From a virus, in the IMG/VR virus record IMGVR_UViG_3300031951_000121, positions 3,357-67,356 of that record: DNA of 64,000 bases. One strand, written 5' to 3'. This document shows positions 1 through 64,000 of the stretch, one piece after another. Within the stretch, counting starts at the first letter, position 1, and the number at the start of each line of letters is the position of its first letter. The position numbers were made by a program, and so were the translations under genes. The notes under the pieces are model-generated. The model saw only the letters and a list, made by a program, of their open reading frames with translations. It was not told the origin of the DNA and made no database searches.

Positions 1-67
1 ATAACTTTGTACTCCCTGATTTTCCTGCTATCAGTACAGCGCAACAAACGATCATTTAGCTTCAACC

Positions 68-619
68 TCATCGCCTTAATCTCCGATTTTTTAGAGAGAC
101 TTGAGCAGCGGGGACAACCTCATCAACCTCTACCGAGGCAAAGCATAGACTAAGTAGCTTTTCGTCAAAATCTAGAGAACCGTAAGCACCCGCGATCGCA
201 TCCCTGATTTTGCAGTCTCCCTTGGTATTGGCGGGGAACAAGAACGCCGCATTACAGCCCGAGGGAGCGCGATCGCTACTCATCGATACTGCCAACCAGA
301 TAATAGCCAAGAAATCCTCCTCAGATAATTTATTTTTGCTGTAGCCACTAAGCTCGATGACTTCCCTGATTAGCTTGCGGTGGGGGGTATCAAGGTCTTT
401 GACTTTCAGCCAATGCAACTCAACTAAATCGCAATCCTCCTCGGATTCCCAGTTGTACTCAACCGAAAACCACTTTACTCGCCCCTTAACCCTTTGCCCA
501 AAGCCTTTATAGTTAAGAGCTTTCCGCTCTATCTTGTGCGATCGTCGTTTTAATCCTTCTCTCATGTGCAAAAAGCCCGATAGACGGGCTATACCTTTCT
601 TCTCTGCTAATCCTACCAA
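68..619 (-). CDS. hypothetical protein
   Basis: 183-aa ORF, no recognised motif. Confidence 0.5.
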   Translation of the reverse strand: MVGLAEKKGIARLSGFLHMREGLKRRSHKIERKALNYKGFGQRVKGRVKWFSVEYNWESEEDCDLVELHWLKVKDLDTPHRKLIREVIELSGYSKNKLSEEDFLAIIWLAVSMSSDRAPSGCNAAFLFPANTKGDCKIRDAIAGAYGSLDFDEKLLSLCFASVEVDEVVPAAQVSLKNRRLRR

Positions 620-637
620 AATAGGATTTTTAGCCGA

Positions 638-997
638 TTGTACAAAAGTTTCTGGAGTGCTAGGCTATATCCAGAAATTATGATTGTCCCTATGGAAAAA
701 CCCCGAATAATTCACCTCATACATCCTAGCGATCGCACTCTGACCCGTTGCGGTCGGGCTATCGAAGGCAATAAGAGCCAGTTCATAGCCCAAGTGACGT
801 GTCAAAATTGCCTAGATATTATCAACGGCGATCGCGCTAAACTCTTTCCCACTAAACAACCTACAGGGCGATCGCGTCCTTATGCTGTACGGGTTTATCT
901 ATCTCCCGAAGCATATTCCGCTTGGCAGTCCCTGCCGAACAAGACCAACGCCGTAAACACTTGGCTAGAAAGTCTTGCAGCAGAATCCCTTAATTAA
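638..997 (+). CDS. small Zn-binding / DNA-binding protein
   Basis: H..CG..CxxC followed by a ribbon-helix-helix-like C-terminus (VRVYLSPEAYSAW); the start may be downstream. Confidence 0.45.
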   Translation: MYKSFWSARLYPEIMIVPMEKPRIIHLIHPSDRTLTRCGRAIEGNKSQFIAQVTCQNCLDIINGDRAKLFPTKQPTGRSRPYAVRVYLSPEAYSAWQSLPNKTNAVNTWLESLAAESLN

Positions 998-1011
998 TTT
1001 CTGCATAGGTG

Positions 1012-1043
1012 TTGACACTCCAGAAACCATATGTCATTATAAG
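1012..1043 (+). promoter_or_regulatory. sigma70-type promoter
   Basis: TTGACA-N17-CATTAT(AAG), then a GTAAACAA..CGAGG leader before ATG 1101. Confidence 0.55.
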
Positions 1044-1100
1044 AACATAGCCGAAGTGAAGCGCGGCTACGTAAAAATGTAAACAATAATCGAGGTCAAA

Positions 1101-1451
1101 ATGACTGCTAACAGTCTTCTTTCCCCTAGCTTACCACGAATCAAGCAGGGCTGGCAAGACAAACGTGTAATAGACGTTCCCACTGTAATGGCGATCGCTA
1201 TTCTAGAACGATGGATGAGCGTTCAAATGCCTTTGGATCAAGTTTTCATCTCCAAGCTAGGGAGAAATTATCCCCGTCTCATGGAGGGAATGCGACAATT
1301 CTGGGTAGAATGCGTGTTTCATTTAGAGGGGATGGGATGGGTGTCCGAGTGCATTCCCCTAGAGTTCTGGAGTCAGACTGAAAAAGAAATCCTAGAAGAG
1401 TGCGATCGCGCGATCGCTTCTTTAAAATCTAATAATCCGATTGATTTCTAG
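1101..1451 (+). CDS. hypothetical protein
   Basis: GAGG RBS, promoter upstream. Confidence 0.7.
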   Translation: MTANSLLSPSLPRIKQGWQDKRVIDVPTVMAIAILERWMSVQMPLDQVFISKLGRNYPRLMEGMRQFWVECVFHLEGMGWVSECIPLEFWSQTEKEILEECDRAIASLKSNNPIDF

Positions 1452-1832
1452 AGGTTATCATGAGTCCCCATGAGATAGCTATGTTTTCCGCTTTTTTAGT
1501 ATCCGTAGGGGGATTGACCCCATGCCAAGATTTTCGATTTGACGATGGGTCTATCAGGATTAACCCAGCAGCATTCCCTAAAATGTCTGCAATCAACCCC
1601 GAAATTCTTTCCCTATTAAAGGAGCATTTTTGTGAATAGCATAATGGGATTTTCTGCGCTTCCCGAAAAGGCTCAGAGTTTTCTCGCCAATTGGGTTAAT
1701 TCTAATTGCGATCGCATTCATCCCGACTCTATCATTTTGGTAGAATCAGGGAGTAATTGCCTTCAGTTGCTTACCTGCGATCGCGAGTTGTCTTTAAACG
1801 TTGTTCATTTAGTTGTAGAGGATTAATCAATC

Positions 1833-2759
1833 ATGGAGTATAATTTTGAGTCTAAGAATTTTCCTAGCTTGTTGTTAAGAGAGTTCAGTTCTCTCTGGAC
1901 TTCAATAAAGTTAGAATCCTTGCCCTCAGAAGAGAAAGACGGATTGATCTTATTGCTTACCTTGTTAGGAGTTGACTGGGAGCAATACGATCCCGTCCTC
2001 CTAGTCAAGTCCGAGGGGGGGATACTGACCAGACTATTCGGTCCCGCTATTTTTGCGGGGGAAGAAAACCAGTTAATCCTAAAAATAGGTGAGTGGGAGA
2101 TTCCCTGTAAAGAAGAGAAGGGAAAAATTCTAGTAGGCAATTTAGCAGGGAAAATTCATCTCTTGCCGCTAGAAAATGCCCAAAAGGAAATCTATTATCA
2201 AGTTTCCACCAGCCTGTTTGCGATAGATAGCGATCCCGAAGAGGATGACGATGCTTTCTTGATTCCTATCATTACCAAGAAAGGTATCAGTCAAGAAAAA
2301 CTAAAAACAGCAGTCAATAAAGACAAATCCATCTTTGAATTTTTGCTCCCCGTTCCAGGGAAAGGAGAATCAACCAACTGGGGAGAAACCTTCAAAATGC
2401 AAGAATTAACCCCGGGGGAGTACGAGGTTGCCTCTATCACGGGTCCCCTTGTTTCAGACAAGTTCCCGCGCCCTTCCTATAAATTAAACCTTGCAGACGG
2501 GCGATCTGTATGGGCAAGAGGGAACAGTCTTATCACTCTCGAATCAGGATGGCAGAAGCCCCCCGACAAACCCCTGACACTGCAAATCTCTCTGATCGAA
2601 GAGTACAGCGAGGGCAAGTATAAAGTTGAAAATGCCCTGCGGTTGAGACATCCCGCGATCGCCGCCCAACCTCATCGCGCCCAACTAGAGGCGGCTAAAC
2701 CAGATGTTATTGACGTTGAATACTTGCCTGTAGAGGCTCAAGGCGCGATACCTTTCTAG
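1833..2759 (+). CDS. hypothetical protein, possibly SSB-like
   Basis: 308 aa in the replication operon with an acidic tail ending AIPF. Confidence 0.55.
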   Translation: MEYNFESKNFPSLLLREFSSLWTSIKLESLPSEEKDGLILLLTLLGVDWEQYDPVLLVKSEGGILTRLFGPAIFAGEENQLILKIGEWEIPCKEEKGKILVGNLAGKIHLLPLENAQKEIYYQVSTSLFAIDSDPEEDDDAFLIPIITKKGISQEKLKTAVNKDKSIFEFLLPVPGKGESTNWGETFKMQELTPGEYEVASITGPLVSDKFPRPSYKLNLADGRSVWARGNSLITLESGWQKPPDKPLTLQISLIEEYSEGKYKVENALRLRHPAIAAQPHRAQLEAAKPDVIDVEYLPVEAQGAIPF

Positions 2760-2772
2760 GAGGAATAATCAA

Positions 2773-3018
2773 ATGGACATTTGTTTTGATAAATCCGGGG
2801 AATCCATTGAGTCCTGTCTACATGGAAGTTTCATTTCTTGCCTAGTCAAAATAGGCTTGTTTAGTTACACGATTTTCTACCATATGCAGGACAGGTGTTG
2901 GTATGAGACAAAAACTCATCTTTTAACCACTGAACAATATTGGTATCGGTTAAATTCGGACGACCATGCCAAGGAACGGATTCAATTTCTTTGTTCCGAG
3001 ATGGTTACGAGATTTTAA
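2773..3018 (+). CDS. hypothetical protein
   Basis: GGAGGA RBS. Confidence 0.6.
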   Translation: MDICFDKSGESIESCLHGSFISCLVKIGLFSYTIFYHMQDRCWYETKTHLLTTEQYWYRLNSDDHAKERIQFLCSEMVTRF

Positions 3019-3220
3019 AAACAAAAGCGATCGCAGGGAAGTCACCCCGAGCGATCGCCCATACGTAAAGTTATCAAGCTTAAACTATGAAAACAACTCT
3101 CTTGATTATATCAAGCCTGTCCATAGGCTTCTTTGGGTTCATTAACCCGTCTATCATGATCGGACAGGCGATCGCATTCGTGGTGTCCCTGCCGTTTACC
3201 GATGAGTTCAGGGGGCAAGC

Positions 3221-3451
3221 ATGAGATATCCCTACTCAGACGAAGACAGGATTCTGTTCAGAGCGATCGCGGCGCGTGTCCGTGAGTATCGCCAACAGGA
3301 GGAACTCACCCAAGAGAATATTGCGCGGAAGTTAGGCATTCTGCCTAGTGCCTATTCTCGATTGGAGCAGGGTAAGGGGGCATTGACCACGGCTCAACTG
3401 GTCAAAATCTCCAAATATCTACAGATTCCCATCGCCCGTTTCTTCCCTTAG
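3221..3451 (+). CDS. XRE-family HTH regulator
   Basis: LTQENIARKLGILPSAYSRLEQG HTH_3 signature. Confidence 0.9.
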   Translation: MRYPYSDEDRILFRAIAARVREYRQQEELTQENIARKLGILPSAYSRLEQGKGALTTAQLVKISKYLQIPIARFFP

Positions 3452-3519
3452 CCGAAAATTGCAAAGCCCTAGAATAAGTATTCTAGGGCGTTTTACCTTG
3501 AAAACCTAGGAATCATCCC

Positions 3520-4875
3520 ATGACTATAACATCATTGCCCCCTCAAGCTGTCGATGCCGAATGTGCAATAATCGGTTCTATATTATTTGACCCGAAAGCG
3601 ATTGGAATAATAGCAGATAATCTATCCGCATCAGCGTTTTACAGCAGGGCGAACAACCTAATTTATGGCGTGGTGCTAGAATTGCATCGAAAGAATCAGC
3701 CTACTGATTTAATCACGGTATCTCAAGCGTTACGGGACAGGAAGATACTAGATTCAGTAGGCGGTGAAAGTTATCTGATTCAAGCCGTAGAAAGTACGGT
3801 ATCTGCTGTTAACGTTGATCAGTATGCAAAACTGGTTAATCAGAAATATCTCAGAAGACAATTAATCGATATAGGCTATAAAATCATTGAGATGGGGCAT
3901 GACCCTATCGTAGAGATAGAGGAATCTCTGGATAAGGCATCCTCTATGATTTTCGGATTAAAAACCGATAGAGGAGACAGTCAAATCACCCTCGATGAAG
4001 GGTGGAATCAATTAATTTATGACATCGAACATCCTGAAGAGTCGGTTAAACCCATCCTGACGGGGCTTGATTCCTATGATGAAATGACGGGAGGATTACG
4101 GGCAGGAGAGTTGTTAATAGTAGCTGGTCGTCCGTCGATGGGAAAAAGTTGGTTAGGGAATTTCTTCGCCTTAACTGCGGCACGGACTGGCAATCCCGTG
4201 CTTTTTTTTAGTGCAGAAATGGCAAAGCGATCGCTAGTAGATCGCTTTATTTGCACTCTGTCCAAAGTGGATTTATATCGCATTATTAACCGCGATATGA
4301 CCGATAGGGCATTGCATATGCTATTCGATGCCTACACGGAAAACTATGGCAATTTTCCGATAATTATTGACGATACGAATGGATCTGCTTTGACGATGCA
4401 GTACATTATTACGCAATGCCAAAAACTGTACATGAATCACACCGCAATCGGCGGGATAATTATTGATTACATCCAATTAATCGGAGATGCGAATTCAATG
4501 AACCGCGCCCAAAGCTTAGGCGCGATCGCGCAGGGATTTAAAGAGCTTGCGAAGGATTTTGAATGCCCTGTAGTTGCCTTGGCACAAATCAATAGAGGGG
4601 TAGAGGGTAGGCAGGATAAACGTCCCTCAATGGCAGATATTAAAGATTCTGGGGGAATTGAACAGGCGGCGGATGTAGTCGCTGCTCTGTATCGAGATAA
4701 TTACTATAATCCCGAGTCAGGGAACGATGAATTAGAGATAATAGTCACCAAGAATCGGAACGGTCCCACGGGGACGGCTAAATGCTTCTTTGTCCCCGAA
4801 TCGGGGCTATTCTGCAACACCCGCGCCGATCTTAATCGGCTTGAGGCTGAACTTCTACAAAAATACCCATCCTAA
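3520..4875 (+). CDS. dnaB: replicative DNA helicase DnaB
   Basis: PPQAVDAE N-terminus, GRPSMGKS Walker A, IIIDYIQL, LAQINR, SGGIEQAAD, KNRNGPTG. Confidence 0.97.
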   Translation: MTITSLPPQAVDAECAIIGSILFDPKAIGIIADNLSASAFYSRANNLIYGVVLELHRKNQPTDLITVSQALRDRKILDSVGGESYLIQAVESTVSAVNVDQYAKLVNQKYLRRQLIDIGYKIIEMGHDPIVEIEESLDKASSMIFGLKTDRGDSQITLDEGWNQLIYDIEHPEESVKPILTGLDSYDEMTGGLRAGELLIVAGRPSMGKSWLGNFFALTAARTGNPVLFFSAEMAKRSLVDRFICTLSKVDLYRIINRDMTDRALHMLFDAYTENYGNFPIIIDDTNGSALTMQYIITQCQKLYMNHTAIGGIIIDYIQLIGDANSMNRAQSLGAIAQGFKELAKDFECPVVALAQINRGVEGRQDKRPSMADIKDSGGIEQAADVVAALYRDNYYNPESGNDELEIIVTKNRNGPTGTAKCFFVPESGLFCNTRADLNRLEAELLQKYPS

Positions 4876-4880
4876 AAGCC

Positions 4881-5387
4881 ATGAAAGAAATCGATTTTAA
4901 TAATTTACCTTGCAACGTTGCGATCGCGCCTGACCCTGAAAGTTTACGTGCAGCGTATGACAACGTTAGATGGGAGTGCGCGGCTCAATACAGAAGAGGA
5001 TGCAGATGGTATGGATTAGAAGCCATTCCTACTGCAATCATCAATGAAAAGTTAGGGACTAGCTATCAACAATATGAGTATGTGGAGGCTCTTGTTAAGA
5101 TGCTCTGTTTTTATGTAATAGAAGATTCTTTAGAGTCTTGGGAGGAGAAAAGGCTTAAGAAGAATCAAATAAAGGTATTAGTCCTGATAACGATTGATGA
5201 GCAGCTTTCTACAAAAGAGAAATACTCCCTACTGCATCTGCCTTATGTCCTTGAGGATAGGTTTAAATTTAATTCCCTATCTAACCTTGGGGTTTTGATA
5301 TTTGCAACAGAGCAAGATGTCAAAGAGTCAATCCCTCAAAACCTAGGGCAGTTTAAGGCATTGCATCGAGACTGGGCAATCTGCTAG
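4881..5387 (+). CDS. hypothetical protein
   Basis: Directly follows dnaB. Confidence 0.6.
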   Translation: MKEIDFNNLPCNVAIAPDPESLRAAYDNVRWECAAQYRRGCRWYGLEAIPTAIINEKLGTSYQQYEYVEALVKMLCFYVIEDSLESWEEKRLKKNQIKVLVLITIDEQLSTKEKYSLLHLPYVLEDRFKFNSLSNLGVLIFATEQDVKESIPQNLGQFKALHRDWAIC

Positions 5388-5431
5388 AGTTTAATAGTGG
5401 CAAGTCCCCTCTCGCTTGCCACTATTAAAAG

Positions 5432-5863
5432 ATGGATACCACCCTATCGCAATTACGGTTAATCCTTCTGTCTATCCTCGGGACGGAAGGAATCAATGTA
5501 CTAGGACAATACAAGTTAGGTACAACAGCCGTTATTCCCTCAATCCAAGTACGCAACACTAACTCTCCCTACATCCTAGTGCCGAAATCGGGGATAGAGT
5601 GCATCATTGAGCCTAATCCCGCGATCGCCCAACACAACAATCAAGGCGGGGTACTCATGGACAGACTTTATCTCGTAACACTAGACCAGCATGATCCCAC
5701 GAAAACACTCGTAGAGGCGATAGAAACGATAAATAGCCTATCGATTATCCGCCCTCTGACAAGTCCTGTCATTCGGGGGAGAACCGAGCTAAACGGCGCG
5801 GAATTACCCGCCAGGGCTGTACTCTATATCCCTGCATTCACCTATCAGAGAGGGCTAATGTAG
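5432..5863 (+). CDS. putative tail completion/terminator protein
   Basis: Size, beta-rich pattern, coupled to the tail tip gene. Confidence 0.45.
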   Translation: MDTTLSQLRLILLSILGTEGINVLGQYKLGTTAVIPSIQVRNTNSPYILVPKSGIECIIEPNPAIAQHNNQGGVLMDRLYLVTLDQHDPTKTLVEAIETINSLSIIRPLTSPVIRGRTELNGAELPARAVLYIPAFTYQRGLM

Positions 5864-8127
5864 TGGCTGATGGCGGCGCGTCTATTTATATCTCAATCGG
5901 TTTGGCGATCGCGTCTAATGCGATCGGCTACGCGCTGGCTCAGGCAAATCGCCCTAAAGTTCCTGACCCTAACCCTAAACTGGCTGGCAGTGAGTACGGT
6001 AGACCTCTTCCGATTGTTTATGGCACGGTACGGGTAGAAGGCAATTACATATGGCCTGATGACCCTAAAATTGCTTTTAGGATTAGGAGAAAACGGACAG
6101 GAGGGAAGGGATTATTCGGCGGCGGAGCAACTCAAAAGAAGGTTTACGGAACTTTTCATACTGCTTTCTGCCTAGGAGAATGTACTTTTGAGAAATTAAT
6201 TGTACAGGGAAAAACCGTTCTAGGCGGGGGTGCTTCGGGGGAGTTCGGAGCAAAATATATCGATACTTTTAGCGGCTCTGATAGCCAATCCCCTTGGGCG
6301 ATCGCAGAGGGTAAGCAAGGAGTAGGCAACGTACCAGGCTATCGGGGGATTGTCGGGGTAGGAATATCAGAGCTTCCGCTAGAAAGATACGGGGATACTT
6401 TCCCTACTCAAATCTCGGCAATAGTTACGAATGACAACGGATTTGATGAAGTTGGGGAAGTATTAGAGGATATTTGCGTAAGGGCTGGCTATAGCGTTGA
6501 CTTGCTCGATGTAACAGAGGGAAGCGGTACTTTTATCAGGGGGATAAGCTTGCCTAACTCAGGAGCAGCTTACAGGGAATTAGTAGAGCAAATCCTCCTT
6601 ACTTTTCAGTTTTTAGCCGTTAACTTACCTGATGGGAGAACAGCATTTAGGAGAGCAGAAAGAGAAGGCGCGATCGCTATCCCCGTTTATGATTTTGGCA
6701 TCGTTGACGAATCAAGCGAAGGGATAGCCAGCATCCTCAAAAAAACGATTTTAGATAGTAGAGAGCTACCATCAAAACTGTTTCTAAAGTACATCAATTT
6801 AGACCTAGATTACAATCAGGACACGGTTACAGCTGTCTACAATGGGTCAGAAGCTAACGAGAATGAACAGACTTTTACTACTAACATAGTTCTTGACGCT
6901 CCCACCGCAGCAACTCAAGCCCAACGGCTATTAATGCAGATATGGAATCAGCAAACTCAATATGAATTTACCCTAGATAGAAAATGGGTAGAAACCTTGA
7001 CTACAGGGGATGTAATCGTACTCCCTAACGGCGATCGCGCTCAACTCATTGAGCTATCGATAGGGAAAAATTTTACCTTGGAATGCAAGGCGGTTTATTA
7101 TGATGCCAACGCCTTCGCCTTTTCCGTTGACAGGGATATAGAACCAAGGGAATCGATTAACTGGATTTATCGGGGCGAAAACCCTGCGGAATTGTTTCTA
7201 TTAGATACTCATCTAGTTGGAGATACGGATACGGATAACGGGATCTATGTAGTCACAAACTACGATGAAACCGAGATTTATTTGAGTGAAGACGGGGGCA
7301 GTAATTACGAGATTCTTGGCACAATTCCCTATTACAGCCCATCTGGAACGTGCGACAACACCCTAGGAGGGGGAGTAGTCGGGCATCTAATTGATAGGAA
7401 AAACACTCTTAATGTCACCCTCACTCAAGGCACTTTAGAAAGTGTTGATGACCTAAGTTTTCTCAAGCTCAAAAACCTAGCATTTGTTGGAAAGAAAGTT
7501 AGCGATCGCTGGGTAGGGGAATTTATCGGATTCCAGACACCTACCCTGATAGATGAGTTTGAATATACGCTTTCTACCCTAATTAGGGGAGCTTACGGCA
7601 CGGAATCCTATATCAACTCTCACACTTCAGGAGAGACTTTTATTCTGCTCTCTGGAGAAGAAGCCTACAAACTCAGGGCAGAGGGGGAATTTAGCGATAT
7701 AGGGAACGAATTACTAGCCAAGGGGGTACTGGACGATACAGAAGATTTTGCGGCTCTAACTGCCTACCCTATCACTCCTCAAGGGAACGGATGGCAACCG
7801 TGGACTCCCGCCCTCATCTCGGTAACTCGGGAAGCTAACAACGATTTAACGATAGTTTGGGCGCAACGTCCGAGAAAAAATAACCAATGGCTAGATGGGA
7901 TAGACGCGATCACGGTTGACCCTGACACCTATACCCTAACCATTGAGGCGACTACTCCTAGGACGGTATCGGTATCAGGCACGAGCTACACCTACACCGA
8001 AGCTGACCAGATAACCGACTACGGCGCGATCACCAATAGCTTTACCATGACCTTAACTCAATCTAGTAATTATGTTGGGTCAGGAGAGACGGGGACTTAT
8101 AATGTAGTAGTGAATAGAAGGGTTTAA
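5863..8127 (+). CDS. tail tip / central tail protein (RcGTA g15-like, Phage-tail_3 domain)
   Basis: YGRPLPIVYG, VPGYRG, ELPSKLFLKYINLDLDY, LIRGAYGT motifs. Confidence 0.88.
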   Translation: MADGGASIYISIGLAIASNAIGYALAQANRPKVPDPNPKLAGSEYGRPLPIVYGTVRVEGNYIWPDDPKIAFRIRRKRTGGKGLFGGGATQKKVYGTFHTAFCLGECTFEKLIVQGKTVLGGGASGEFGAKYIDTFSGSDSQSPWAIAEGKQGVGNVPGYRGIVGVGISELPLERYGDTFPTQISAIVTNDNGFDEVGEVLEDICVRAGYSVDLLDVTEGSGTFIRGISLPNSGAAYRELVEQILLTFQFLAVNLPDGRTAFRRAEREGAIAIPVYDFGIVDESSEGIASILKKTILDSRELPSKLFLKYINLDLDYNQDTVTAVYNGSEANENEQTFTTNIVLDAPTAATQAQRLLMQIWNQQTQYEFTLDRKWVETLTTGDVIVLPNGDRAQLIELSIGKNFTLECKAVYYDANAFAFSVDRDIEPRESINWIYRGENPAELFLLDTHLVGDTDTDNGIYVVTNYDETEIYLSEDGGSNYEILGTIPYYSPSGTCDNTLGGGVVGHLIDRKNTLNVTLTQGTLESVDDLSFLKLKNLAFVGKKVSDRWVGEFIGFQTPTLIDEFEYTLSTLIRGAYGTESYINSHTSGETFILLSGEEAYKLRAEGEFSDIGNELLAKGVLDDTEDFAALTAYPITPQGNGWQPWTPALISVTREANNDLTIVWAQRPRKNNQWLDGIDAITVDPDTYTLTIEATTPRTVSVSGTSYTYTEADQITDYGAITNSFTMTLTQSSNYVGSGETGTYNVVVNRRV

Positions 8128-8860
8128 GCTATGTTTTTAGAAGATTCGATGATTTATGAAATAGGCGATGTAAGCGTTATGTTTCTTGGCATTAATGCGC
8201 CTAAAAATGAATATGACACAGACATGATTACCGTTGATTTCCGCAGTATACGCATTAACATATTTTTTAGCTCATTAATATATATTATGCGGAAATATGA
8301 AGCGAGGAGTGTTAAGACATCTATCGGAACAATGCGCAGGTTCAGATGGTCTATATTAGAGGTTGAACTTTATCGCTTTTAGGAGCATTTTTATGCAATT
8401 ACAGGATTTTCTAGATAATCTTATTCCTTTGCTTAGTGACAATGGACAATCTATTTTTAACGCTCATTATGATAACATTAATAGCGTTAAAACTCTTCTC
8501 GGGCTGTGCGATCGCCTTGACAAAAAAGACAAGGATGCCGTACAGGAAGAAATATTTAAGATATTAAACTCATGAGACGCTATGGTACTTTAACGAGGGA
8601 AGATGAGAGATTAGCAAGGTTAGTTAATTATGGTCGAGAATGAACTACAAATAAGGATTACCCTCAATAAAATCAAGGCTCTTAATCAAAAGGTTGACTT
8701 TCTCTCCCGAGAAATGCCTAGGAATGGGGTTGATCGGATACTGATTGAATCAGAGAAACAATTTCTCTTGAGAACAATACTCCTGTACGAGAAAAGATTT
8801 TTTAAACTTACTTCCGCTCAAAAGCATTCAGCCCAAAAACATTGAATCATTACCCCCCCC

Positions 8861-9301
8861 ATGAGCTATTTAGACTCCATGAAATCATTAGTAGAAGAGG
8901 CTAGGGAATGGCTTGGCACACCTTGGCATCACAACCAGAAGGCTAAGCGCAAGGGAGTAGACTGCATCCGATTTGTTGAGTCTCTGGCAGAATCTCAAGG
9001 GATAGAAATTGGCTTTATTCCCGCTCACTACACACGCTCTACTCAGGACGAACGATTGCTAGAGTTTTTGCGCGATCGCTGTTTAGAAAAACCTTGCAAT
9101 CTTGACAACATAAAAGATGGGGATATTATCGTTCTGAGATACCTAGGAGTTCCCCATCATCTAGCGATCGCGTCTACCTTGCCTGATGGACGAAGGGGGA
9201 TTATTCACGCTTCAGAGGATGGAGTAGTAGAGCAGGGATTCGAGGGGAGGTTATTATTGATATGGGTAGGTTTATTCTCTCTAAAGGCAAGAATTTTATG
9301 A
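8861..9301 (+). CDS. NlpC/P60 tail-associated peptidase (GTA g14-like)
   Basis: AREWLGTPWHH..GVDC..GDII..HHLAI..IIHA. Confidence 0.92.
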   Translation: MSYLDSMKSLVEEAREWLGTPWHHNQKAKRKGVDCIRFVESLAESQGIEIGFIPAHYTRSTQDERLLEFLRDRCLEKPCNLDNIKDGDIIVLRYLGVPHHLAIASTLPDGRRGIIHASEDGVVEQGFEGRLLLIWVGLFSLKARIL

Positions 9302-9729
9302 TTATTAATTGGCACGATCCAAGCCAGAAAATTAGCAAGTATTTTACAGTGAGGGAAGTTACAAAGGGCGATCCACGCCGTATCCCAACAAATCCCGTTC
9401 ATATAGCCAACATTCTTAGATTGGCTAAAGAATTAGACAAGATTCGGGAGGAATGGGGAAGCGCGATCGCGGTCACATCGTGGTATCGCCCTACTGCCGT
9501 CAATTCAGCAATAAAAAATGCGGCAAAAAATAGCCAGCATTTAACGGGGTCTGCTGCGGATATTAAGCCCGTTAACGGAGAACTATTAAAGATGCAAAAG
9601 TGGCTTGATACTCGATGGCAAGGAGCTTTAGGGTATGGAGCTAAGAAGGGGTTTGTGCATCTAGACCTTAGAGGAATTGACAACCAATCTAAATCAATCA
9701 AACCCTCTAAAATCCGTTGGAATTACTAA
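9262..9729 (+). CDS. endolysin, peptidase M15 family
   Basis: SKYFT, TSWYR, SQHLTGSAADI, FVHLDLR; start probably ATG 9298. Confidence 0.9.
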   Translation: MGRFILSKGKNFMIINWHDPSQKISKYFTVREVTKGDPRRIPTNPVHIANILRLAKELDKIREEWGSAIAVTSWYRPTAVNSAIKNAAKNSQHLTGSAADIKPVNGELLKMQKWLDTRWQGALGYGAKKGFVHLDLRGIDNQSKSIKPSKIRWNY

Positions 9730-10103
9730 ATGCGATCGCCCTCGCTGCTATCTGCTCCAAGCAGTGTTTCTAGATGTTTTATTTGATCTTTGGTGGCAAG
9801 GGGTTCATCGTTATTATCAAGAAATTCCGTGTAGGGGAATCCAGATATATCTACGTAGTTTAAATCGTCTTTATAGGCTTCCGCGATCGCGTTAAATACT
9901 GCTTCGCACTCTTCGAGAGTACCGCGAAAAAAACCTAATAATTCAGCTTCATCGGGACGGGCATCAACTAGAGGAATACATACAAAATAACAGTCTTTTG
10001 TGCCGCTAGGAGCTATTTCTATAGTTGGAAAATGCTCTAGGTTCATCATGACAGGAAGGCTATGATTCCCTTTGTATCTAACTATCATTAAAAGTTTCCT
10101 CAA
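9726..10103 (-). CDS. hypothetical protein
   Basis: Coupled to the upstream ORF. Confidence 0.6.
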   Translation of the reverse strand: MRKLLMIVRYKGNHSLPVMMNLEHFPTIEIAPSGTKDCYFVCIPLVDARPDEAELLGFFRGTLEECEAVFNAIAEAYKDDLNYVDISGFPYTEFLDNNDEPLATKDQIKHLETLLGADSSEGDRI

Positions 10104-10455
10104 AACTGAAGTTATCTGTACCTATTCTAGTAAAAGGATACGGTGGTATCTTCGATGTTCCGGCCCAAACTATCGCCGCATGATCCGCGTGCCAAGCATA
10201 AATCCCCCTAATTCCATGAGCTAACGGCTTAATAGTCAGTTCGTAGCTATCCACTAAATCTCCACTATCCACTACATCCCTAGGACTTCCCGCAAGTTTT
10301 CCTGTTTTCCCCCGCCCGTACTTCCGCTTAGTCTCTCTAGGATAATCCCTGACCTCTTCAGTCAAAGTATCCTGAATCGTTTCCCCTAGCTCCTCCAAGC
10401 ACGCGATCGCTCTCCTCTCAAAGTCTTTACGCCACTCGCTTAAGTTTGTCCTCAT
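10078..10455 (-). CDS. HK97 gp10-like neck protein
   Basis: RDVVDSGDLVDS and PPYPF motifs. Confidence 0.7.
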   Translation of the reverse strand: MRTNLSEWRKDFERRAIACLEELGETIQDTLTEEVRDYPRETKRKYGRGKTGKLAGSPRDVVDSGDLVDSYELTIKPLAHGIRGIYAWHADHAAIVWAGTSKIPPYPFTRIGTDNFSFEETFNDS

Positions 10456-10530
10456 AGCCTACCCCTAGTAGTTCTGTCCTTATTGTATGCAAGATGGGGC
10501 GATTGATGGAATGCGATCGCGTACCCCTAA

Positions 10531-10608
10531 AAGTTCCGTACAATTACTGATGTACAGTCAAGATAAATGGGAGTATTATAAAAGAGTAAACAAAACGAGG
10601 TAACAACC
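10531..10608 (+). promoter_or_regulatory. conserved operator-promoter-RBS cassette, copy 1
   Basis: TCCGTA-N4-TACTGA, TGTACA-N17-TATTAT, AAAAGAGTAAACAA, CGAGG. Confidence 0.85.
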
Positions 10609-10845
10609 ATGAACGCGATCGCTACTGTAGAAAAAATTAATGCTGCTAAAGCAAAAATGTTAGAGCTTAATCCTGAAGCATACGAGAATATCCGTGCAGA
10701 ATTAATGGCTAAAGCCGCGCAGTTAGGGAAGATTACAAAAGAGCAAAAAGCATTGTTTCTCACTACTATGTACTTACATCTCAGTAAAGATCCAGATACC
10801 GCGATGGGCGCATTAACCGCTCTCGCTGCTATTGGCGACCTATAG
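10609..10845 (+). CDS. small orphan protein under the cassette promoter
   Basis: Cassette RBS upstream, hairpin plus T-run downstream. Confidence 0.8.
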   Translation: MNAIATVEKINAAKAKMLELNPEAYENIRAELMAKAAQLGKITKEQKALFLTTMYLHLSKDPDTAMGALTALAAIGDL

Positions 10846-10985
10846 AAACCCCTAAATTTATTCTTAAGCGCGATTCCCCTAAGAGGCGATCGCGCTTTTC
10901 TTTTGCCCCAAGGATACCCGCGATCGCGCTTAAGCTTCCGCCCAAGTAACTTAGGCAGAGGGATAATAAATTTGTGCTACAGTAG

Positions 10986-11059
10986 AAAAGCCAGTCGCGG
11001 CTGAGTGCTGACTACACTCGAAGCCCACTGGATGTAACTTTAGATTGGATAAAGTCACC
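10986..11059 (+). promoter_or_regulatory. structured 5' leader of antirepressor gene, copy A
   Basis: CCAGT/ACTGG, GGCT/AGCC and GAGTG/CACTC stems; homologous to 52982-53053. Confidence 0.7.
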
Positions 11060-11791
11060 ATGACTAACTTAACATCATTTGCTTTTGATTCGGCTCAAAT
11101 TCGAGTTATTTATCAAGATGGAGAGCCTTGGTTTGTACTATCTGACATCTTGAATGCTTTACAAACCTCAGCGACTCGTGCTGAGTGGAAAGGCGCAGTA
11201 ATCGAATACTTTGGAGAGGGGGGTGTTATTTCCCACCCCCTTTGTACGGCAGGAGGAACACAAAACGTACTACTTATTAGTGAGGCGGCAATGACATTTG
11301 TTATCTCTCGCAGTCGTACCGAAGTGGGCAAAAAATTCACCCGTTGGATTCACTCAGAAGTTATCCCCTCAATCCGTAAAACAGGGAAGTATGAGCTTAA
11401 GCCCATGAGCCAATTAGAAATCATCGCAGCTTCTGCTCAAGCACTTCTAGAGATCGAGCGCAAACAGAAAGAGATGGAAGCACGGTTATCTGTCATCGAG
11501 CGCGATCGCGCTCAGGCAGAAGAAGCGTTAAGCGCATTACCCTTGGCAGAGGAATCGCCTCAAGAGATTCCGACTCGCGGCAAAATTAACATGATAGTAC
11601 GGACTAAATGCCAAAGAGATGCCCTTACCTACCACTTGGCGTGGTCTACCCTCTACCAACAGCTTTACTATCGCTACCGCTACGATGTCAAGGCACGATG
11701 CCGCAACTCAGGGTTAAAGCCCCTTGATCAAATTGAAAGAGACAACATGATGGATGCTTTACACGCGATCGCGTCTGAGGTTCTCGTTTAA
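11060..11791 (+). CDS. BRO-N domain antirepressor-like protein
   Basis: FDSAQIRVIYQDGEPWFV and WIHSEVIPSIRKTGKY; ATG 11060 preferred over TTG 11045. Confidence 0.92.
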   Translation: MTNLTSFAFDSAQIRVIYQDGEPWFVLSDILNALQTSATRAEWKGAVIEYFGEGGVISHPLCTAGGTQNVLLISEAAMTFVISRSRTEVGKKFTRWIHSEVIPSIRKTGKYELKPMSQLEIIAASAQALLEIERKQKEMEARLSVIERDRAQAEEALSALPLAEESPQEIPTRGKINMIVRTKCQRDALTYHLAWSTLYQQLYYRYRYDVKARCRNSGLKPLDQIERDNMMDALHAIASEVLV

Positions 11792-11980
11792 TCGGATTTT
11801 GACTCTTTTCCTTGCAGCGCGATCGCGATCTGCTTTCTTGTACTATCTAAGATAGAAGTTTAAAATGGCTTATTCCGCCCCTAGTTTAATTTCTAGGGGT
11901 TTTCAGTGAATAGTACATTGCAACTATATAAAAAATTTATGCAATAAGTTAAAATGGGTAGGTAAACAACCGAGGCAAAA

Positions 11981-12421
11981 ATGAAAGAACATCCTATTTT
12001 GTTTAATCCTGAGATGGTACAAGCTATCTTAGAGAGGAAAAAGACTCAAACAAGACGGGTCAGTATTCCCAAGTCATGGGAAGTAGGCGATCGCCTTTGG
12101 GTCCGCGAGACGTTTTCTCACAGAGGAGAAGAGTTCCCAACTCTCTACAGGGCAACTTATCCGTTTGATCTCCCCCCAGTTGATTATCTCAATTGGACTG
12201 CATCAATCCATATGCCGCGATCGCTATCTAGAATTACCCTAGAGATAATTAATGTTTGGGAACATCGACTAGGGGATATATCGGAGCATGATTGCGTAAT
12301 GGAAGGATTCCCGATGAGAATGGACTTCGTAAGAGCATGGGATAAATTAGTTAAGCCCGAGTATCGATGGGACAGAAATCCCTTGGTTTATGCCATTAGC
12401 TTTATGGTTTTGCCACAATGA
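11981..12421 (+). CDS. ASCH/PUA-like phage protein
   Basis: PILFNPEMVQAILERKKTQTRR, GDRLWVRET, SIHMPR. Confidence 0.85.
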   Translation: MKEHPILFNPEMVQAILERKKTQTRRVSIPKSWEVGDRLWVRETFSHRGEEFPTLYRATYPFDLPPVDYLNWTASIHMPRSLSRITLEIINVWEHRLGDISEHDCVMEGFPMRMDFVRAWDKLVKPEYRWDRNPLVYAISFMVLPQ

Positions 12422-13308
12422 GAACCGCACTAACAATCTTTTCGGGCGGCGGTCTAGCAGACGTAGGTATCAAAGCCGCAGGATTTAAAGTTGTCGGGGC
12501 GATAGAACGCGATCGCCTGATAGCAGAAACCTATCAAGTTAACCACGGGGATAATATCCTGATAGAGGACGCATTAGACGTAGACTACTCCCAGTTTCAG
12601 GGAGTAGATTTTATCCATGCTTCTCCCCCTTGTCAGCATTATTCAAAGGCTCGTTTAAGCAGTCTCCCTGACCATCAGGATAAAGACGCGGGATTGGCTG
12701 TTATCGCCGCAGCTAAAGCTATCAAGCCAAGATGGATAACCATAGAGAATGTCCCTGATTATGGCAAGTCAGAAACCTATCGGGTAATCAGGGAATCGCT
12801 ATGGGAACTAGGGTATTGGGTATCAGACGCGGTAATTAATTTCGCTGATCTGGGAGTACCCCAAAACCGAAAACGCCTAATTATGATAGCGGCGCGATCG
12901 CTCGTTGGCTTCCCGCTATCCCGCCCTCATCGGTCTTGGTACAGTGCGATCGCTGATTTAATCCCTACCCTACCAATCACTTCTCTGGCAGACTGGCAAG
13001 CCAAAAAACTCCCCCATCCTCCCGAGTCACCTTGCCTCATCCCTCGGGTAGGATGCCATGAGTTTAGATTGATTGATTGCGATCGCCCCGCCCCTACCAT
13101 CAGGGCATTAGGGCATGATAGAAACTGGCGGCAGTTTGATATGTTCTCGGGAGATAGTTACAGGATAATCACCCCGCGCTGTGCTGCTCGTTTCCAGTCC
13201 GTTCCTGATAGTTTTACGCTTCCAGATAAAAACCCCCTTGCCTGGAAAATTATCGGGAATGGCATTCCTTGTCAGGGCATGGAGGCGATCGCAAGGTGCT
13301 TAAGTTAG
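12418..13308 (+). CDS. DNA (cytosine-5) methyltransferase
   Basis: FSGGG, SPPCQ, ENV, QNRKR, IGNGI motifs. Confidence 0.95.
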   Translation: MRTALTIFSGGGLADVGIKAAGFKVVGAIERDRLIAETYQVNHGDNILIEDALDVDYSQFQGVDFIHASPPCQHYSKARLSSLPDHQDKDAGLAVIAAAKAIKPRWITIENVPDYGKSETYRVIRESLWELGYWVSDAVINFADLGVPQNRKRLIMIAARSLVGFPLSRPHRSWYSAIADLIPTLPITSLADWQAKKLPHPPESPCLIPRVGCHEFRLIDCDRPAPTIRALGHDRNWRQFDMFSGDSYRIITPRCAARFQSVPDSFTLPDKNPLAWKIIGNGIPCQGMEAIARCLS

Positions 13309-13523
13309 AACAGCACAGGCTGTTAATAGTAGGGCTTGACCATGATAAATGCTCCATCTGTGGTTATATCCCTACTTCTTTTCATGTCAAATACCTGTCT
13401 ACCCTAATAGAGCGAGAGCAGAAAAAAGATAAGCCATCCCAAAAAGCGATCGCGGAGCTACAGGAAAAGATTAGGAAAGCTAATAAAATAATTTCTAATC
13501 ATCAATTTGATTAGGAGAATATT

Positions 13524-13688
13524 ATGCAATTAGAACCAGACCAAGAGTTCAAAATTTATGAGCTAAAAGAGAATGTTAAGTCAATGAGTGAGGCAGAAAT
13601 CAAGCAGAGATTAACAGAGGTTTACCGAAGCAATATTCTGCTTGACAATAAATACAAACCCCTCATTCAAAAAGCATGGGGATTATAG
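13524..13688 (+). CDS. nblA: phycobilisome degradation protein NblA
   Basis: Own translation MQLEPDQEFKIYELKENVKSMSEAEIKQRLTEVYRSNILLDNKYKPLIQKAWGL; AGGAG RBS; fits the NblA pattern LxxxQxF..MS..LxxxY..YK.L...WG. Confidence 0.85.
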   Translation: MQLEPDQEFKIYELKENVKSMSEAEIKQRLTEVYRSNILLDNKYKPLIQKAWGL

Positions 13689-13854
13689 CCCATTTAGGTG
13701 CTGATACATAACAGCAGGAAAGTTTTCTGTAAGGGATTGCTCAATATGGAATAATACATTATTACGGTCTACGGGCATCCCCCTTCTTTCCATCTGTCTA
13801 GTGGTTTCTGCGATCAAAAACCCGATTAAATCTTTATGTCTCTGATTATTATCC

Positions 13855-14064
13855 ATGACTAGATACAATAAAAAATTAAGAAGTCAGTTATTAGATATTC
13901 TAGAGGAAACTCCGCAAACAGCGCGACAACTAAGCGATAAACTCAAGGTATCTCGCTCCGATATAGTCCGTGAGTTATCCTTGATGGCTCAAGAGAATTT
14001 AGTCGTCAGCGATCGCGTGTGCGGGCAGAACCTCAAGGAGTATTGGATCTTTACTTCTCCCTAA
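13855..14064 (+). CDS. winged-HTH protein
   Basis: TARQLSDKLKVSRSDIVRELSLM..ENLV. Confidence 0.7.
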   Translation: MTRYNKKLRSQLLDILEETPQTARQLSDKLKVSRSDIVRELSLMAQENLVVSDRVCGQNLKEYWIFTSP

Positions 14065-14216
14065 AGAAATTACCATTTAATAATGCTAACCCTCCTCCCA
14101 CCAGCATAGAAACGATGGTGACAGAATGCACTTCATCAAAATATTTAGAAGGGAAATAATACGCGATCGCGCCTAGGATTAAACAGAACGCGCCTAGTAA
14201 ATCACTTTTAGTAATT

Positions 14217-14741
14217 CTATTCATTTTCTAATACCTCAAAATATCCTGTGATTTTTTGCCCTAATACTGCGTCTATGTCGATGGCTTCATCTAGAGCAGT
14301 TGGCAAGCTGTCTAAATTATAAAATCTTCCTTTTCTCCAATTACCTTGATAGAGATACTCAGCGTCAGCTTGGCGCGGGAGGGGATTCTCGTAGGTGAAT
14401 GGGTCAACTAAATACCCCTCAACGTACACCCTGCCGATATTAAGACCAGGGTTAACCGTTGTCATGGTGTTAGGGTCTTTTTTCGGGGTGAACTTTACGA
14501 ACAGGGTAATTTCCTCCTCCTCGCTAGGGATAGGATTCCCCCATTGATCTTCTTCTAAATCCCCTGAATAAACGAGAAAGATAATTTTCCCGTTATGCGA
14601 TTGTAAAGCCCCTCCCGCCAATCCCGCGATCGCTTCCTGAGTCGCTGTATACAATCCTGATAAGCTATACATATAACCTCTTATTTTTGTTAACAATATG
14701 ACAGGCAAAGCTAAAGATTTAATCCTTAATCCTGCTAACAA
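14217..14741 (-). CDS. putative head-closure / head-tail joining protein
   Basis: DQWGNP motif, position after the adaptor; start probably near 14671. Confidence 0.55.
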   Translation of the reverse strand: MLAGLRIKSLALPVILLTKIRGYMYSLSGLYTATQEAIAGLAGGALQSHNGKIIFLVYSGDLEEDQWGNPIPSEEEEITLFVKFTPKKDPNTMTTVNPGLNIGRVYVEGYLVDPFTYENPLPRQADAEYLYQGNWRKGRFYNLDSLPTALDEAIDIDAVLGQKITGYFEVLENE

Positions 14742-14925
14742 TAACCCTACTCGTAGCTTGACTATCAGCGCGATCGCTTCTGTAGATGACCCATTTAGTT
14801 TGCAGGACAGGAGAGATTTTAAAGCTTCGATTAGGGCTACCTACCGAGCTAATAATACTCATATTTCATTTGAGATGTCAGAGAAGGAAATGAAAGCAGA
14901 AATAGGTATTAAGAAGGAATGGTGA

Positions 14926-15267
14926 TTAAACCACGTCAAAGCCGATAACCCCTACAGCTTCTTTCCTTAATGCCAGAAATTCCCTCCCGTAGGGCGTAGA
15001 TTTTAACCATTCGTCTGTATCCTCAAATATGGTGGCATCCTCCCCTACCTCTATCGATTTAACGCCGCTAGTTAGTCTCAATTGAAGTTGCATATTCACC
15101 TGTAACAGATGAGCCGTGTACACCTTGACCGCGCGATCGCGTAGGTCTAGCCACGTATCTTCAGCAATAACCAATTCGGCATCGTCGATGAACTCGGCTA
15201 TTTGAGCATCGGCTAATGCTGAAAATTGAGGATACCGATTCCTAATATTGTCAGGGGTAATAGCCAT
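14926..15267 (-). CDS. head-tail adaptor (DUF4054-like)
   Basis: YPQFS, TAHLL, WLKSTPYGREFL. Confidence 0.85.
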   Translation of the reverse strand: MAITPDNIRNRYPQFSALADAQIAEFIDDAELVIAEDTWLDLRDRAVKVYTAHLLQVNMQLQLRLTSGVKSIEVGEDATIFEDTDEWLKSTPYGREFLALRKEAVGVIGFDVV

Positions 15268-15309
15268 AAAAATAAACCCCTCTAGGAGGGGAATTGCGCA
15301 AGGAGTTTC

Positions 15310-15756
15310 TTACAACATACCACGCTCTAAGTTGGCTACCCTTTCGGATAACGCCTTAACTATCGTGGTATTGGTCGTGTTATCACGCCAACGAGTTAGC
15401 AAAGCGCGATCGCTGACGAAATTAATCAGTTCTTTCGCGTCTGCTAGGGCATAGGTACGGGCTAGGTTATCTTCAGCATAATCTTTTTGGGGGTAGGATA
15501 CTAACACCCCTTGAGATTGATATTTAGCTGCGCTAGGCATGGTCAGAGTGGATTCAAATCGTGCTGAATCAACATTCTGATTGATGCCAGGCAGAAGCAT
15601 TAAAAAATCGTATCTCCCATTATCAGAGTTCCAGCCCTGACACAACGACAAAGACGCGATCGCCTTGGTATTGCCGTCATGACGGGCTAGGTTATTGTCT
15701 CTTTCTGGGAGATAAAAAACAGTGACTAAGGTTCTAGTTTCTGTTGTAGTGGTCAT
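15310..15756 (-). CDS. virion-associated protein downstream of capsid
   Basis: Position in the head operon; LLPGINQNVD. Confidence 0.6.
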   Translation of the reverse strand: MTTTTETRTLVTVFYLPERDNNLARHDGNTKAIASLSLCQGWNSDNGRYDFLMLLPGINQNVDSARFESTLTMPSAAKYQSQGVLVSYPQKDYAEDNLARTYALADAKELINFVSDRALLTRWRDNTTNTTIVKALSERVANLERGML

Positions 15757-15760
15757 AGGA

Positions 15761-16828
15761 TTAAGACTTAGAATAAACTAATCTTACAGCAGTGCCACCG
15801 CGTTTATAGGCAATTCCTGCGATGTCCCCATGCACATTAATCCGATAGCCATCGTTAGTTTGAATCGGATCTTTGTAGGTTAAATCTTTAGGTATTGCTT
15901 GCTCTACGCATTCCGCAGATCGGCAGAACATAACCGCAGCATATTCAGTAGACGAGTAATCGTCAAGCCTTGCGCTTTCTGCAACCTCAAAATTGCCAAT
16001 TTTACCCCCGTCAAACATGACAGTACGGCGATTCTCTTGAAACCATCCTAGAGTTGATTTGTCACTAGGAGAAGTGCCGAGCCGTTGCATGGACAGGATC
16101 TCCATAGTGGCAGTAGGAAGAACCAAGGTAGATGGTCTAAAAGTACCCTTGGTACGAGCAACAATTGACTGAGCAGCAGCAGCTAGAGCGGCGATATTCT
16201 GATCTGCGGTTCTTGCGGCGTTAATGGGAGCGTCTAGGGTGATATGGTCAATGTCAGGATGATTCATAAAGCCGAAAATACCGAGACTTGTTACCCCATT
16301 ACAGATAATTTCATCTCGTTTCGCTGCCCATGCTCTAATAGCTGATTGGCGTTTTTCCTGCATTAAATTGATAGTTCCCGCAACTCCATAGCTTCCAGAA
16401 GTAGCAGCAAATCGAGCCAATCTATCTAGCTCTAAATCGCTGATCTCAAAGTGTCCTGCGTAGCGTTGTACCTTTACCTCAATGTTTTGAGTGCCAACGT
16501 CAAGCCGTCCTTTGTTGTCGCTCGATTCGGCATTCACAGGCACTAATTCCCCTGTATAGCTAACCCGTTGATACACAAGCTTATCCGTGCCAGCAGCCTT
16601 AAAGGGGTTAATGGGAATATAATCTGCCCAAAATTGCCCATACTGCATATCGTAAATTGTGGGCATCAAACTAATCAGAGAACCTTCGGGAAGCGAGGCA
16701 CTATCATTAGTTTTTAGGCTGTCCTTTACGAACTTTCTAAACTGTCCAGATTTGTCGTAGTTGACCATCGCCGCGATCGCCTGATTAATTAGGAGGCGAG
16801 GATCGTCACTTTTTCTCAATTGAAACAT
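15761..16828 (-). CDS. major capsid protein (DUF2184-like, HK97 fold)
   Basis: 355 aa; GIFGFMNHP, RPSTLVLP; follows the DUF2213 and cement genes. Confidence 0.88.
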   Translation of the reverse strand: MFQLRKSDDPRLLINQAIAAMVNYDKSGQFRKFVKDSLKTNDSASLPEGSLISLMPTIYDMQYGQFWADYIPINPFKAAGTDKLVYQRVSYTGELVPVNAESSDNKGRLDVGTQNIEVKVQRYAGHFEISDLELDRLARFAATSGSYGVAGTINLMQEKRQSAIRAWAAKRDEIICNGVTSLGIFGFMNHPDIDHITLDAPINAARTADQNIAALAAAAQSIVARTKGTFRPSTLVLPTATMEILSMQRLGTSPSDKSTLGWFQENRRTVMFDGGKIGNFEVAESARLDDYSSTEYAAVMFCRSAECVEQAIPKDLTYKDPIQTNDGYRINVHGDIAGIAYKRGGTAVRLVYSKS

Positions 16829-16841
16829 TTATCATCACCTC

Positions 16842-17717
16842 CTAGGCGGGTAAATTAAGAGCTAAATCAGCGACTAGGTAGCCATCAACCGTGTAGTTAA
16901 TGGATTCAAACCTAGCGCCCGTAACCTGAGCTAATCCCGTACCAGACGCATTAGAAACCGCGCCTAACTTAGTTAACGCTCCATTAGCGGTATGGCGAAC
17001 GTAAACAGCATCGCCGTACTTAATAGTTAGTGCAGAGTCTAACTCAACCGTTCCAACTCCTTGAGCCAGAATATCTACAATGTCACCACGACGATAAGAA
17101 GGGACTAGAATCCCGTCCTGATAGGGGACAAATGCCGAACCGCCAGCCAGCCCGAAGATGCGGGTATTAGCCGAGTTAGGCAGTCTACAGGGAGGAGTAT
17201 TTCTATCAGTTTGAGCATCGGCGGCGTTAGCTCCGACTAATCGCCCGTAGGGGATAGCAGCCGTTTCTGTGGCAACCTGAGAGCCACCAGTCCCATCAGT
17301 GGTCAGCGTTCCGCCAGTACCAGAGTACGAGATAGAGAAGTTGTCACCAGGGAACTTACCCGTAATAGTCACGGTGGCACTGCTGACAGTCGCGACAACC
17401 CGAGCCGCGATCGCAATCCCTGCTGGGGCTGTGCCACTAGCACCAGATACCGAGTATTCCGCGTTGATGGCATCGGCGATCGCGGTGGCAGTAGCCGCGT
17501 CAGATCCGCCGGTCGCCACGGTTAGGGTTACACCTTCGATGACAATTGTGTGATTGCCCGAAGCGGTGTCAAGCTCCAAAACCGCAATCTTAGGCAAATC
17601 AGCCGCTACGTTAATCGCGTTCATGGTGCGGACTTTCTGGGAGAATAGCCCTACACGGCGAGGCAGGACATCGTAGTAATTGGTTTGGGGTTTACCCGAG
17701 TAGTTGAGGATAGCCAT
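16842..17717 (-). CDS. capsid cement/decoration protein with an inserted beta domain
   Basis: IPYGRLV and GDAVYVR motifs; T/G/A-rich insert. Confidence 0.75.
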   Translation of the reverse strand: MAILNYSGKPQTNYYDVLPRRVGLFSQKVRTMNAINVAADLPKIAVLELDTASGNHTIVIEGVTLTVATGGSDAATATAIADAINAEYSVSGASGTAPAGIAIAARVVATVSSATVTITGKFPGDNFSISYSGTGGTLTTDGTGGSQVATETAAIPYGRLVGANAADAQTDRNTPPCRLPNSANTRIFGLAGGSAFVPYQDGILVPSYRRGDIVDILAQGVGTVELDSALTIKYGDAVYVRHTANGALTKLGAVSNASGTGLAQVTGARFESINYTVDGYLVADLALNLPA

Positions 17718-17718
17718 C

Positions 17719-18948
17719 CTAGTTATGTCCTCCGATAGGGTTGATCAAACGGTGCTGAGGTAAAGTGCCAAAAGCGTCTAGGGGGTCATCGCCGCGCTCA
17801 TCCCGAGTTGTGGCAATCCGATAGCTGAGATCGTCATTGGCTGTAGTCTCGGGCTTGGATGCCTGTACGATTTTCAGGGTAGAGAAAGCAGCGTCAATCG
17901 CGTCATCCCCGAAGGAATCGCACACAATCCCATTGGCTTTTAATGCTTTCCGCTTCCATTCCACAGGCGCGATCGCCGCAGTAAACGGCTCGTTCCCTAG
18001 GAAAGACTTAGCCTCTTCATAAGCTTTAGTCCGCTCGTTGAGCATATCGTTAATGCGCTCGGGCTTATTGGCTTCTTGGAGTTGGGAATTGAGGGATGCG
18101 ATCGCTCTTTCGTGCTGGGAGATTTTCGCTCTTAGCGTAGCATTCTCATTATCTAGAGCGTTGTAAACACCAGTAGGAACGTAATCAGCAGAATCAGAAA
18201 CCTTCTTCTCAGATTCCTTCATCGCAACACTTTTAAACATATCAAGCATGGATTTCATGTCTTTGGGGAAAGAGAATTTACCCATCTCTCCCATATCGAC
18301 TTCTACCATGTCCTTATATCCACAACCCCCAGCCATATCAGCCAGAGCCGAGGACATATCTTTAAAGTTGTAGTCCATAACATCTCCAGTTTTAGAATCT
18401 AAAATAATGCCCTGTACATCCTCAGAATCGACAATAAAAGTAGCCCCATCACCCGCCCTAGCCGTACCCGTAGGCACTAAAGCGATGTGATTACCTGCTA
18501 ATATTTTTTGCCGATATTTGTAGGGGATGCCATCAAAAACTCCTACTTCCTGAATCAAATCTACTTTGTAGCCATTGCTAAAGGATTTGTGAGTAGTTCT
18601 AGCGGCTTCTTTTGCTGACGGGTCAAAGATATTAATATCAGTCTCTAGCCATCCATCAACAAAGTTAACCTTAGAACCATACCCTACAGTCAGCTTCTTA
18701 GCATTGCCCGAATTAACCTCGCTCCCATCGGATTCGGTCGGATGGTTAAGAGTCAAAGGGAGATCGTTAAATAATGAGATTGTCTCTGTTACGTCTTCAG
18801 GACTTCTGAGAACGTTACAGACCTCCCCATTTATTAGATATTTTTGTACTCCTATCCTTGCAATCCTAGCTTTACCGATAAGATTGCCGTTATCACCCTC
18901 TCGTAAATGATGAGGAGGTAGAAAATCGGTGACAATGTAACTAGCCAT
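17719..18948 (-). CDS. DUF2213 prohead protease/scaffold
   Basis: ARIGVQKY, PLTLNHP, SNGY, NHIALV..ARAG; coiled-coil C-terminus. Confidence 0.9.
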   Translation of the reverse strand: MASYIVTDFLPPHHLREGDNGNLIGKARIARIGVQKYLINGEVCNVLRSPEDVTETISLFNDLPLTLNHPTESDGSEVNSGNAKKLTVGYGSKVNFVDGWLETDINIFDPSAKEAARTTHKSFSNGYKVDLIQEVGVFDGIPYKYRQKILAGNHIALVPTGTARAGDGATFIVDSEDVQGIILDSKTGDVMDYNFKDMSSALADMAGGCGYKDMVEVDMGEMGKFSFPKDMKSMLDMFKSVAMKESEKKVSDSADYVPTGVYNALDNENATLRAKISQHERAIASLNSQLQEANKPERINDMLNERTKAYEEAKSFLGNEPFTAAIAPVEWKRKALKANGIVCDSFGDDAIDAAFSTLKIVQASKPETTANDDLSYRIATTRDERGDDPLDAFGTLPQHRLINPIGGHN

Positions 18949-19028
18949 TTTTTTAGCAGGACTCTTACAAAGAAGATACTTCTATATTAGTATAAGTATA
19001 GATTAAGTACAATATACGAGAAAAGATT

Positions 19029-20846
19029 ATGAATTGGGCGACTCTCGGAGCAACCTTTTTTAATGGCAACACAGGATTAGGCGATGCTAACCGAGACGCG
19101 ATCGCGGGGATGGGGGTATTTTCCCCGAACTATTTAGAGAGAGAGATTTTATATAATGCGGCTTTCCACTGGGCAATAAAAAAAGCTCTTGAGTTTGTAC
19201 CTAGCAGTGCTTTTTCTGTAGGGGGAACACTTCAGCTAGGGTCGGACGACGGGGATAGGGAGATAATAGACGCGGTTAACTACATGGTGAACAGCCGTAA
19301 CCGTGTAGCCATGCCCGACAAGCCAGCTTTACAGATTGCTAGGTTTTTCGTCAAAGCTCAGATAGAAGCGAACCGAACAGGGGGCGCAGGTATTTTGATT
19401 GATATTGACGACGGGCTTGATTTGGGAGAACCCGTTAACCTGAATCGGATTAAATCGGTTCGGGGGTTGAGGCTATTTAACCGATTTTCTATTCATCCTG
19501 TATGGCAGTACGGCTATGCGGCGGGAGAGCTAGAGCCAGAATACTATCAATTATTGTCTGCCCATTCCCTACGAGCCGTAGGGTCAAAAATCCATAAATC
19601 TAGAATCTTGCCTTTTCTGGGAGCAGAACTCCCCCTAGACGACATTTCATGGCTGTCTGATGGCTGGTTAGGTGATAGCATCATTCGGCAAATGCTGATC
19701 GCGGTAGCCCGATTTGACGGTTCTCTGAGTGCCGTAGCCGATAAAATGCAAAGGTTTGAAACACCCATTATTAAAATCAAGGGATTGCTTGACAACTTGA
19801 CCAGCGATCGCAGACGGGCTAGAGCAGGGGATTATGAGGATTTTACCTATCAAGAAAAAATCAAAATGCGCGCGCAAACGCTTCAGAAAGGTTGGAGCGC
19901 GTTTAGGATGCTGATGGCTGATATGGACAATGAAGAAATCAGCACGATAGCCCATACTTTTGCAGGGGTAGCACCTAACCTACAGGCATTTAGGGATGCT
20001 CTGATAGGTGCTTCGGGATTGCCTGAGTTCATATTGTTTAATCGCCACGGGAGCGGCTTAGGGCAAGTGGAAATGGGGGAAAGGGCAGCGATCGCGGCTC
20101 TCGCTAATACCTGTCAAACCGACAAGTATCAGGGGAATCTAGAGACGCTTCTAACCTATTATTTCCTCTCTCAAAACGGCGTAACCAAGGGGGAATTACC
20201 CGACTCTTGGCGATGGGAATGGCTACCTCTCTGGCAACCGACAGAGGAGGAAAAAGCAAAAACCGCATTAACTCAGGCTCAAACTGTCAAAACCTTGGTT
20301 GATTGCGCTGTACAAAATGCTCAACTTTTCGGAGATACTCAACCCGTACTAACTAATCACGAAATCAGAGAGGCATCTTTTGGCGGTGCTGAGTTCGGGG
20401 GTCTGAATATCCAACTATTAGATGAGGATGTAGCGGCGATCGCGCCTGACCCATTGCAATTACAAGCGGAAGTAATTACGGATGAGGAAAAATTCTACCC
20501 GCCTGAAGCCGCGAGGAATAATGCGAAAAAAGCCCTAGAGTGGAAAGAAAAATACCCCGAGGAGATTCGGGGCGGGACGCAGGTAGGATGGACACGAGCC
20601 AGTCAATTAGCCAAGGGAGAGGGAGTGTCCCTAGATATTGTCAAACGGATGGCTCAATTTAATAGGCATCGGCAAAATTCCGAAGTAGCAACAGAATTTA
20701 AAAATGAGCCTTGGAAAGATGCTGGCTATGTTGCTTGGTTGATTTGGGGCGGAAGCGCAGGAATAGACTGGGCAAAAAAAGAGCTAGGGAAACTAGACAA
20801 CAAACTAACCCGCGATTACTACCTTGACCTACTAGCCAAGGAATAA
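19029..20846 (+). CDS. portal protein (DUF1073) with an extra C-terminal domain
   Basis: EPEYY, IHKSRIL, GASGLPEFILF, PLWQPTEEEKA; extra ~110-aa domain from about 20493. Confidence 0.88.
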   Translation: MNWATLGATFFNGNTGLGDANRDAIAGMGVFSPNYLEREILYNAAFHWAIKKALEFVPSSAFSVGGTLQLGSDDGDREIIDAVNYMVNSRNRVAMPDKPALQIARFFVKAQIEANRTGGAGILIDIDDGLDLGEPVNLNRIKSVRGLRLFNRFSIHPVWQYGYAAGELEPEYYQLLSAHSLRAVGSKIHKSRILPFLGAELPLDDISWLSDGWLGDSIIRQMLIAVARFDGSLSAVADKMQRFETPIIKIKGLLDNLTSDRRRARAGDYEDFTYQEKIKMRAQTLQKGWSAFRMLMADMDNEEISTIAHTFAGVAPNLQAFRDALIGASGLPEFILFNRHGSGLGQVEMGERAAIAALANTCQTDKYQGNLETLLTYYFLSQNGVTKGELPDSWRWEWLPLWQPTEEEKAKTALTQAQTVKTLVDCAVQNAQLFGDTQPVLTNHEIREASFGGAEFGGLNIQLLDEDVAAIAPDPLQLQAEVITDEEKFYPPEAARNNAKKALEWKEKYPEEIRGGTQVGWTRASQLAKGEGVSLDIVKRMAQFNRHRQNSEVATEFKNEPWKDAGYVAWLIWGGSAGIDWAKKELGKLDNKLTRDYYLDLLAKE

Positions 20847-21533
20847 TCTTAAGTCCTCTGTTAACAATCCCCTCTCCGCAAGAAAAGTCATCAAATGTCT
20901 TCTTGGGACTACATGGCTACCCAGTTTGTGGCTGTTTTTTTTAGACTTTAATTTTCCTGTTCTGGCAGCGTAACGGAGATTAGAATAATTCAGCCCAGTT
21001 AACTTGGCTATCTGCTTTAAGTTGAAGTTATCTATCTCAACCTTTCCGCTAATGTTGAGTTCAGACAGCTTTCTGCTAATCGCGTTCTTGTCAATGCCAA
21101 GTTTTTTCCCCATTATTTTAACGGGGATTATCCCCGCATTATCACAGATATATTCTAGCTCCTCTTGAGTAAACAACCTTCTTTTTTTAATGGGGATATT
21201 TTTTTTCTTTACTAGCGATCTAATCGTCTCGTAAGGAATGCCCGTCTTTTCCGCGATCGCAGACATAGTCAAACCCTGTTCACCATAAGCGCGAATCTGC
21301 TCGGGAGAAATCCTGTACTCCACCTGACAATAATATCCATTTTTGTTAAGGATTCTTGCCACGGTATTTACACTTATTCCGTATTTTTGCGCGATTACTT
21401 TCCTCGGCATACCGTCTAAGTGCATTTTGATGATCTCGGTGTGCTGATCAGATGTTATCTTCATTTCTGTAGCGCTCATCCTTTTTAGGGTACTCCATGC
21501 GATCGCAGTCAGAATAAGAGCAAGTCTCATCAT
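20832..21533 (-). CDS. multi-HTH DNA-binding protein
   Basis: Several HTH-like segments (IAQKYGISVNTV, IAEKTGIPYETI, IAKLTGLNYSNL); possible late regulator. Confidence 0.75.
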   Translation of the reverse strand: MMRLALILTAIAWSTLKRMSATEMKITSDQHTEIIKMHLDGMPRKVIAQKYGISVNTVARILNKNGYYCQVEYRISPEQIRAYGEQGLTMSAIAEKTGIPYETIRSLVKKKNIPIKKRRLFTQEELEYICDNAGIIPVKIMGKKLGIDKNAISRKLSELNISGKVEIDNFNLKQIAKLTGLNYSNLRYAARTGKLKSKKNSHKLGSHVVPRRHLMTFLAERGLLTEDLRLFLG

Positions 21534-21746
21534 CCGCGAAGTCTATAAATTTCTTTTTACACCGAGAACAGACACCATTGCCTATTAACTCATCAAGATA
21601 AACTGTTCCGTCTGGGTGTTCCAAGCAAGAAATATCTATCATTTTTATCCTTAATAAAGTGTAATCATGCTATCAATAAAATAGTGCAATTGTATTATTG
21701 ATATTTAACTGATAGCCTAATAAAATTATATTAAAGCATAAATTAA

Positions 21747-22028
21747 TTGAAGAGGAAATTTATGACCGCGTTACAACAACGAGCTTTAGAATGGACTGAA
21801 AAATTAGCACAAGTAGCATCGGGAAAACCCGAGCCTTACAAATGGCGTAAGGTTCGGGTTTTTACCCTCAGAAGAGGCGATCGCGTCAATATAGAGGGGT
21901 TGGTCTATATCGTGCGAGACGTTGAGCCTAATTGTGGAACGGTTCGGCTGTCCCTCGGGCTAAAGGGGAAAGCCTACCGGGTAACGGTGGCAAGCACCGC
22001 ATTAATCGACTACGATTCTTTAGTATAG
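21747..22028 (+). CDS. hypothetical protein
   Basis: GAGG RBS before ATG 21762. Confidence 0.55.
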   Translation: MKRKFMTALQQRALEWTEKLAQVASGKPEPYKWRKVRVFTLRRGDRVNIEGLVYIVRDVEPNCGTVRLSLGLKGKAYRVTVASTALIDYDSLV

Positions 22029-22038
22029 AGGGTATTAT

Positions 22039-22423
22039 TATGGTTGCGTTATCAGACAACGTAGTTGATTTTCAGGAGAAGGTAAATGTTCGGGGTATCC
22101 CAACTTACCAAATAACTCCCGACAATCTAAAAAAAATGTATGCGATGAAGGCGTTAGACCGCAACAGCTATCTTTATCTAGCCCTAGTCCTTGATCATGG
22201 AGATGTTTTCTCCCCTGATGAGGATTTTGACGTTCAGGATTTCTGCGATCGCTGGAATATCCAAGATATGCCCAATCCTGTAGATATAGCTAAGACGGTT
22301 AATCTTCAGCTAGAGATAGCCGATGTGTTGCTGTTCGTTGGTCGTCTGGCTAAAAAGGGTATTCTAGATGTGGGCAGAATAACTCAGCTGACCCTAGACC
22401 TCTGGGGCAGTGCTGATTCCTAA
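22039..22423 (+). CDS. hypothetical protein
   Basis: GAGGG RBS before the MVALSD start, within ORF 21932-22423. Confidence 0.6.
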
Positions 22424-22515
22424 TTGCTAGATTTTAAGTTTGTGTAGAAGAAAACCCCCTGACGGGGGTATTTTTTTGGGATTAATCAGCGCGATCGTCT
22501 ATTTGTAGCTCTTCC

Positions 22516-22893
22516 TCATGAGTCATCTCCATTGGCTAGAATAATCAAGATTTCTTGAAAAAGAGTGTCGATCTTGTCAATCTTTTTCAATGAGAGGCTT
22601 TTAAGAATGACAGGTTGATTTATAGCAGAATTGATCTTCACTAACTGTTGATAGGCTTTCCTCGCCTTGACGATTTTATCTAGAGCAGGATCATCCCCCG
22701 CATAAAGACTGTAACTGTAAAATGCGTGACCGAACGAGTCTCCTGACTCAAATTCACGGGGGAATTTAACCTCACCGTTATCCCCACGCTGTCCGACTGC
22801 GGTAAGTTTAGTCACCCGCACGATTTCGTATTCTTTTAAGACTAAGTCGCGCTCAGTTATCACGCGATCGCCTCTCTCTAATCTCTTGTGCAT
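22516..22893 (-). CDS. hypothetical protein
   Basis: GAGG RBS. Confidence 0.65.
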   Translation of the reverse strand: MHKRLERGDRVITERDLVLKEYEIVRVTKLTAVGQRGDNGEVKFPREFESGDSFGHAFYSYSLYAGDDPALDKIVKARKAYQQLVKINSAINQPVILKSLSLKKIDKIDTLFQEILIILANGDDS

Positions 22894-22982
22894 TGTGCCT
22901 CTTCAAAAAACAAAACAGCCCCGTAGGGCTGGCTGATGACTGGCTTCTAGAACAGTTTACCGCCTTGCTTAGGGCGATCGCA

Positions 22983-23381
22983 TTACCCTACCGCTAGGCT
23001 TAAGCATCCTACGGGACGCAGACCGGGGGGATTATTAATCCCGTCATACACTATATCCTGCACATTGGCGAGGCGCGAGGTGTCTAGCCCTAGCGCGGCT
23101 GCTGCACTTTTAAATAGTGCACTCACGACAACGATATCCTCAGCGATCGCGCCGTAGTCGTCTACAGCTACAAAAACTTGCCCCCCTTTGAGAAAGGGAA
23201 CATCGAATGTCACCTCACGGTTTTTCTGGACCGCGTTTAAAAGTTTCCCGCTAGGGGGGATTTCTAGGATGGGGGTAGCTCCTCCTTTTAAGATTAGCTT
23301 CCGCACTTCGGGGACGGCGAGGGAGTCTTCTTCTCGGTAGATATAGATGGGGTGGGGAGTTGCGTTAAAGAACGTAAGCAT
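22983..23381 (-). CDS. N(L/A)TPH-motif small phage protein (candidate ring nuclease)
   Basis: FNATPHPI..IVVVSAL..VGCLSL; under a degenerate cassette promoter. Confidence 0.6.
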   Translation of the reverse strand: MLTFFNATPHPIYIYREEDSLAVPEVRKLILKGGATPILEIPPSGKLLNAVQKNREVTFDVPFLKGGQVFVAVDDYGAIAEDIVVVSALFKSAAAALGLDTSRLANVQDIVYDGINNPPGLRPVGCLSLAVG

Positions 23382-23461
23382 TGGTTGACCTCGCTTTTGT
23401 TTACATCCCTAGCATAAGTTTTTTATGCTATCGCGTAAATCCGTAGATATACTGAATTTTA
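23382..23461 (-). promoter_or_regulatory. cassette promoter, degenerate copy
   Basis: TCAGTA-TATC-TACGGA ... GTAAACAAAAGCGAGG. Confidence 0.7.
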
Positions 23462-24154
23462 CCGCGCTTCTATCGGGGGAAATTTTCTTGTTTCTACTGA
23501 GCAGCAGCACCGCCCCCCGCAAAGGCAATCTACCCCAGGCGGGACAACCTGCGATAGAGGTAGCCAGCCTTGGAGAGAATAGCCAATACATGGCTGGCAG
23601 TGATTTTTACAGTTCCCTAATCGCCGCCGCCCGTAATGCTGTCCAGATTGTTCCCTGAGTGTCAGGTTAGCCTTCTCAAAACTCGCTTTAGTTGCCAAGG
23701 CGTACTTACTCATGCGATCGCGGGCTTGCTTTTCTGATAGCTTCCCTTCCCTCAAGTCACTAGCAAACCGTCTTAGAGCAGGGTACTCGATAGTTCTCAG
23801 ATGATTACCTACCTGTAAATAGTGATAAGCAAAGGTGTTATCCTTGCCCCCTCGCCCGAGCCGTGCCATGCCAATATGAGCATCCTTGATCAACAGTGCC
23901 GTACTCCTCTGCCAATCCTCTAGGGAGATACTACCCGCGATCGCTTTCCCTAAATTGTCGTCTAGTCTCTTGGCAAGAGATTGTCTTTCCCTGTCTATTA
24001 TCTTGAATAGTTCAGGCTGTGAGACTTTTTTGCCAGTGGGGTATCGATATGCGATCGCTTCTTTATCCCAAGTCAAATCTTTTTGGGAGTAGGCGTCAAA
24101 AATCATGGCAACAAAAAAGCGGGTAAACCCCGCCCTAGCGATGAAAAAACTCAA
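23459..24154 (-). CDS. minor head morphogenesis protein (Mu gpF-like)
   Basis: C-terminal HCQPC..PPGVDCLCGGRCCC; start probably 24105. Confidence 0.7.
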   Translation of the reverse strand: MSFFIARAGFTRFFVAMIFDAYSQKDLTWDKEAIAYRYPTGKKVSQPELFKIIDRERQSLAKRLDDNLGKAIAGSISLEDWQRSTALLIKDAHIGMARLGRGGKDNTFAYHYLQVGNHLRTIEYPALRRFASDLREGKLSEKQARDRMSKYALATKASFEKANLTLREQSGQHYGRRRLGNCKNHCQPCIGYSLQGWLPLSQVVPPGVDCLCGGRCCCSVETRKFPPIEAR

Positions 24155-24572
24155 CCATTAAGGAGTAGCCCTTATGAGTACATCCTAGCACTACTCCCCT
24201 AGGTACATCTGACGATCATCGGTCACATCGTCTTTATCAAGAATGCGATCGCGGTTTTATGTAATATAGAGTCAGGAAATCAGAGAGACTTACTTGATCT
24301 GCGAGGGTAATACCCGGATTAGCTCGGCTAGTACACGGAGTTCCGATAGTGGATTGTAAGGGTTTCCAGCTCCACAGCTAAGGTATATGCAGTAACAAGG
24401 GGCTTTAAGCCGCTAGACCGAAGCTTGGAGGTATTTACGCCAGCCACTCCTGATTAAGTTACGGGATAGCCGAGAGGCGAAGGGGGGCTACTCTCTCTAT
24501 CCGCGATCACGTCATGAGTTAGGCAGAAATTATCCCCGATACGGCATATTTGCAGATTACAAGATACAAGCT

Positions 24573-24882
24573 TAATCAGGTTTTCTGGAATTGCGATCGC
24601 AGGTAAACCCTGCCTAGATACGCGAGGCAACCGATCCAATCCCGAATTGACAAGTGAGATACGGTAATAATCTCAATCCCAACTAAACGGCTATCCTCGG
24701 CATAGTAAAAAATCATACAGGTGTGCGGCAAAATCATCTCGGAATCCGCGATCGCATCTTCTGAGAACTTAATATATAGAGCGTCCGCACTAGGATCGTA
24801 ACTCGCTTTGGGCTGTCGCATTCTATCCCCCTTTGACAACATAATAATTGTAGCTAATCAGGTTTTCTGGAATTGCGATCGC
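24573..24882. repeat. 28-bp perfect direct repeat flanking the DUF2283 gene
   Basis: TAATCAGGTTTTCTGGAATTGCGATCGC at 24573-24600 and 24855-24882. Confidence 0.95.
24576..24842 (-). CDS. DUF2283 domain protein
   Basis: YDPSADALYIKF..LVGIEI. Confidence 0.85.
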   Translation of the reverse strand: MLSKGDRMRQPKASYDPSADALYIKFSEDAIADSEMILPHTCMIFYYAEDSRLVGIEIITVSHLSIRDWIGCLAYLGRVYLRSQFQKT

Positions 24883-27800
24883 GTCTTAATTGTTCAGCGC
24901 GGTCTATCTGTTTTTGGGACTTGCGGAAGCCATCAGGGTTAGGCGTGGTGATATTAAATACCGTGGTATTGGTAATAGGCTGAGAGCGATCGCCCCCGCT
25001 ACGGCGCACGAATTGATTAGCTGACTTCCCTACTGTCCCCCCTGAGAAGAAATTAGCCACGGAGTAGTTCGGTCTAGCGCGGTTCATCTTCATTTTCTGC
25101 CAGTCTCCAGTAGAGCGAAGATGACGGAAAAACCCTGCATCACCGTTACGGGTTGTCAGGACTTCCTCTCCCCGATGAGCAACTATGGGAGTAGCCCCGA
25201 CCCCTTCCCGTCTCATGGCATCTGCTACCGAGATACCGAGAGCGTAAATATCTTGGGGCGATCGCCCGTCTACTTTGCCCCCCATGAAGTAGTTCCGCAC
25301 TCCATCTTTGGTTACTGTCCCTCCTAGTTTGGCGATACCGAGATTAGGAGTAAACCCCATCCCCCCGCCGCCCGATGGTACAGAGCCACCGCCTACTCCA
25401 GCAAACATCCCAAAAATACGGAAGACTGCGGCTTGTAGTGCCATTTGTAACAGCATTTTCCCGATGCTTTTAAAGAAATTCCCTGCTATCTCCCCTACGT
25501 TCTTAAATCCAGTAAAAGCATCCTCGAATAGTTGCCCTAGGGTATTAGAAAGCTCTTGAGCGTAGGGATTAGCCTCTACAAAAGCATTGGTTAGGTCAAT
25601 ATCTCGCATCCGTTCAAGGTCATCAGCGATCGCGCTGTAGGTATCGGGGGTGATCAGCCCGTCTGCCAACTTCCTATCAAGGTCAAACGTATCCTCTTGG
25701 AATCGAGAATCAATCCGTAGCCGCGCCGCCTCATTCCGATTGGCGATCGCACTAAACGGATCGCCACTAATCCCCGCCTCGGCTTCTAGCCTATCGGCTC
25801 TAGAGTTACTGCGATCGCCTGCCTCTTGCAGATTTAGTTCCCGTCGTCGGTTTCTTTCTGCGAATCCTCTGGCTCGTTGCTCGGTAGCATTCAGGGCATC
25901 TAAGGCAGATTTTAGGTCTAATGCTTGCTCCTCTAGCTCCCTGAATGCCTGAAGCTCGGTTTTAATTAGGTCGTTGACCAATTTAGCCGATAACCCGCGC
26001 TGTACATAGAGGTCGGCTTCCGCCTCTTTCTCTTTAATCAGTTCGGATTTGTCGCGGGTTTGTCGTTTAATTAGCTCCAGCGATCGCTCTAGCTCTCTCC
26101 TCTGAGATTGATATTGTCGCCCTACCTCATCCCCCGCCTGCCTGATCAAATCCTGCTTAGTCAAAGATTGAGTTTCTACTGCTACCAATTCCCTCGCGGT
26201 TCTTACCTGTTCCTGTAGGGATTCCTTGGTATCTCTCAGGTATTCAGCGCGATCGCGTATCCTGTCAGCTAGAGCGTTCTCAATCTCTATTAGTGCTTGT
26301 TTTTCTTTAAGTTCAGAGTTTTCGAGTTGCGCCTGATTAAGCTGCTTTTGGGATTCAAACTGCTTATTAATCAAGTCGCTTGCAGGACTAGCAGCAACTC
26401 GGGGGAAAGAAGAGGATAGGCTAGGAGATTGAGAATTAGCAGGAATATCCCTGATTTCGGTAAATCCCTCCCAATTATCAGCCAAGCCGCTCCGCATGAG
26501 CAAGTCGTCAAACTTCTTGTTCCCAGAAGTTTCTACCTGCACTTTAACCTTGACTGTTTGAGTCTTCGGCGTGGATACTGCTACAGGTTTAGCCTGAGTT
26601 GTCCGAGCGATCGCGGTTGACACTGCCAAGGGCATCGCCTTGATGGTTTTATCGAAAATGCCGATGACATCTAGCCTTTGAGAGAACCTATCCTGATTGA
26701 AAACATGACCACGGTAGCGAGTGCGGCTAAAGTTCTGAGACGGGTCATTAAACGCGCTAGGGGTTCTAAATCCCGTAGCTCCTAGCAGTTTCCTATTATT
26801 GCCTACTGCTTTAGCCAATTCTTCAGTGTTCAGGGCGAGAGCGATCGCGGCTTCGGCTTGTTTGAGTTGGGATTGAGTAAGGCGGCGATTGATAGAGCCG
26901 TTTGATACGGGTTCAAACTGACCTCGCCCCATGATGATGTCGTTGAGACTGCCAGAACGAGCGTTATACGTCCCTCCCGTCACCTTCCCTGATTTAATCA
27001 GTGCTTGCCGATTCAGAACAGCCCGAGCCACTAAAGCCTGTCCTACTAGCCCCTCGCTTTTGGCTTCTGCTATGATCAGCCGCTTAAATAAGTCCATCTC
27101 AGAGCCTTTCGCCCCCGAGATGCCCCCTCTCCCTAGCGGCGGGGGCGGCGGTAGTTGACCACGACCACGAGAGAACGGCATCGCCGCATTAGACGGGACA
27201 GGTAAGCGATCGCCGCTAGGGATGCTAAAATTACCCGCCTGATTAGCCGCCTTGGTCAGGGATACCCCCAACTCTTCCGCCCGTTGCTTCAGGGAGATAA
27301 ACTGGTCTTTTAGCTGAATCGCGCTCCTTATCTGGTCTTTTCTGGCGGCTTCCTCCTGTCTCTGTAGGTCTATCGTGGCATTCATCAGCCCTATTCGTTG
27401 CTGCTCTAGCGATCGCATCTGTTCAGCGCGGCTTCTCTGGGAATCCGCGATCGCTTCCTGTAGATTCCGCAATTCTCGCATTGATTGGGTTAGCTGTTGA
27501 GTAGCCTGATTCTGGTCTAGCTTGAGCCGTTCGGTGTTTAGGTTGGCATCGTCAAGTTTAGAGAATTGCTCATTGAGAAAATCGCTTAAATCCTTGACAA
27601 ACGAGCCAGATCCGCGCTCTAGCTGAGAATCAAAAGCTATCTTCTTGGTTAAGCGGTTGTTCTCAGTCTCTACCTCTTTGAGTTGCTGTTTAATCTGGTT
27701 AAAAGTAGTCGTTAGAGAGGTAATCATATCGGAATATTGCTCCGCAAACCCCCTCACTTCCCTTTCTGCCTGTCGGTTAAAATTCTCTATTGCCAGCGCA

Positions 27801-30800
27801 TAATCTATTCTCTGTTGTACCAAGGCATCCCGCGATCGCTGTAGGGATATTTGAGATTCCTGCTGTGCAGTATAAAAGTCCTGTGCAGCAAAGGTATAAT
27901 CTCTCTGCTGATTAGCGAAGTCTCTTAAGTCAGACTTTCTTTGTTTTTCTAGCAGGAATGATTCTTTCTCTAAGTTTATTCTGTCTAGGATATTTTTATT
28001 TATTAGCTCTTGTGTTTCTAAAATATCCCTGAGTGCATCTAACCCTTTTTGAAGCTGCACAGGTACTTGCCCGTTGGCATCTTTTAAAGTTTCTTGCGCT
28101 CTATCGATGTCTCCCGTACTAGCACTATCAAGAGAACTTCCTAGCCCTGATTCAAGCTCTCGTTTCGTGTTGTTACTAAAGCTAGATATAAATCTCTTCC
28201 GTATATTTAGCCTTTCTCTATAGAATAATTCTTCTTGCTTCAAGATTTGTTGCTGGCTTGACATACTCTGCTTTGCAGATTTAAACTCCCCTTCTTTATT
28301 CCTTAAGGCATCTAATGATGATTTGGCAATCTGTATCTGCGATTGAATACGCTTAACCTGAAGGGCATAATCTTGATTGGTTATCTGCGTTGTATCCCGC
28401 AGAAACTGAGTTGATATAGACTTGACTTCCTTGTTTAAGTCTTCAGATGCTTTTTTAGCCGCAGCTAATGATCTGGCAAGCAAATTAATATAGTTGGTGA
28501 CTTCTTGGACTCCTTGCGAATCTCCTATTCTGCCCAACTCATTCCTAATTTCTTTGGCTCTTTCTATTGACTGTTTAAGTCCGTCCTCTCCTTGCGGAAT
28601 AAATTCAAATTGCACATCTTCAATCCGAGTAGATAACGCTTGACTATTTTGATTCAAAAACTCTATGGCAGCATCTGCATTGCCATTAAACTTTTTATTC
28701 AAATCTTTAACTCTCGCGTCATCAGCCGACAAATTTCCTGTTTGATTTATAATCCTAATCGTAGTCTTGATGTCGTCTAATTGCTGTTGTAGCTTGCTTA
28801 TGTCACCAATATAACGCTGAGTCTCCTTCTTGTCAAACAGATTCTGTGTTTTTAGTCTAATCTCGGTCATCAACTCATTTAATGCCTTTCCTTTATCCTC
28901 TAATTCCTTTAAAGTTTTCATCTCTTCAACACTGATTAAATCCGTATTGAGTCTGCGATCGCCCTGCCTACGATAGTTAAAAGTATTGATGTAATGATCG
29001 AGGAATTTCTCCATCAAGGTTTTATCCTGCTCTATTTTTACCTTAAAAACAGGAGGCTTTAACCTCGCCAATTCGGAATTAATAAAATCTACTGATACTC
29101 TGGTAGTTTTCGCTAGGTCTTTTAATGCTTTTGACCCCATAGAGTTAAAATACTCAAGTGCTTTAACTGCTCCATATATAGATACTCCCAATACGACAAA
29201 TAGCCCTGTAGTCGCGATCGCTTCTGACAATGCAGCCAAGCTAACCACGGAAAATTTAGTGAGCGCAGCTATCATGAGAGAGAATGCTTTCTGTACGATG
29301 CCAGAAGTAGCAAGGATAGTTAATCCTAGTGCGCCGACAGAAGATCCAATGACAGCGATTATCTCAGGGATTGCTTTACCATTCTTGGCTATCGTCGCCG
29401 TCAGTTGATTTAAAGGAGGTAAGACTACATTTAATATATTTGCGGCGAATTCCCCAAATCCGATACTAATCTGCTCTAAGTTGCTCTCCAACAAGGACAT
29501 CTGCCCAACAAAGGTATTTTTGTTCTGCTCTGCTCCAATTGAAAAAGCATCCTTCATTCTCTTGCTTAATTTTGGTAATAGGTCAGAGGCTAAAACCTCC
29601 CCGCTTTCAACCATCTTTAAAAATTGTGCCTGACTTATTCCCATTGCCTGAGCAGATTGAGATATAGCAGTAGGCAGTCGTTCTCCTAGTTGTAACCGCA
29701 ATTCTTCTAGTGAGACTACTCCCTTAGATCCCATCTGCTGAACAGCAAACAAAATCCCGTTAAAGGACTCCTCGTCTAACCCCAAAGCCGCTCCTCCCAC
29801 TGCGAATCCCTCTAATATTTGCGCGGTCTGCCCTTTTAAATCCGTGAAATTAAATGCTGCCTGCAATCCCGCAAAGTTTTTCTGCAACACAAGCGCATTA
29901 GTCCCTAGGCTGTCTGCTAAGGTTTTAATCCTAGCTAGGGAATCCTCTGGGGCGGGGAATGACAATGCCTTAAGCGTGTTCAGCGTCTTAGTGACTTCTT
30001 TAAATAAAACTAATCCTTTCTTGCCTTCTTCAATTAACCCCTGAAATATATTAACACTTGTCGCGCTTAATACCGCGCCGACCGCAAGTTTACCGATATT
30101 GCTTACAACGTCTTTAAGCTTGCTAACTTGTGCATTTATTTTGTTGTTGACAGTATCTTTTCCCTTGTTTTCTATGCTGTCAACAAAATCATTGACTCTG
30201 TCCTTTGCTTTGTTCATCCCCTCATAAAGGATAGTTAATCCTCCTACGAACCCCAGTCCTACATTTCGCCCTATTTCCATAAACACACGAGATGGAGACT
30301 TAATCCCTAGCGCGTCTTTAACCGTACTGGGCAGTGCTTCCGCGATCGCTTTCATCTCGTCCGTGAGATTTCCCTCTTCATCCAAAAGCCCTACCTTAAT
30401 TCCTTCAATAATATCTTTCCCAATGCCCTTTAAGCTCCCTTTATTCTGTGCTATAGGGTCGATAGACGTAAGAAGTTTTTGGAGTGCCTTCTCGATCTCC
30501 TGCTTATTGCTTCCTGATATTATCTGCAAAGAAGCTTTTTTGACTAACTTCTTGCCCAAGTCAGTTTTCACGTTAAACGCATTTTCTAACTGCGATGCAA
30601 TGGGTTTAGCCTGCAACTGTTTAATCTTCTCTAACTGCCCTTCAGCTCGTCCACCTTGCGCGGTCACGAATCCTTTTGCGCTCTGAATAGACGCTCCTGC
30701 CCCTCCAGATGCGATACTCGTAGGCTCTCCAGCTGACTGCAATACTTTCAGCAATTCGTCTAAATCCGTCTTGGCTTGATTCTTAGCCGCTATCAATTTG

Positions 30801-32971
30801 AGGGATTCTTGTTTAGCCTGCTCTAAATCCCCTGTATCAACTAATTGCTTGATCTCTTGATATTTGGCAGAAAACCAATCTCGGATAGACTTCGTTTTGT
30901 CCTGAACTACTTTAATGTCTTTAAAATTCCTATCCCGTTTAATAACATTTTTTAAGTCCCTAGTAGCCGTCATGACAGGAACTGAATCTGATAGTTGTCC
31001 ATTTGACTGCGCCCTTTGATGGGGGAGAGTATCCCGAGGTAACCGAGCAGTAGGGAGGATCTGATCGCTTGCATCCAATGGAGATATGAGCTCTATGGGA
31101 TCAACGGGTATCAATTCCTTGGTAGCTTGAATAGTTGAGTGCATTTCTTCCAGCACATCCAGACTATCCTGTAACGCGCCGCCATCAAATATCGCTTCAT
31201 CTAAATTCTTGGTCACTTCCGCAATATCCTTGATGTTTCCTAGGATTATCTCAATGACCTTATCATTTTCAATATAGGCAGAAAAGCTATGCGAGGCAAT
31301 CCCCTCGATAGGAGTATTAGGCGACGATAACGCGACAGGTTTTAACGCGAGTTCCGCCAACCGTAGAGGGTCTTTTTCCCCAATATACGCAGAAAAGTTC
31401 GCGGGGGCAGTCTTCCCTATTAGCCCAGGAGTAGCAAGTGCAGTGCCTGAAACCCGCCCTAGCCCTGCTTGGTTCGCTAGTCTTGTCGCCTCCTCTGATA
31501 CGAATCCCCCTCCTGAATATCCAACAAACGAAATGTCAGCGTCAGGATTAATCTTTCTAGCCGCGATCGCATTGGCAAGCATCGTCACAGCGTCTTTGTT
31601 CTCGCCCGCTAACCCCTGTCCCGTAGGTTGTGCGATCGCCTCACCTGCCCACTGCAAAGGATTTTCCCCTACAGACACAGATAGGTCAGTCTCTTTATTC
31701 TCAACGGGAACAACAATAACCCCCTCTTGAGTAATTGCATCCCTGACAGCGTTGGCAATATCTTTAGAACCTTCTCCTCCTTTCCCTGCGAATCCTCCAG
31801 AAACAAAGATAATTTTTTTTGCTTTTTCTAAGTCTGGAGTGTTGAAACTAATTGATTCTGCCTTCGTCTTGGCTTCCTCAATCGACACTGGCGATCGCAG
31901 TTCTTTTCTGGCTTTAACCAAGGCATCCACAGGCAATGTGCCTACTTTGGCGTAGGACTCTATTACCTCTAGCATCTGAGACGCTGCTTCTTGCGCGCTA
32001 GAAGAGCTCCCCGTAGAATAAAACTCGTCAAGTGTTCTAGTAAGTCTTTCTAGGGACGCTGAAGCGTCTTGAGATGCTTGCTTAATATCGCTTATCCCTT
32101 GCTGTCCTGCGTTTGTTTGCAGATGAGTATTAATATTCTTTTGAGCAGTAGAAACGGCTTTCCCCGCCATCTTACCTTGAAATGCCCCGAATGTTTCCGT
32201 GGCATTCATTCCTGTTTCTTTGTCAAAACTACGGAATGAATTTCTAACCGAAATGTCTGCTAAGGAATAAGCAGTCCCCGCACTATAGTTTTTCAAAAAA
32301 GCCGCGGGTGCAGCGAATGCTTTCGCTAAAAACCCTTCTCTATTCTGCGCCGATTCTCTAATAGCTGTCAGAATTTGCGATAACAGTTCAATAGCCAGCA
32401 TAGAAGCAACTCCCCCTACTTGCTTGCTATTGTCAGAGCTACCCCTCTTATGCTGAGTGTTGATCGCTACTGAGTAATTGCCTGTTACTGAATCCAAATC
32501 TTGTTTTAGTTGAGTCAATCCTGATGAATCAATAGACGGAGCTATTCTATTAGCTAAAATTTTCTCTTTGGTTTTTGTATGATAGCTAACGACTTCATCA
32601 TATTGTATCTTTAGCTGATTTAGATTTTTTGTGTTAATCTCGGGGGCAATCGCATTATCTTGGAGCACGTCGCTGGCTTTATTATGCGCTTGAGTCGTGT
32701 TTTTTAGCTCTTGCCGCAAAACACCTAGGTTAGACACATTAACAGATGGAGTGATTGGAATATTGGCGGCTTTTCTCGTAGCGGCTAAATGGGCAATCTT
32801 AACATCAAGCAGCCTATTTAATTGATGTAAACCGCTCAAGTCAACAGAAGGCGACATGATCGAGTTGTTTACTGCGTCAATTTGCTTTTCTAGCTTTTTC
32901 AGCTTTTCCTCAAATTTAGAGGTAGAAATATCGACACTATAATAAACACTTCCGACTTCCATAATACCCAC
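24854..32971 (-). CDS. tape measure protein with alpha/beta-hydrolase and SleB-like cell-wall hydrolase domains
   Basis: QMGSKGVVSLEELRLQLGERLP tape domain; LGIKSPSRVF; GYSGG; LIIAEA..VARAVLNR..GQFEPV. Confidence 0.93.
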   Translation of the reverse strand: MGIMEVGSVYYSVDISTSKFEEKLKKLEKQIDAVNNSIMSPSVDLSGLHQLNRLLDVKIAHLAATRKAANIPITPSVNVSNLGVLRQELKNTTQAHNKASDVLQDNAIAPEINTKNLNQLKIQYDEVVSYHTKTKEKILANRIAPSIDSSGLTQLKQDLDSVTGNYSVAINTQHKRGSSDNSKQVGGVASMLAIELLSQILTAIRESAQNREGFLAKAFAAPAAFLKNYSAGTAYSLADISVRNSFRSFDKETGMNATETFGAFQGKMAGKAVSTAQKNINTHLQTNAGQQGISDIKQASQDASASLERLTRTLDEFYSTGSSSSAQEAASQMLEVIESYAKVGTLPVDALVKARKELRSPVSIEEAKTKAESISFNTPDLEKAKKIIFVSGGFAGKGGEGSKDIANAVRDAITQEGVIVVPVENKETDLSVSVGENPLQWAGEAIAQPTGQGLAGENKDAVTMLANAIAARKINPDADISFVGYSGGGFVSEEATRLANQAGLGRVSGTALATPGLIGKTAPANFSAYIGEKDPLRLAELALKPVALSSPNTPIEGIASHSFSAYIENDKVIEIILGNIKDIAEVTKNLDEAIFDGGALQDSLDVLEEMHSTIQATKELIPVDPIELISPLDASDQILPTARLPRDTLPHQRAQSNGQLSDSVPVMTATRDLKNVIKRDRNFKDIKVVQDKTKSIRDWFSAKYQEIKQLVDTGDLEQAKQESLKLIAAKNQAKTDLDELLKVLQSAGEPTSIASGGAGASIQSAKGFVTAQGGRAEGQLEKIKQLQAKPIASQLENAFNVKTDLGKKLVKKASLQIISGSNKQEIEKALQKLLTSIDPIAQNKGSLKGIGKDIIEGIKVGLLDEEGNLTDEMKAIAEALPSTVKDALGIKSPSRVFMEIGRNVGLGFVGGLTILYEGMNKAKDRVNDFVDSIENKGKDTVNNKINAQVSKLKDVVSNIGKLAVGAVLSATSVNIFQGLIEEGKKGLVLFKEVTKTLNTLKALSFPAPEDSLARIKTLADSLGTNALVLQKNFAGLQAAFNFTDLKGQTAQILEGFAVGGAALGLDEESFNGILFAVQQMGSKGVVSLEELRLQLGERLPTAISQSAQAMGISQAQFLKMVESGEVLASDLLPKLSKRMKDAFSIGAEQNKNTFVGQMSLLESNLEQISIGFGEFAANILNVVLPPLNQLTATIAKNGKAIPEIIAVIGSSVGALGLTILATSGIVQKAFSLMIAALTKFSVVSLAALSEAIATTGLFVVLGVSIYGAVKALEYFNSMGSKALKDLAKTTRVSVDFINSELARLKPPVFKVKIEQDKTLMEKFLDHYINTFNYRRQGDRRLNTDLISVEEMKTLKELEDKGKALNELMTEIRLKTQNLFDKKETQRYIGDISKLQQQLDDIKTTIRIINQTGNLSADDARVKDLNKKFNGNADAAIEFLNQNSQALSTRIEDVQFEFIPQGEDGLKQSIERAKEIRNELGRIGDSQGVQEVTNYINLLARSLAAAKKASEDLNKEVKSISTQFLRDTTQITNQDYALQVKRIQSQIQIAKSSLDALRNKEGEFKSAKQSMSSQQQILKQEELFYRERLNIRKRFISSFSNNTKRELESGLGSSLDSASTGDIDRAQETLKDANGQVPVQLQKGLDALRDILETQELINKNILDRINLEKESFLLEKQRKSDLRDFANQQRDYTFAAQDFYTAQQESQISLQRSRDALVQQRIDYALAIENFNRQAEREVRGFAEQYSDMITSLTTTFNQIKQQLKEVETENNRLTKKIAFDSQLERGSGSFVKDLSDFLNEQFSKLDDANLNTERLKLDQNQATQQLTQSMRELRNLQEAIADSQRSRAEQMRSLEQQRIGLMNATIDLQRQEEAARKDQIRSAIQLKDQFISLKQRAEELGVSLTKAANQAGNFSIPSGDRLPVPSNAAMPFSRGRGQLPPPPPLGRGGISGAKGSEMDLFKRLIIAEAKSEGLVGQALVARAVLNRQALIKSGKVTGGTYNARSGSLNDIIMGRGQFEPVSNGSINRRLTQSQLKQAEAAIALALNTEELAKAVGNNRKLLGATGFRTPSAFNDPSQNFSRTRYRGHVFNQDRFSQRLDVIGIFDKTIKAMPLAVSTAIARTTQAKPVAVSTPKTQTVKVKVQVETSGNKKFDDLLMRSGLADNWEGFTEIRDIPANSQSPSLSSSFPRVAASPASDLINKQFESQKQLNQAQLENSELKEKQALIEIENALADRIRDRAEYLRDTKESLQEQVRTARELVAVETQSLTKQDLIRQAGDEVGRQYQSQRRELERSLELIKRQTRDKSELIKEKEAEADLYVQRGLSAKLVNDLIKTELQAFRELEEQALDLKSALDALNATEQRARGFAERNRRRELNLQEAGDRSNSRADRLEAEAGISGDPFSAIANRNEAARLRIDSRFQEDTFDLDRKLADGLITPDTYSAIADDLERMRDIDLTNAFVEANPYAQELSNTLGQLFEDAFTGFKNVGEIAGNFFKSIGKMLLQMALQAAVFRIFGMFAGVGGGSVPSGGGGMGFTPNLGIAKLGGTVTKDGVRNYFMGGKVDGRSPQDIYALGISVADAMRREGVGATPIVAHRGEEVLTTRNGDAGFFRHLRSTGDWQKMKMNRARPNYSVANFFSGGTVGKSANQFVRRSGGDRSQPITNTTVFNITTPNPDGFRKSQKQIDRAEQLRRDRNSRKPD

Positions 32972-33015
32972 GGGGATAAAGAGCTATCCTTATTGTACTA
33001 TCTTTTTGGTTTTGT

Positions 33016-33303
33016 CTAACTTATGGACAGAATCGCGCCTATAATGGCATCCCGCGATCGCTTTTCTACCTGAGCTAAAACATTTATAGCTTCATCTATC
33101 GCGGATCGATAGCCATCAGATTGACTATTCACAGGAACTAACAATAAATAACCATCTTCAGGATCATCGTCCTGCAAGCAGTCTAAAAACATCCAAGTTT
33201 GACGATCTTGGGATATTTTCCCCGCGCGAAACCATCCTGTACTAGACAAATAGATAGAAACTTGTACGGGATGAATTTGATATACATTCTGCAACTGACT
33301 CAT
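33016..33303 (-). CDS. hypothetical protein inserted between chaperone and tape measure
   Basis: 95-aa ORF. Confidence 0.6.
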   Translation of the reverse strand: MSQLQNVYQIHPVQVSIYLSSTGWFRAGKISQDRQTWMFLDCLQDDDPEDGYLLLVPVNSQSDGYRSAIDEAINVLAQVEKRSRDAIIGAILSIS

Positions 33304-33318
33304 AAAAACGCGATCACG

Positions 33319-33792
33319 CTAGGGATTTTTCTTCATGGATTCTAAAATTTTGAATAGCTCCTCATTGTGAAGAAAGGCTTTTTCAACCAAGGGAGGTAAT
33401 TGCCTAGCGGTTCTCATCTCCCAGAAGGTATTTACTGCCAACTGACTAACCCCATGAGTGTCTACCTCACTATTATCCTCTAGAGGATAGGGGAGATATT
33501 TATCTAGGCTCAAATCAGGCTTGGAATCCCCGAAACTAGCCGCGATCGCTTCTATCAAAAGAGCCAATTTAGCGGTAGGAATATTAGCGATGTTGACGGA
33601 TTGCGATCGCCGTTTGTGTTGTTGATGCCATAATTCTAGGCAGTAAGTACAGGGGAGCAGGGAGAATTTCTGCCAGTCAGAGGGACTGTAAAGCCCCCAT
33701 GAGACAAAGTCATTAAAGACATCAAACCACTTAACTAAACCGTTTCTGATGGCTCTAGCTGTTTCTCTATATTTTGCTTGCCACGCTTTCCC
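33319..33792 (-). CDS. tail assembly chaperone, -1 frameshift extension (gpT-like)
   Basis: The -1 frame is open from GGGAAAG (33792-33786) into ORF 33567-33319. Confidence 0.85.
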   Translation of the reverse strand, partial: GKAWQAKYRETARAIRNGLVKWFDVFNDFVSWGLYSPSDWQKFSLLPCTYCLELWHQQHKRRSQSVNIANIPTAKLALLIEAIAASFGDSKPDLSLDKYLPYPLEDNSEVDTHGVSQLAVNTFWEMRTARQLPPLVEKAFLHNEELFKILESMKKNP

Positions 33793-34370
33793 TTAACCTC
33801 AACTTCAATCGTTGGTTCTTCCTCCGCGATCGCTCTCCAGTGACTCATCTCACCTTCGATATATTCCACAATCTGATCCGCAATAGAACGGGGCAGGGCG
33901 AGTGTCCATTCAATCCGCCAACTAGGAGTTAGACGCTCTTGGAGGATGGTTGTCATCCGTCTAGCAGGAAGGGATGATTCCCCCGCATCCTCGGCGAAGA
34001 AACCTACCATAAACTGTGAGATTTGCCCCTTTAATTCATCGGATAATTTGTCCCATTTTTGGGGGTCGGTTAATACCCCTGTGGCTAATTCCTCACTTAT
34101 TCCTAGCTCATCTCCAATCATCGCCGTTAGCTCTAATCTGCGAGAGTTGAGAAGGCGATCGCTTCTCATCCCCAAATCTTCTTTGATGGATAGATCATAG
34201 AGCTTGGGAAGTTTTATAACTGCGCGATCTTCGGGCATTAAAGCGATGAGGTTAGCCACCAAGGAATTTTGATGATTTCTTACCAAGAAGACTAAATCAT
34301 TCTCTTCTATCTGAATCTCAAAGCTGTCATCTACTGCGGCTTTAGCAAGAATATCTTCAAATTTATACAT
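33735..34370 (-). CDS. tail assembly chaperone (gpG-like)
   Basis: Between tube and tape measure; slippery site near its end. Confidence 0.85.
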   Translation of the reverse strand: MYKFEDILAKAAVDDSFEIQIEENDLVFLVRNHQNSLVANLIALMPEDRAVIKLPKLYDLSIKEDLGMRSDRLLNSRRLELTAMIGDELGISEELATGVLTDPQKWDKLSDELKGQISQFMVGFFAEDAGESSLPARRMTTILQERLTPSWRIEWTLALPRSIADQIVEYIEGEMSHWRAIAEEEPTIEVEVKGKRGKQNIEKQLEPSETV

Positions 34371-34620
34371 AGAGTTCTTTGATTTCTAGTGGGTTATCTT
34401 TCATGATACAGGTAATAGGCAAGGGAACTTTTATCACTTGAGATGGCAACTCAATAACTCCAATTCTATATCCGTCTCTCGTGACGAGCGATCGCGTGGG
34501 GGATTGAATACCAGGGGAAAAATAGGCGAGGTTAGAAAAAAGCTTTCCCCTGATAATCTGACAATCGAGCAAGAGAACCAAGGGAGCAGCGAAATCATCT
34601 GAGAGAACGTTAAAGCGCAT
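34363..34620 (-). CDS. small tail-region protein
   Basis: Translationally coupled to tube and chaperone. Confidence 0.65.
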   Translation of the reverse strand: MRFNVLSDDFAAPLVLLLDCQIIRGKLFSNLAYFSPGIQSPTRSLVTRDGYRIGVIELPSQVIKVPLPITCIMKDNPLEIKELYV

Positions 34621-35393
34621 TAAGTATTAGGCAAAATAACATAGTTTTCGGGAGCCCCTACACCGCTTAAAGTTGCGTTAACCATCGCTAAATCGTTAGC
34701 GGCGTGGGGCATGGAGAAGTTTTGAACATAGGCAACTCCCTGCTGCGCTCCTGGACCCGCGCCCTCGCTCAAGGTTGCCCCAGTGTCATCGGTAAAGGAG
34801 AGGAAAGGTGCGTATCTAGTCTGCCAGAAAACATTTCTTCTGCCAGTGCCAATCGTGCGGAAAATGTACAGGGTGGGATCTGTGGACACCATCCGACCAT
34901 TCAGGGGAATCGTATAATCGCGCTCTACAACAGCCTTAACCCGATAAAGCGACTCTCCCGCGTTCCGAGAACCCGCATCCGTTCCAGAAGTCTCAGGAAC
35001 ACCTCCATCAGCACGGAAAAGCACAGGAAGCATCCCATAGGTTTTGGCAGTATCTCCGTCAGCCAGTGCCTCAATGACGGGGAGAACCGGCACAGTAGTA
35101 GCGGATGAGGTAACCTCCGTAGTGGTGGCAATCACAACAGGATCTTTAGAACCGAACTTAAGCACATCGCCAGCATAAAGCGTAATATCTGCACTAGAAC
35201 TTACGGAAATACTGGTCGCATCAGCAGCAGCGATCGCCTCAGAACTGATAGTTACAGCAGTAGGGCGCGAAGTGCCAGGCAACAAGGTTTTGATCCAAAA
35301 TTCTAGCTGATCTCCCCTTACCTCTGTCCCGATAGGATTTCTCCCTAATTCGTATACTGGCAAGGTTGCATATTCAGCCAAAGTAATAGGCAT
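34620..35393 (-). CDS. major tail tube protein
   Basis: C-terminal QGVAYVQNFS..NATLSGVGAP; heads the tube-chaperone-TMP block. Confidence 0.8.
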   Translation of the reverse strand: MPITLAEYATLPVYELGRNPIGTEVRGDQLEFWIKTLLPGTSRPTAVTISSEAIAAADATSISVSSSADITLYAGDVLKFGSKDPVVIATTTEVTSSATTVPVLPVIEALADGDTAKTYGMLPVLFRADGGVPETSGTDAGSRNAGESLYRVKAVVERDYTIPLNGRMVSTDPTLYIFRTIGTGRRNVFWQTRYAPFLSFTDDTGATLSEGAGPGAQQGVAYVQNFSMPHAANDLAMVNATLSGVGAPENYVILPNT

Positions 35394-35541
35394 ACGTTTA
35401 CTCCGTTAATTTAATCCTTTTTCTCTTATTGTACTTATTTCTATACCATTTAAGTAAATATGTTCCCACTATGCATTTAGTACATTTGAGTTAAATCATC
35501 AAAAGTGATCGCGGGGATGGGAGCATCTAGGTAGAATAATA

Positions 35542-36237
35542 ATGTCTTTTCAATCAATAGAATATATGCGTTATATCCGTCAAAGCACAATGGATGAGGG
35601 GCTGTGGAATCATGTAGATTTTTATAATAAGTATCAATTGCCTACACGATTAGATGATACGGTTGTTATTGACGTGGGATGTCATATAGGTCAATTCGCT
35701 AATGCTTGCTTACGGCGGGGCTCTAAGTTTGTCTATGGCTACGAACCTCACCCCGAGAATATTGAGTTAGCAGTTAAAAATTTAGGAGAATATCGAGAAA
35801 AGATTTGTCTACAGCCTAAAGCAGTCTGGCGGTCTGATGTGGCAGTAGAAAGCCTAAAGCATACAGGATTCGATTACAACACGGGAAGCGGGGTAGTGTA
35901 TGACCCCGACGGGTTTCTCCCCGTTGAGGTTATCTCCCTACAAGACGCGATCGCATTGGCTCTTAAAACCTATCCTCAAGTAGATATTTTGAAAATATCC
36001 TGCAATGGCTCAGAGTATCCTACCCTGCTGACAACTTCCCTAGATGGGGTGATTAATGTCATCGGTGAGTACAAAATTTTTAAAGAAGTGCCTCCCCTCC
36101 TACAAGAGCTAGGGGAGCTTACTCCCGAGAGTCTCTGGGATTATTTCAAAGGTCAGGGATTTAATTTTGAGTACGAGCAGCTAGACGATGGGTGCAATCT
36201 AGATACTGCTCGTTTTATCGCCGTAAGAAATATGTAA
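35542..36237 (+). CDS. FkbM-family methyltransferase
   Basis: VIDVGCHIG, YEPHPEN, DILKISCNGSEY. Confidence 0.88.
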   Translation: MSFQSIEYMRYIRQSTMDEGLWNHVDFYNKYQLPTRLDDTVVIDVGCHIGQFANACLRRGSKFVYGYEPHPENIELAVKNLGEYREKICLQPKAVWRSDVAVESLKHTGFDYNTGSGVVYDPDGFLPVEVISLQDAIALALKTYPQVDILKISCNGSEYPTLLTTSLDGVINVIGEYKIFKEVPPLLQELGELTPESLWDYFKGQGFNFEYEQLDDGCNLDTARFIAVRNM

Positions 36238-36263
36238 TGCAGCGCGATCGCGTCTTTCGAGGC

Positions 36264-36338
36264 AGTTCCGTAAATACACGGATGTACATTTCTAGCAAAG
36301 AAGTTATTATAAAAGAGTAAACAAGCGAGGTAACAATC
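36264..36338 (+). promoter_or_regulatory. cassette promoter, copy 2
   Basis: TCCGTAAATACACGGA TGTACA-N16-TATTATAAAAGAGTAAACAAGCGAGG. Confidence 0.85.
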
Positions 36339-36527
36339 ATGCTACGCACTAACAACCTAACCCAACAAGACGCTCAAGCGATTTGTGACACCTGCTACGA
36401 GACAAGATTTGAACTCCCCGAAGGGATGTGGGAAGCGATCGCGGATGCCCAATCTCTAAAAGGGGAACAGTTTATAGAAGCCGTTGAAAATGCTTGTGCT
36501 GATTACGGATGGGGCTATACAGAATAA
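36339..36527 (+). CDS. small orphan protein, paralog of 56570-56779
   Basis: Shared RTNxLT..ETRF..YxWGYxE. Confidence 0.8.
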   Translation: MLRTNNLTQQDAQAICDTCYETRFELPEGMWEAIADAQSLKGEQFIEAVENACADYGWGYTE

Positions 36528-36582
36528 AAAATAATTAAATCATTATTAAGAGCGATCGCATATCAGGGCGATCGCTCTTCTT

Positions 36583-37431
36583 TTATAATCCGCAATGTCC
36601 CCCGCAGGTTTTGTCAAGCCCAAACCCATAAACCTCACCCAGTGGCAAGGATAGCTGGTCAATGACCGATGATAGTGGCTGTCCCGATGAATGAACAAAA
36701 CACGGATTATTAACCTGATTCCGGTTCGATAGATGCCTAATCTTATTATCTAACTCAACTGCCCTCAAAAACTCTTGAGGATCTTCCTGCTTCCGTCTCA
36801 TCCATTCACTAGGGCGTGTAAAGGGGCAAAAATAACACGCACTTTTGGGGATAGGATAACCAAGCTTGTAAGTGCCATATATTGAGCAATCCACCGCGTT
36901 CCAGTTAATAGCTAACAAAGGATATTGATTAACCAGCCACCTAACAGGACTGTTTGCCGTTCGGTTGCTCTCATCGGTACTAATGCCCAGCCAGAGATTA
37001 GCGGAGTCTGTGACCCTTTCTCCTTTTTTGTACCCAAGCAGTTCTCTGATTTTTTGATGGATCGGCTGCACTTTAAACTCATTAGTACATTGCCTTTTAA
37101 GCATTCCTACAGTCCCATCAATACCCTTCGTAAACCAAGGAACAGTGGTCACACCCCTTGCCTCGATAGCATCAATAGGTTTAAATTTTTCTCCTTGTTT
37201 TGCATTATTTACTATATGAAATTGATATCCTGCGTCAGTCAACTTTTTCCGCATTGTGTCAACGTGCTTGTACACCTTAGCAGGTTCAGCCCCAGTGTCG
37301 GCAAAAATAATATGGTTAGGAAGTGTTAGCCCAGCATCAGTGAATTTATCGGGCTGCTCTATTAAGAGCAGCCCGATAGCGGTTGACTGCCTTCCGCCCC
37401 CAAAGGAAAAAAAAGTCTTGTCGTCTAACAT
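36583..37431 (-). CDS. PAPS-reductase-like PP-loop protein
   Basis: SFGGGRQST, DTGAE, RQCT..K, KSACYFCPF, C-terminal CGGHC. Confidence 0.85.
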   Translation of the reverse strand: MLDDKTFFSFGGGRQSTAIGLLLIEQPDKFTDAGLTLPNHIIFADTGAEPAKVYKHVDTMRKKLTDAGYQFHIVNNAKQGEKFKPIDAIEARGVTTVPWFTKGIDGTVGMLKRQCTNEFKVQPIHQKIRELLGYKKGERVTDSANLWLGISTDESNRTANSPVRWLVNQYPLLAINWNAVDCSIYGTYKLGYPIPKSACYFCPFTRPSEWMRRKQEDPQEFLRAVELDNKIRHLSNRNQVNNPCFVHSSGQPLSSVIDQLSLPLGEVYGFGLDKTCGGHCGL

Positions 37432-37481
37432 GGTTGATTTACCTCCAATTCTGGCTTACGTACAATCCTGCATGATCTCGG

Positions 37482-37589
37482 TTATTTTGATGCGATCGCG
37501 GATAGGAGAACAATAATAAGCAAACCCCCAATAATAAGGATTGAAAATAATCCCAGCGCATTTAAGAATGAGATGGCAAATCTAATCAT
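37482..37589 (-). CDS. 35-aa membrane peptide
   Basis: MIRFAISFLNALGLFSILIIGGLLIIVLLSAIASK; ATGA overlap with the upstream gene. Confidence 0.6.
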   Translation of the reverse strand: MIRFAISFLNALGLFSILIIGGLLIIVLLSAIASK

Positions 37590-37879
37590 TTTTTCTTCTT
37601 GTGATGCCTGTTGAATACCGTGCCGACAAACAATAATAGGATTGTCCCGAGCATCCCTAACAAAACCGCTCCTGTTAGCATAGGGTACTTAGCCACATAG
37701 TAGCCGCCTAACAGACACCCTGAAAACTCAAGAGCTAGTTTTAAGTTTGTAACGATTAAGGCCCCTGCGAATACTCCAAGAGCAAGCGAGATAACGATCA
37801 TGAAAGGCAATTGCAGATGAAAAAGCCCTACACCAAGACAGACAAATAAAACAGGCAAAGGGTCTAGTTTCTTAATCAT
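37586..37879 (-). CDS. multi-TM membrane protein (holin candidate)
   Basis: 3-4 hydrophobic segments, basic tail HHKKKK; start ATG 37879 inferred from ATGA coupling. Confidence 0.65.
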   Translation of the reverse strand: MIKKLDPLPVLFVCLGVGLFHLQLPFMIVISLALGVFAGALIVTNLKLALEFSGCLLGGYYVAKYPMLTGAVLLGMLGTILLLFVGTVFNRHHKKKK

Positions 37880-38371
37880 TGATGCCGTCTCCCTTCCCAT
37901 ACATGATAAATATTGACACTCCCCAGCCTAAAGGCGTGGGGATTCTTGGGCTGAATCTTGCCTCTACTAGCAAAGCTAATTTTGGTCTTACAGTTTCATG
38001 CTAGTCCGACTACACCTTTTACAGCAAGCACTCTTATGGACTACTCCCCAAGCGTAAATTCGGGTATGCCCTACCCTATTTAATTTTTTTTCTCCCACCT
38101 ATGCCATATTTTGTGTTAGAGGGCAGTGAGGTATTGGGGCAATCCTTTTAGGATTGGTGACACTAGCCTTTTAGCAACGGTCAGTTCGCGTGCCACGACT
38201 ACACATCTGATTTTCCGCTTACCTCTCATCTTACTACAAAGCCGTGCTAAAAGCACGGGGTTTTTAACCCAATTTTTCGATAAATCCGAGGACGACAACA
38301 CTAGCGATCGCGCCAAAGACGATAGCCTGATAAGCGAACCATAAAACTACTTGCTTAATTAATAGAATCAT
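37876..38371 (-). pseudogene. 42-aa membrane peptide gene interrupted by the IS605-derived element
   Basis: Removing 37913-38279 gives MILLIKQVVLWFAYQAIVFGAIASVVVLGFIIYHVWEGRRHQ*. Confidence 0.75.
37913..38279 (-). mobile_element. non-autonomous IS200/IS605 element with a TnpB-type omegaRNA end
   Basis: Terminal hairpins CCGTGCTTTTAGCACGG and GAATCCCCACGCCTTTAGGCTGGGGAGTGTCAA; GGGCATACCCGAATTTACGCTTGGGGA resembles tnpB 3' ends; TTTAT 5' flank; no tnpA or tnpB. Confidence 0.85.
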
Positions 38372-38472
38372 CGATTAGTTTCACCACGTAAACGACAATA
38401 ACGACACATAAGAAAAGAAGAGATAGCCAATAGAACATAATAATAAGCCCCCGAAGGGGCGATCGCATTGCA

Positions 38473-38922
38473 CTAAATAGGAGCGGGTTCTTCCTCTACG
38501 GGAGGTTCTGGAGTCGGCTCGGGTTCAGGAACAACATCCGCAGGAGTTTCAGGGGCGGGAGCTGGCTCAGGTTCTGGAGTCGGCTCGGGTTCAGGAGCAT
38601 CAGGGATGAAACTTGCCACGGTAGCATTAAATTCCCCTACCTGAGACTTAATCCCCTCAATATCAGCAACTACACCCGCGATCGCGGTTTTGGCGGCATC
38701 AACACCTTCTAGTTGCTCTAACTTTTCCTGGACTTGTGTTAGTTCGGTGGCTACGGTCTGAGAGAGGGTAGCGATCTCGGTTTTCAGTCCCTCTACAGAG
38801 GTTAAAAGAGATTGGACGGATTCAGTTAGCATATCGATTTTATTGGCTAAGGTTTGAACAAGTAAGAGGATTGAATCGATAACTGGAGAATCCAGATCGA
38901 CAGGAATCTTTAGGTATCCCAT
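38473..38922 (-). CDS. coiled-coil protein with a Pro/Glu-rich tail
   Basis: Heptad pattern, PEPEPTPE repeats. Confidence 0.75.
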   Translation of the reverse strand: MGYLKIPVDLDSPVIDSILLLVQTLANKIDMLTESVQSLLTSVEGLKTEIATLSQTVATELTQVQEKLEQLEGVDAAKTAIAGVVADIEGIKSQVGEFNATVASFIPDAPEPEPTPEPEPAPAPETPADVVPEPEPTPEPPVEEEPAPI

Positions 38923-39434
38923 AAGTCAACGTTTTGGGTACTCTTTGATATTACCAAAGGCGACCTCCTCGACTTGCGAAACGGATACTCACGGCGATCG
39001 CTTGCGAGATAACCCATAATGTCTGCAATGTCGTCTGATAGCTCCCCGTTCTTTTTTCCGAGTTCCAGGAGGAGAGCTTCAACCCTCAACTCAAGATTCC
39101 TAAATCTCTCATTTACGTACTTCTCAAGCTCAGGGGTAGCCGCCTCCTGATTATCTATTCTCCTCTCTAGTTTCTCCAACTTTTCCCTAATGTGATCCAT
39201 CGCCTCCGTATTCCTATCTATTGCGCTGATAAAATGCCCCATTTTCCGAAAAACCTTCCACAATCCCCCTAACAACCCGCCTCCTACCGTCAGCGTCACC
39301 CCCGCCGCGATCGCTACCCAATAATCACTAGGTAGGAACATAAAGGCGGCTGGCAACTCAGGAGGAGGGCTGGACGATTGTCCCGTAACCGATAATGTCT
39401 GCATATCAATACCTATAAATACTTGCATACTCAT
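38910..39434 (-). CDS. single-TM coiled-coil protein (lysis-associated candidate)
   Basis: TM segment WVAIAAGVTLTVGGGLLGGLW then a coiled coil. Confidence 0.65.
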   Translation of the reverse strand: MSMQVFIGIDMQTLSVTGQSSSPPPELPAAFMFLPSDYWVAIAAGVTLTVGGGLLGGLWKVFRKMGHFISAIDRNTEAMDHIREKLEKLERRIDNQEAATPELEKYVNERFRNLELRVEALLLELGKKNGELSDDIADIMGYLASDRREYPFRKSRRSPLVISKSTQNVDLWDT

Positions 39435-39559
39435 TCTAACGAGACTAGCAAGAACTAACTCTGTACTATAGTATATTTGCTCAAAACATCTTCCCCGTTT
39501 CTATTGACAGCTACGGGGAATCCTGTTAGATTGAGAGTGTAAAGCAAAGGAGAAAACAA

Positions 39560-39748
39560 ATGGCTACCAAAATTTTTATAGATGACAACACCTTAAATTT
39601 TAACGCTGGCAACCTTGCTAGTGTTGCCGACTACGAGACAGCAGATCGGTGCATTGCCAGTATTTTTGAAGCCTTGGAAGAGGGCGAGGAAATTGAATTA
39701 AAAGAAGGTTTATTTAAAATTGATGATGCGCTAGACATTATCAAATAG
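39560..39748 (+). CDS. small acidic protein
   Basis: TTGACA-N17-TAGATT promoter near 39504, AAGGAG RBS. Confidence 0.75.
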   Translation: MATKIFIDDNTLNFNAGNLASVADYETADRCIASIFEALEEGEEIELKEGLFKIDDALDIIK

Positions 39749-39750
39749 CC

Positions 39751-39817
39751 AACCGAAACCTAGGGGCATCGCCCCGATGGTCTGCCAGATGGCTCAATGC
39801 TGGCACTGATGAGGATT
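39751..39817 (+). ncRNA. hammerhead ribozyme (type II topology)
   Basis: CC-GAAA-CC[hairpin]GG-TC, stem TGCCAG/CTGGCA, CTGATGA-GG; predicted cut after C39782. Confidence 0.78.
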
Positions 39818-39818
39818 T

Positions 39819-40295
39819 ATGTGGATTAAAATCGTTTCCTTGCTCAACAAGGACATACCTTGGTATAAGCCAGAGTATGCAGTCAATAGAAACTTTGACG
39901 AAAGAGCAGATGCAGAAAGATTTATAGCTAAAAAGCTTCTTTCTTTAAGCGAGAATTTCATCCCTAGAGAGGCGGAGTGCATTTTCTATCTGATGGAAGA
40001 TAGCCAGCTTTGGGGAGACAAAGGCATCTGCCTAGGAGTGGGGTTTTTCCCCGAAGACAAAGACCATAAGCTATGTCTGGCACACAAGCCACGACATCTC
40101 GCAAAATTGATATCTAAATCGGTATTTGTTGTCAACCCCGCTCGGGGCAGGCAACAACGGACCTATTACGCGGAGTACCAAGAGGGAAACGTGGAGATCA
40201 GAAAAGAAGAGTATGACTCCCTAGATGTTCCCGCCTATTGGTCGGGAATGGAAACAGGAGGTTCAACCTTCAGATACGGGCGGAAGCCTAACTGA
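39819..40295 (+). CDS. hypothetical protein
   Basis: GAGG RBS overlaps the ribozyme. Confidence 0.7.
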   Translation: MWIKIVSLLNKDIPWYKPEYAVNRNFDERADAERFIAKKLLSLSENFIPREAECIFYLMEDSQLWGDKGICLGVGFFPEDKDHKLCLAHKPRHLAKLISKSVFVVNPARGRQQRTYYAEYQEGNVEIRKEEYDSLDVPAYWSGMETGGSTFRYGRKPN

Positions 40296-40397
40296 CTAAT
40301 CCCCCGCGATCGCGCTCGGTAGCCCTACTAGGTACTAGGTCCGACTCCTAGGCGATCCGCTTGCTCCCTAAACTGTTATTCAGGGGAGCTTAATAAA

Positions 40398-41069
40398 ATG
40401 GAATTAACATTGCGTAACTGTGTAATTATCCCTTCCGCATGGACAGAAGGACAAAGCAAATCGTTTCGGACTCGCAAGGGGATAAGTTATGACGAAGTTT
40501 GCGCGAACTTCATCAGTGATGAAGTTCTAGAAGAATTTCGGGCGCAATTAGACCCGCCATGCCCGCCATCTTTGCAGCCCTTTTTGCAAGAAGGAAATTT
40601 TAAATTTCCTTCGTGGAAAAAACAAACAGACTTAATAAGTGTCACTTGTTACTGGGATGGGAATTTGTCTATCCGTTCAAAACATCCTGATTTAATAATT
40701 CATGGGGAAAGCCCTGCTATCTCTCGAAAGGTAAATAAAACACTTTCTGGTCAATGGTATCAAGAGGAGTGTTTAATGAAGATCGGAAGTGGCAGAGATG
40801 CCGCGAATGCCAAAATAGAGCGGTGGTACGCAGAAGAAATAAAGCGCGTAAATCAAGCCAATGAGGAAAAAGAAAAACTCATAGCTTGTGTAATCCAAGA
40901 ACGCCAAAAATGGTGTGAGATAATTCTGCCTTTAGCGATCAAGAAACAAGATTATCCCGATTATTTCAATCGGACGCGAACCCATAAATCAGGAACGAAC
41001 AGTTACCCATTCGGGACATTCTATCCTCGAAATGCAGGAGGAAAATTTTTCTGGGTTATCTTTAACTAG
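40398..41069 (+). CDS. hypothetical protein
   Basis: GGAG RBS inside a hairpin. Confidence 0.7.
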   Translation: MELTLRNCVIIPSAWTEGQSKSFRTRKGISYDEVCANFISDEVLEEFRAQLDPPCPPSLQPFLQEGNFKFPSWKKQTDLISVTCYWDGNLSIRSKHPDLIIHGESPAISRKVNKTLSGQWYQEECLMKIGSGRDAANAKIERWYAEEIKRVNQANEEKEKLIACVIQERQKWCEIILPLAIKKQDYPDYFNRTRTHKSGTNSYPFGTFYPRNAGGKFFWVIFN

Positions 41070-41071
41070 CG

Positions 41072-41449
41072 ATGGCAGGCTTCAAAATGCAATTCTCCAT
41101 CATCCTAATCCGCTCCTCCTGCGTAGAGGAGTTTTTTGCTTTCCTCACCCAGCACAACCTCGCTGCTGAGGATGAGGGACAGCCCCCGTGGGCTGCTAGT
41201 GTCGTAGGGCGATTTGATATAGCAGGGATTAGTATCACCCGCCTTGCCCTAATTTCAACCGCCCCGCCGCCCGAGGAGCTAGAGATTCCTATTGAGTTTT
41301 CTATGCCCATTCCTGAATCGCGCTATTGTCCTGAGTGTTTTGGAGAAGGGAATTTCAACCCATTACATCCTCACAACAAATCAGGATGGTGTAACAAACA
41401 CCGAGAGAAAAACCCCGAGCGCACTAAACGAAAACTCAAAAAAATTTAA
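41072..41449 (+). CDS. hypothetical protein with a C-terminal Zn-finger
   Basis: CPEC..NKSGWCNKH. Confidence 0.6.
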   Translation: MAGFKMQFSIILIRSSCVEEFFAFLTQHNLAAEDEGQPPWAASVVGRFDIAGISITRLALISTAPPPEELEIPIEFSMPIPESRYCPECFGEGNFNPLHPHNKSGWCNKHREKNPERTKRKLKKI

Positions 41450-41541
41450 CCGCGATCGCGCAGGTTCAAAACCTGCTCCCTTGGGTAGTGCAAGGGCGAT
41501 CCGCTTGCCCTCAAAATTGTTGTTCAGGAGGGTTGAATGAA

Positions 41542-42009
41542 ATGAACATTTTACTGCTCAACCAGGTCAAGCTCCTCCTAGAGGATCGTGGAGGAAAGTA
41601 CGCGCTGTGTTCGCTACACGGCGACAACAACGTTTTAGCTTGGATTCCCAAGCAATGCTTTGTCGTTGAAAAGATAGAGAAACTTTTTGCAAAGAATATC
41701 GATTCTCTGAGTGGTGTAGTGACAAACACACTCATCCAAATATCAAACTACTACACGACAGAGAGGGGCGAACATATCGCACGGGAACTATATTTCCCAC
41801 GCATCAAGGAGACGCTTTTACGCCATCTTGAAACCCAAAAACTCCTCACCCTGTGGGGAAAATCCCAAGGATGGGATGAAGAAATAAATATACACTTCGG
41901 GTACGAAGAAATAAATATACACCAAGGAAATTACAACCGATGGGGGAAAAGTTACCGCGTGTACTATAACGCGCAGAAACTATTCACAGAGATCACAGAT
42001 GTCAAATAA
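41542..42009 (+). CDS. hypothetical protein
   Basis: GGAGG RBS before MNILLL, within ORF 41488-42009. Confidence 0.6.
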   Translation: MNILLLNQVKLLLEDRGGKYALCSLHGDNNVLAWIPKQCFVVEKIEKLFAKNIDSLSGVVTNTLIQISNYYTTERGEHIARELYFPRIKETLLRHLETQKLLTLWGKSQGWDEEINIHFGYEEINIHQGNYNRWGKSYRVYYNAQKLFTEITDVK

Positions 42010-42141
42010 TTTAATTAATTTAATCCGCGATCGCCTTCGGCACTGCTACGTGATCGCATTTTCGGCTCTACTCGGGCTAGAATAGAAAAAGCCCTAGGGT
42101 TACTCCTAGGGCATTAAATGATTACCAAAAAGGATGGATAG

Positions 42142-43347
42142 ATGAAACTAATTACATTTAACACTCGTAATACCTTCATCAAACTTGATTGGGAGATTCT
42201 AGACAAGTGTAAGGATAATTGTACCGCATTACTCCTAGGGTTTTTCCAGTTCAAGGCTAATGGACTGATTTTATGCCAACAGCATCAGTACGCTGAACAC
42301 ATCGTCATTGAGGATGTAACGGTACAGTCCCTAGTCTCGCAGTTCAAAGATACTTTCTGCTACAGAGCGATCGCGCTACGGCTTCAGTACCTGCACGAGA
42401 TGGGATTAGTCCTCAGAATCAAGAGCGAAGCTTCTAAGCTCGGAAGCGTCTATAAGGTTTGCGCGAAAAAAGCCGAGGGCATCCTAGCCGATGATATTCC
42501 CTCTTACCCTGAATGGTACAACGCCTTAAAGCGATCGCGGTCGGCGAAATCCCAGAAAAAGACGGCTCAAAATTTTTTACCCGTTTCTTGTGACATAAAT
42601 CAGAAGAAACGGGATTCAAGTTCTTGTGACATAAGTCAGGAGATTTCTTGTGACATAAGTCAGAAGAACGGCGATCGCACTTATATACCTAAGAAGTTAC
42701 TCTCTCTAGAAGCAAATCAATCCGAGAGAGAGAGCCAAAAACTTTCTGTTCAAAATTCCGGATCGGATCTAGGGTTGGAATCTCCAAACCTCGATCCAGT
42801 TCCAACACTCCTCGCTACGTTTGAGACGATCCCCCCAAACTCAAACGCAGGAACAAGAAAAACCGCTTCGCTTGAAACGGATCGTGATCTAAAGTCTTTC
42901 GCCGATGAGAATGATTTTCATTCTCAAAAACACTCCCCGAAGAAACGGGCTAAAACGGAAGCGATCGCGGTTGATGATGGAATAGACCTAAACGGAAAAC
43001 AAGGGGGCTTAAAACCTCGCCTAGCCACCTTAGAGGAAAGGGAATCAGAGGTAAGGGAAAGGTATCTGGAAGATAACCCGCGATCGCTGTTTGAATCGTT
43101 GACTGAGGAGATTGAATTTGTGCGATGGGCTGAGAAGGAATTAACGCGGTACGAAGGGAATCGCCTTGGATTGCCTAGTATCAGGGCGATTGTCAAGGCT
43201 CTAGCCAAGAATCTCAGAGAAGGGAGCGCAGATGGGGCGGATGCCTTGCGGCTTGATGACTTCAGAGCATTTAAGCAGAAACGAGCCAACCCAGAGCCAG
43301 AACTAGCCACCTCAACTAGAATGCCTCGCAGGAGTTGGCTTGGATAG
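42142..43347 (+). CDS. replication initiator 1 (lambda O-like architecture)
   Basis: N-terminal wHTH-like region, central internal DNA repeats, C-terminal domain paralogous to the ORF ending at 62984. Confidence 0.7.
   Translation: MKLITFNTRNTFIKLDWEILDKCKDNCTALLLGFFQFKANGLILCQQHQYAEHIVIEDVTVQSLVSQFKDTFCYRAIALRLQYLHEMGLVLRIKSEASKLGSVYKVCAKKAEGILADDIPSYPEWYNALKRSRSAKSQKKTAQNFLPVSCDINQKKRDSSSCDISQEISCDISQKNGDRTYIPKKLLSLEANQSERESQKLSVQNSGSDLGLESPNLDPVPTLLATFETIPPNSNAGTRKTASLETDRDLKSFADENDFHSQKHSPKKRAKTEAIAVDDGIDLNGKQGGLKPRLATLEERESEVRERYLEDNPRSLFESLTEEIEFVRWAEKELTRYEGNRLGLPSIRAIVKALAKNLREGSADGADALRLDDFRAFKQKRANPEPELATSTRMPRRSWLG
42585..42663 (+). repeat. three intragenic iterons TTCTTGTGACATAARTCAG
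   Basis: Copies at 42585, 42621 and 42645. Confidence 0.85.
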
Positions 43348-43357
43348 CGATCGCTTT

Positions 43358-43428
43358 AGTCGATTTTCCGACTATAACGGGGTTCTTTTAGACGATTTTC
43401 CGACTAAAGTACAGTCGATTTTCCGACT
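43358..43428. repeat. three copies of iteron AGTCGATTTTCCGACT
   Basis: At 43358, 43390 (1 mismatch) and 43413; same unit as 63704-64000. Confidence 0.92.
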
Positions 43429-43493
43429 AAAACGAGAGAGCGATCACGGTCATGGCGCACGGCTAGGCTGAACAGGAAAGACTAGGAGGAAAA

Positions 43494-43742
43494 ATGTTAG
43501 ATAAGATTATCGAACGAGAGATTAAAAAATCTTTGATAGATGCCGACACGAGAATAAACCCAGATTTTGTCAAGGAGACTAAAGACATGATTACTGGACT
43601 TATTGACGGGCATGAGATCCCTGCTATTCAAAAAGCCGCCTTTATTGATACCGCGATCGCGTTCGCGGTTAAGCATGGGTATGGGGAGATTGTCAGAGAG
43701 GAATTACAAAATCTCTTGAATAAGATCATTAATCGCCCATAA
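43494..43742 (+). CDS. hypothetical protein
   Basis: AGGAGG RBS. Confidence 0.7.
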   Translation: MLDKIIEREIKKSLIDADTRINPDFVKETKDMITGLIDGHEIPAIQKAAFIDTAIAFAVKHGYGEIVREELQNLLNKIINRP

Positions 43743-43815
43743 CATCAGGCAAGCGATCGCGCCTTATCCCCTGATACAGTTTTGGTACGATGGGGAAAAG
43801 TGACTGCGAGAAAAG

Positions 43816-44475
43816 ATGGCAACACCTAACTACGCTCTCCCTGAGATAGTGGTAGGGCAAAGAAACAAGGAAATAACCCATAACACAGCCATCCGATTGA
43901 TTGAGGGCGTGTTAGGGGGGATTGTCGATAAGGATTTAACTACTCCCCCTACCCTAGTTGAAGGGAATGCCTACCTAATCCCTTCGGGGGCATCAGGGGC
44001 ATGGTCAGGAAAGACCAATAATATTGCGATCGCGGTTAATGGAGCGTGGGAATTTATTGAGCCGTCTACTCGGCTCGGGGTAATTTTCGTCAAGGATGAG
44101 TCAAGATTTTATCGCTACAGCGGGACGGTATGGGAAGCCGTAGAGCTTGACTTTACGCTCCCATCGACAATTGATACCATACCAGGATTTATCGAGATTC
44201 CTAGTAATAAAACCTACATAATAGACAGAAAGGTTAAACGGGCTTTTACTATTAATTCCTTTTCGTTTGCTGCTTCCGCAGGAACAGGCACGATCAGCCT
44301 TGCTGTTAACGGCTCAACAATATCAACCGTCAATGCTCTTGCGATCGCTACATCAGAAACGGTGGTTTCTGCCATTAACGTATCTTGCCCCCTAAATGCC
44401 TCATTGACCATCGCGATCAACTCAGTTAGCAGCTTAGCCGATTTGTCTTTCTCTATGGAGGTTGAGTATGCCTAA
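43816..44475 (+). CDS. DUF2793 tail fibre-associated protein
   Basis: GQRNKEITHNTAI, GASGAWSGK..IA..GAWEFIEP. Confidence 0.88.
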   Translation: MATPNYALPEIVVGQRNKEITHNTAIRLIEGVLGGIVDKDLTTPPTLVEGNAYLIPSGASGAWSGKTNNIAIAVNGAWEFIEPSTRLGVIFVKDESRFYRYSGTVWEAVELDFTLPSTIDTIPGFIEIPSNKTYIIDRKVKRAFTINSFSFAASAGTGTISLAVNGSTISTVNALAIATSETVVSAINVSCPLNASLTIAINSVSSLADLSFSMEVEYA

Positions 44476-44677
44476 ATCTTGGTATTATATTGGAGCTACA
44501 GGGCTAGGCACTATTATCAATTACTGCTCATTGGATATTTCTGCTATGCAGTTTTCTGTCCCGTCAGTAGATGTTAATTACTGCTCATTGGATATTTCTG
44601 CTATGCAGTTTTCCGTTACTTCGACAGATATTAACTACTGCCCTTTAGACACTACATCTATGCAATATCAGGCTTAA
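44468..44677 (+). CDS. small virion-type protein with three 19-aa repeats
   Basis: NYCSLDISAMQFSV repeats (57-bp tandem unit). Confidence 0.6.
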   Translation: MPKSWYYIGATGLGTIINYCSLDISAMQFSVPSVDVNYCSLDISAMQFSVTSTDINYCPLDTTSMQYQA

Positions 44678-44680
44678 ATT

Positions 44681-45568
44681 ATGCCATTTACTACCGATTC
44701 AACGGGAAACATTTTCATAGGGGCATCCTACGATATGTCTGTCGCAACCTTCGCTGCCGACTTAGATGCCGCGCTAACTCAGGCTTTTGGTGCGGGCAAT
44801 TATGCGACGCAGAATTTATCTGCTACAAGATCAACGCTGGCAGGGTTTCGATTAGAATTTCGTCCGCAAGGCGTTGGGGAAACATTATCGGGGACAATTA
44901 CCCCGAACACCAATCAGGCTCTATATCGAGAAGACCTTGCAGTTTTGCACGCCAATGCCCGCTTAGGCGTAATCCCCTTTAACTTAAATAGCTCTGGATG
45001 TAGTCAACTTGCTATCAGGGCGGGGGCGAACCCTCTATACGTCACCGCGTCAACAACAAGAACATTAGACAATAACTACACCAGATTTCTTGCCACGATT
45101 ACGCCCAAAGAAATCATTTTTCTTGCTGCCCATACAGATTGGTCGAATAGCATGATTAGCTATATCGGAGTCTTGCAGAATTCATCCACTCCGTTTGGTT
45201 TTCCTGTTAATTGTGCAGGTTTCACCAAGCATTTTGTCAGTAATTCAAGCCACTTTGAGACGTATCTTGCCCCTTGGGTTGACCAGTCAGCAGGAAGTCT
45301 TTTAACACCTAATTACGCCCCCGCTTGCCAAGCAGGGACAGGGACGTTCGGAACTGACCTATGGATGAGCGACTTTGTATTCCGCCATAACAGGGTATTA
45401 AATAATTATCCGTTTATCGGGCATCCTAATAACCTACGAATTGCAGTCGGAGCATCCGTAACAGTTGGGAATCTTTACCGATACCCCGAGGGGTCAGCAA
45501 GTCCTTACTGGCTCTGTATTGGCACAGCTTCATCTGATAAAAAATTGATGATGAGGATTAAAACCTGA
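44681..45568 (+). CDS. putative tail fibre / receptor-binding protein
   Basis: T/S/G/N-rich, in the tail-tip operon. Confidence 0.6.
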   Translation: MPFTTDSTGNIFIGASYDMSVATFAADLDAALTQAFGAGNYATQNLSATRSTLAGFRLEFRPQGVGETLSGTITPNTNQALYREDLAVLHANARLGVIPFNLNSSGCSQLAIRAGANPLYVTASTTRTLDNNYTRFLATITPKEIIFLAAHTDWSNSMISYIGVLQNSSTPFGFPVNCAGFTKHFVSNSSHFETYLAPWVDQSAGSLLTPNYAPACQAGTGTFGTDLWMSDFVFRHNRVLNNYPFIGHPNNLRIAVGASVTVGNLYRYPEGSASPYWLCIGTASSDKKLMMRIKT

Positions 45569-48021
45569 TGAGACTAGAAATAAATGAAGAGGTAGGGCAG
45601 TCAATATCTCTGACCTTTAAAAACGATATTACAACCCGACCTAACGGAGGAGCATCTATTAATGTTCCTACCCGTAATTGTCGTATTGAAATCGACTTTT
45701 CTAAAGCTTTGTTCTATAGCTCGATCGCGGACTACCTTTTTACTTTTCAGCAACAGGTAGGGGGACAAGAGCAGGTATTCCGATTCAGAGATCCGAGTGA
45801 TAACCGTGCTGAATCGGAGGAGTACGATACCGAACTAGGAATAATAACCCAAGGGGTACTTTTACCCGCGCCTGATGGCACTAGGACTGAGTTTCAACTG
45901 TTCAAGCTTTATCAATTAGGAGATAACAAATACTATCGCCCTATCACCCGCCCAACGGGGGAGGATTTAGAAATATTTAAAGACGCGATCGCTACTACTG
46001 GATTCACTCTAGAAGATGAGACGGGGGCAGTCACATTTACCGCCGCGCCGCTAGAGGATGAGGTTTTAACATGGTCAGGAAGTTTTGATATTCCCTGTAG
46101 GTTCGCTGACCCAGTGAATGTCGGAGTAGAAACCTTGGTTTACTACGATGAGGGCGATGATTCCGAGTACCTTTACCAGATGCCCAATCTAAAAGTTATC
46201 GAGGTTAAAGAAGCGATCGCGGTTGAATACGAGAACACGACTGAGAGCCGATACGAGCATGATTTTCAGTTGGATTGGTCGTATAATTCGGTAGTTTATC
46301 CTGTCCATTCAACCGCTATAGATGAGCTAGATAGTGGTTTTGAGAATAGGATAAATCAAGGTATTTCCTCGATGGCGAGGGTATCTACCACGTCTCAAGA
46401 GTTTTACTACCAAAATCAAATAGAGTACCTAATTGGGCTGTATCGGCTCTGCTACGGCACGGGGAGCAGCTTTACTTTTGCCGATACCACTGGCTACACA
46501 AGGAAGGTAATTAACACGGGATTATCCGATGTCTTTACTAACAAAATGCTCGTGAGATTTTCCCAGCCCCTGACCATATCGGTACTCAGAGAAGACGAGA
46601 GCGATCGCAGTGCTGCTTTATTCCGAGTTGGGTCAATGGAATTAAGACAAACTAACGTGCCAGAGGTGTACAGGGAGAGTTTTACGCCGATAGATGGCGA
46701 AGAATACGCCCTGATAGAGGTATATCATGTCTTTGGCAGGTATTTCACTAATTTTGGTCCCGCAGTACAACCCGATAACGTTGAACACGCCTACTGGAGA
46801 ACCTTTTTACCTATTTTAAATTGGGATGGAGGGATTCAAATAACGGGGAGAGAGATTGCAGGAGAGCCCCGATTTCTGACTTCTTTTTATGAACAAAGCG
46901 TGCAATATATCTCAATATCAGAGGAAGAATTTAACGACAACTCTTTTTTTCGATATTCTGGTACTCCCTTCGGCGGGTCGTTTTATTGGACTCCTCCCCC
47001 TCATCCTCCCGCTAACAGCGCGGGTAATCTTCTTCGGGGCAACACCGAAACTATCCACAAAACTGCCAGCCTTACTGATGCCTGTCAAGCTGCTCTAGAC
47101 GCGATCGCGCCCGAGAATTTTACTGTAACCAACATAAGTACAATTCTGACTAATCTCGGTTATTTTGATGCGATCGCGGGACTGGCTACTGAATATAATC
47201 ATTTAACTCGATTAACACAGTGGTGTCATTGTTGGTTAATAACGAGAGAAGACGAGACAGAATTAGGCTTTACTGACCACGATATTACCCTGACAATTGA
47301 CGGAGTGGAGTACGACTGCCAAGCAGGTTTTAATGGAGACGCGATCTCTCTTTCTACCAAGGTTGAGGATAAGAATACCGAGGTTAAATCCTTCTTTACT
47401 GCTACGGTTAATGAGGAGGATGTTCTCAAGGGGAAATATCGTTATGCAAGCATAAAAGTGTTTGCTTACGATTGGCAGAATGGAGAAACTATCAGAGTCT
47501 TATTTAATGGCTATATCTCAGATATAAATCTAGAACATGATGTGAATGGAGCGTTAAGATATACGTTTAGTGCCGTTTCTAATGAGAACCGATTAGAGCA
47601 AAAAGCGACTAGGGTAACTACTCGTACCTGCCCTTATAGATTCGGGGACGCTGACTGTCAAAAAGACTTGACCAATCTAACGGATACCCTAACGGTAACT
47701 AACACTTCTAATTTAGTTTCTAGCAGCAAAATTATTTATGCCCCATCTTTACGAGACGATGGATTTTATAACAACGGAGTTATGACTTTTGAGACAGGCA
47801 ACCTAGCAGGAATATCTAGGGATATTGTCAGTTATGCCAATGGAGTATTCACCCTCTGGCAAGCACTCCCCCTCATACCTTCCGATGGTGATACCTTCAC
47901 CGCGATCGCGGGTTGTGATAAAACTATTGACGATTGCAAGGGATATAATAACTTTGTTAACTTCGGCGGTCAGCCCTATATACCAGGCACAGATCGCCTT
48001 TACAACGGAGCGGATACTTAA
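45568..48021 (+). CDS. fused distal tail (DUF2460-like) and hub (DUF2163/BR0599-like) protein
   Basis: FRFRDPSD, FQLFKLY, GSFDIPCRF; LGFTDHD, CPYRFGDADC, AGCDKT..C..NFGGQPYIPG. Confidence 0.88.
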   Translation: MRLEINEEVGQSISLTFKNDITTRPNGGASINVPTRNCRIEIDFSKALFYSSIADYLFTFQQQVGGQEQVFRFRDPSDNRAESEEYDTELGIITQGVLLPAPDGTRTEFQLFKLYQLGDNKYYRPITRPTGEDLEIFKDAIATTGFTLEDETGAVTFTAAPLEDEVLTWSGSFDIPCRFADPVNVGVETLVYYDEGDDSEYLYQMPNLKVIEVKEAIAVEYENTTESRYEHDFQLDWSYNSVVYPVHSTAIDELDSGFENRINQGISSMARVSTTSQEFYYQNQIEYLIGLYRLCYGTGSSFTFADTTGYTRKVINTGLSDVFTNKMLVRFSQPLTISVLREDESDRSAALFRVGSMELRQTNVPEVYRESFTPIDGEEYALIEVYHVFGRYFTNFGPAVQPDNVEHAYWRTFLPILNWDGGIQITGREIAGEPRFLTSFYEQSVQYISISEEEFNDNSFFRYSGTPFGGSFYWTPPPHPPANSAGNLLRGNTETIHKTASLTDACQAALDAIAPENFTVTNISTILTNLGYFDAIAGLATEYNHLTRLTQWCHCWLITREDETELGFTDHDITLTIDGVEYDCQAGFNGDAISLSTKVEDKNTEVKSFFTATVNEEDVLKGKYRYASIKVFAYDWQNGETIRVLFNGYISDINLEHDVNGALRYTFSAVSNENRLEQKATRVTTRTCPYRFGDADCQKDLTNLTDTLTVTNTSNLVSSSKIIYAPSLRDDGFYNNGVMTFETGNLAGISRDIVSYANGVFTLWQALPLIPSDGDTFTAIAGCDKTIDDCKGYNNFVNFGGQPYIPGTDRLYNGADT

Positions 48022-48404
48022 TGGAATTTGGCTTAGATTTACGGATTATCACTGCTAGTAATTCGTCTGTGATTAGTGTGGCATTTAATGACTTGATTAA
48101 TTATCCGTGGTACGTCGAGAATCTTTTATTTGATAGCGTAAAACCTTTGGATGCGACCAGGCTACTCACATCAGAGTATATTGCTTCCGTGCCTAATACT
48201 GTATCCAAGGAAGATTTAATCGCCCTCCTGCCCAAAATTACAGCATTCACCTTTGATTCTGCCAACAATAAGGGAGTTGCCACCATCGTAGTAGCCGAAA
48301 GCGAACTCAACGGGTTGGTCAAGGTGCAAGAAACCGACACCGCGATCGCGTTAGCGATGCCCAAGGCAGAGGATGTGATAAATTACTTACTAGGAAAAAA
48401 ATAA
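48021..48404 (+). CDS. hypothetical tail-region protein
   Basis: TAATG coupling. Confidence 0.65.
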   Translation: MEFGLDLRIITASNSSVISVAFNDLINYPWYVENLLFDSVKPLDATRLLTSEYIASVPNTVSKEDLIALLPKITAFTFDSANNKGVATIVVAESELNGLVKVQETDTAIALAMPKAEDVINYLLGKK

Positions 48405-48570
48405 CTAGACTCATCAGGTGTACCAAACCCAAGGATTAATCCCCTTGGGTTTTCTATGTATAATTAAAGTGTGCGTGATTTGTATAGCTGTTTTGTTTTT
48501 TATTTTGAACTACTAAAAAAGCGGGTTTTTGCCCGCCTTTTGCATTTAAGAGAGTAGTAGAAGGATTGGT

Positions 48571-48882
48571 TTAGTTCCCAGTGGTAGGGGGAGTAGTCTG
48601 CGCGGCTTTATTCGCAATTTGAGCGGCGGCAGGATCAACTTGACGCATGGCTAAGCCTTCAGTGTAAGAAAACTTTTGAATCCCTGCAATAGTCGCACCT
48701 AAAGCAGCTTCAGCGATCGCGTCTACACGGGATGTGGTTTTGTTGTATTGAATGGAAGCCGCATTATTTACCGCTTCAGAATGAGCCAAGGACTGGAGTA
48801 AAAGAGTTGCGGGAGCATCACCGAAAGCCTTGATATTAGCACCAGCTACGCTGGCTTCTAAATCTTCTAATTTAAAAGGCAT
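48571..48882 (-). CDS. RebB (R-body)-like protein
   Basis: SVAGANIKAFGDAPA..LQSLAHS..NNAASIQ resembles the Reb core (NVKVxGEAPA..Q..AH). Confidence 0.55.
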   Translation of the reverse strand: MPFKLEDLEASVAGANIKAFGDAPATLLLQSLAHSEAVNNAASIQYNKTTSRVDAIAEAALGATIAGIQKFSYTEGLAMRQVDPAAAQIANKAAQTTPPTTGN

Positions 48883-48916
48883 AAACCCTCTAGAGTGTTA
48901 ACAGAGAACATATTTA

Positions 48917-49258
48917 TTATATGGGATTCCCGTGTTCTATCTCATAAACTAATGCGATCGCTTTTTTGTAGGTATCGAGAACTTGGCTGTAATCTTTTTC
49001 GGGATTACCTGCTATCTCAGAGAGGAGATAATCTAACCCATGAGAGCTTATGGATTCTTTGAGCAGATCGAGCCTTGCCTCTCGTTTGAGCTGTTGATAA
49101 TCACGGGCTACCTGTACATTTTGTTTCCGTAGTTCCCTAGACATTTTTGCCGCTAGTCTTAGCTTTTGTTCGGCTAATGCCATTGATTCTTTCTCTATTG
49201 CCAAGACTTTTTCTTGCAGTTCTAACTCTTCCATTCTTGTCCTTACTCCCCCTTGCAA
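48917..49258 (-). CDS. coiled-coil hypothetical protein
   Basis: Upstream of the Reb-like gene; start probably 49234. Confidence 0.6.
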   Translation of the reverse strand: MQGGVRTRMEELELQEKVLAIEKESMALAEQKLRLAAKMSRELRKQNVQVARDYQQLKREARLDLLKESISSHGLDYLLSEIAGNPEKDYSQVLDTYKKAIALVYEIEHGNPI

Positions 49259-49454
49259 TCAGGTGTTCTGAAAGGGCTGTCTAGCTCTGCGCTACTATAG
49301 TATTGAACAACCCACATTCCTTTAGTAGGGAATATAGAGGCAACTTCTCTCGTCACCCCTTTATCGTCTTTTAAAAATAGGCTAAACCCTGACTTCAGGG
49401 TTAAAACCATTGGTAGGGCTTGATCTTCCATGCTATTAATAACCAGAATGCTTT

Positions 49455-49847
49455 ATGCCAATTTTATCATTTACCCTCTACGGCGATGTTGTTCCTAAAG
49501 CCCGTCCTCGGCTTGGGAGCGATCGCGCCTATCTTCCTCCTAAATATCGTCACTGGAAAAATAACGCGATCGCAGAACTCACAAAACAAAGGGAAGGAAT
49601 GGAGGTTAATTTTCCCTTGCATGGAGTCGCGATCGCGATTGTTCTTAGAGGAAAGCACCATCGAGGTTCAGATATTGATAATATCGCAGGTTCTCTATTG
49701 GATGCTTTAGTTCAAGCTCATATCCTCAAAAACGATAATATGAGCGCGGTAACGGAGCTAAGTATTAGATTGCATCATGGAGAGGATGAGCCGAAGATAT
49801 TTATTGAAATTCTCTCAGAGATGCCATCTCCTCATACTCAGAAATAG
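49455..49847 (+). CDS. rusA: RusA-family Holliday junction resolvase
   Basis: PKARPR, DIDNIAGSLLDALV..ND. Confidence 0.9.
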   Translation: MPILSFTLYGDVVPKARPRLGSDRAYLPPKYRHWKNNAIAELTKQREGMEVNFPLHGVAIAIVLRGKHHRGSDIDNIAGSLLDALVQAHILKNDNMSAVTELSIRLHHGEDEPKIFIEILSEMPSPHTQK

Positions 49848-50080
49848 GCAGTAATTCCCCTTTGATTTGTATCTTTCCTTCGGGGGTAACGTTGCTGGGG
49901 TCAGGAGGTTTTAATATTTCTACTTCTGCCATAAGGGCATCTTCTTTAGTCGGATACCTGCCGATTATTCGCCCTGTTTCTCTGTTCCATAAGATAAAAT
50001 CATCCTCATTTGGGTCATAATCAATCGCGTCTAATAGGCTATCAATTACAATGGAATAATCACTATTTTTAGGTTTTATC

Positions 50081-50404
50081 ATGAGTGAATCCACTACGAC
50101 TAAAAGAAGAACTACTCCTAGTATAGACTCTCCGCCTTCTACCTCAATCCCTGCCAATATTTCTCCCGCGATCGCTGAACCATCGGAATCGGAAGAAGAG
50201 CCTACCCAACTAACCCCGAGCGAAGACAAGACCGTCTGGGTAGTAAGTCAACGGTATGGCACGGCAGTAGCGATTAATGGAGTCTATGGCTCTGAGGAAA
50301 AACTTCTCGCAAAATATCCGCATCTTCGGGAAGAAGGCACTCTATATCGAGATTGCGATCTCTCGGGCAATGGGTTGACAGCGCGTAAGTTTATAATCAA
50401 TTAA
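50081..50404 (+). CDS. hypothetical protein
   Basis: Ends at a hairpin plus T-run. Confidence 0.55.
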   Translation: MSESTTTKRRTTPSIDSPPSTSIPANISPAIAEPSESEEEPTQLTPSEDKTVWVVSQRYGTAVAINGVYGSEEKLLAKYPHLREEGTLYRDCDLSGNGLTARKFIIN

Positions 50405-50619
50405 AGAGTTTTTCCATTCCCCTATCCCCTCTCGCAGGGGATTTTTTGTTATGCGATCGCGATCTGCACCTATCTATTCCCTAAGATGGAAAAACAAAAG
50501 AATTAAGTACAGACATAAGGTTGCGACAATCAGACTGCCCGTAACCTTGTGCTTGTACTATTGTAACGTGCTTTTTTTGCATTAAGATAGTAGCACAAGT
50601 TATTTCATGAATACATTAA

Positions 50620-51582
50620 TCAAGTAATGGCATCTCCGAGCAATGAAGTCACCTCTCCCTGATAAGAATTTCTGTTGTCGTCATAAATCATTAGTGTGTT
50701 TAAGTCCTTATGACGGCTTAGGGATTGTACTTTTCTTACGTTTCCATTCGTCATGTCTAATGCGGCTGTAATTGCAGAATGCCTCAGTCTTGATGGAGAG
50801 ACAGCTTTATTTATTCCTGCTTTTTGAGCATAGAAGTTAACGATTTTGTATACGCTAGTTCCACTTAGGCGATGCCCCATTGTAGCCCTATCGAGTGAAC
50901 AAAACAATGGGCGATCGCTATATTGATGGACGGATTTCCACTGAAGAGACATTTTTGCTGTTAACCATAACTGAATTGAGTCAACGACATGGTTATTTAG
51001 CTGAACACGAGTAAGATCATTCCCATTGTTTTTCCCATTGACATACAAACTTTTTTGCTCTGCATTAAAGTGAGGATGAGATAGATTTCTTAGCTCTGCA
51101 TTTCTTAGCGCATTGTCCCATAACAACCTTAAAATTGCATAATCTCTAATCCCCAAAATCTTGCTTGTGTCTACTTGGCTTATTAATTGGATAAATTCTT
51201 CTACCTTTAACCCTGATGTATCCTTATATCTCGGGACGGTTGATTCTTTGATGGAAGACAAGTCAATTGAGCATTTTCTCTTGTCAATAGCGTATTTAAC
51301 TAGCTCTTTGATAGCAATCATTCTTACAGCTATCGTAGATGCTTTACGCCCATCTTGAATCATCTGCGCTCTATATTTATCAATGACGATTAATGCTTCT
51401 TCTTGCGCGAGAGACAGAAAAAGTTCTATGTTAGAGTCACAAGCATCATCTCCTGTGACAGTCCTGCAAAAATGATTTAGTGCTGATTGATAAGTGCGCT
51501 TTGTTGTAGGGGATTTTTTGCTCAGCAGAAATCCCGCTAGGATTGGTTCATGAGCGTAACTAGCAAATGCGTTCATATTCAA
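50620..51582 (-). CDS. tyrosine recombinase (XerC-like integrase/resolvase)
   Basis: RDYAIL..LRNAE, GK, SPSRLRHS, SRH, LMIYDD. Confidence 0.93.
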   Translation of the reverse strand: MNMNAFASYAHEPILAGFLLSKKSPTTKRTYQSALNHFCRTVTGDDACDSNIELFLSLAQEEALIVIDKYRAQMIQDGRKASTIAVRMIAIKELVKYAIDKRKCSIDLSSIKESTVPRYKDTSGLKVEEFIQLISQVDTSKILGIRDYAILRLLWDNALRNAELRNLSHPHFNAEQKSLYVNGKNNGNDLTRVQLNNHVVDSIQLWLTAKMSLQWKSVHQYSDRPLFCSLDRATMGHRLSGTSVYKIVNFYAQKAGINKAVSPSRLRHSAITAALDMTNGNVRKVQSLSRHKDLNTLMIYDDNRNSYQGEVTSLLGDAIT

Positions 51583-51611
51583 GAGTGCGTTTTTACAGAA
51601 TTATCTTACTC

Positions 51612-52046
51612 TTAGTCTATCAATTCTCTGCTTGAGAACCTGGGGATTAATTGTAACGGTTCATCCCCATGCGATCGCGCTACCATTGATAAAGGTTCTC
51701 GCCCCTCATCGGCGCATTCTGGACAGATAAAAGCGAATCCGTATTTAATTTTCCCGCAGTCTTCTCCTCTGCAATACGACCAATAATAATCATCCATCCC
51801 ATCAGGGAGCGGAACGTCTAGTTCTACCCTTAAATCAAGCGCGGGGAAAATATCTCCACAGCAACAACACGGGATAGGAGCACGGGGCGGGCTAGGGGAA
51901 TCAACGTCAATAACAATTGCTGGGTATTTATTGCCACTGATGGTGCTGTATTCTACGTTATAGAACAGGAAGTGAAGGCTACCGTCTGGCTGTTCCCACG
52001 TTTTCTGCTCTCTCGTCTCGTCTCGGTATTTGTGTTTTCTGATCAT
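51612..52046 (-). CDS. Cys-rich hypothetical protein
   Basis: CCCC..CPEC. Confidence 0.55.
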   Translation of the reverse strand: MIRKHKYRDETREQKTWEQPDGSLHFLFYNVEYSTISGNKYPAIVIDVDSPSPPRAPIPCCCCGDIFPALDLRVELDVPLPDGMDDYYWSYCRGEDCGKIKYGFAFICPECADEGREPLSMVARSHGDEPLQLIPRFSSRELID

Positions 52047-52132
52047 GGGTATTTACAAAAAAATCCCCTTGGTAGAGGATAGAAACGGTAGCAGCTAACA
52101 ACTGATTATTCAAGATAGAAACATCTTACCAT

Positions 52133-52981
52133 TTACTCCGATTCTCCAATGTACATCTGACGGCTATCAATTAGCAGGGCATGGTCTAACAGGTGCAGGT
52201 ATTCTCGTTTAAATTCTAGGTTTTCCCGCAAGGATGGAATCGTATCCCAATATTCAGGAGCAATTAATCTATGCTCCGTTAGCAACTGATTAAGCCGTCT
52301 GTAGTCAGGGCTTCCATTGCGGGTTAAAATCCCGTATCTCTGACAAAGTTGCGTCTTGTTAATCGTCTCTCCATTGCGGATTACCGTCTCGCTAGTGTCA
52401 AGAATGCGATCGCGGTATTCAATAGTCTTAACTTCCTTATACCCTAGGATTTTTTGCTGTAGGGGTTCAGGGAGCGCGGTAACGATGTACTGGCGTAATT
52501 CTATAGCTTTCTGGTCTGCTTGCGCTCTGATAGCCTCATTTTTGGATATTTCTACCTTCAGCTTAAGCACCTCGATTTCTTCCGCTACTTCGGGGCGATG
52601 AGACTGAACTAATTTCCAAGCTTTTTCCGCCTCGATAAAATACTGTCGGATTAATTCTCCCTGCTCGGTTTCTGCCATCAGGCAAAAATGCTTAAAAGCA
52701 TCGGTTGTTAATAGTATCAAATCGCTAGAACGCCCACACAGTCCTGATTTATCCGATTGGATAAAAACTTCCCCTTTTTGAATCTGGTAATCACGGGACT
52801 CTTTTAAGAAAGAATTTCTCATTGTCAACTTTCTTTTGGCATTCCCTTTGTTGCTATATCCTGCGATTTTCCAAGCATCATCGAAGTTAACAGGGAACTG
52901 CTCTCCCTCCTCTTCTGCCTTGAGCCAAGAGTTAACTAGGCTTTCGTAACGGTTAGGATCAAAATCTGCTAAATTAGACAT
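52133..52981 (-). CDS. antirepressor-like DNA-binding protein
   Basis: FPVNFDDAWKIAGYS..LTTDAFKHFCLMAETEQG..RQYFIEAEK. Confidence 0.8.
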   Translation of the reverse strand: MSNLADFDPNRYESLVNSWLKAEEEGEQFPVNFDDAWKIAGYSNKGNAKRKLTMRNSFLKESRDYQIQKGEVFIQSDKSGLCGRSSDLILLTTDAFKHFCLMAETEQGELIRQYFIEAEKAWKLVQSHRPEVAEEIEVLKLKVEISKNEAIRAQADQKAIELRQYIVTALPEPLQQKILGYKEVKTIEYRDRILDTSETVIRNGETINKTQLCQRYGILTRNGSPDYRRLNQLLTEHRLIAPEYWDTIPSLRENLEFKREYLHLLDHALLIDSRQMYIGESE

Positions 52982-53053
52982 GGTGCTTTACGCTCCAATA
53001 AAGTACAGCCGATAGGTTTCGAGTGCTTCCACACTCAACCGTGATCGGTTTTT
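52982..53053 (-). promoter_or_regulatory. structured 5' leader of antirepressor gene, copy B
   Basis: CCGAT/ATCGG, GGTT/AACC and GAGTG/CACTC stems. Confidence 0.7.
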
Positions 53054-53190
53054 CTATACTACCATAAATAATTTATGCCCTAGCCTAAATCGCTTAAGCT
53101 AGGGCATAACCGCGCCCTAGCCCGCGATCGCTCTCATCGTCTACCATGCGATCGCATTTCCTTAACTCTGAGCATTGCCAATAACCCTAA

Positions 53191-53273
53191 AAGTTCCGTA
53201 TATTTACTGATGTACAATATTGATAGGAAGATTATTATAGAAGAGTAAACAAAAACAACCGAGGACAAAAAAG
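53191..53273 (+). promoter_or_regulatory. cassette promoter, copy 3
   Basis: TCCGTATATTTACTGA TGTACA-N16-TATTAT..GAGTAAACAA..CGAGG. Confidence 0.85.
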
Positions 53274-53657
53274 ATGCCTGCGACAACCGAGCAATACACA
53301 AAAGCAGAAAGATACTTAAAAGAGTCCACTGTGATCGAACTGATTGCGATCGCGGAATCATGGAATATCGACACAAAGCCTCGTCAAACAAGAAAAGTAA
53401 CAAGACAATGTGGCAAGGCTAGATTGATAGCCCGTCTTGTAGAGCATGAAGTAGCTCAAAGACAAGGCGATTTAGACGTTACATATTACAGACAATTCCT
53501 TGAGCAAAAAACATTGCGTGAACTTCAGCTAATCTGCAAATACGAAGTAAAAATCTCTACAACCTATGAAGATTACGCGCTAGTTAAAAAGCTGGCACAA
53601 AAATCTTACCTAGTAGAGCAGATTCTTTGGTACACCGAATTTGCTACTAACTTCTAA
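53274..53657 (+). CDS. protein with two Rho-N/SAP-like repeats
   Basis: TVIELIAIAE..LIARL and TLRELQLICK..LVEQI. Confidence 0.6.
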   Translation: MPATTEQYTKAERYLKESTVIELIAIAESWNIDTKPRQTRKVTRQCGKARLIARLVEHEVAQRQGDLDVTYYRQFLEQKTLRELQLICKYEVKISTTYEDYALVKKLAQKSYLVEQILWYTEFATNF

Positions 53658-53720
53658 AAACATCCCCCGTCCCCGCAAGGGGGCATCTACCCCATCCCAT
53701 GTAAACAATAAGAGGTAATT

Positions 53721-54176
53721 ATGCAATTAGTAGAAGTTACGCGGTACGAGATTCTAGACGATAACGGGAAAGCGATCGCATCCTTTAGCTCCAAGCATGA
53801 TGCCGTGCAGTTCCTGTCATGGCAGATGCCTAAGAATGAAAATCAGGAGTTTGTTGATTGGCTGCTAGATGCAGAAGCAACCTCTACCGAGCCTAGCAAG
53901 CCCGTTAAACAGTCTCCAGAAGAGGAATTAATAGAAAGCCTCAAAGACATAGGGATGAAAGTATCAGCCCCAAAAACAGTTGAAGGGGTGGGAAGATACT
54001 GGGTACTTACTCAGCACGGATTAAAAGCTCATCTCTGGCACTGCGGAGCGAGAGGATGGAGTATCTGTCATCCAACCCAACACGAGGAGAGTAAGCGATC
54101 GCAAGCATGGCTAGACATCTTTGCCTTTGATGTTGTCGAGTTTGCTGATTGCAACGGGATTGAATTGGAGGCTTGA
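53721..54176 (+). CDS. hypothetical protein
   Basis: GTAAACAATAAGAGG leader. Confidence 0.7.
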   Translation: MQLVEVTRYEILDDNGKAIASFSSKHDAVQFLSWQMPKNENQEFVDWLLDAEATSTEPSKPVKQSPEEELIESLKDIGMKVSAPKTVEGVGRYWVLTQHGLKAHLWHCGARGWSICHPTQHEESKRSQAWLDIFAFDVVEFADCNGIELEA

Positions 54177-54588
54177 TAAAATAAAGAAAGCAGAAAAATA
54201 GTAATCAAATCTCCCTTAAACCCTAGCCCTTGCTAGGGTTTTTCAGTATGAACCAATTAGAAATACTAGAAGAAATTAAACGCCTAACCTTAGAAGTTGA
54301 CCGCCTCGCTCTGACAGGCCACGAGAACGAAGCGATCGCGGTTCAAGCCAAACTAGACAACCTACTGGAGCAGTTGCCTAGATTCAAGCGGAAGCGATAG
54401 TTAGGATAGGAAGCCCGCGATCGCTAGATACACTAAAAAGCCCCCTGTCTGTAGATTTAGGGGGCTATTTGTAATACAAAATTTAAAAACTAAAATCTCC
54501 TATATAGTAACACAGATGGCGTTAGGAGTTATGCGATCGCGTGTATGGTAGACACAAAAAAACTCCCCCGAAGGGGAGCGATCGCGGA

Positions 54589-54915
54589 TTAATGTTTATC
54601 AATTAAATCCCAGGCAAACTGGGGAACTTCCCATCCGTCTTTAACGTGCTGTCCAATGATTTTCTTAATCTGACTACGGGTAAACTCTTCATTCCCAGTG
54701 ACATTTACCTCTAAAATGTTATCGGAGGTAGCACTCTCAAGATCCTCATAAAGCGCGTCTGGAGTAGTAGAGTAAGGGACTAAAAACCCTACTATTTCTC
54801 CATCCTGTCCGATGAACTGCCAAGCTTGGCAGGTGTAGGGCTTGAACTCCTCATCCGGGAAAGTAGGATTAGACTGAAGAGTTACGGATATGATTTGAGC
54901 GTTGATAGTTTTCAT
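54589..54915 (-). CDS. small orphan protein under the cassette promoter
   Basis: Cassette upstream, CCCCTTCGGGGG-T-run terminator downstream. Confidence 0.8.
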   Translation of the reverse strand: MKTINAQIISVTLQSNPTFPDEEFKPYTCQAWQFIGQDGEIVGFLVPYSTTPDALYEDLESATSDNILEVNVTGNEEFTRSQIKKIIGQHVKDGWEVPQFAWDLIDKH

Positions 54916-54992
54916 TGCTTTTGCCTCGTTTGTTGTTTACTCTTTTATAATAGCGGTGTCTCTCTAGTCGTACATCCGTAAATATACTGAAT
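54916..54992 (-). promoter_or_regulatory. cassette promoter, copy 4
   Basis: TCAGTATATTTACGGA TGTACG-N16-TATTATAAAAGAGTAAACAA..CGAGG. Confidence 0.85.
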
Positions 54993-55922
54993 CTAGATAA
55001 ACTCTTGGGAATCTTGAACCTGTTTAAAAACAGCAATCCAGTCAACTTGAATTAGTATCCACGCGATCGCCTCGATACTTTGCTGAGGGGTGAAACTGCG
55101 CTTTACAGCGTCAGATACTGCGGCGTGTAGGGCTTTATTGCTGGCACTGCCATAGTGGGAATTGCGGCGGAGGCTGACGTTGTGGCAGTACCCTAGGCAG
55201 TAGGTAAATAGCCTCTCAAAAGCGTATCCCCCTGTACGAGTAGCTAGGAACTCGGTTACTTCCCTGATAATCAGCCCGATGAGCCTTTGATAGTGGGATA
55301 GCTCAATACGCTTTTTGACCACCGAAGCGATCGCTCTTTTGGCATCTTCTGGCGATCGCCCAAGCACTCCCGATACATAATCCTGCACTCCTTCACAGAA
55401 AACGCCTTCAGGGTTTCTGCATACTTCCTCCCACCGATTGCTAACCTCCTCCAGATAAAACTCTAGATTCCGCTCTAGCTCTCTTCTAGCGGCGATCGCG
55501 CTTGCCTCTACCCATTTCTGCCCATAGAGCTTACGGATTGCCCCTAGGCTGGTCTTATCGGGCTTAAAAAAGCTGGCTGTAGCGACCAGATCGCCCTTGA
55601 TTAGCTCCCAGAGACGGGCATTGTAGAGTTTTAGCCGTTGCTCTCGCGATTCTCCCCTAAGATTGGCTAGATACTGCTTCCCCTCGGGGCGGCGGCTTCT
55701 AAGCTCACAGTCTAAAGCCAAAGGATCATCGCTGTGATAGTGAGCAAAAGAGTCAGAAACTATCACGGGCTTGCCTTTCCGTTCATGGTAGTTCCCTACT
55801 CTCAAAAATACCGCCTGACTACAAAAAGGACATACTAGCCCTAGTTTTCTCGCAGATTCGTAGTCACACGCGATCGCGTCTACTATATCTCCTGCGAGAT
55901 ACATCGATTTAGCATACCGCAC
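54993..55922 (-). CDS. protein with a CoiA-like N-terminal Zn-finger
   Basis: LVCPFC..VFLR..FAHY..C. Confidence 0.65.
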   Translation of the reverse strand: MRYAKSMYLAGDIVDAIACDYESARKLGLVCPFCSQAVFLRVGNYHERKGKPVIVSDSFAHYHSDDPLALDCELRSRRPEGKQYLANLRGESREQRLKLYNARLWELIKGDLVATASFFKPDKTSLGAIRKLYGQKWVEASAIAARRELERNLEFYLEEVSNRWEEVCRNPEGVFCEGVQDYVSGVLGRSPEDAKRAIASVVKKRIELSHYQRLIGLIIREVTEFLATRTGGYAFERLFTYCLGYCHNVSLRRNSHYGSASNKALHAAVSDAVKRSFTPQQSIEAIAWILIQVDWIAVFKQVQDSQEFI

Positions 55923-55925
55923 AAA

Positions 55926-56243
55926 TTACCTCCTGTGCGATCGCGCTAGATACCGCTTGAGAAGGCTGGCAGCGAGGTCTGCCCCCGAATTGCCAGAGGT
56001 TGCCTCAATCTCGTCTATGACGATAGCATCCTCTCGATTGGCTAGGGATTGCCGCCGCCTGTCCTGAATGGGAGCCCATTTTTTTAGATTACAGACTCTT
56101 TGGCGGCTTATCCCGAGTACAGGCGCGATCACTCTTGGAGGATGACCTAACGCCGATAGATATACCACCGCCTCGGCTTGAGTAGGGTCAGGGTATAGGC
56201 TCAGGAGGTGCTGGTAATCGCGATCGCATTCATCGTTGACCAC
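55926..56243 (-). CDS. HTH protein
   Basis: IAPVLGISRQRV; similar to 57333-57587. Confidence 0.7.
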   Translation of the reverse strand: MVNDECDRDYQHLLSLYPDPTQAEAVVYLSALGHPPRVIAPVLGISRQRVCNLKKWAPIQDRRRQSLANREDAIVIDEIEATSGNSGADLAASLLKRYLARSHRR

Positions 56244-56352
56244 GCTCCGCCTCCTTTTTAATCTGCTCTATTCTCTTTTTCAGCATAGCGGCGATGTACT
56301 GATTCCCGCGATCGCTGAAGTATTTTAAATCTTTTTCTAGCTGCTCCAACAT
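56230..56352 (-). CDS. 40-aa peptide under a degenerate cassette promoter
   Basis: MLEQLEKDLKYFSDRGNQYIAAMLKKRIEQIKKEAERGQR; CGAGG RBS. Confidence 0.5.
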   Translation of the reverse strand: MLEQLEKDLKYFSDRGNQYIAAMLKKRIEQIKKEAERGQR

Positions 56353-56484
56353 AAGCACCTCGATTAGTTTACTTCTTAATCCTAGCACTTCCTATCTGGA
56401 ATGTAAATCAGTATCTGAAACGAAAATAGCGCGATGCTTAGGAGCGATCGCGTTCCACAGGAAAACCATCCCTCTTATCCTCTA

Positions 56485-56569
56485 AACTTCAGTATATTTA
56501 CGGATGTACACTCCTGACAAGGGGAGTTATTATAAAAGAGTAAACAGAAAACACTCCGAGGCAAAAAAC
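56485..56569 (+). promoter_or_regulatory. cassette promoter, copy 5
   Basis: TCAGTATATTTACGGA TGTACA-N17-TATTATAAAAGAGTAAACA..CGAGG. Confidence 0.85.
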
Positions 56570-56779
56570 ATGATGCGCACTAACGACCTAACCTACACTG
56601 AAGCCAACGCAATCTTCAAATCTATTGAAGAAACTCGATTCATCCCAGCCAATAAAGAGTTATATGTATCCCTTTGCTCAATTCGCGGACGCTTAAAACG
56701 AAAAGAAATGACACGCAAAGAATTTGCGATCGCAGTTAAGGATCTTTGTTCGCTTTACGAATGGGGCTACAGAGAATAG
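56570..56779 (+). CDS. small orphan protein, paralog of 36339-36527
   Basis: Start at 56570 after the cassette RBS. Confidence 0.8.
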   Translation: MMRTNDLTYTEANAIFKSIEETRFIPANKELYVSLCSIRGRLKRKEMTRKEFAIAVKDLCSLYEWGYRE

Positions 56780-56802
56780 AAATCGCACTCCCTCTATCTT
56801 TA

Positions 56803-56883
56803 AAAGTTCCGTATATTCACGGATGTACAATCCTGATAGGGAGAGTTATTATAAAAGAGTAAACAACAACCGAGGACACGACA
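56803..56883 (+). promoter_or_regulatory. cassette promoter, copy 6
   Basis: TCCGTATATTCACGGA TGTACA-N17-TATTATAAAAGAGTAAACAACAACCGAGG. Confidence 0.85.
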
Positions 56884-57102
56884 ATGAAAAGCTTACAAGT
56901 AACCTTAACCGCAACCAATCCCAAAAACCTAGAAATGGCTCTCTGCACTGGCATCCGTTACGCATCTAGCGTGAAGGTAAGAGGGTGTCAGGCGATCGCT
57001 ACTTTCATTTTCGAGGGTGACGCGCAAGAAACCCTGACCGATTGTGTCAACCCCTCTGCTCTAGAAGAGTGGAGAACCGAATTTAGCTGGACACTAGCCT
57101 AA
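56884..57102 (+). CDS. small orphan protein under the cassette promoter
   Basis: Terminator GCCTCC..GGAGGC-TTTTT follows. Confidence 0.8.
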   Translation: MKSLQVTLTATNPKNLEMALCTGIRYASSVKVRGCQAIATFIFEGDAQETLTDCVNPSALEEWRTEFSWTLA

Positions 57103-57332
57103 AAACCTTTGAGCCAATGCCGATCATGCCTCCATCAGGAGGCTTTTTTATTAGAAGACGCGGGATGATGCCGCCAAGGCGCGGATCAATGCCATCCTCT
57201 CTCTACCGTCTAGGGTTAGATAACCCGTAGCATGATGCACCTTGGCGATCGCGCCGTCATCCTCCACATAAAGCACGGCTTGAGGGTTTAGCCAAGTAAT
57301 AGCGCGATCGCCCTGTAGCTTCCAGAAGTCCA

Positions 57333-57587
57333 TTAGTATCTATCCTTAAGCTTGGTTATTTTTTCCATAGCGACTAGGTAACGCTTGCGGTAGTTAAAGG
57401 CCCGCTGGCGGCTTATGCCCATCGCCCTGCCTATCGCCGTGTAGTTGTAGCCGCGATCGCAGAGGTAGTTAATCGCGTCTATGATGCGCCATCGAGGATG
57501 CCGTTTAAGCCATTTAAGGAAGGATTGGCGGCATTCCTTTTCGTTTTTGGCGGGAACATAACGGGGTTCTTGACAACTTTCTCCCAT
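57333..57587 (-). CDS. HTH protein
   Basis: GYNYTAIGRAMGISRQRAF. Confidence 0.75.
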   Translation of the reverse strand: MGESCQEPRYVPAKNEKECRQSFLKWLKRHPRWRIIDAINYLCDRGYNYTAIGRAMGISRQRAFNYRKRYLVAMEKITKLKDRY

Positions 57588-57658
57588 AACATCTAGCGAT
57601 CGCGTGTTATTGTTGGTAATATAAACGTATCCTAATTATTATATAAAATGACTTAACA

Positions 57659-58258
57659 ATGTACGGACAAACGGGGTTAAACAGAGTAGAGAAAATATTT
57701 ATACAGGAGTACATCATTGATCAGCACCCTGCTAGGGCTTATCAAAGGGTGAACCCTGGTACTACCCTAACCAGTGCGAATACGGCTGCCAAGAAACTTC
57801 TAGCCAAGCCAGAGGTTAAAGCGAGAATAGAATTACTTCTCTATGAGCGACAAAGAAAGCATCAAAGGGTAATGGAAACAACCATAGAACGGTTAAACCT
57901 TTTAGCGGGGGCTAACGTCAGAAGTGTTATCTCTGACATTGAAAACGGAGTAGTTAAGCTCAAGAATTATGAGGACTTAACCGAGGACGATTTATACACC
58001 ATTAAAAAAATCTATCAGAAAACAACCGCTAAGGAGACTACGACTCATATTGAGATGAAAGATACCATCCCCGCGTTGAAGGAAATAACGGAAATACTCG
58101 GGCTAAAAATGGATCTCAATCAGGTTATGAATGTTCTAAGACGACATGGCTATAATTTAAAAATTGACCCAACTGGCAACGAGAAATGGGCTTTAGAGGA
58201 GATAGACCCTAATGCGATCGCTGAACCCGATACCACGACCTTTGACGCTGAAGAATAG
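57659..58258 (+). CDS. terS: terminase small subunit
   Basis: FIQEYIID..RAY..AAKKLLAKPEVKARI; overlaps terL. Confidence 0.88.
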   Translation: MYGQTGLNRVEKIFIQEYIIDQHPARAYQRVNPGTTLTSANTAAKKLLAKPEVKARIELLLYERQRKHQRVMETTIERLNLLAGANVRSVISDIENGVVKLKNYEDLTEDDLYTIKKIYQKTTAKETTTHIEMKDTIPALKEITEILGLKMDLNQVMNVLRRHGYNLKIDPTGNEKWALEEIDPNAIAEPDTTTFDAEE

Positions 58259-60095
58259 GATTAGCTCTACCCCGAAAAAAGAGGTTAAAAAAAGCATATC
58301 CCTGAGCTTACAAGAACTGCCATTAGAGTTTTGGCAAGCAATGCGATCGCGTGGCATCAACTACAGGGGAGAAAAGTTGGTGCTATACCCGTGGCATGAG
58401 GAATACTTTAAGTTATTAGCAGAGTTTAGGGTAGCGATCGCCCTCGTGACGGGAGCAGCACAGACAGGAAAAACGGTAGGATGCACCCTATTGATGGTCT
58501 GGCTGTTGACTGAGAAAGGATTAAATACTATCTGGAGTTACGCGGGGGAACGGGCATTAAACAACTTAGTTCCTAGACAATTTAGACCGATGATTAAGCA
58601 TTATCTCAAGAGGCTAGGAGAAAAAGAATCGGGGGGAACTCAGAATAATACCCTCTACCAGTACAAGCAATCTAACGCTTCCTTCGTCTATACCTCGACT
58701 GGAAGAAGTACCGAGTCGGGATTGGCTCAAGCAGGTAGTACCGTAGTCGGGATGGATGCTGACATCGCTTTCCTTGAGGAGCGATCGCAGTATCCCCCTG
58801 GAGCAGATGCCCCCATCGAGCGGCGGCTAGATGCCTCTAGGATTCCTACCCATCCGATTAGGGCGTTAGGGACACCTGGGAGCGGTTTAGGGATTGAGGC
58901 AGAAATAGAAGATGCTGACCATTATTTCTATCCCGCGATCGCTTGTCCCCATTGCCAAGAGGAGATTTTTCTAGATCCCAAGGGCTGCATTCTCAAGCCG
59001 AAAATCAAAACCCTACCCAGTGGGGAGATTAAGACGGTCTACCTGAGCGACACGGGAAAACCTGACTCGTGGCACTGTAGGGATGAGAGCAACGCGATCG
59101 CTACTGCCTACATTGCTTGTCCTGAGTGCGGGGGTGAACTGACAACGGAACACCGAAAAACCGCGCTATTTAAGGATCGGTATACGGGGGTATGGCTCAA
59201 GGACTTTTTGGCTTCCCTCGATGGCATTCCTACTAAACGGCTTAAGGCAGGGATTAATCTTAGCCCTCTGCTACGGGTAACGGAGTACAATCTAGCCTCT
59301 GAGATTATCCAGTCAGGACTAGGCACGTCTAACCCGTTCGATTGGTGTCAGCAGATGCTAGGACACCCCTCCGAGACAGCCTCAACCAATATCACCCTAG
59401 AGATGATTAAGAACGCGATCGCCGCCCCCATTCCGAGCGGTGAACCGAGCTTTACTCTCTGCGGGATTGACCAGGGACGGGCTGAACACTGGATGTGGAT
59501 ATGCTCGTACTATCTACCTCAAGACTGGCTAGAGTTGAGCTTTAGCGAAGTCTGCGATCGCACTATCAGGGTAGTGGAATGGGCGGGGGATATTGCCAAA
59601 GGGGAGATAAGCACTCGATTAGAGGAGTACCGAGTAGATTTTGGGATTATCGATAATGAGCCCGATATTGATGGGGCATCCCGCTTGTGTGAAGAGTGCA
59701 AGGGGATTTTAGAGATGGCAGATCAGAAGGTCGGGCAGCTAGAGGAATTTAAGGAAGGCTTGGCTCGGGACGGGGGCGATGAGTATCCTTGTTGGAAAAT
59801 CAGAAGTGAGAAGTACCAAAGGGCTGTACTGAACGGTTTTGTACTCTCGGTTGACGATTATCCCCTGTATCGGCTTCCTTCCGAATGGACTCGCTATTAC
59901 AGCCAGAAGACTGAGCGATCGCCCATTAGACACCTAACAGGGGTATCCTATGACCCCGCTAACGGTAAATGGCTACGGGACAAAAACCACATTGACGATC
60001 TGTTTTTTGCTGCTCACTTCTGTGAGTTCGCTTTTGCCCTCCAACTAGAAGGACACAACACCCGAGCTAAAATTAATAGAGCCTACGGGTATTAG
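58212..60095 (+). CDS. terL: terminase large subunit (GpA-like)
   Basis: GAAQTGKT Walker A, FLEE, GTPG, CPHC/CPEC, GIDQG nuclease motif. Confidence 0.9.
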   Translation: MRSLNPIPRPLTLKNRISSTPKKEVKKSISLSLQELPLEFWQAMRSRGINYRGEKLVLYPWHEEYFKLLAEFRVAIALVTGAAQTGKTVGCTLLMVWLLTEKGLNTIWSYAGERALNNLVPRQFRPMIKHYLKRLGEKESGGTQNNTLYQYKQSNASFVYTSTGRSTESGLAQAGSTVVGMDADIAFLEERSQYPPGADAPIERRLDASRIPTHPIRALGTPGSGLGIEAEIEDADHYFYPAIACPHCQEEIFLDPKGCILKPKIKTLPSGEIKTVYLSDTGKPDSWHCRDESNAIATAYIACPECGGELTTEHRKTALFKDRYTGVWLKDFLASLDGIPTKRLKAGINLSPLLRVTEYNLASEIIQSGLGTSNPFDWCQQMLGHPSETASTNITLEMIKNAIAAPIPSGEPSFTLCGIDQGRAEHWMWICSYYLPQDWLELSFSEVCDRTIRVVEWAGDIAKGEISTRLEEYRVDFGIIDNEPDIDGASRLCEECKGILEMADQKVGQLEEFKEGLARDGGDEYPCWKIRSEKYQRAVLNGFVLSVDDYPLYRLPSEWTRYYSQKTERSPIRHLTGVSYDPANGKWLRDKNHIDDLFFAAHFCEFAFALQLEGHNTRAKINRAYGY

Positions 60096-60120
60096 TGCCG
60101 CGCGATCGCCAGAGGAATCA

Positions 60121-60412
60121 TTCACCAACCCCGCCCTGAAAGAGACGGGGATTGACCAAACCAATTTGGTTGACGCAAGAGGTGAATAGCCCATTGAGAC
60201 ACAATTTGGCACAAACTTCCGAATGCTTCCCTAGTTCGGATTCCCTTTAAACCTAATTGGTTAGGTGCTGTCAGACAGGACATCTTAGTTGTGTTGGGCG
60301 AAGGGACTTAAACGAGTTTGCTGGTTCTCGCCTTATCGGGAATAAAAACCAGTTTCCCTTCGGGGAATGTCAAGCCGTCCTTGTAGGACGGGGTTTCAAA
60401 CCCAAATTTTCA
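60121..60412 (+). mobile_element. non-autonomous IS200/IS605 element carrying a HEARO/IscB-IsrB-type omegaRNA
   Basis: 5' hairpin CCCCGCCCTGAAAGAGACGGGG; ACTTCCGAATGCTTCCCTAGTTCGGA and GGGCGAAGGG HEARO-like motifs; 3' hairpin CCGTCCTTGTAGGACGG; ATGA 3' flank; no nuclease ORF. Confidence 0.85.
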
Positions 60413-60559
60413 ATGATTTACCTAAATGAAGATGCCGTTACCGCGCAGATTAAATCTTGCCAGAGACGACCAGAGGGGGATGTCTACTGCCAATGGTGCA
60501 AAAAAAAGCAAGCTCACTTGTGTGAGCTTGCTAAATCTAGAAATCAGGTATTAAGCTAG
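60413..60559 (+). CDS. 48-aa Cys-containing peptide separated from its RBS by the insertion
   Basis: The empty site reads AGAGGAATCA-ATG. Confidence 0.5.
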   Translation: MIYLNEDAVTAQIKSCQRRPEGDVYCQWCKKKQAHLCELAKSRNQVLS

Positions 60560-61075
60560 TTTTTTCCGTGGCTTGACTTTTTTCTCTTCTTTCTTCTCGA
60601 AATTCTTGCAATCTACTACTCCGTACTTAGCTGCGATCGCGCTTAAGTCTTTGTTAGAGCTAGACCACCGCGCATGGGCTTCACTCCGATAGTACCAGCA
60701 TCCTCTTTTAGCGTGCCAACGGCATTTTAATTCTTTGAGGTTTTCTTTGTAGGGCTTGGTATCACCGATGACCCATACCCATACACCTATTAAGTAAATG
60801 TCAATGTTAGGCATTTGTAGGGAAAGAAGTTTAAGGATAACTTCCATTAACTCAGTTTCTACAGATTCATCATATTTATAGGTATGAGAAACCCCCTCAT
60901 CATCTACTGACACTTGACCTTGACATTTTTTTAGTGCGGCTTGATATTGGTTGTTTATCTCCTGCATGGTGGCAGTATCGCCGCCTAAGTCGGGATGGTT
61001 TTCCACCGCTAGTTTTTTGTAGTGAGCTTTGATTTCTTCTACTGTGTTTAAGCCTTGAAAAAAGTTAGCAGTCAT
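60551..61075 (-). CDS. J-domain (DnaJ-like) protein
   Basis: EEIKAHYKKLAVENHPDLGGD..MQEINNQY. Confidence 0.88.
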   Translation of the reverse strand: MTANFFQGLNTVEEIKAHYKKLAVENHPDLGGDTATMQEINNQYQAALKKCQGQVSVDDEGVSHTYKYDESVETELMEVILKLLSLQMPNIDIYLIGVWVWVIGDTKPYKENLKELKCRWHAKRGCWYYRSEAHARWSSSNKDLSAIAAKYGVVDCKNFEKKEEKKVKPRKKLA

Positions 61076-61157
61076 TTGATTTACCTCGTTTGTTGTTTAC
61101 TCTTTTATAATAACTTTCTCTATTAAGATTGTACCTCCGTAAATATACTGAACTTTT
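61076..61157 (-). promoter_or_regulatory. cassette promoter, copy 7
   Basis: TCAGTATATTTACGGA GGTACA-N17-TATTATAAAAGAGTAAACAA..CGAGG. Confidence 0.85.
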
Positions 61158-61233
61158 ATGGGTAAGGGAGAATGCGATCGCACAGGCATTAAAAAACCCC
61201 CTTGCGGGGGTAGATGATGGTTGAGGTAGAGCA

Positions 61234-61545
61234 TTAAAGCTCCCCTAGCCCCTCCCATATATCGGAGATTATTTCGTTATTGACTTCTAGTTCATTTCCG
61301 TCTAAATCGGTGACTATTATCCCATCCGATCTGCGATGATGCCATTTAATGGCATCGGTATTAGCATAAATAGCATGAGCGCAGTCTGTCTGATGATTAA
61401 CGTTGGCTATCCATTGCAGCCCTGCCTCTTCGCATTTTTTCGCGTTGTACGCAAGGCATGATTCATAGTCGTCTCCTGTTATATCCCCAAAATATTCAAT
61501 AGCAGTAGGTAGTATAACGATAATGGGCTGATTAGTAGCAGTCAT
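61234..61545 (-). CDS. small acidic orphan protein under the cassette promoter
   Basis: Terminator CCCCCGCAAGGGGG-TTTTTT follows. Confidence 0.8.
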   Translation of the reverse strand: MTATNQPIIVILPTAIEYFGDITGDDYESCLAYNAKKCEEAGLQWIANVNHQTDCAHAIYANTDAIKWHHRRSDGIIVTDLDGNELEVNNEIISDIWEGLGEL

Positions 61546-61629
61546 TTGATTTGCCTCGGTTGTTTTTGTTTACTCTTTTATAATATCCTCGCCTATCCAC
61601 ACTGTACATCCGTAAATATACTGAACTTT
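61546..61629 (-). promoter_or_regulatory. cassette promoter, copy 8
   Basis: TCAGTATATTTACGGA TGTACA-N17-TATTATAAAAGAGTAAACAA..CGAGG. Confidence 0.85.
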
Positions 61630-61988
61630 TATTTTTGCCAGAGTGCTTTGGAGCAAAATAGACTACGGGTTATGCGATCACACAAGCAGTGAGCGGGGTC
61701 ATGGGTGATGCAACACACTGAAGCGGTGTGATAGCGATCACATTTTTGTAGGCAAAAATACCTCAAAATAGCGTAAAATATAGGTAATGTACTTTATTTA
61801 CTCTCCATGATCACCTCTACAGAAACGCATCAGATATGGAATAAGTGCGCGATAGGAAAACATAACCCTAAAGCCGTATTATTGGGCAGTGCAGTGATTT
61901 GCGACTTCGATTCAGAAGAAAAAGCCGCAAAATTTACTAAGCTACTAAACAGTTTCCTGACTGCCACCTACACGGCTATAGACAATAG

Positions 61989-62255
61989 TTAATCATCATT
62001 ATTATTCACGTGTTGGTTGTGTTCTACTGACCAAACTAAAATTGCGGTCAGGTACTCAACCATCATCAAGACAGGCATTTTAGTTAAATACTGCATCAAG
62101 GTGTCAGTATTTAACTCTTTTTTGCCGTTTATGAAGGTTGACAACTCCTGCGGCGATTTGTCAACCATCTCCGCAAATTTGGTTTTGGGTATGCCGTATT
62201 TAGTCAGCATACTACCCATTAGAATCCCCAAATGGAGCTTTTCGGCGGTTTTCAT
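61989..62255 (-). CDS. XRE-type HTH regulator (repressor/Cro candidate)
   Basis: KTKFAEMVDKSPQELSTFINGKKEL. Confidence 0.75.
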   Translation of the reverse strand: MKTAEKLHLGILMGSMLTKYGIPKTKFAEMVDKSPQELSTFINGKKELNTDTLMQYLTKMPVLMMVEYLTAILVWSVEHNQHVNNNDD

Positions 62256-62570
62256 CGTGTTTAGTTCCTTGCGTGACAGCTGATAAATCTATTATGCAAG
62301 GAGTTAAATCAGTCGTCAATGCGATAAGGGTAAAAATTGCATTTAAAGCATATTTCTTTAGGACTAAACGGTTTGTGTGCAATTTTCCTAAGACCTCTTG
62401 GCGATCGCGTATGATGCAGGGATCGCGATTATGTGCTTTTAATGCAATTTAAGCCTCAAAAAAAATCGCTTTGGCAAAGCGACAATTCTTTTCTAAGTGA
62501 GATTATTTTTCTACGATAAGCCAAATTATTCGTGCTGTCAATTAATACACTTGTCTAATAGTTGCTTAAT

Positions 62571-62912
62571 TTAACCTTCTCCCAAGAAAGAGCGTCTCCC
62601 CTGACTGATAACCGAGAACGTGCCCTTAAGGGTTTTGGTTTTGACCTCATCGGCTCTCGTTAGGGCAGGGGTAAGCGCGATCGCTTTCTGACGAATATAG
62701 GGAGGAAATTTCTTGATGCAATCTAAAAGGTCATTTTCGTAATTTCTACCTATTAATAATAATTCTTCCATGTCCATAGCTAAAATTAACATTGTCTCTA
62801 ATTTTAGGGACAAATACGGATTAGTTGACATTCCCCGTCTCCTCAACAGTTCAACTCCGTTAACCGCGATCGCGGTTAACCAGATCAATTCACATTCTTC
62901 TTGGGAATACAT
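62571..62912 (-). CDS. hypothetical protein
   Basis: GGAGG RBS. Confidence 0.65.
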   Translation of the reverse strand: MYSQEECELIWLTAIAVNGVELLRRRGMSTNPYLSLKLETMLILAMDMEELLLIGRNYENDLLDCIKKFPPYIRQKAIALTPALTRADEVKTKTLKGTFSVISQGRRSFLGEG

Positions 62913-62983
62913 TGTATATCCTCCGATACCATAAAAGTCACGTAGATTAACAACAAAGACTTGATTTTAATCATTATTTTTTA

Positions 62984-64000
62984 CTACCCTAGCCATTTTC
63001 TCTTGCAGCGAAGGGGTTGTTTAACGATGACTTCCTGTTCCACAGGGCGTAAACTCTTTCGATACTCTTCCAACCATCGGCGATCGCTTCCCTTCGGCTG
63101 ACTGTCCCTCAACCGATTAGCCGCCGCCTCTGCGATCGCTAACGGGGAAACCTGCCGCCCAGTGCGTCTGTTCTCGTCAACTACCTGCCGCTCCATCCAA
63201 GCCACGAATGACTCCTCTTCCTCAATCCCCTCAAATAAACTGTCAGGGCGATTCGCGGCGTATTTCTCAGCGATTCTTTTTTGGCGGGCTAGGGTAGTCT
63301 CCCGATCAGGGGAGAAGAACGGATCTTTTTTTGTATCGTTAGCAGCCTCTAACAGGTCATTTTCGGCGGGTTGATTCTCCCCTAGGTGGTTTGTATCCTG
63401 CGACGGCTCAGGCGCGTTTTGAGCAGCGCGGAGTCTCTCCAATTCTAATTGAGTTCTTTTCTCAACAGCCGCCCGAAGACTTAAACCACAATCCAGCTTG
63501 GCTAATGGTTGACCCCGTAACTCCGCTTCAATCTCTAGCTTGGCTATTTGCCTCCGAGCGATCGCTTTGGGGCTGTCAGGGTCTAAGACTTCGTTGCTTT
63601 GATCATCTTCCGTAATTGAGCAATAATCCGCCTCGCGCGCGCACGTGTTCTGTGCCTCTTCTTTTAATTCTTCTTCTTTATATATAGATGTCGAATCCTC
63701 TTTAGTCGATTTTCCGACTATAAACCCATCCTCTTTAGTCGATTTTCCGACTGAACTACAGTCGATTTTTCGACTAAAGCCATTTTGCTCCTCATCCTCT
63801 TTAGTCGATTTTCCGACTATAACGCTCTCATTTATAGTCGATTTTCCGACTAAACCAGTATCTAGGGGAGTTGCTTTAGTCGATTTTCCGACTATAACGC
63901 TCTCATTTATAGTCGATTTTCCGACTAAACCAGTATCTAGGGGAGTTGCTTTAGTCGATTTTCCGACTATAACGCTCTCATTTATAGTCGATTTTCCGAC
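62984..64000 (-). CDS. replication initiator 2, 5'-truncated by the window end
   Basis: Frame open from 64000 to 62984 (VGKST repeats); NRPDSLFEGIEEE..KWLG is paralogous to DNPRSLFESLTEE..SWLG of initiator 1. Confidence 0.75.
   Translation of the reverse strand, partial: VGKSTINESVIVGKSTKATPLDTGLVGKSTINESVIVGKSTKATPLDTGLVGKSTINESVIVGKSTKEDEEQNGFSRKIDCSSVGKSTKEDGFIVGKSTKEDSTSIYKEEELKEEAQNTCAREADYCSITEDDQSNEVLDPDSPKAIARRQIAKLEIEAELRGQPLAKLDCGLSLRAAVEKRTQLELERLRAAQNAPEPSQDTNHLGENQPAENDLLEAANDTKKDPFFSPDRETTLARQKRIAEKYAANRPDSLFEGIEEEESFVAWMERQVVDENRRTGRQVSPLAIAEAAANRLRDSQPKGSDRRWLEEYRKSLRPVEQEVIVKQPLRCKRKWLG
63704..64000. repeat. iteron array, at least 9 copies of AGTCGATTTTCCGACT (likely origin)
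   Basis: Starts at 63704, 63737, 63760, 63803, 63836, 63878, 63911, 63953, 63986; AT-rich tract at about 63660-63690. Confidence 0.9.

What the first reader, a model, noticed from the sequence alone, without database searches (positions are those of the whole stretch)
37876..38371. Second orphan omegaRNA element (TnpB-type) splitting a small membrane-peptide gene
Seen: a 367-bp minus-strand element between TTTAT and TATTT, ending ..GGGGAGTGTCAA and keeping the tnpB 3'-end/omegaRNA-like segment, without tnpA or tnpB. Exact removal restores a 42-aa TM peptide whose TGA overlaps the next ATG. With the insert present the peptide ends ..GFIEKLG*, so the TM helix survives but the coupling is lost. 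The other end hairpin (CCGT..ACGGGGTTT..ACCCAA.TTTTC) is shared with the element at 60121, suggesting a related TnpA. Inference: guide TATTTATCATGTATGGGAAG with TAM TTTAT. Two OMEGA RNA classes and no effector in the window is notable. Seamless TnpA excision could also act as a genetic switch.
Basis: partly seen in the sequence, partly recalled or inferred. Interest (0 to 1): 0.72.

Follow-up and report, generated by a model that had tools for sequence, protein, structure and literature searches.

The report
Guide-RNA mini-transposon inside a cyanophage gene
A 367-base gene-less jumping element from the bloom-forming cyanobacterium Microcystis, still carrying the folded guide-RNA part of a TnpB nuclease gene, sits inside a tiny membrane-peptide gene of a complete cyanophage genome; this is a clear but fairly ordinary case of a known kind of element.

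Summary
Window 37913-38279 (top strand = minus) is a 367-bp non-autonomous IS200/IS605-family element (PATE/MITE). Its ends are fixed by 22 other insertion sites that share the 5' flank TTAT and by 15 unrelated 3' flanks.

Copies of about 370 bp, 86-89% identical, occur in Microcystis. Some match was found in 16 of 17 genomes of that genus.

Its 3' 183 nt form a conserved fold. Of 48 pairs, 19 show compensatory changes, and G-U pairs fix the strand. A covariance model built only from orphan copies also hits the 3' ends of intact tnpB genes. In three Microcystis genomes, 34 of 49 weaker hits start 1-16 nt after a TnpB zinc-ribbon domain. This is the position of a TnpB omegaRNA.

The complete 67-kb phage has no tnpB or tnpA, whereas the host genus has many.

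In-silico removal gives a 42-aa ORF whose TGA overlaps the next ATG.

No empty allele was found, and expression is only hinted at. OmegaRNA-bearing PATEs and host IS200/IS605 jumps into a Microcystis phage are already in print. Verdict: new member of a known kind, moderate-to-low interest.

The parts
37913..38279 (-). Whole 367-bp non-autonomous IS200/IS605-type element (PATE/MITE), with no tnpA or tnpB
   Evidence: homologous copies in Microcystis share both boundaries and lie in unrelated flanks
38237..38279 (-). Left end: CGAAAAATTGGG start, then hairpins GGGTTAAAAACCC (38270-38258) and CCGTGC-TTTTA-GCACGG (38258-38242)
   Evidence: The same left end is found in TnpB-only element L019 and in tnpA+tnpB element L136
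38280..38284 (-). Target / transposon-adjacent motif TTTAT, just 5' of the left end (conserved core TTAT)
   Evidence: 22 distinct sites, positions -4 to -1 = T22 T20 A22 T20
37913..38095 (-). TnpB-type omegaRNA-like scaffold: hairpin 1, long-range stem CUUGGG/CCCAAG enclosing two hairpin arms, terminal hairpin, then AGUGUCAA
   Evidence: Model R1 scores 215 bits. Covariation. Homologous hits at tnpB 3' ends
37913..37945 (-). Right end: terminal hairpin CCCCACGCC-TTTA-GGCTGGGG followed by AGTGTCAA
   Evidence: 92-95% match to the sequence just 3' of annotated TnpB genes in Stanieria and Trichormus plasmids. Compensatory changes
37893..37912 (-). Predicted guide: the 20 nt of phage DNA that follow the right end (inferred only)
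   Evidence: Right-end flanks are unrelated in 15 distinct copies. The position follows family logic (PMC10055086, passages read). There was no significant match in 17 Microcystis genomes
38264..38371 (-). Small hydrophobic ORF, 35 aa as it stands, whose last five codons and stop lie in the element's left end
   Evidence: Removing the element in silico gives 42 aa with TGA overlapping the next ATG. No homologues were found
37586..37900 (-). Downstream membrane-protein ORF (104 aa from the ATG at 37900, or 97 aa from the ATG at 37879)
   Evidence: Only a weak sub-threshold Pfam hit. No relatives in the phage collection
60121..60412 (+). Second orphan element: a HEARO/IscB-type omegaRNA on the plus strand. 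Its transposon top strand is also minus, and its ends are related to those of the first element
   Evidence: Rfam HEARO 47.5 bits, E 1.3e-8, below the gathering score of 83. Ends aligned. Host copies are followed by a 365-aa ORF that I read by eye as IscB/IsrB-like

Best explanation
Window 37913-38279 is a palindrome-associated (MITE-like) deletion derivative of a cyanobacterial IS200/IS605-family, TnpB-carrying insertion sequence. It is native to Microcystis and some other cyanobacteria. It transposed into single-stranded phage DNA 3' of a TTTAT site, presumably through a host Y1 TnpA acting in trans. It landed 11 codons before the end of a small hydrophobic ORF. The element keeps the left-end hairpins, the right end and a structurally intact TnpB-type omegaRNA scaffold, but no protein gene. 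Shown here: homology, boundaries, target motif, RNA fold and strand, orphan status in a complete phage genome, presence of matching tnpA and tnpB elements in the host genus, and presence of the insertion in natural phage populations. Inferred: the scaffold is transcribed with the co-oriented phage genes and is joined to the next ~16-20 nt of phage DNA as guide. It is then loaded in trans onto a host TnpB and directs cutting of the element-free site (TTTAT plus guide match). That would bias retention or spread of the element, as shown for other IS605 elements. For the phage the insertion is most likely a tolerated passenger that changes the peptide's tail and removes a stop/start overlap.
For: - Copies and boundaries.
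- The right end matches the region just 3' of annotated TnpB genes.
- Full-length relatives share the same ends: L019 and L117, both with OrfB_IS605 + TNB domains, and L136 with tnpA + tnpB and a TTTAT flank.
- Fold: 48 pairs, 19 with compensatory changes, 97.8% of cells paired against 30-43% in the slid controls, 0 of 500 shuffles as high.
- Model R1 hits intact tnpB 3' ends: L002 60 bits, L130 52, L153 70, L151 72, L117 40.
- 34 of 49 weaker R1 hits start 1-16 nt after a PF07282 match, and 0 of 11 strong hits do.
- No tnpB or tnpA in the whole phage. Each of three host genomes has 39-127 TnpB-domain matches and each of four has 7-22 TnpA matches.
- Six equal-scoring copies at different TTAT sites in one genome point to recent mobility.
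- DNA contigs from runs of different studies cross both junctions.
- RNA-library contigs that differ from the element at 0-1 positions cover 37913-38204, while the flanking phage genes have no cover.
Against: - No empty allele was found in any collection or run.
- No intact tnpB carrying the long (184-nt) form of the scaffold was found. TnpB-linked homologues are 143-159 nt and score only 40-72 bits, so a cognate effector is not identified.
- The RNA contigs stop exactly at the right-end boundary and do not include the guide. That fits transcripts from several host copies as well as from the phage.
- No sigma-70-like promoter was found on the minus strand within 37500-38700.
- BLASTP of the 36-aa internal ORF against the L117 TnpB found nothing. 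The 'coding remnant' therefore rests on the nucleotide/structure alignment.
- The best reference copies are only 86-89% identical, so the donor is not in hand.
Confidence: 0.8

Rival explanations
1. An inert passenger. The element is what is described above, but in the phage its RNA does nothing: it is not made, not bound by any TnpB, or both. The conserved fold reflects selection in host genomes or the needs of TnpA on single-stranded DNA ends, not any role during infection.
For: No cognate TnpB with the long scaffold form was found. There is no promoter-like site on the minus strand. RNA contigs lack the guide. The guide has no target in 17 host genomes.
Against: Internal hairpins far from the ends covary, and one is replaced by a different hairpin in L103. 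TnpA recognition of the ends does not explain that. The element is co-oriented with the phage operon, so read-through transcription is possible. RNA-library contigs of this exact sequence exist without cover of the flanks.
Confidence: 0.45
2. It is an IscB/HEARO-type omegaRNA on the plus strand, like the element at 60121. The plus-strand start TTGACACTCCCC..GGGG resembles the start of the HEARO consensus.
For: The two elements have similar plus-strand starts, and HEARO matches the 60121 element.
Against: There was no HEARO match at E up to 10 in 37700-38500. Pairs that are mostly G-U on the minus strand would be A-C on the plus strand. Model hits sit at the 3' ends of tnpB genes on the tnpB strand. 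[quoted passage not shown]
Confidence: 0.02
3. An assembly artefact: a host repeat wrongly joined into a metagenome-assembled phage contig.
For: The record is a metagenome-derived virus contig. Public contigs break inside the element.
Against: In runs X14/X15 and X6 (different studies) one contig runs 37300-38053 or 37300-37993. Another runs 38031-38900. Each has 0-5 differences, and together they cross both junctions. X14 and X15 have identical contig sizes and may be one data set.
Confidence: 0.03
4. A reversible genetic switch. Seamless TnpA excision and re-insertion toggles the peptide's C-terminus and its stop/start coupling to the next gene, to the phage's benefit.
For: Excision in silico restores a 42-aa ORF with an ATGA overlap. 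IS200/IS605 excision is seamless (PMC10055086, passages read).
Against: No empty allele was seen in the four runs laid or in any collection. Given a reading frame, an overlap of this kind arises by chance about one time in four (my estimate). The peptide has no detectable relatives.
Confidence: 0.05

Closest known systems
Palindrome-associated transposable elements (PATEs) of IS200/IS605 that carry omegaRNAs (Meers et al. 2023 preprint, PMC10055086; passages read)
   Same: It has no protein genes and keeps left-end and right-end hairpins. It inserts 3' of an AT-rich motif without a target duplication. It retains an omegaRNA scaffold that would need a TnpB encoded elsewhere. The flank motif TTTAT equals the TAM reported there for GstTnpB2.
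   Different: It comes from a cyanobacterial family, not Geobacillus, and here it sits in a complete phage genome. Its scaffold (184 nt, two internal hairpin arms) is longer than any TnpB-linked homologue I found.
IS605/IS1341-type TnpB elements of Microcystis (the ISMae10-16 class in Kaneko et al. 2007, PMC2779907; table read)
   Same: The left-end sequence, the TTAT/TTTAT target and the right-end terminus ..GTGTCAA or ..GATGTCAA are the same as in L019, L117 and L136. The RNA fold is homologous at tnpB 3' ends.
   Different: tnpB and tnpA are deleted. I could not tell which named ISMae is the parent, nor whether this is one of MaeMITEa-h, because the sequence supplements are closed.
Host IsrB-encoding IS200/IS605 insertion into Microcystis cyanophage Mic1 (PMC11237433; passages read)
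   Same: An element of the host's IS200/IS605 superfamily moved into the genome of a phage of the same host genus and interrupted a phage gene.
   Different: That element carried its nuclease gene and arose in the laboratory with a fitness cost. This one is gene-less and is found in natural populations: 13 studies hold at least part of the stretch, and the junctions were checked in contigs of three runs.
Rfam HEARO (RF02033), the IscB omegaRNA
   Same: [quoted passage not shown] The neighbouring element at 60121 matches it.
   Different: The element under review does not match HEARO and is of the TnpB type on the other strand.

Membership tests
IS200/IS605-family non-autonomous element (PATE/MITE) | Subterminal hairpins at both ends, not terminal inverted repeats | tested here: met
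   Left-end hairpins at 38270-38242 and right-end hairpin at 37945-37921. Both are conserved and covary in the copies
IS200/IS605-family non-autonomous element (PATE/MITE) | Insertion 3' of a short conserved motif, with no target-site duplication | tested here: met
   22 distinct sites have TTAT (T22 T20 A22 T20) 5' of the left end. 15 distinct right-end flanks are unrelated
IS200/IS605-family non-autonomous element (PATE/MITE) | No transposase or nuclease gene inside | tested here: met
   The longest internal ORFs are 36 and 66 aa. The whole phage genome has no PF07282, PF01385 or PF01797 match
IS200/IS605-family non-autonomous element (PATE/MITE) | An autonomous partner with the same ends (Y1 TnpA) in the host | tested here: met
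   L136 has a TTTAT flank and the same left end, then tnpA (reverse), tnpB (forward) and a right end ..GGATGTCAA. Whether that TnpA moves this element was not tested
IS200/IS605-family non-autonomous element (PATE/MITE) | Empty and filled sites in related genomes | tested here: inconclusive
   No relative of this phage region was found. Contigs of three DNA runs showed no joint. Mobility is inferred from six equal-scoring copies at different sites in G052
TnpB-type omegaRNA | The scaffold is homologous to the 3' end of tnpB plus the right end, on the tnpB strand | tested here: met
   R1 hits at intact tnpB 3' ends. 34 of 49 weaker hits in three genomes start 1-16 nt after a PF07282 match
TnpB-type omegaRNA | Conserved secondary structure supported by covariation | tested here: met
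   19 of 48 pairs have compensatory changes, 0 of 500 shuffles were as high, and slid controls gave 30-43% paired against 97.8%
TnpB-type omegaRNA | A variable guide directly 3' of the right-end boundary | tested here: met
   15 distinct, unrelated flanks follow GTGTCAA. That they are used as guides is inferred
TnpB-type omegaRNA | Expressed as a stable RNA that includes the guide | tested here: inconclusive
   RNA-library contigs differing at 0-1 positions cover 37913-38204 but stop at the boundary. The flanks have no cover. Contigs cannot show strand or ends
TnpB-type omegaRNA | Bound by a TnpB and directs TAM-dependent DNA cleavage | not testable with these tools
   This needs RIP-seq or an interference assay
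HEARO / IscB omegaRNA | A match to RF02033 on the strand that starts at the right end | tested here: not met
   No match at E up to 10 for 37700-38500. The 60121 element does match

The most novel reading that the evidence does not exclude
The phage's two effector-less guide-RNA elements (TnpB-type at 37913, IscB/IsrB-type at 60121) are not mere passengers. Transcribed during infection, they would borrow the host's abundant TnpB and IscB/IsrB proteins to cut co-infecting phage genomes that lack the insertions (TTTAT + guide match). They would then act as an RNA-only gene drive or exclusion weapon between phage variants, a guide-RNA analogue of homing-endonuclease marker exclusion in T-even phages.
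Probability: 0.1. Interest if true: 0.75.

Novelty: new member of a known kind. Interest (0 to 1): 0.35.

Why it matters
This is a clean natural example of a guide-RNA-bearing, protein-less IS200/IS605 derivative that has moved from a bloom-forming cyanobacterium into a complete genome of what is probably one of its phages. Beside it lies a second element of the other (IscB/IsrB) guide class with related ends. That shows host-to-phage traffic of such elements in the field. It also gives a defined target (TTTAT plus 20 nt) with which to ask whether orphan omegaRNAs work in trans with host nucleases. The underlying concepts are already published: omegaRNA-bearing PATEs, TnpB acting in trans, and IS200/IS605 insertion into a Microcystis phage. 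The finding therefore extends known biology and does not change it.

Tried and rejected
- Rfam gave nothing for this element, at gathering scores over the whole window or at E up to 10 locally.
- Single-sequence folding of either strand was no better than shuffles (z -0.57 and -0.82). Only the comparative analysis showed structure.
- The search for related phages or an empty site failed in several ways:
  - blastn of 3 kb against 50,697 phage records found no match.
  - tblastn of two flanking proteins found no match.
  - Peptide-pattern scans with the PAPS-reductase-like neighbour found nothing in IMG/VR or in JGI metagenomes.
  - Exact flank patterns gave no hit in IMG/VR.
  - The same pattern gave one chance 24-mer hit in an unrelated metagenome contig.
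- The 30 TnpB loci first fetched from Microcystis (mostly a 396-aa family) share no end with the element. They are not the parent family.
- BLASTP of the internal 36-aa ORF against a TnpB found nothing.
- The guide region has only chance-level matches in 17 Microcystis genomes.
- Contigs of the four runs laid showed no joint across the element. Contigs cannot show rare variants, so this does not count against excision.
- Not used: protein folding, complex prediction and the large protein-homology searches. The question turned on DNA and RNA, not on a protein.

Full report
**What the window is.** It is a virus record of 67,356 bases with direct terminal repeats, estimated 100% complete, and the window covers bases 3357-67356. 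It is rich in GCGATCGC repeats, which I recall as the HIP1 motif typical of cyanobacteria. The element's closest relatives lie in Microcystis genomes. I therefore read it as a cyanophage, probably of Microcystis.

**Observation.**
- On the minus strand the stretch reads ...GGATTTAT | CGAAAAATTGGGTTAAAAACCCCGTGCTTTTAGCACGG ... CCCCACGCCTTTAGGCTGGGGAGTGTCAA | TATTTATCATG....
- The ORF 38371-38264 now ends ..GFIEKLG* inside the element.
- Removing 37913-38279 in a script gives a 42-aa ORF whose TGA overlaps the ATG of the MIKKLDPL... start of the next gene.
- A 7-nt direct repeat (GATAAAT on the plus strand) lies at both junctions. An alternative 374-bp deletion would give a 41-aa ORF. The family's boundaries, below, favour the 367-bp version.

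**It is an insertion of a known repeat family.**
- A 22-nt motif of the left part occurs in three contigs of one Microcystis genome.
- That genome holds a near-full copy and many partial ones.
- Across 17 genomes of the genus, 16 have a match at E <= 1e-10. These include ~370-bp full-length copies at 86-88% identity and copies covering positions 40-367 at 88-89%.
- Aligned copies share both ends and lie in unrelated flanks.
- Over all fetched loci, 22 distinct insertion sites start at the same base (CGAAAA.. in 21 of them) and are preceded by T(22) T(20) A(22) T(20). The fifth base back is T in 10 of 22.
- 15 distinct copies end at GTGTCAA and are followed by unrelated sequence.
- This is the signature of IS200/IS605 transposition: insertion 3' of a short motif without a target duplication.

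**Link to TnpB.**
- The last 37 nt match, at 92-95%, the sequence directly 3' of annotated 'RNA-guided endonuclease TnpB' genes in Stanieria and Trichormus plasmids, on the tnpB strand.
- Full-length elements with the same left end and right-end terminus were found:
  - L019 in Microcystis: AATCAT|CGAAAAATTGGG..., a 422-aa open frame...GGGAGTGTCAA.
  - L117: a 429-aa open frame whose stop codon TAG lies in the loop of the right-end hairpin.
- Both proteins carry OrfB_IS605 and the Cas12f1-like TNB domain. L019's TNB match (24.5 bits) falls just below the curated cut-off of 26.3.
- An autonomous IS605 in Microcystis (L136) has TTTAT|CGAAAATTTGGGTTAAAACCCCGTCG..., then tnpA on the reverse strand, tnpB forward, and a right end ...GGATGTCAA.

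**The 3' half is a structured RNA of the omegaRNA kind.**
- Twenty non-identical copies of the last ~183 nt, from Microcystis and other cyanobacterial genomes, align at 86% mean column identity.
- RNAalifold predicts 48 pairs, 19 of them with compensatory changes.
- For that structure 97.8% of cells pair. None of 500 shuffles reaches any of the five measures. Sliding the partners by 1-3 columns drops pairing to 30-43% and the covariation score from 0.281 to 0.04-0.08.
- Four pairs are G-U in most sequences and two more in many, which fixes the strand as the window's minus strand.
- In one copy (L103) an inner hairpin is replaced by a different hairpin.
- The tool warns that related sequences can beat shuffles without structure. 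The slid controls and the number of double changes answer that concern.

**What the covariance model finds.**
- Model R1 was built from these orphan copies only. In the window it finds only this element, at 215 bits.
- It also hits the 3' ends of intact tnpB genes that were not in the model:
  - L002, 60 bits.
  - L130, 52 bits: a 407-aa TnpB, ORF 409-1632, model match 1501-1647.
  - L117, 40 bits.
  - L153, 70 bits: a 402-aa open frame.
  - L151, 72 bits: a 414-aa open frame.
- In three Microcystis genomes it gives 60 hits. The 11 hits of at least 100 bits are all orphan. Of the 49 weaker ones, 34 start 1-16 nt after a same-strand PF07282 match. Only 150 of the 257 PF07282 matches were listed, so 34 is a lower bound.
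- The model alignment places the element's first hairpin on the codons for a ..L-N-x-V-G-H-T.. motif near the TnpB C-terminus. L153 reads LNTVGHTEIKAWGQ there, and the phage element reads LNRVGHTRIYAWG in the same register.
- BLASTP of the 36-aa ORF against one TnpB found nothing. The remnant claim therefore rests on the nucleotide/structure alignment.

**Orphan status and host effectors.**
- The whole phage genome has no match at E <= 1 to PF07282, PF01385 or PF01797.
- Three Microcystis genomes hold 39, 91 and 127 TnpB-domain matches. Four hold 7-22 Y1-transposase matches.
- No intact tnpB carries the long, 184-nt form of the scaffold. TnpB-linked homologues are 143-159 nt, with one long internal hairpin where the orphan form has two arms.
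- The long form is found only in gene-less elements. These occur in Microcystis and in at least G052, G073 and G312, with shorter or weaker matches in G246, G240, G300, G333, G195 and G213.
- In a sample of 401 cyanobacterial genomes, 76 had some match at E <= 1e-6, mostly the conserved right end alone.
- Six equal-scoring copies at different TTAT sites in G052 point to recent mobility.

**Natural populations and expression.**
- 20 listed runs from 13 studies hold the stretch or part of it, 15 of them at least half of its sampled words.
- Four runs were laid. In DNA runs X14/X15 (identical contig sizes, possibly one data set) and X6 (another study), one contig runs from the phage flank into the element (37300-38053 or 37300-37993, 0 differences). 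Another runs from the element into the other flank (38031-38900, 0-5 differences).
- No joint across the element was seen. Contigs drop rare variants, so excision is not excluded.
- In RNA library X16, contigs differing from the element at 0-1 positions cover 37913-38204 and nothing else of the 1.6 kb. One contig stops exactly at 37913.
- That speaks against phage-DNA carry-over and for an RNA of this sequence. Contigs show neither strand nor true ends. A stop at the repeat boundary is also what several copies with different flanks would give. I count this as a weak hint only.

**The interrupted ORF.**
- The small ORF lies in a row of short, hydrophobic, same-strand ORFs with overlapping starts and stops.
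- I found no relatives of it or of its neighbours. That it is a real gene is plausible but unproven.
- The restored stop/start overlap has, by my estimate, roughly a one-in-four chance of arising by accident once a frame is given.

**The second element.**
- Window 60121-60313 (plus strand) matches Rfam HEARO at 47.5 bits, E 1.3e-8. That is below the gathering score of 83.
- Its ends resemble those of the first element in the same window orientation.
[quoted passage not shown] Both elements have the minus strand as transposon top strand, one with a TnpB-type RNA on it and one with an IscB-type RNA on the opposite strand.
- Relatives occur in 14 of 17 Microcystis genomes. In L167 the RNA is followed by a 365-aa ORF whose N-terminus looks IscB/IsrB-like. 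That is my reading by eye and I did not scan it.

**Comparison with what is known.**
- Meers et al. (preprint PMC10055086; abstract and passages read) describe gene-less PATEs in Geobacillus that 'often encode omegaRNAs' needing TnpB in trans. They show that TnpA and TnpB share the TAM (TTTAT for GstTnpB2). They also show that TnpB cuts the donor joint to retain the element.
- The Mic1 study (PMC11237433; passages read) reports a host IsrB-encoding IS200/IS605 element jumping into a Microcystis phage gene.
- Kaneko et al. (PMC2779907; table read) list seven IS605 families and eight MITE families in M. aeruginosa. Their sequences are in supplements I could not open, so I cannot say whether this family already has a name.
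- Full-text searches gave no report of an omegaRNA-only element in a phage. The terms were: TnpB + cyanobacteria + MITE; TnpB + palindrome-associated transposable + guide RNA; cyanophage + Microcystis + IS605 + transposase; orphan + omega RNA + TnpB + phage. The library does not cover subscription journals.

**Mechanism and verdict.**
- Shown: the identity and anatomy of the element, its orphan state, the host's stock of matching transposases and nucleases, and its presence in wild phage populations.
- Inferred: transposition into phage single-stranded DNA by a host TnpA. Also inferred are read-through transcription with the co-oriented phage genes, use of the 20 nt after 37913 as guide with TAM TTTAT, and trans-loading on a host TnpB to cut element-free genomes.
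- The guide has no significant match in 17 host genomes, so it is not aimed at the host.
- The finding is real and well read by the first stage. It is a new member of a known kind, and I score interest at 0.35.
- The boldest reading still open is that the phage's two protein-less guide RNAs use host nucleases against phage variants that lack them. I give that about one chance in ten.

Noticed in passing
window 60121-60412: A second gene-less IS200/IS605 derivative carries a HEARO/IscB-type RNA on the plus strand (47.5 bits, below Rfam's cut-off). Relatives occur in 14 of 17 Microcystis genomes. In one host copy (L167) the RNA is followed by a 365-aa ORF that looks IscB/IsrB-like by eye.
   Followed up: partly
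window 10517-10595, 36264-36324, 53182-53264, 54909-54992, 56469-56552, 56795-56890, 61072-61171, 61542-61632: A ~70-80-nt repeat occurs in both orientations at eight or more places. It contains ..CCGTA.ATT.AC.GATGTACA.. and ..TATTATAAAAGAGTAAACAA. It looks like a phage promoter or regulatory cassette.
   Followed up: no
window 63700-64000 and 43354-43431: Tandem 75-nt repeats with the core TAGTCGATTTTCCGACT lie at the right edge of the window, and a related pair lies at 43.4 kb. They may be iterons or packaging/origin repeats near the terminal repeat.
   Followed up: no
window 38447-38460 (minus strand): A GC-rich hairpin GCCCCTTCGGGGGC followed by a T-rich run sits right after the 149-aa coiled-coil gene and inside the first small hydrophobic ORF. 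It is a possible terminator, so the small ORFs downstream may form a separate unit or be poorly expressed.
   Followed up: no
L144 (G002:C1:192314-195682), minus strand 1400-1010: Another gene-less element has the same left end after TTTAT but a different interior and a right end ..GGATGTCAA. It is inserted just downstream of an IS200-like tnpA. This shows several PATE subfamilies sharing one type of end.
   Followed up: partly
G052 loci L149, L156, L157, L160-L163: One cyanobacterial genome holds six copies of the long-form orphan scaffold with identical model scores at different TTAT sites. Two of them carry an extra ~30-nt insert in the middle part. The family appears to have been active recently.
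   Followed up: partly
L146 (metagenome contig), 895-918: An exact 24-nt match to the phage flank lies in an otherwise unrelated contig. I treated it as chance.
   Followed up: yes
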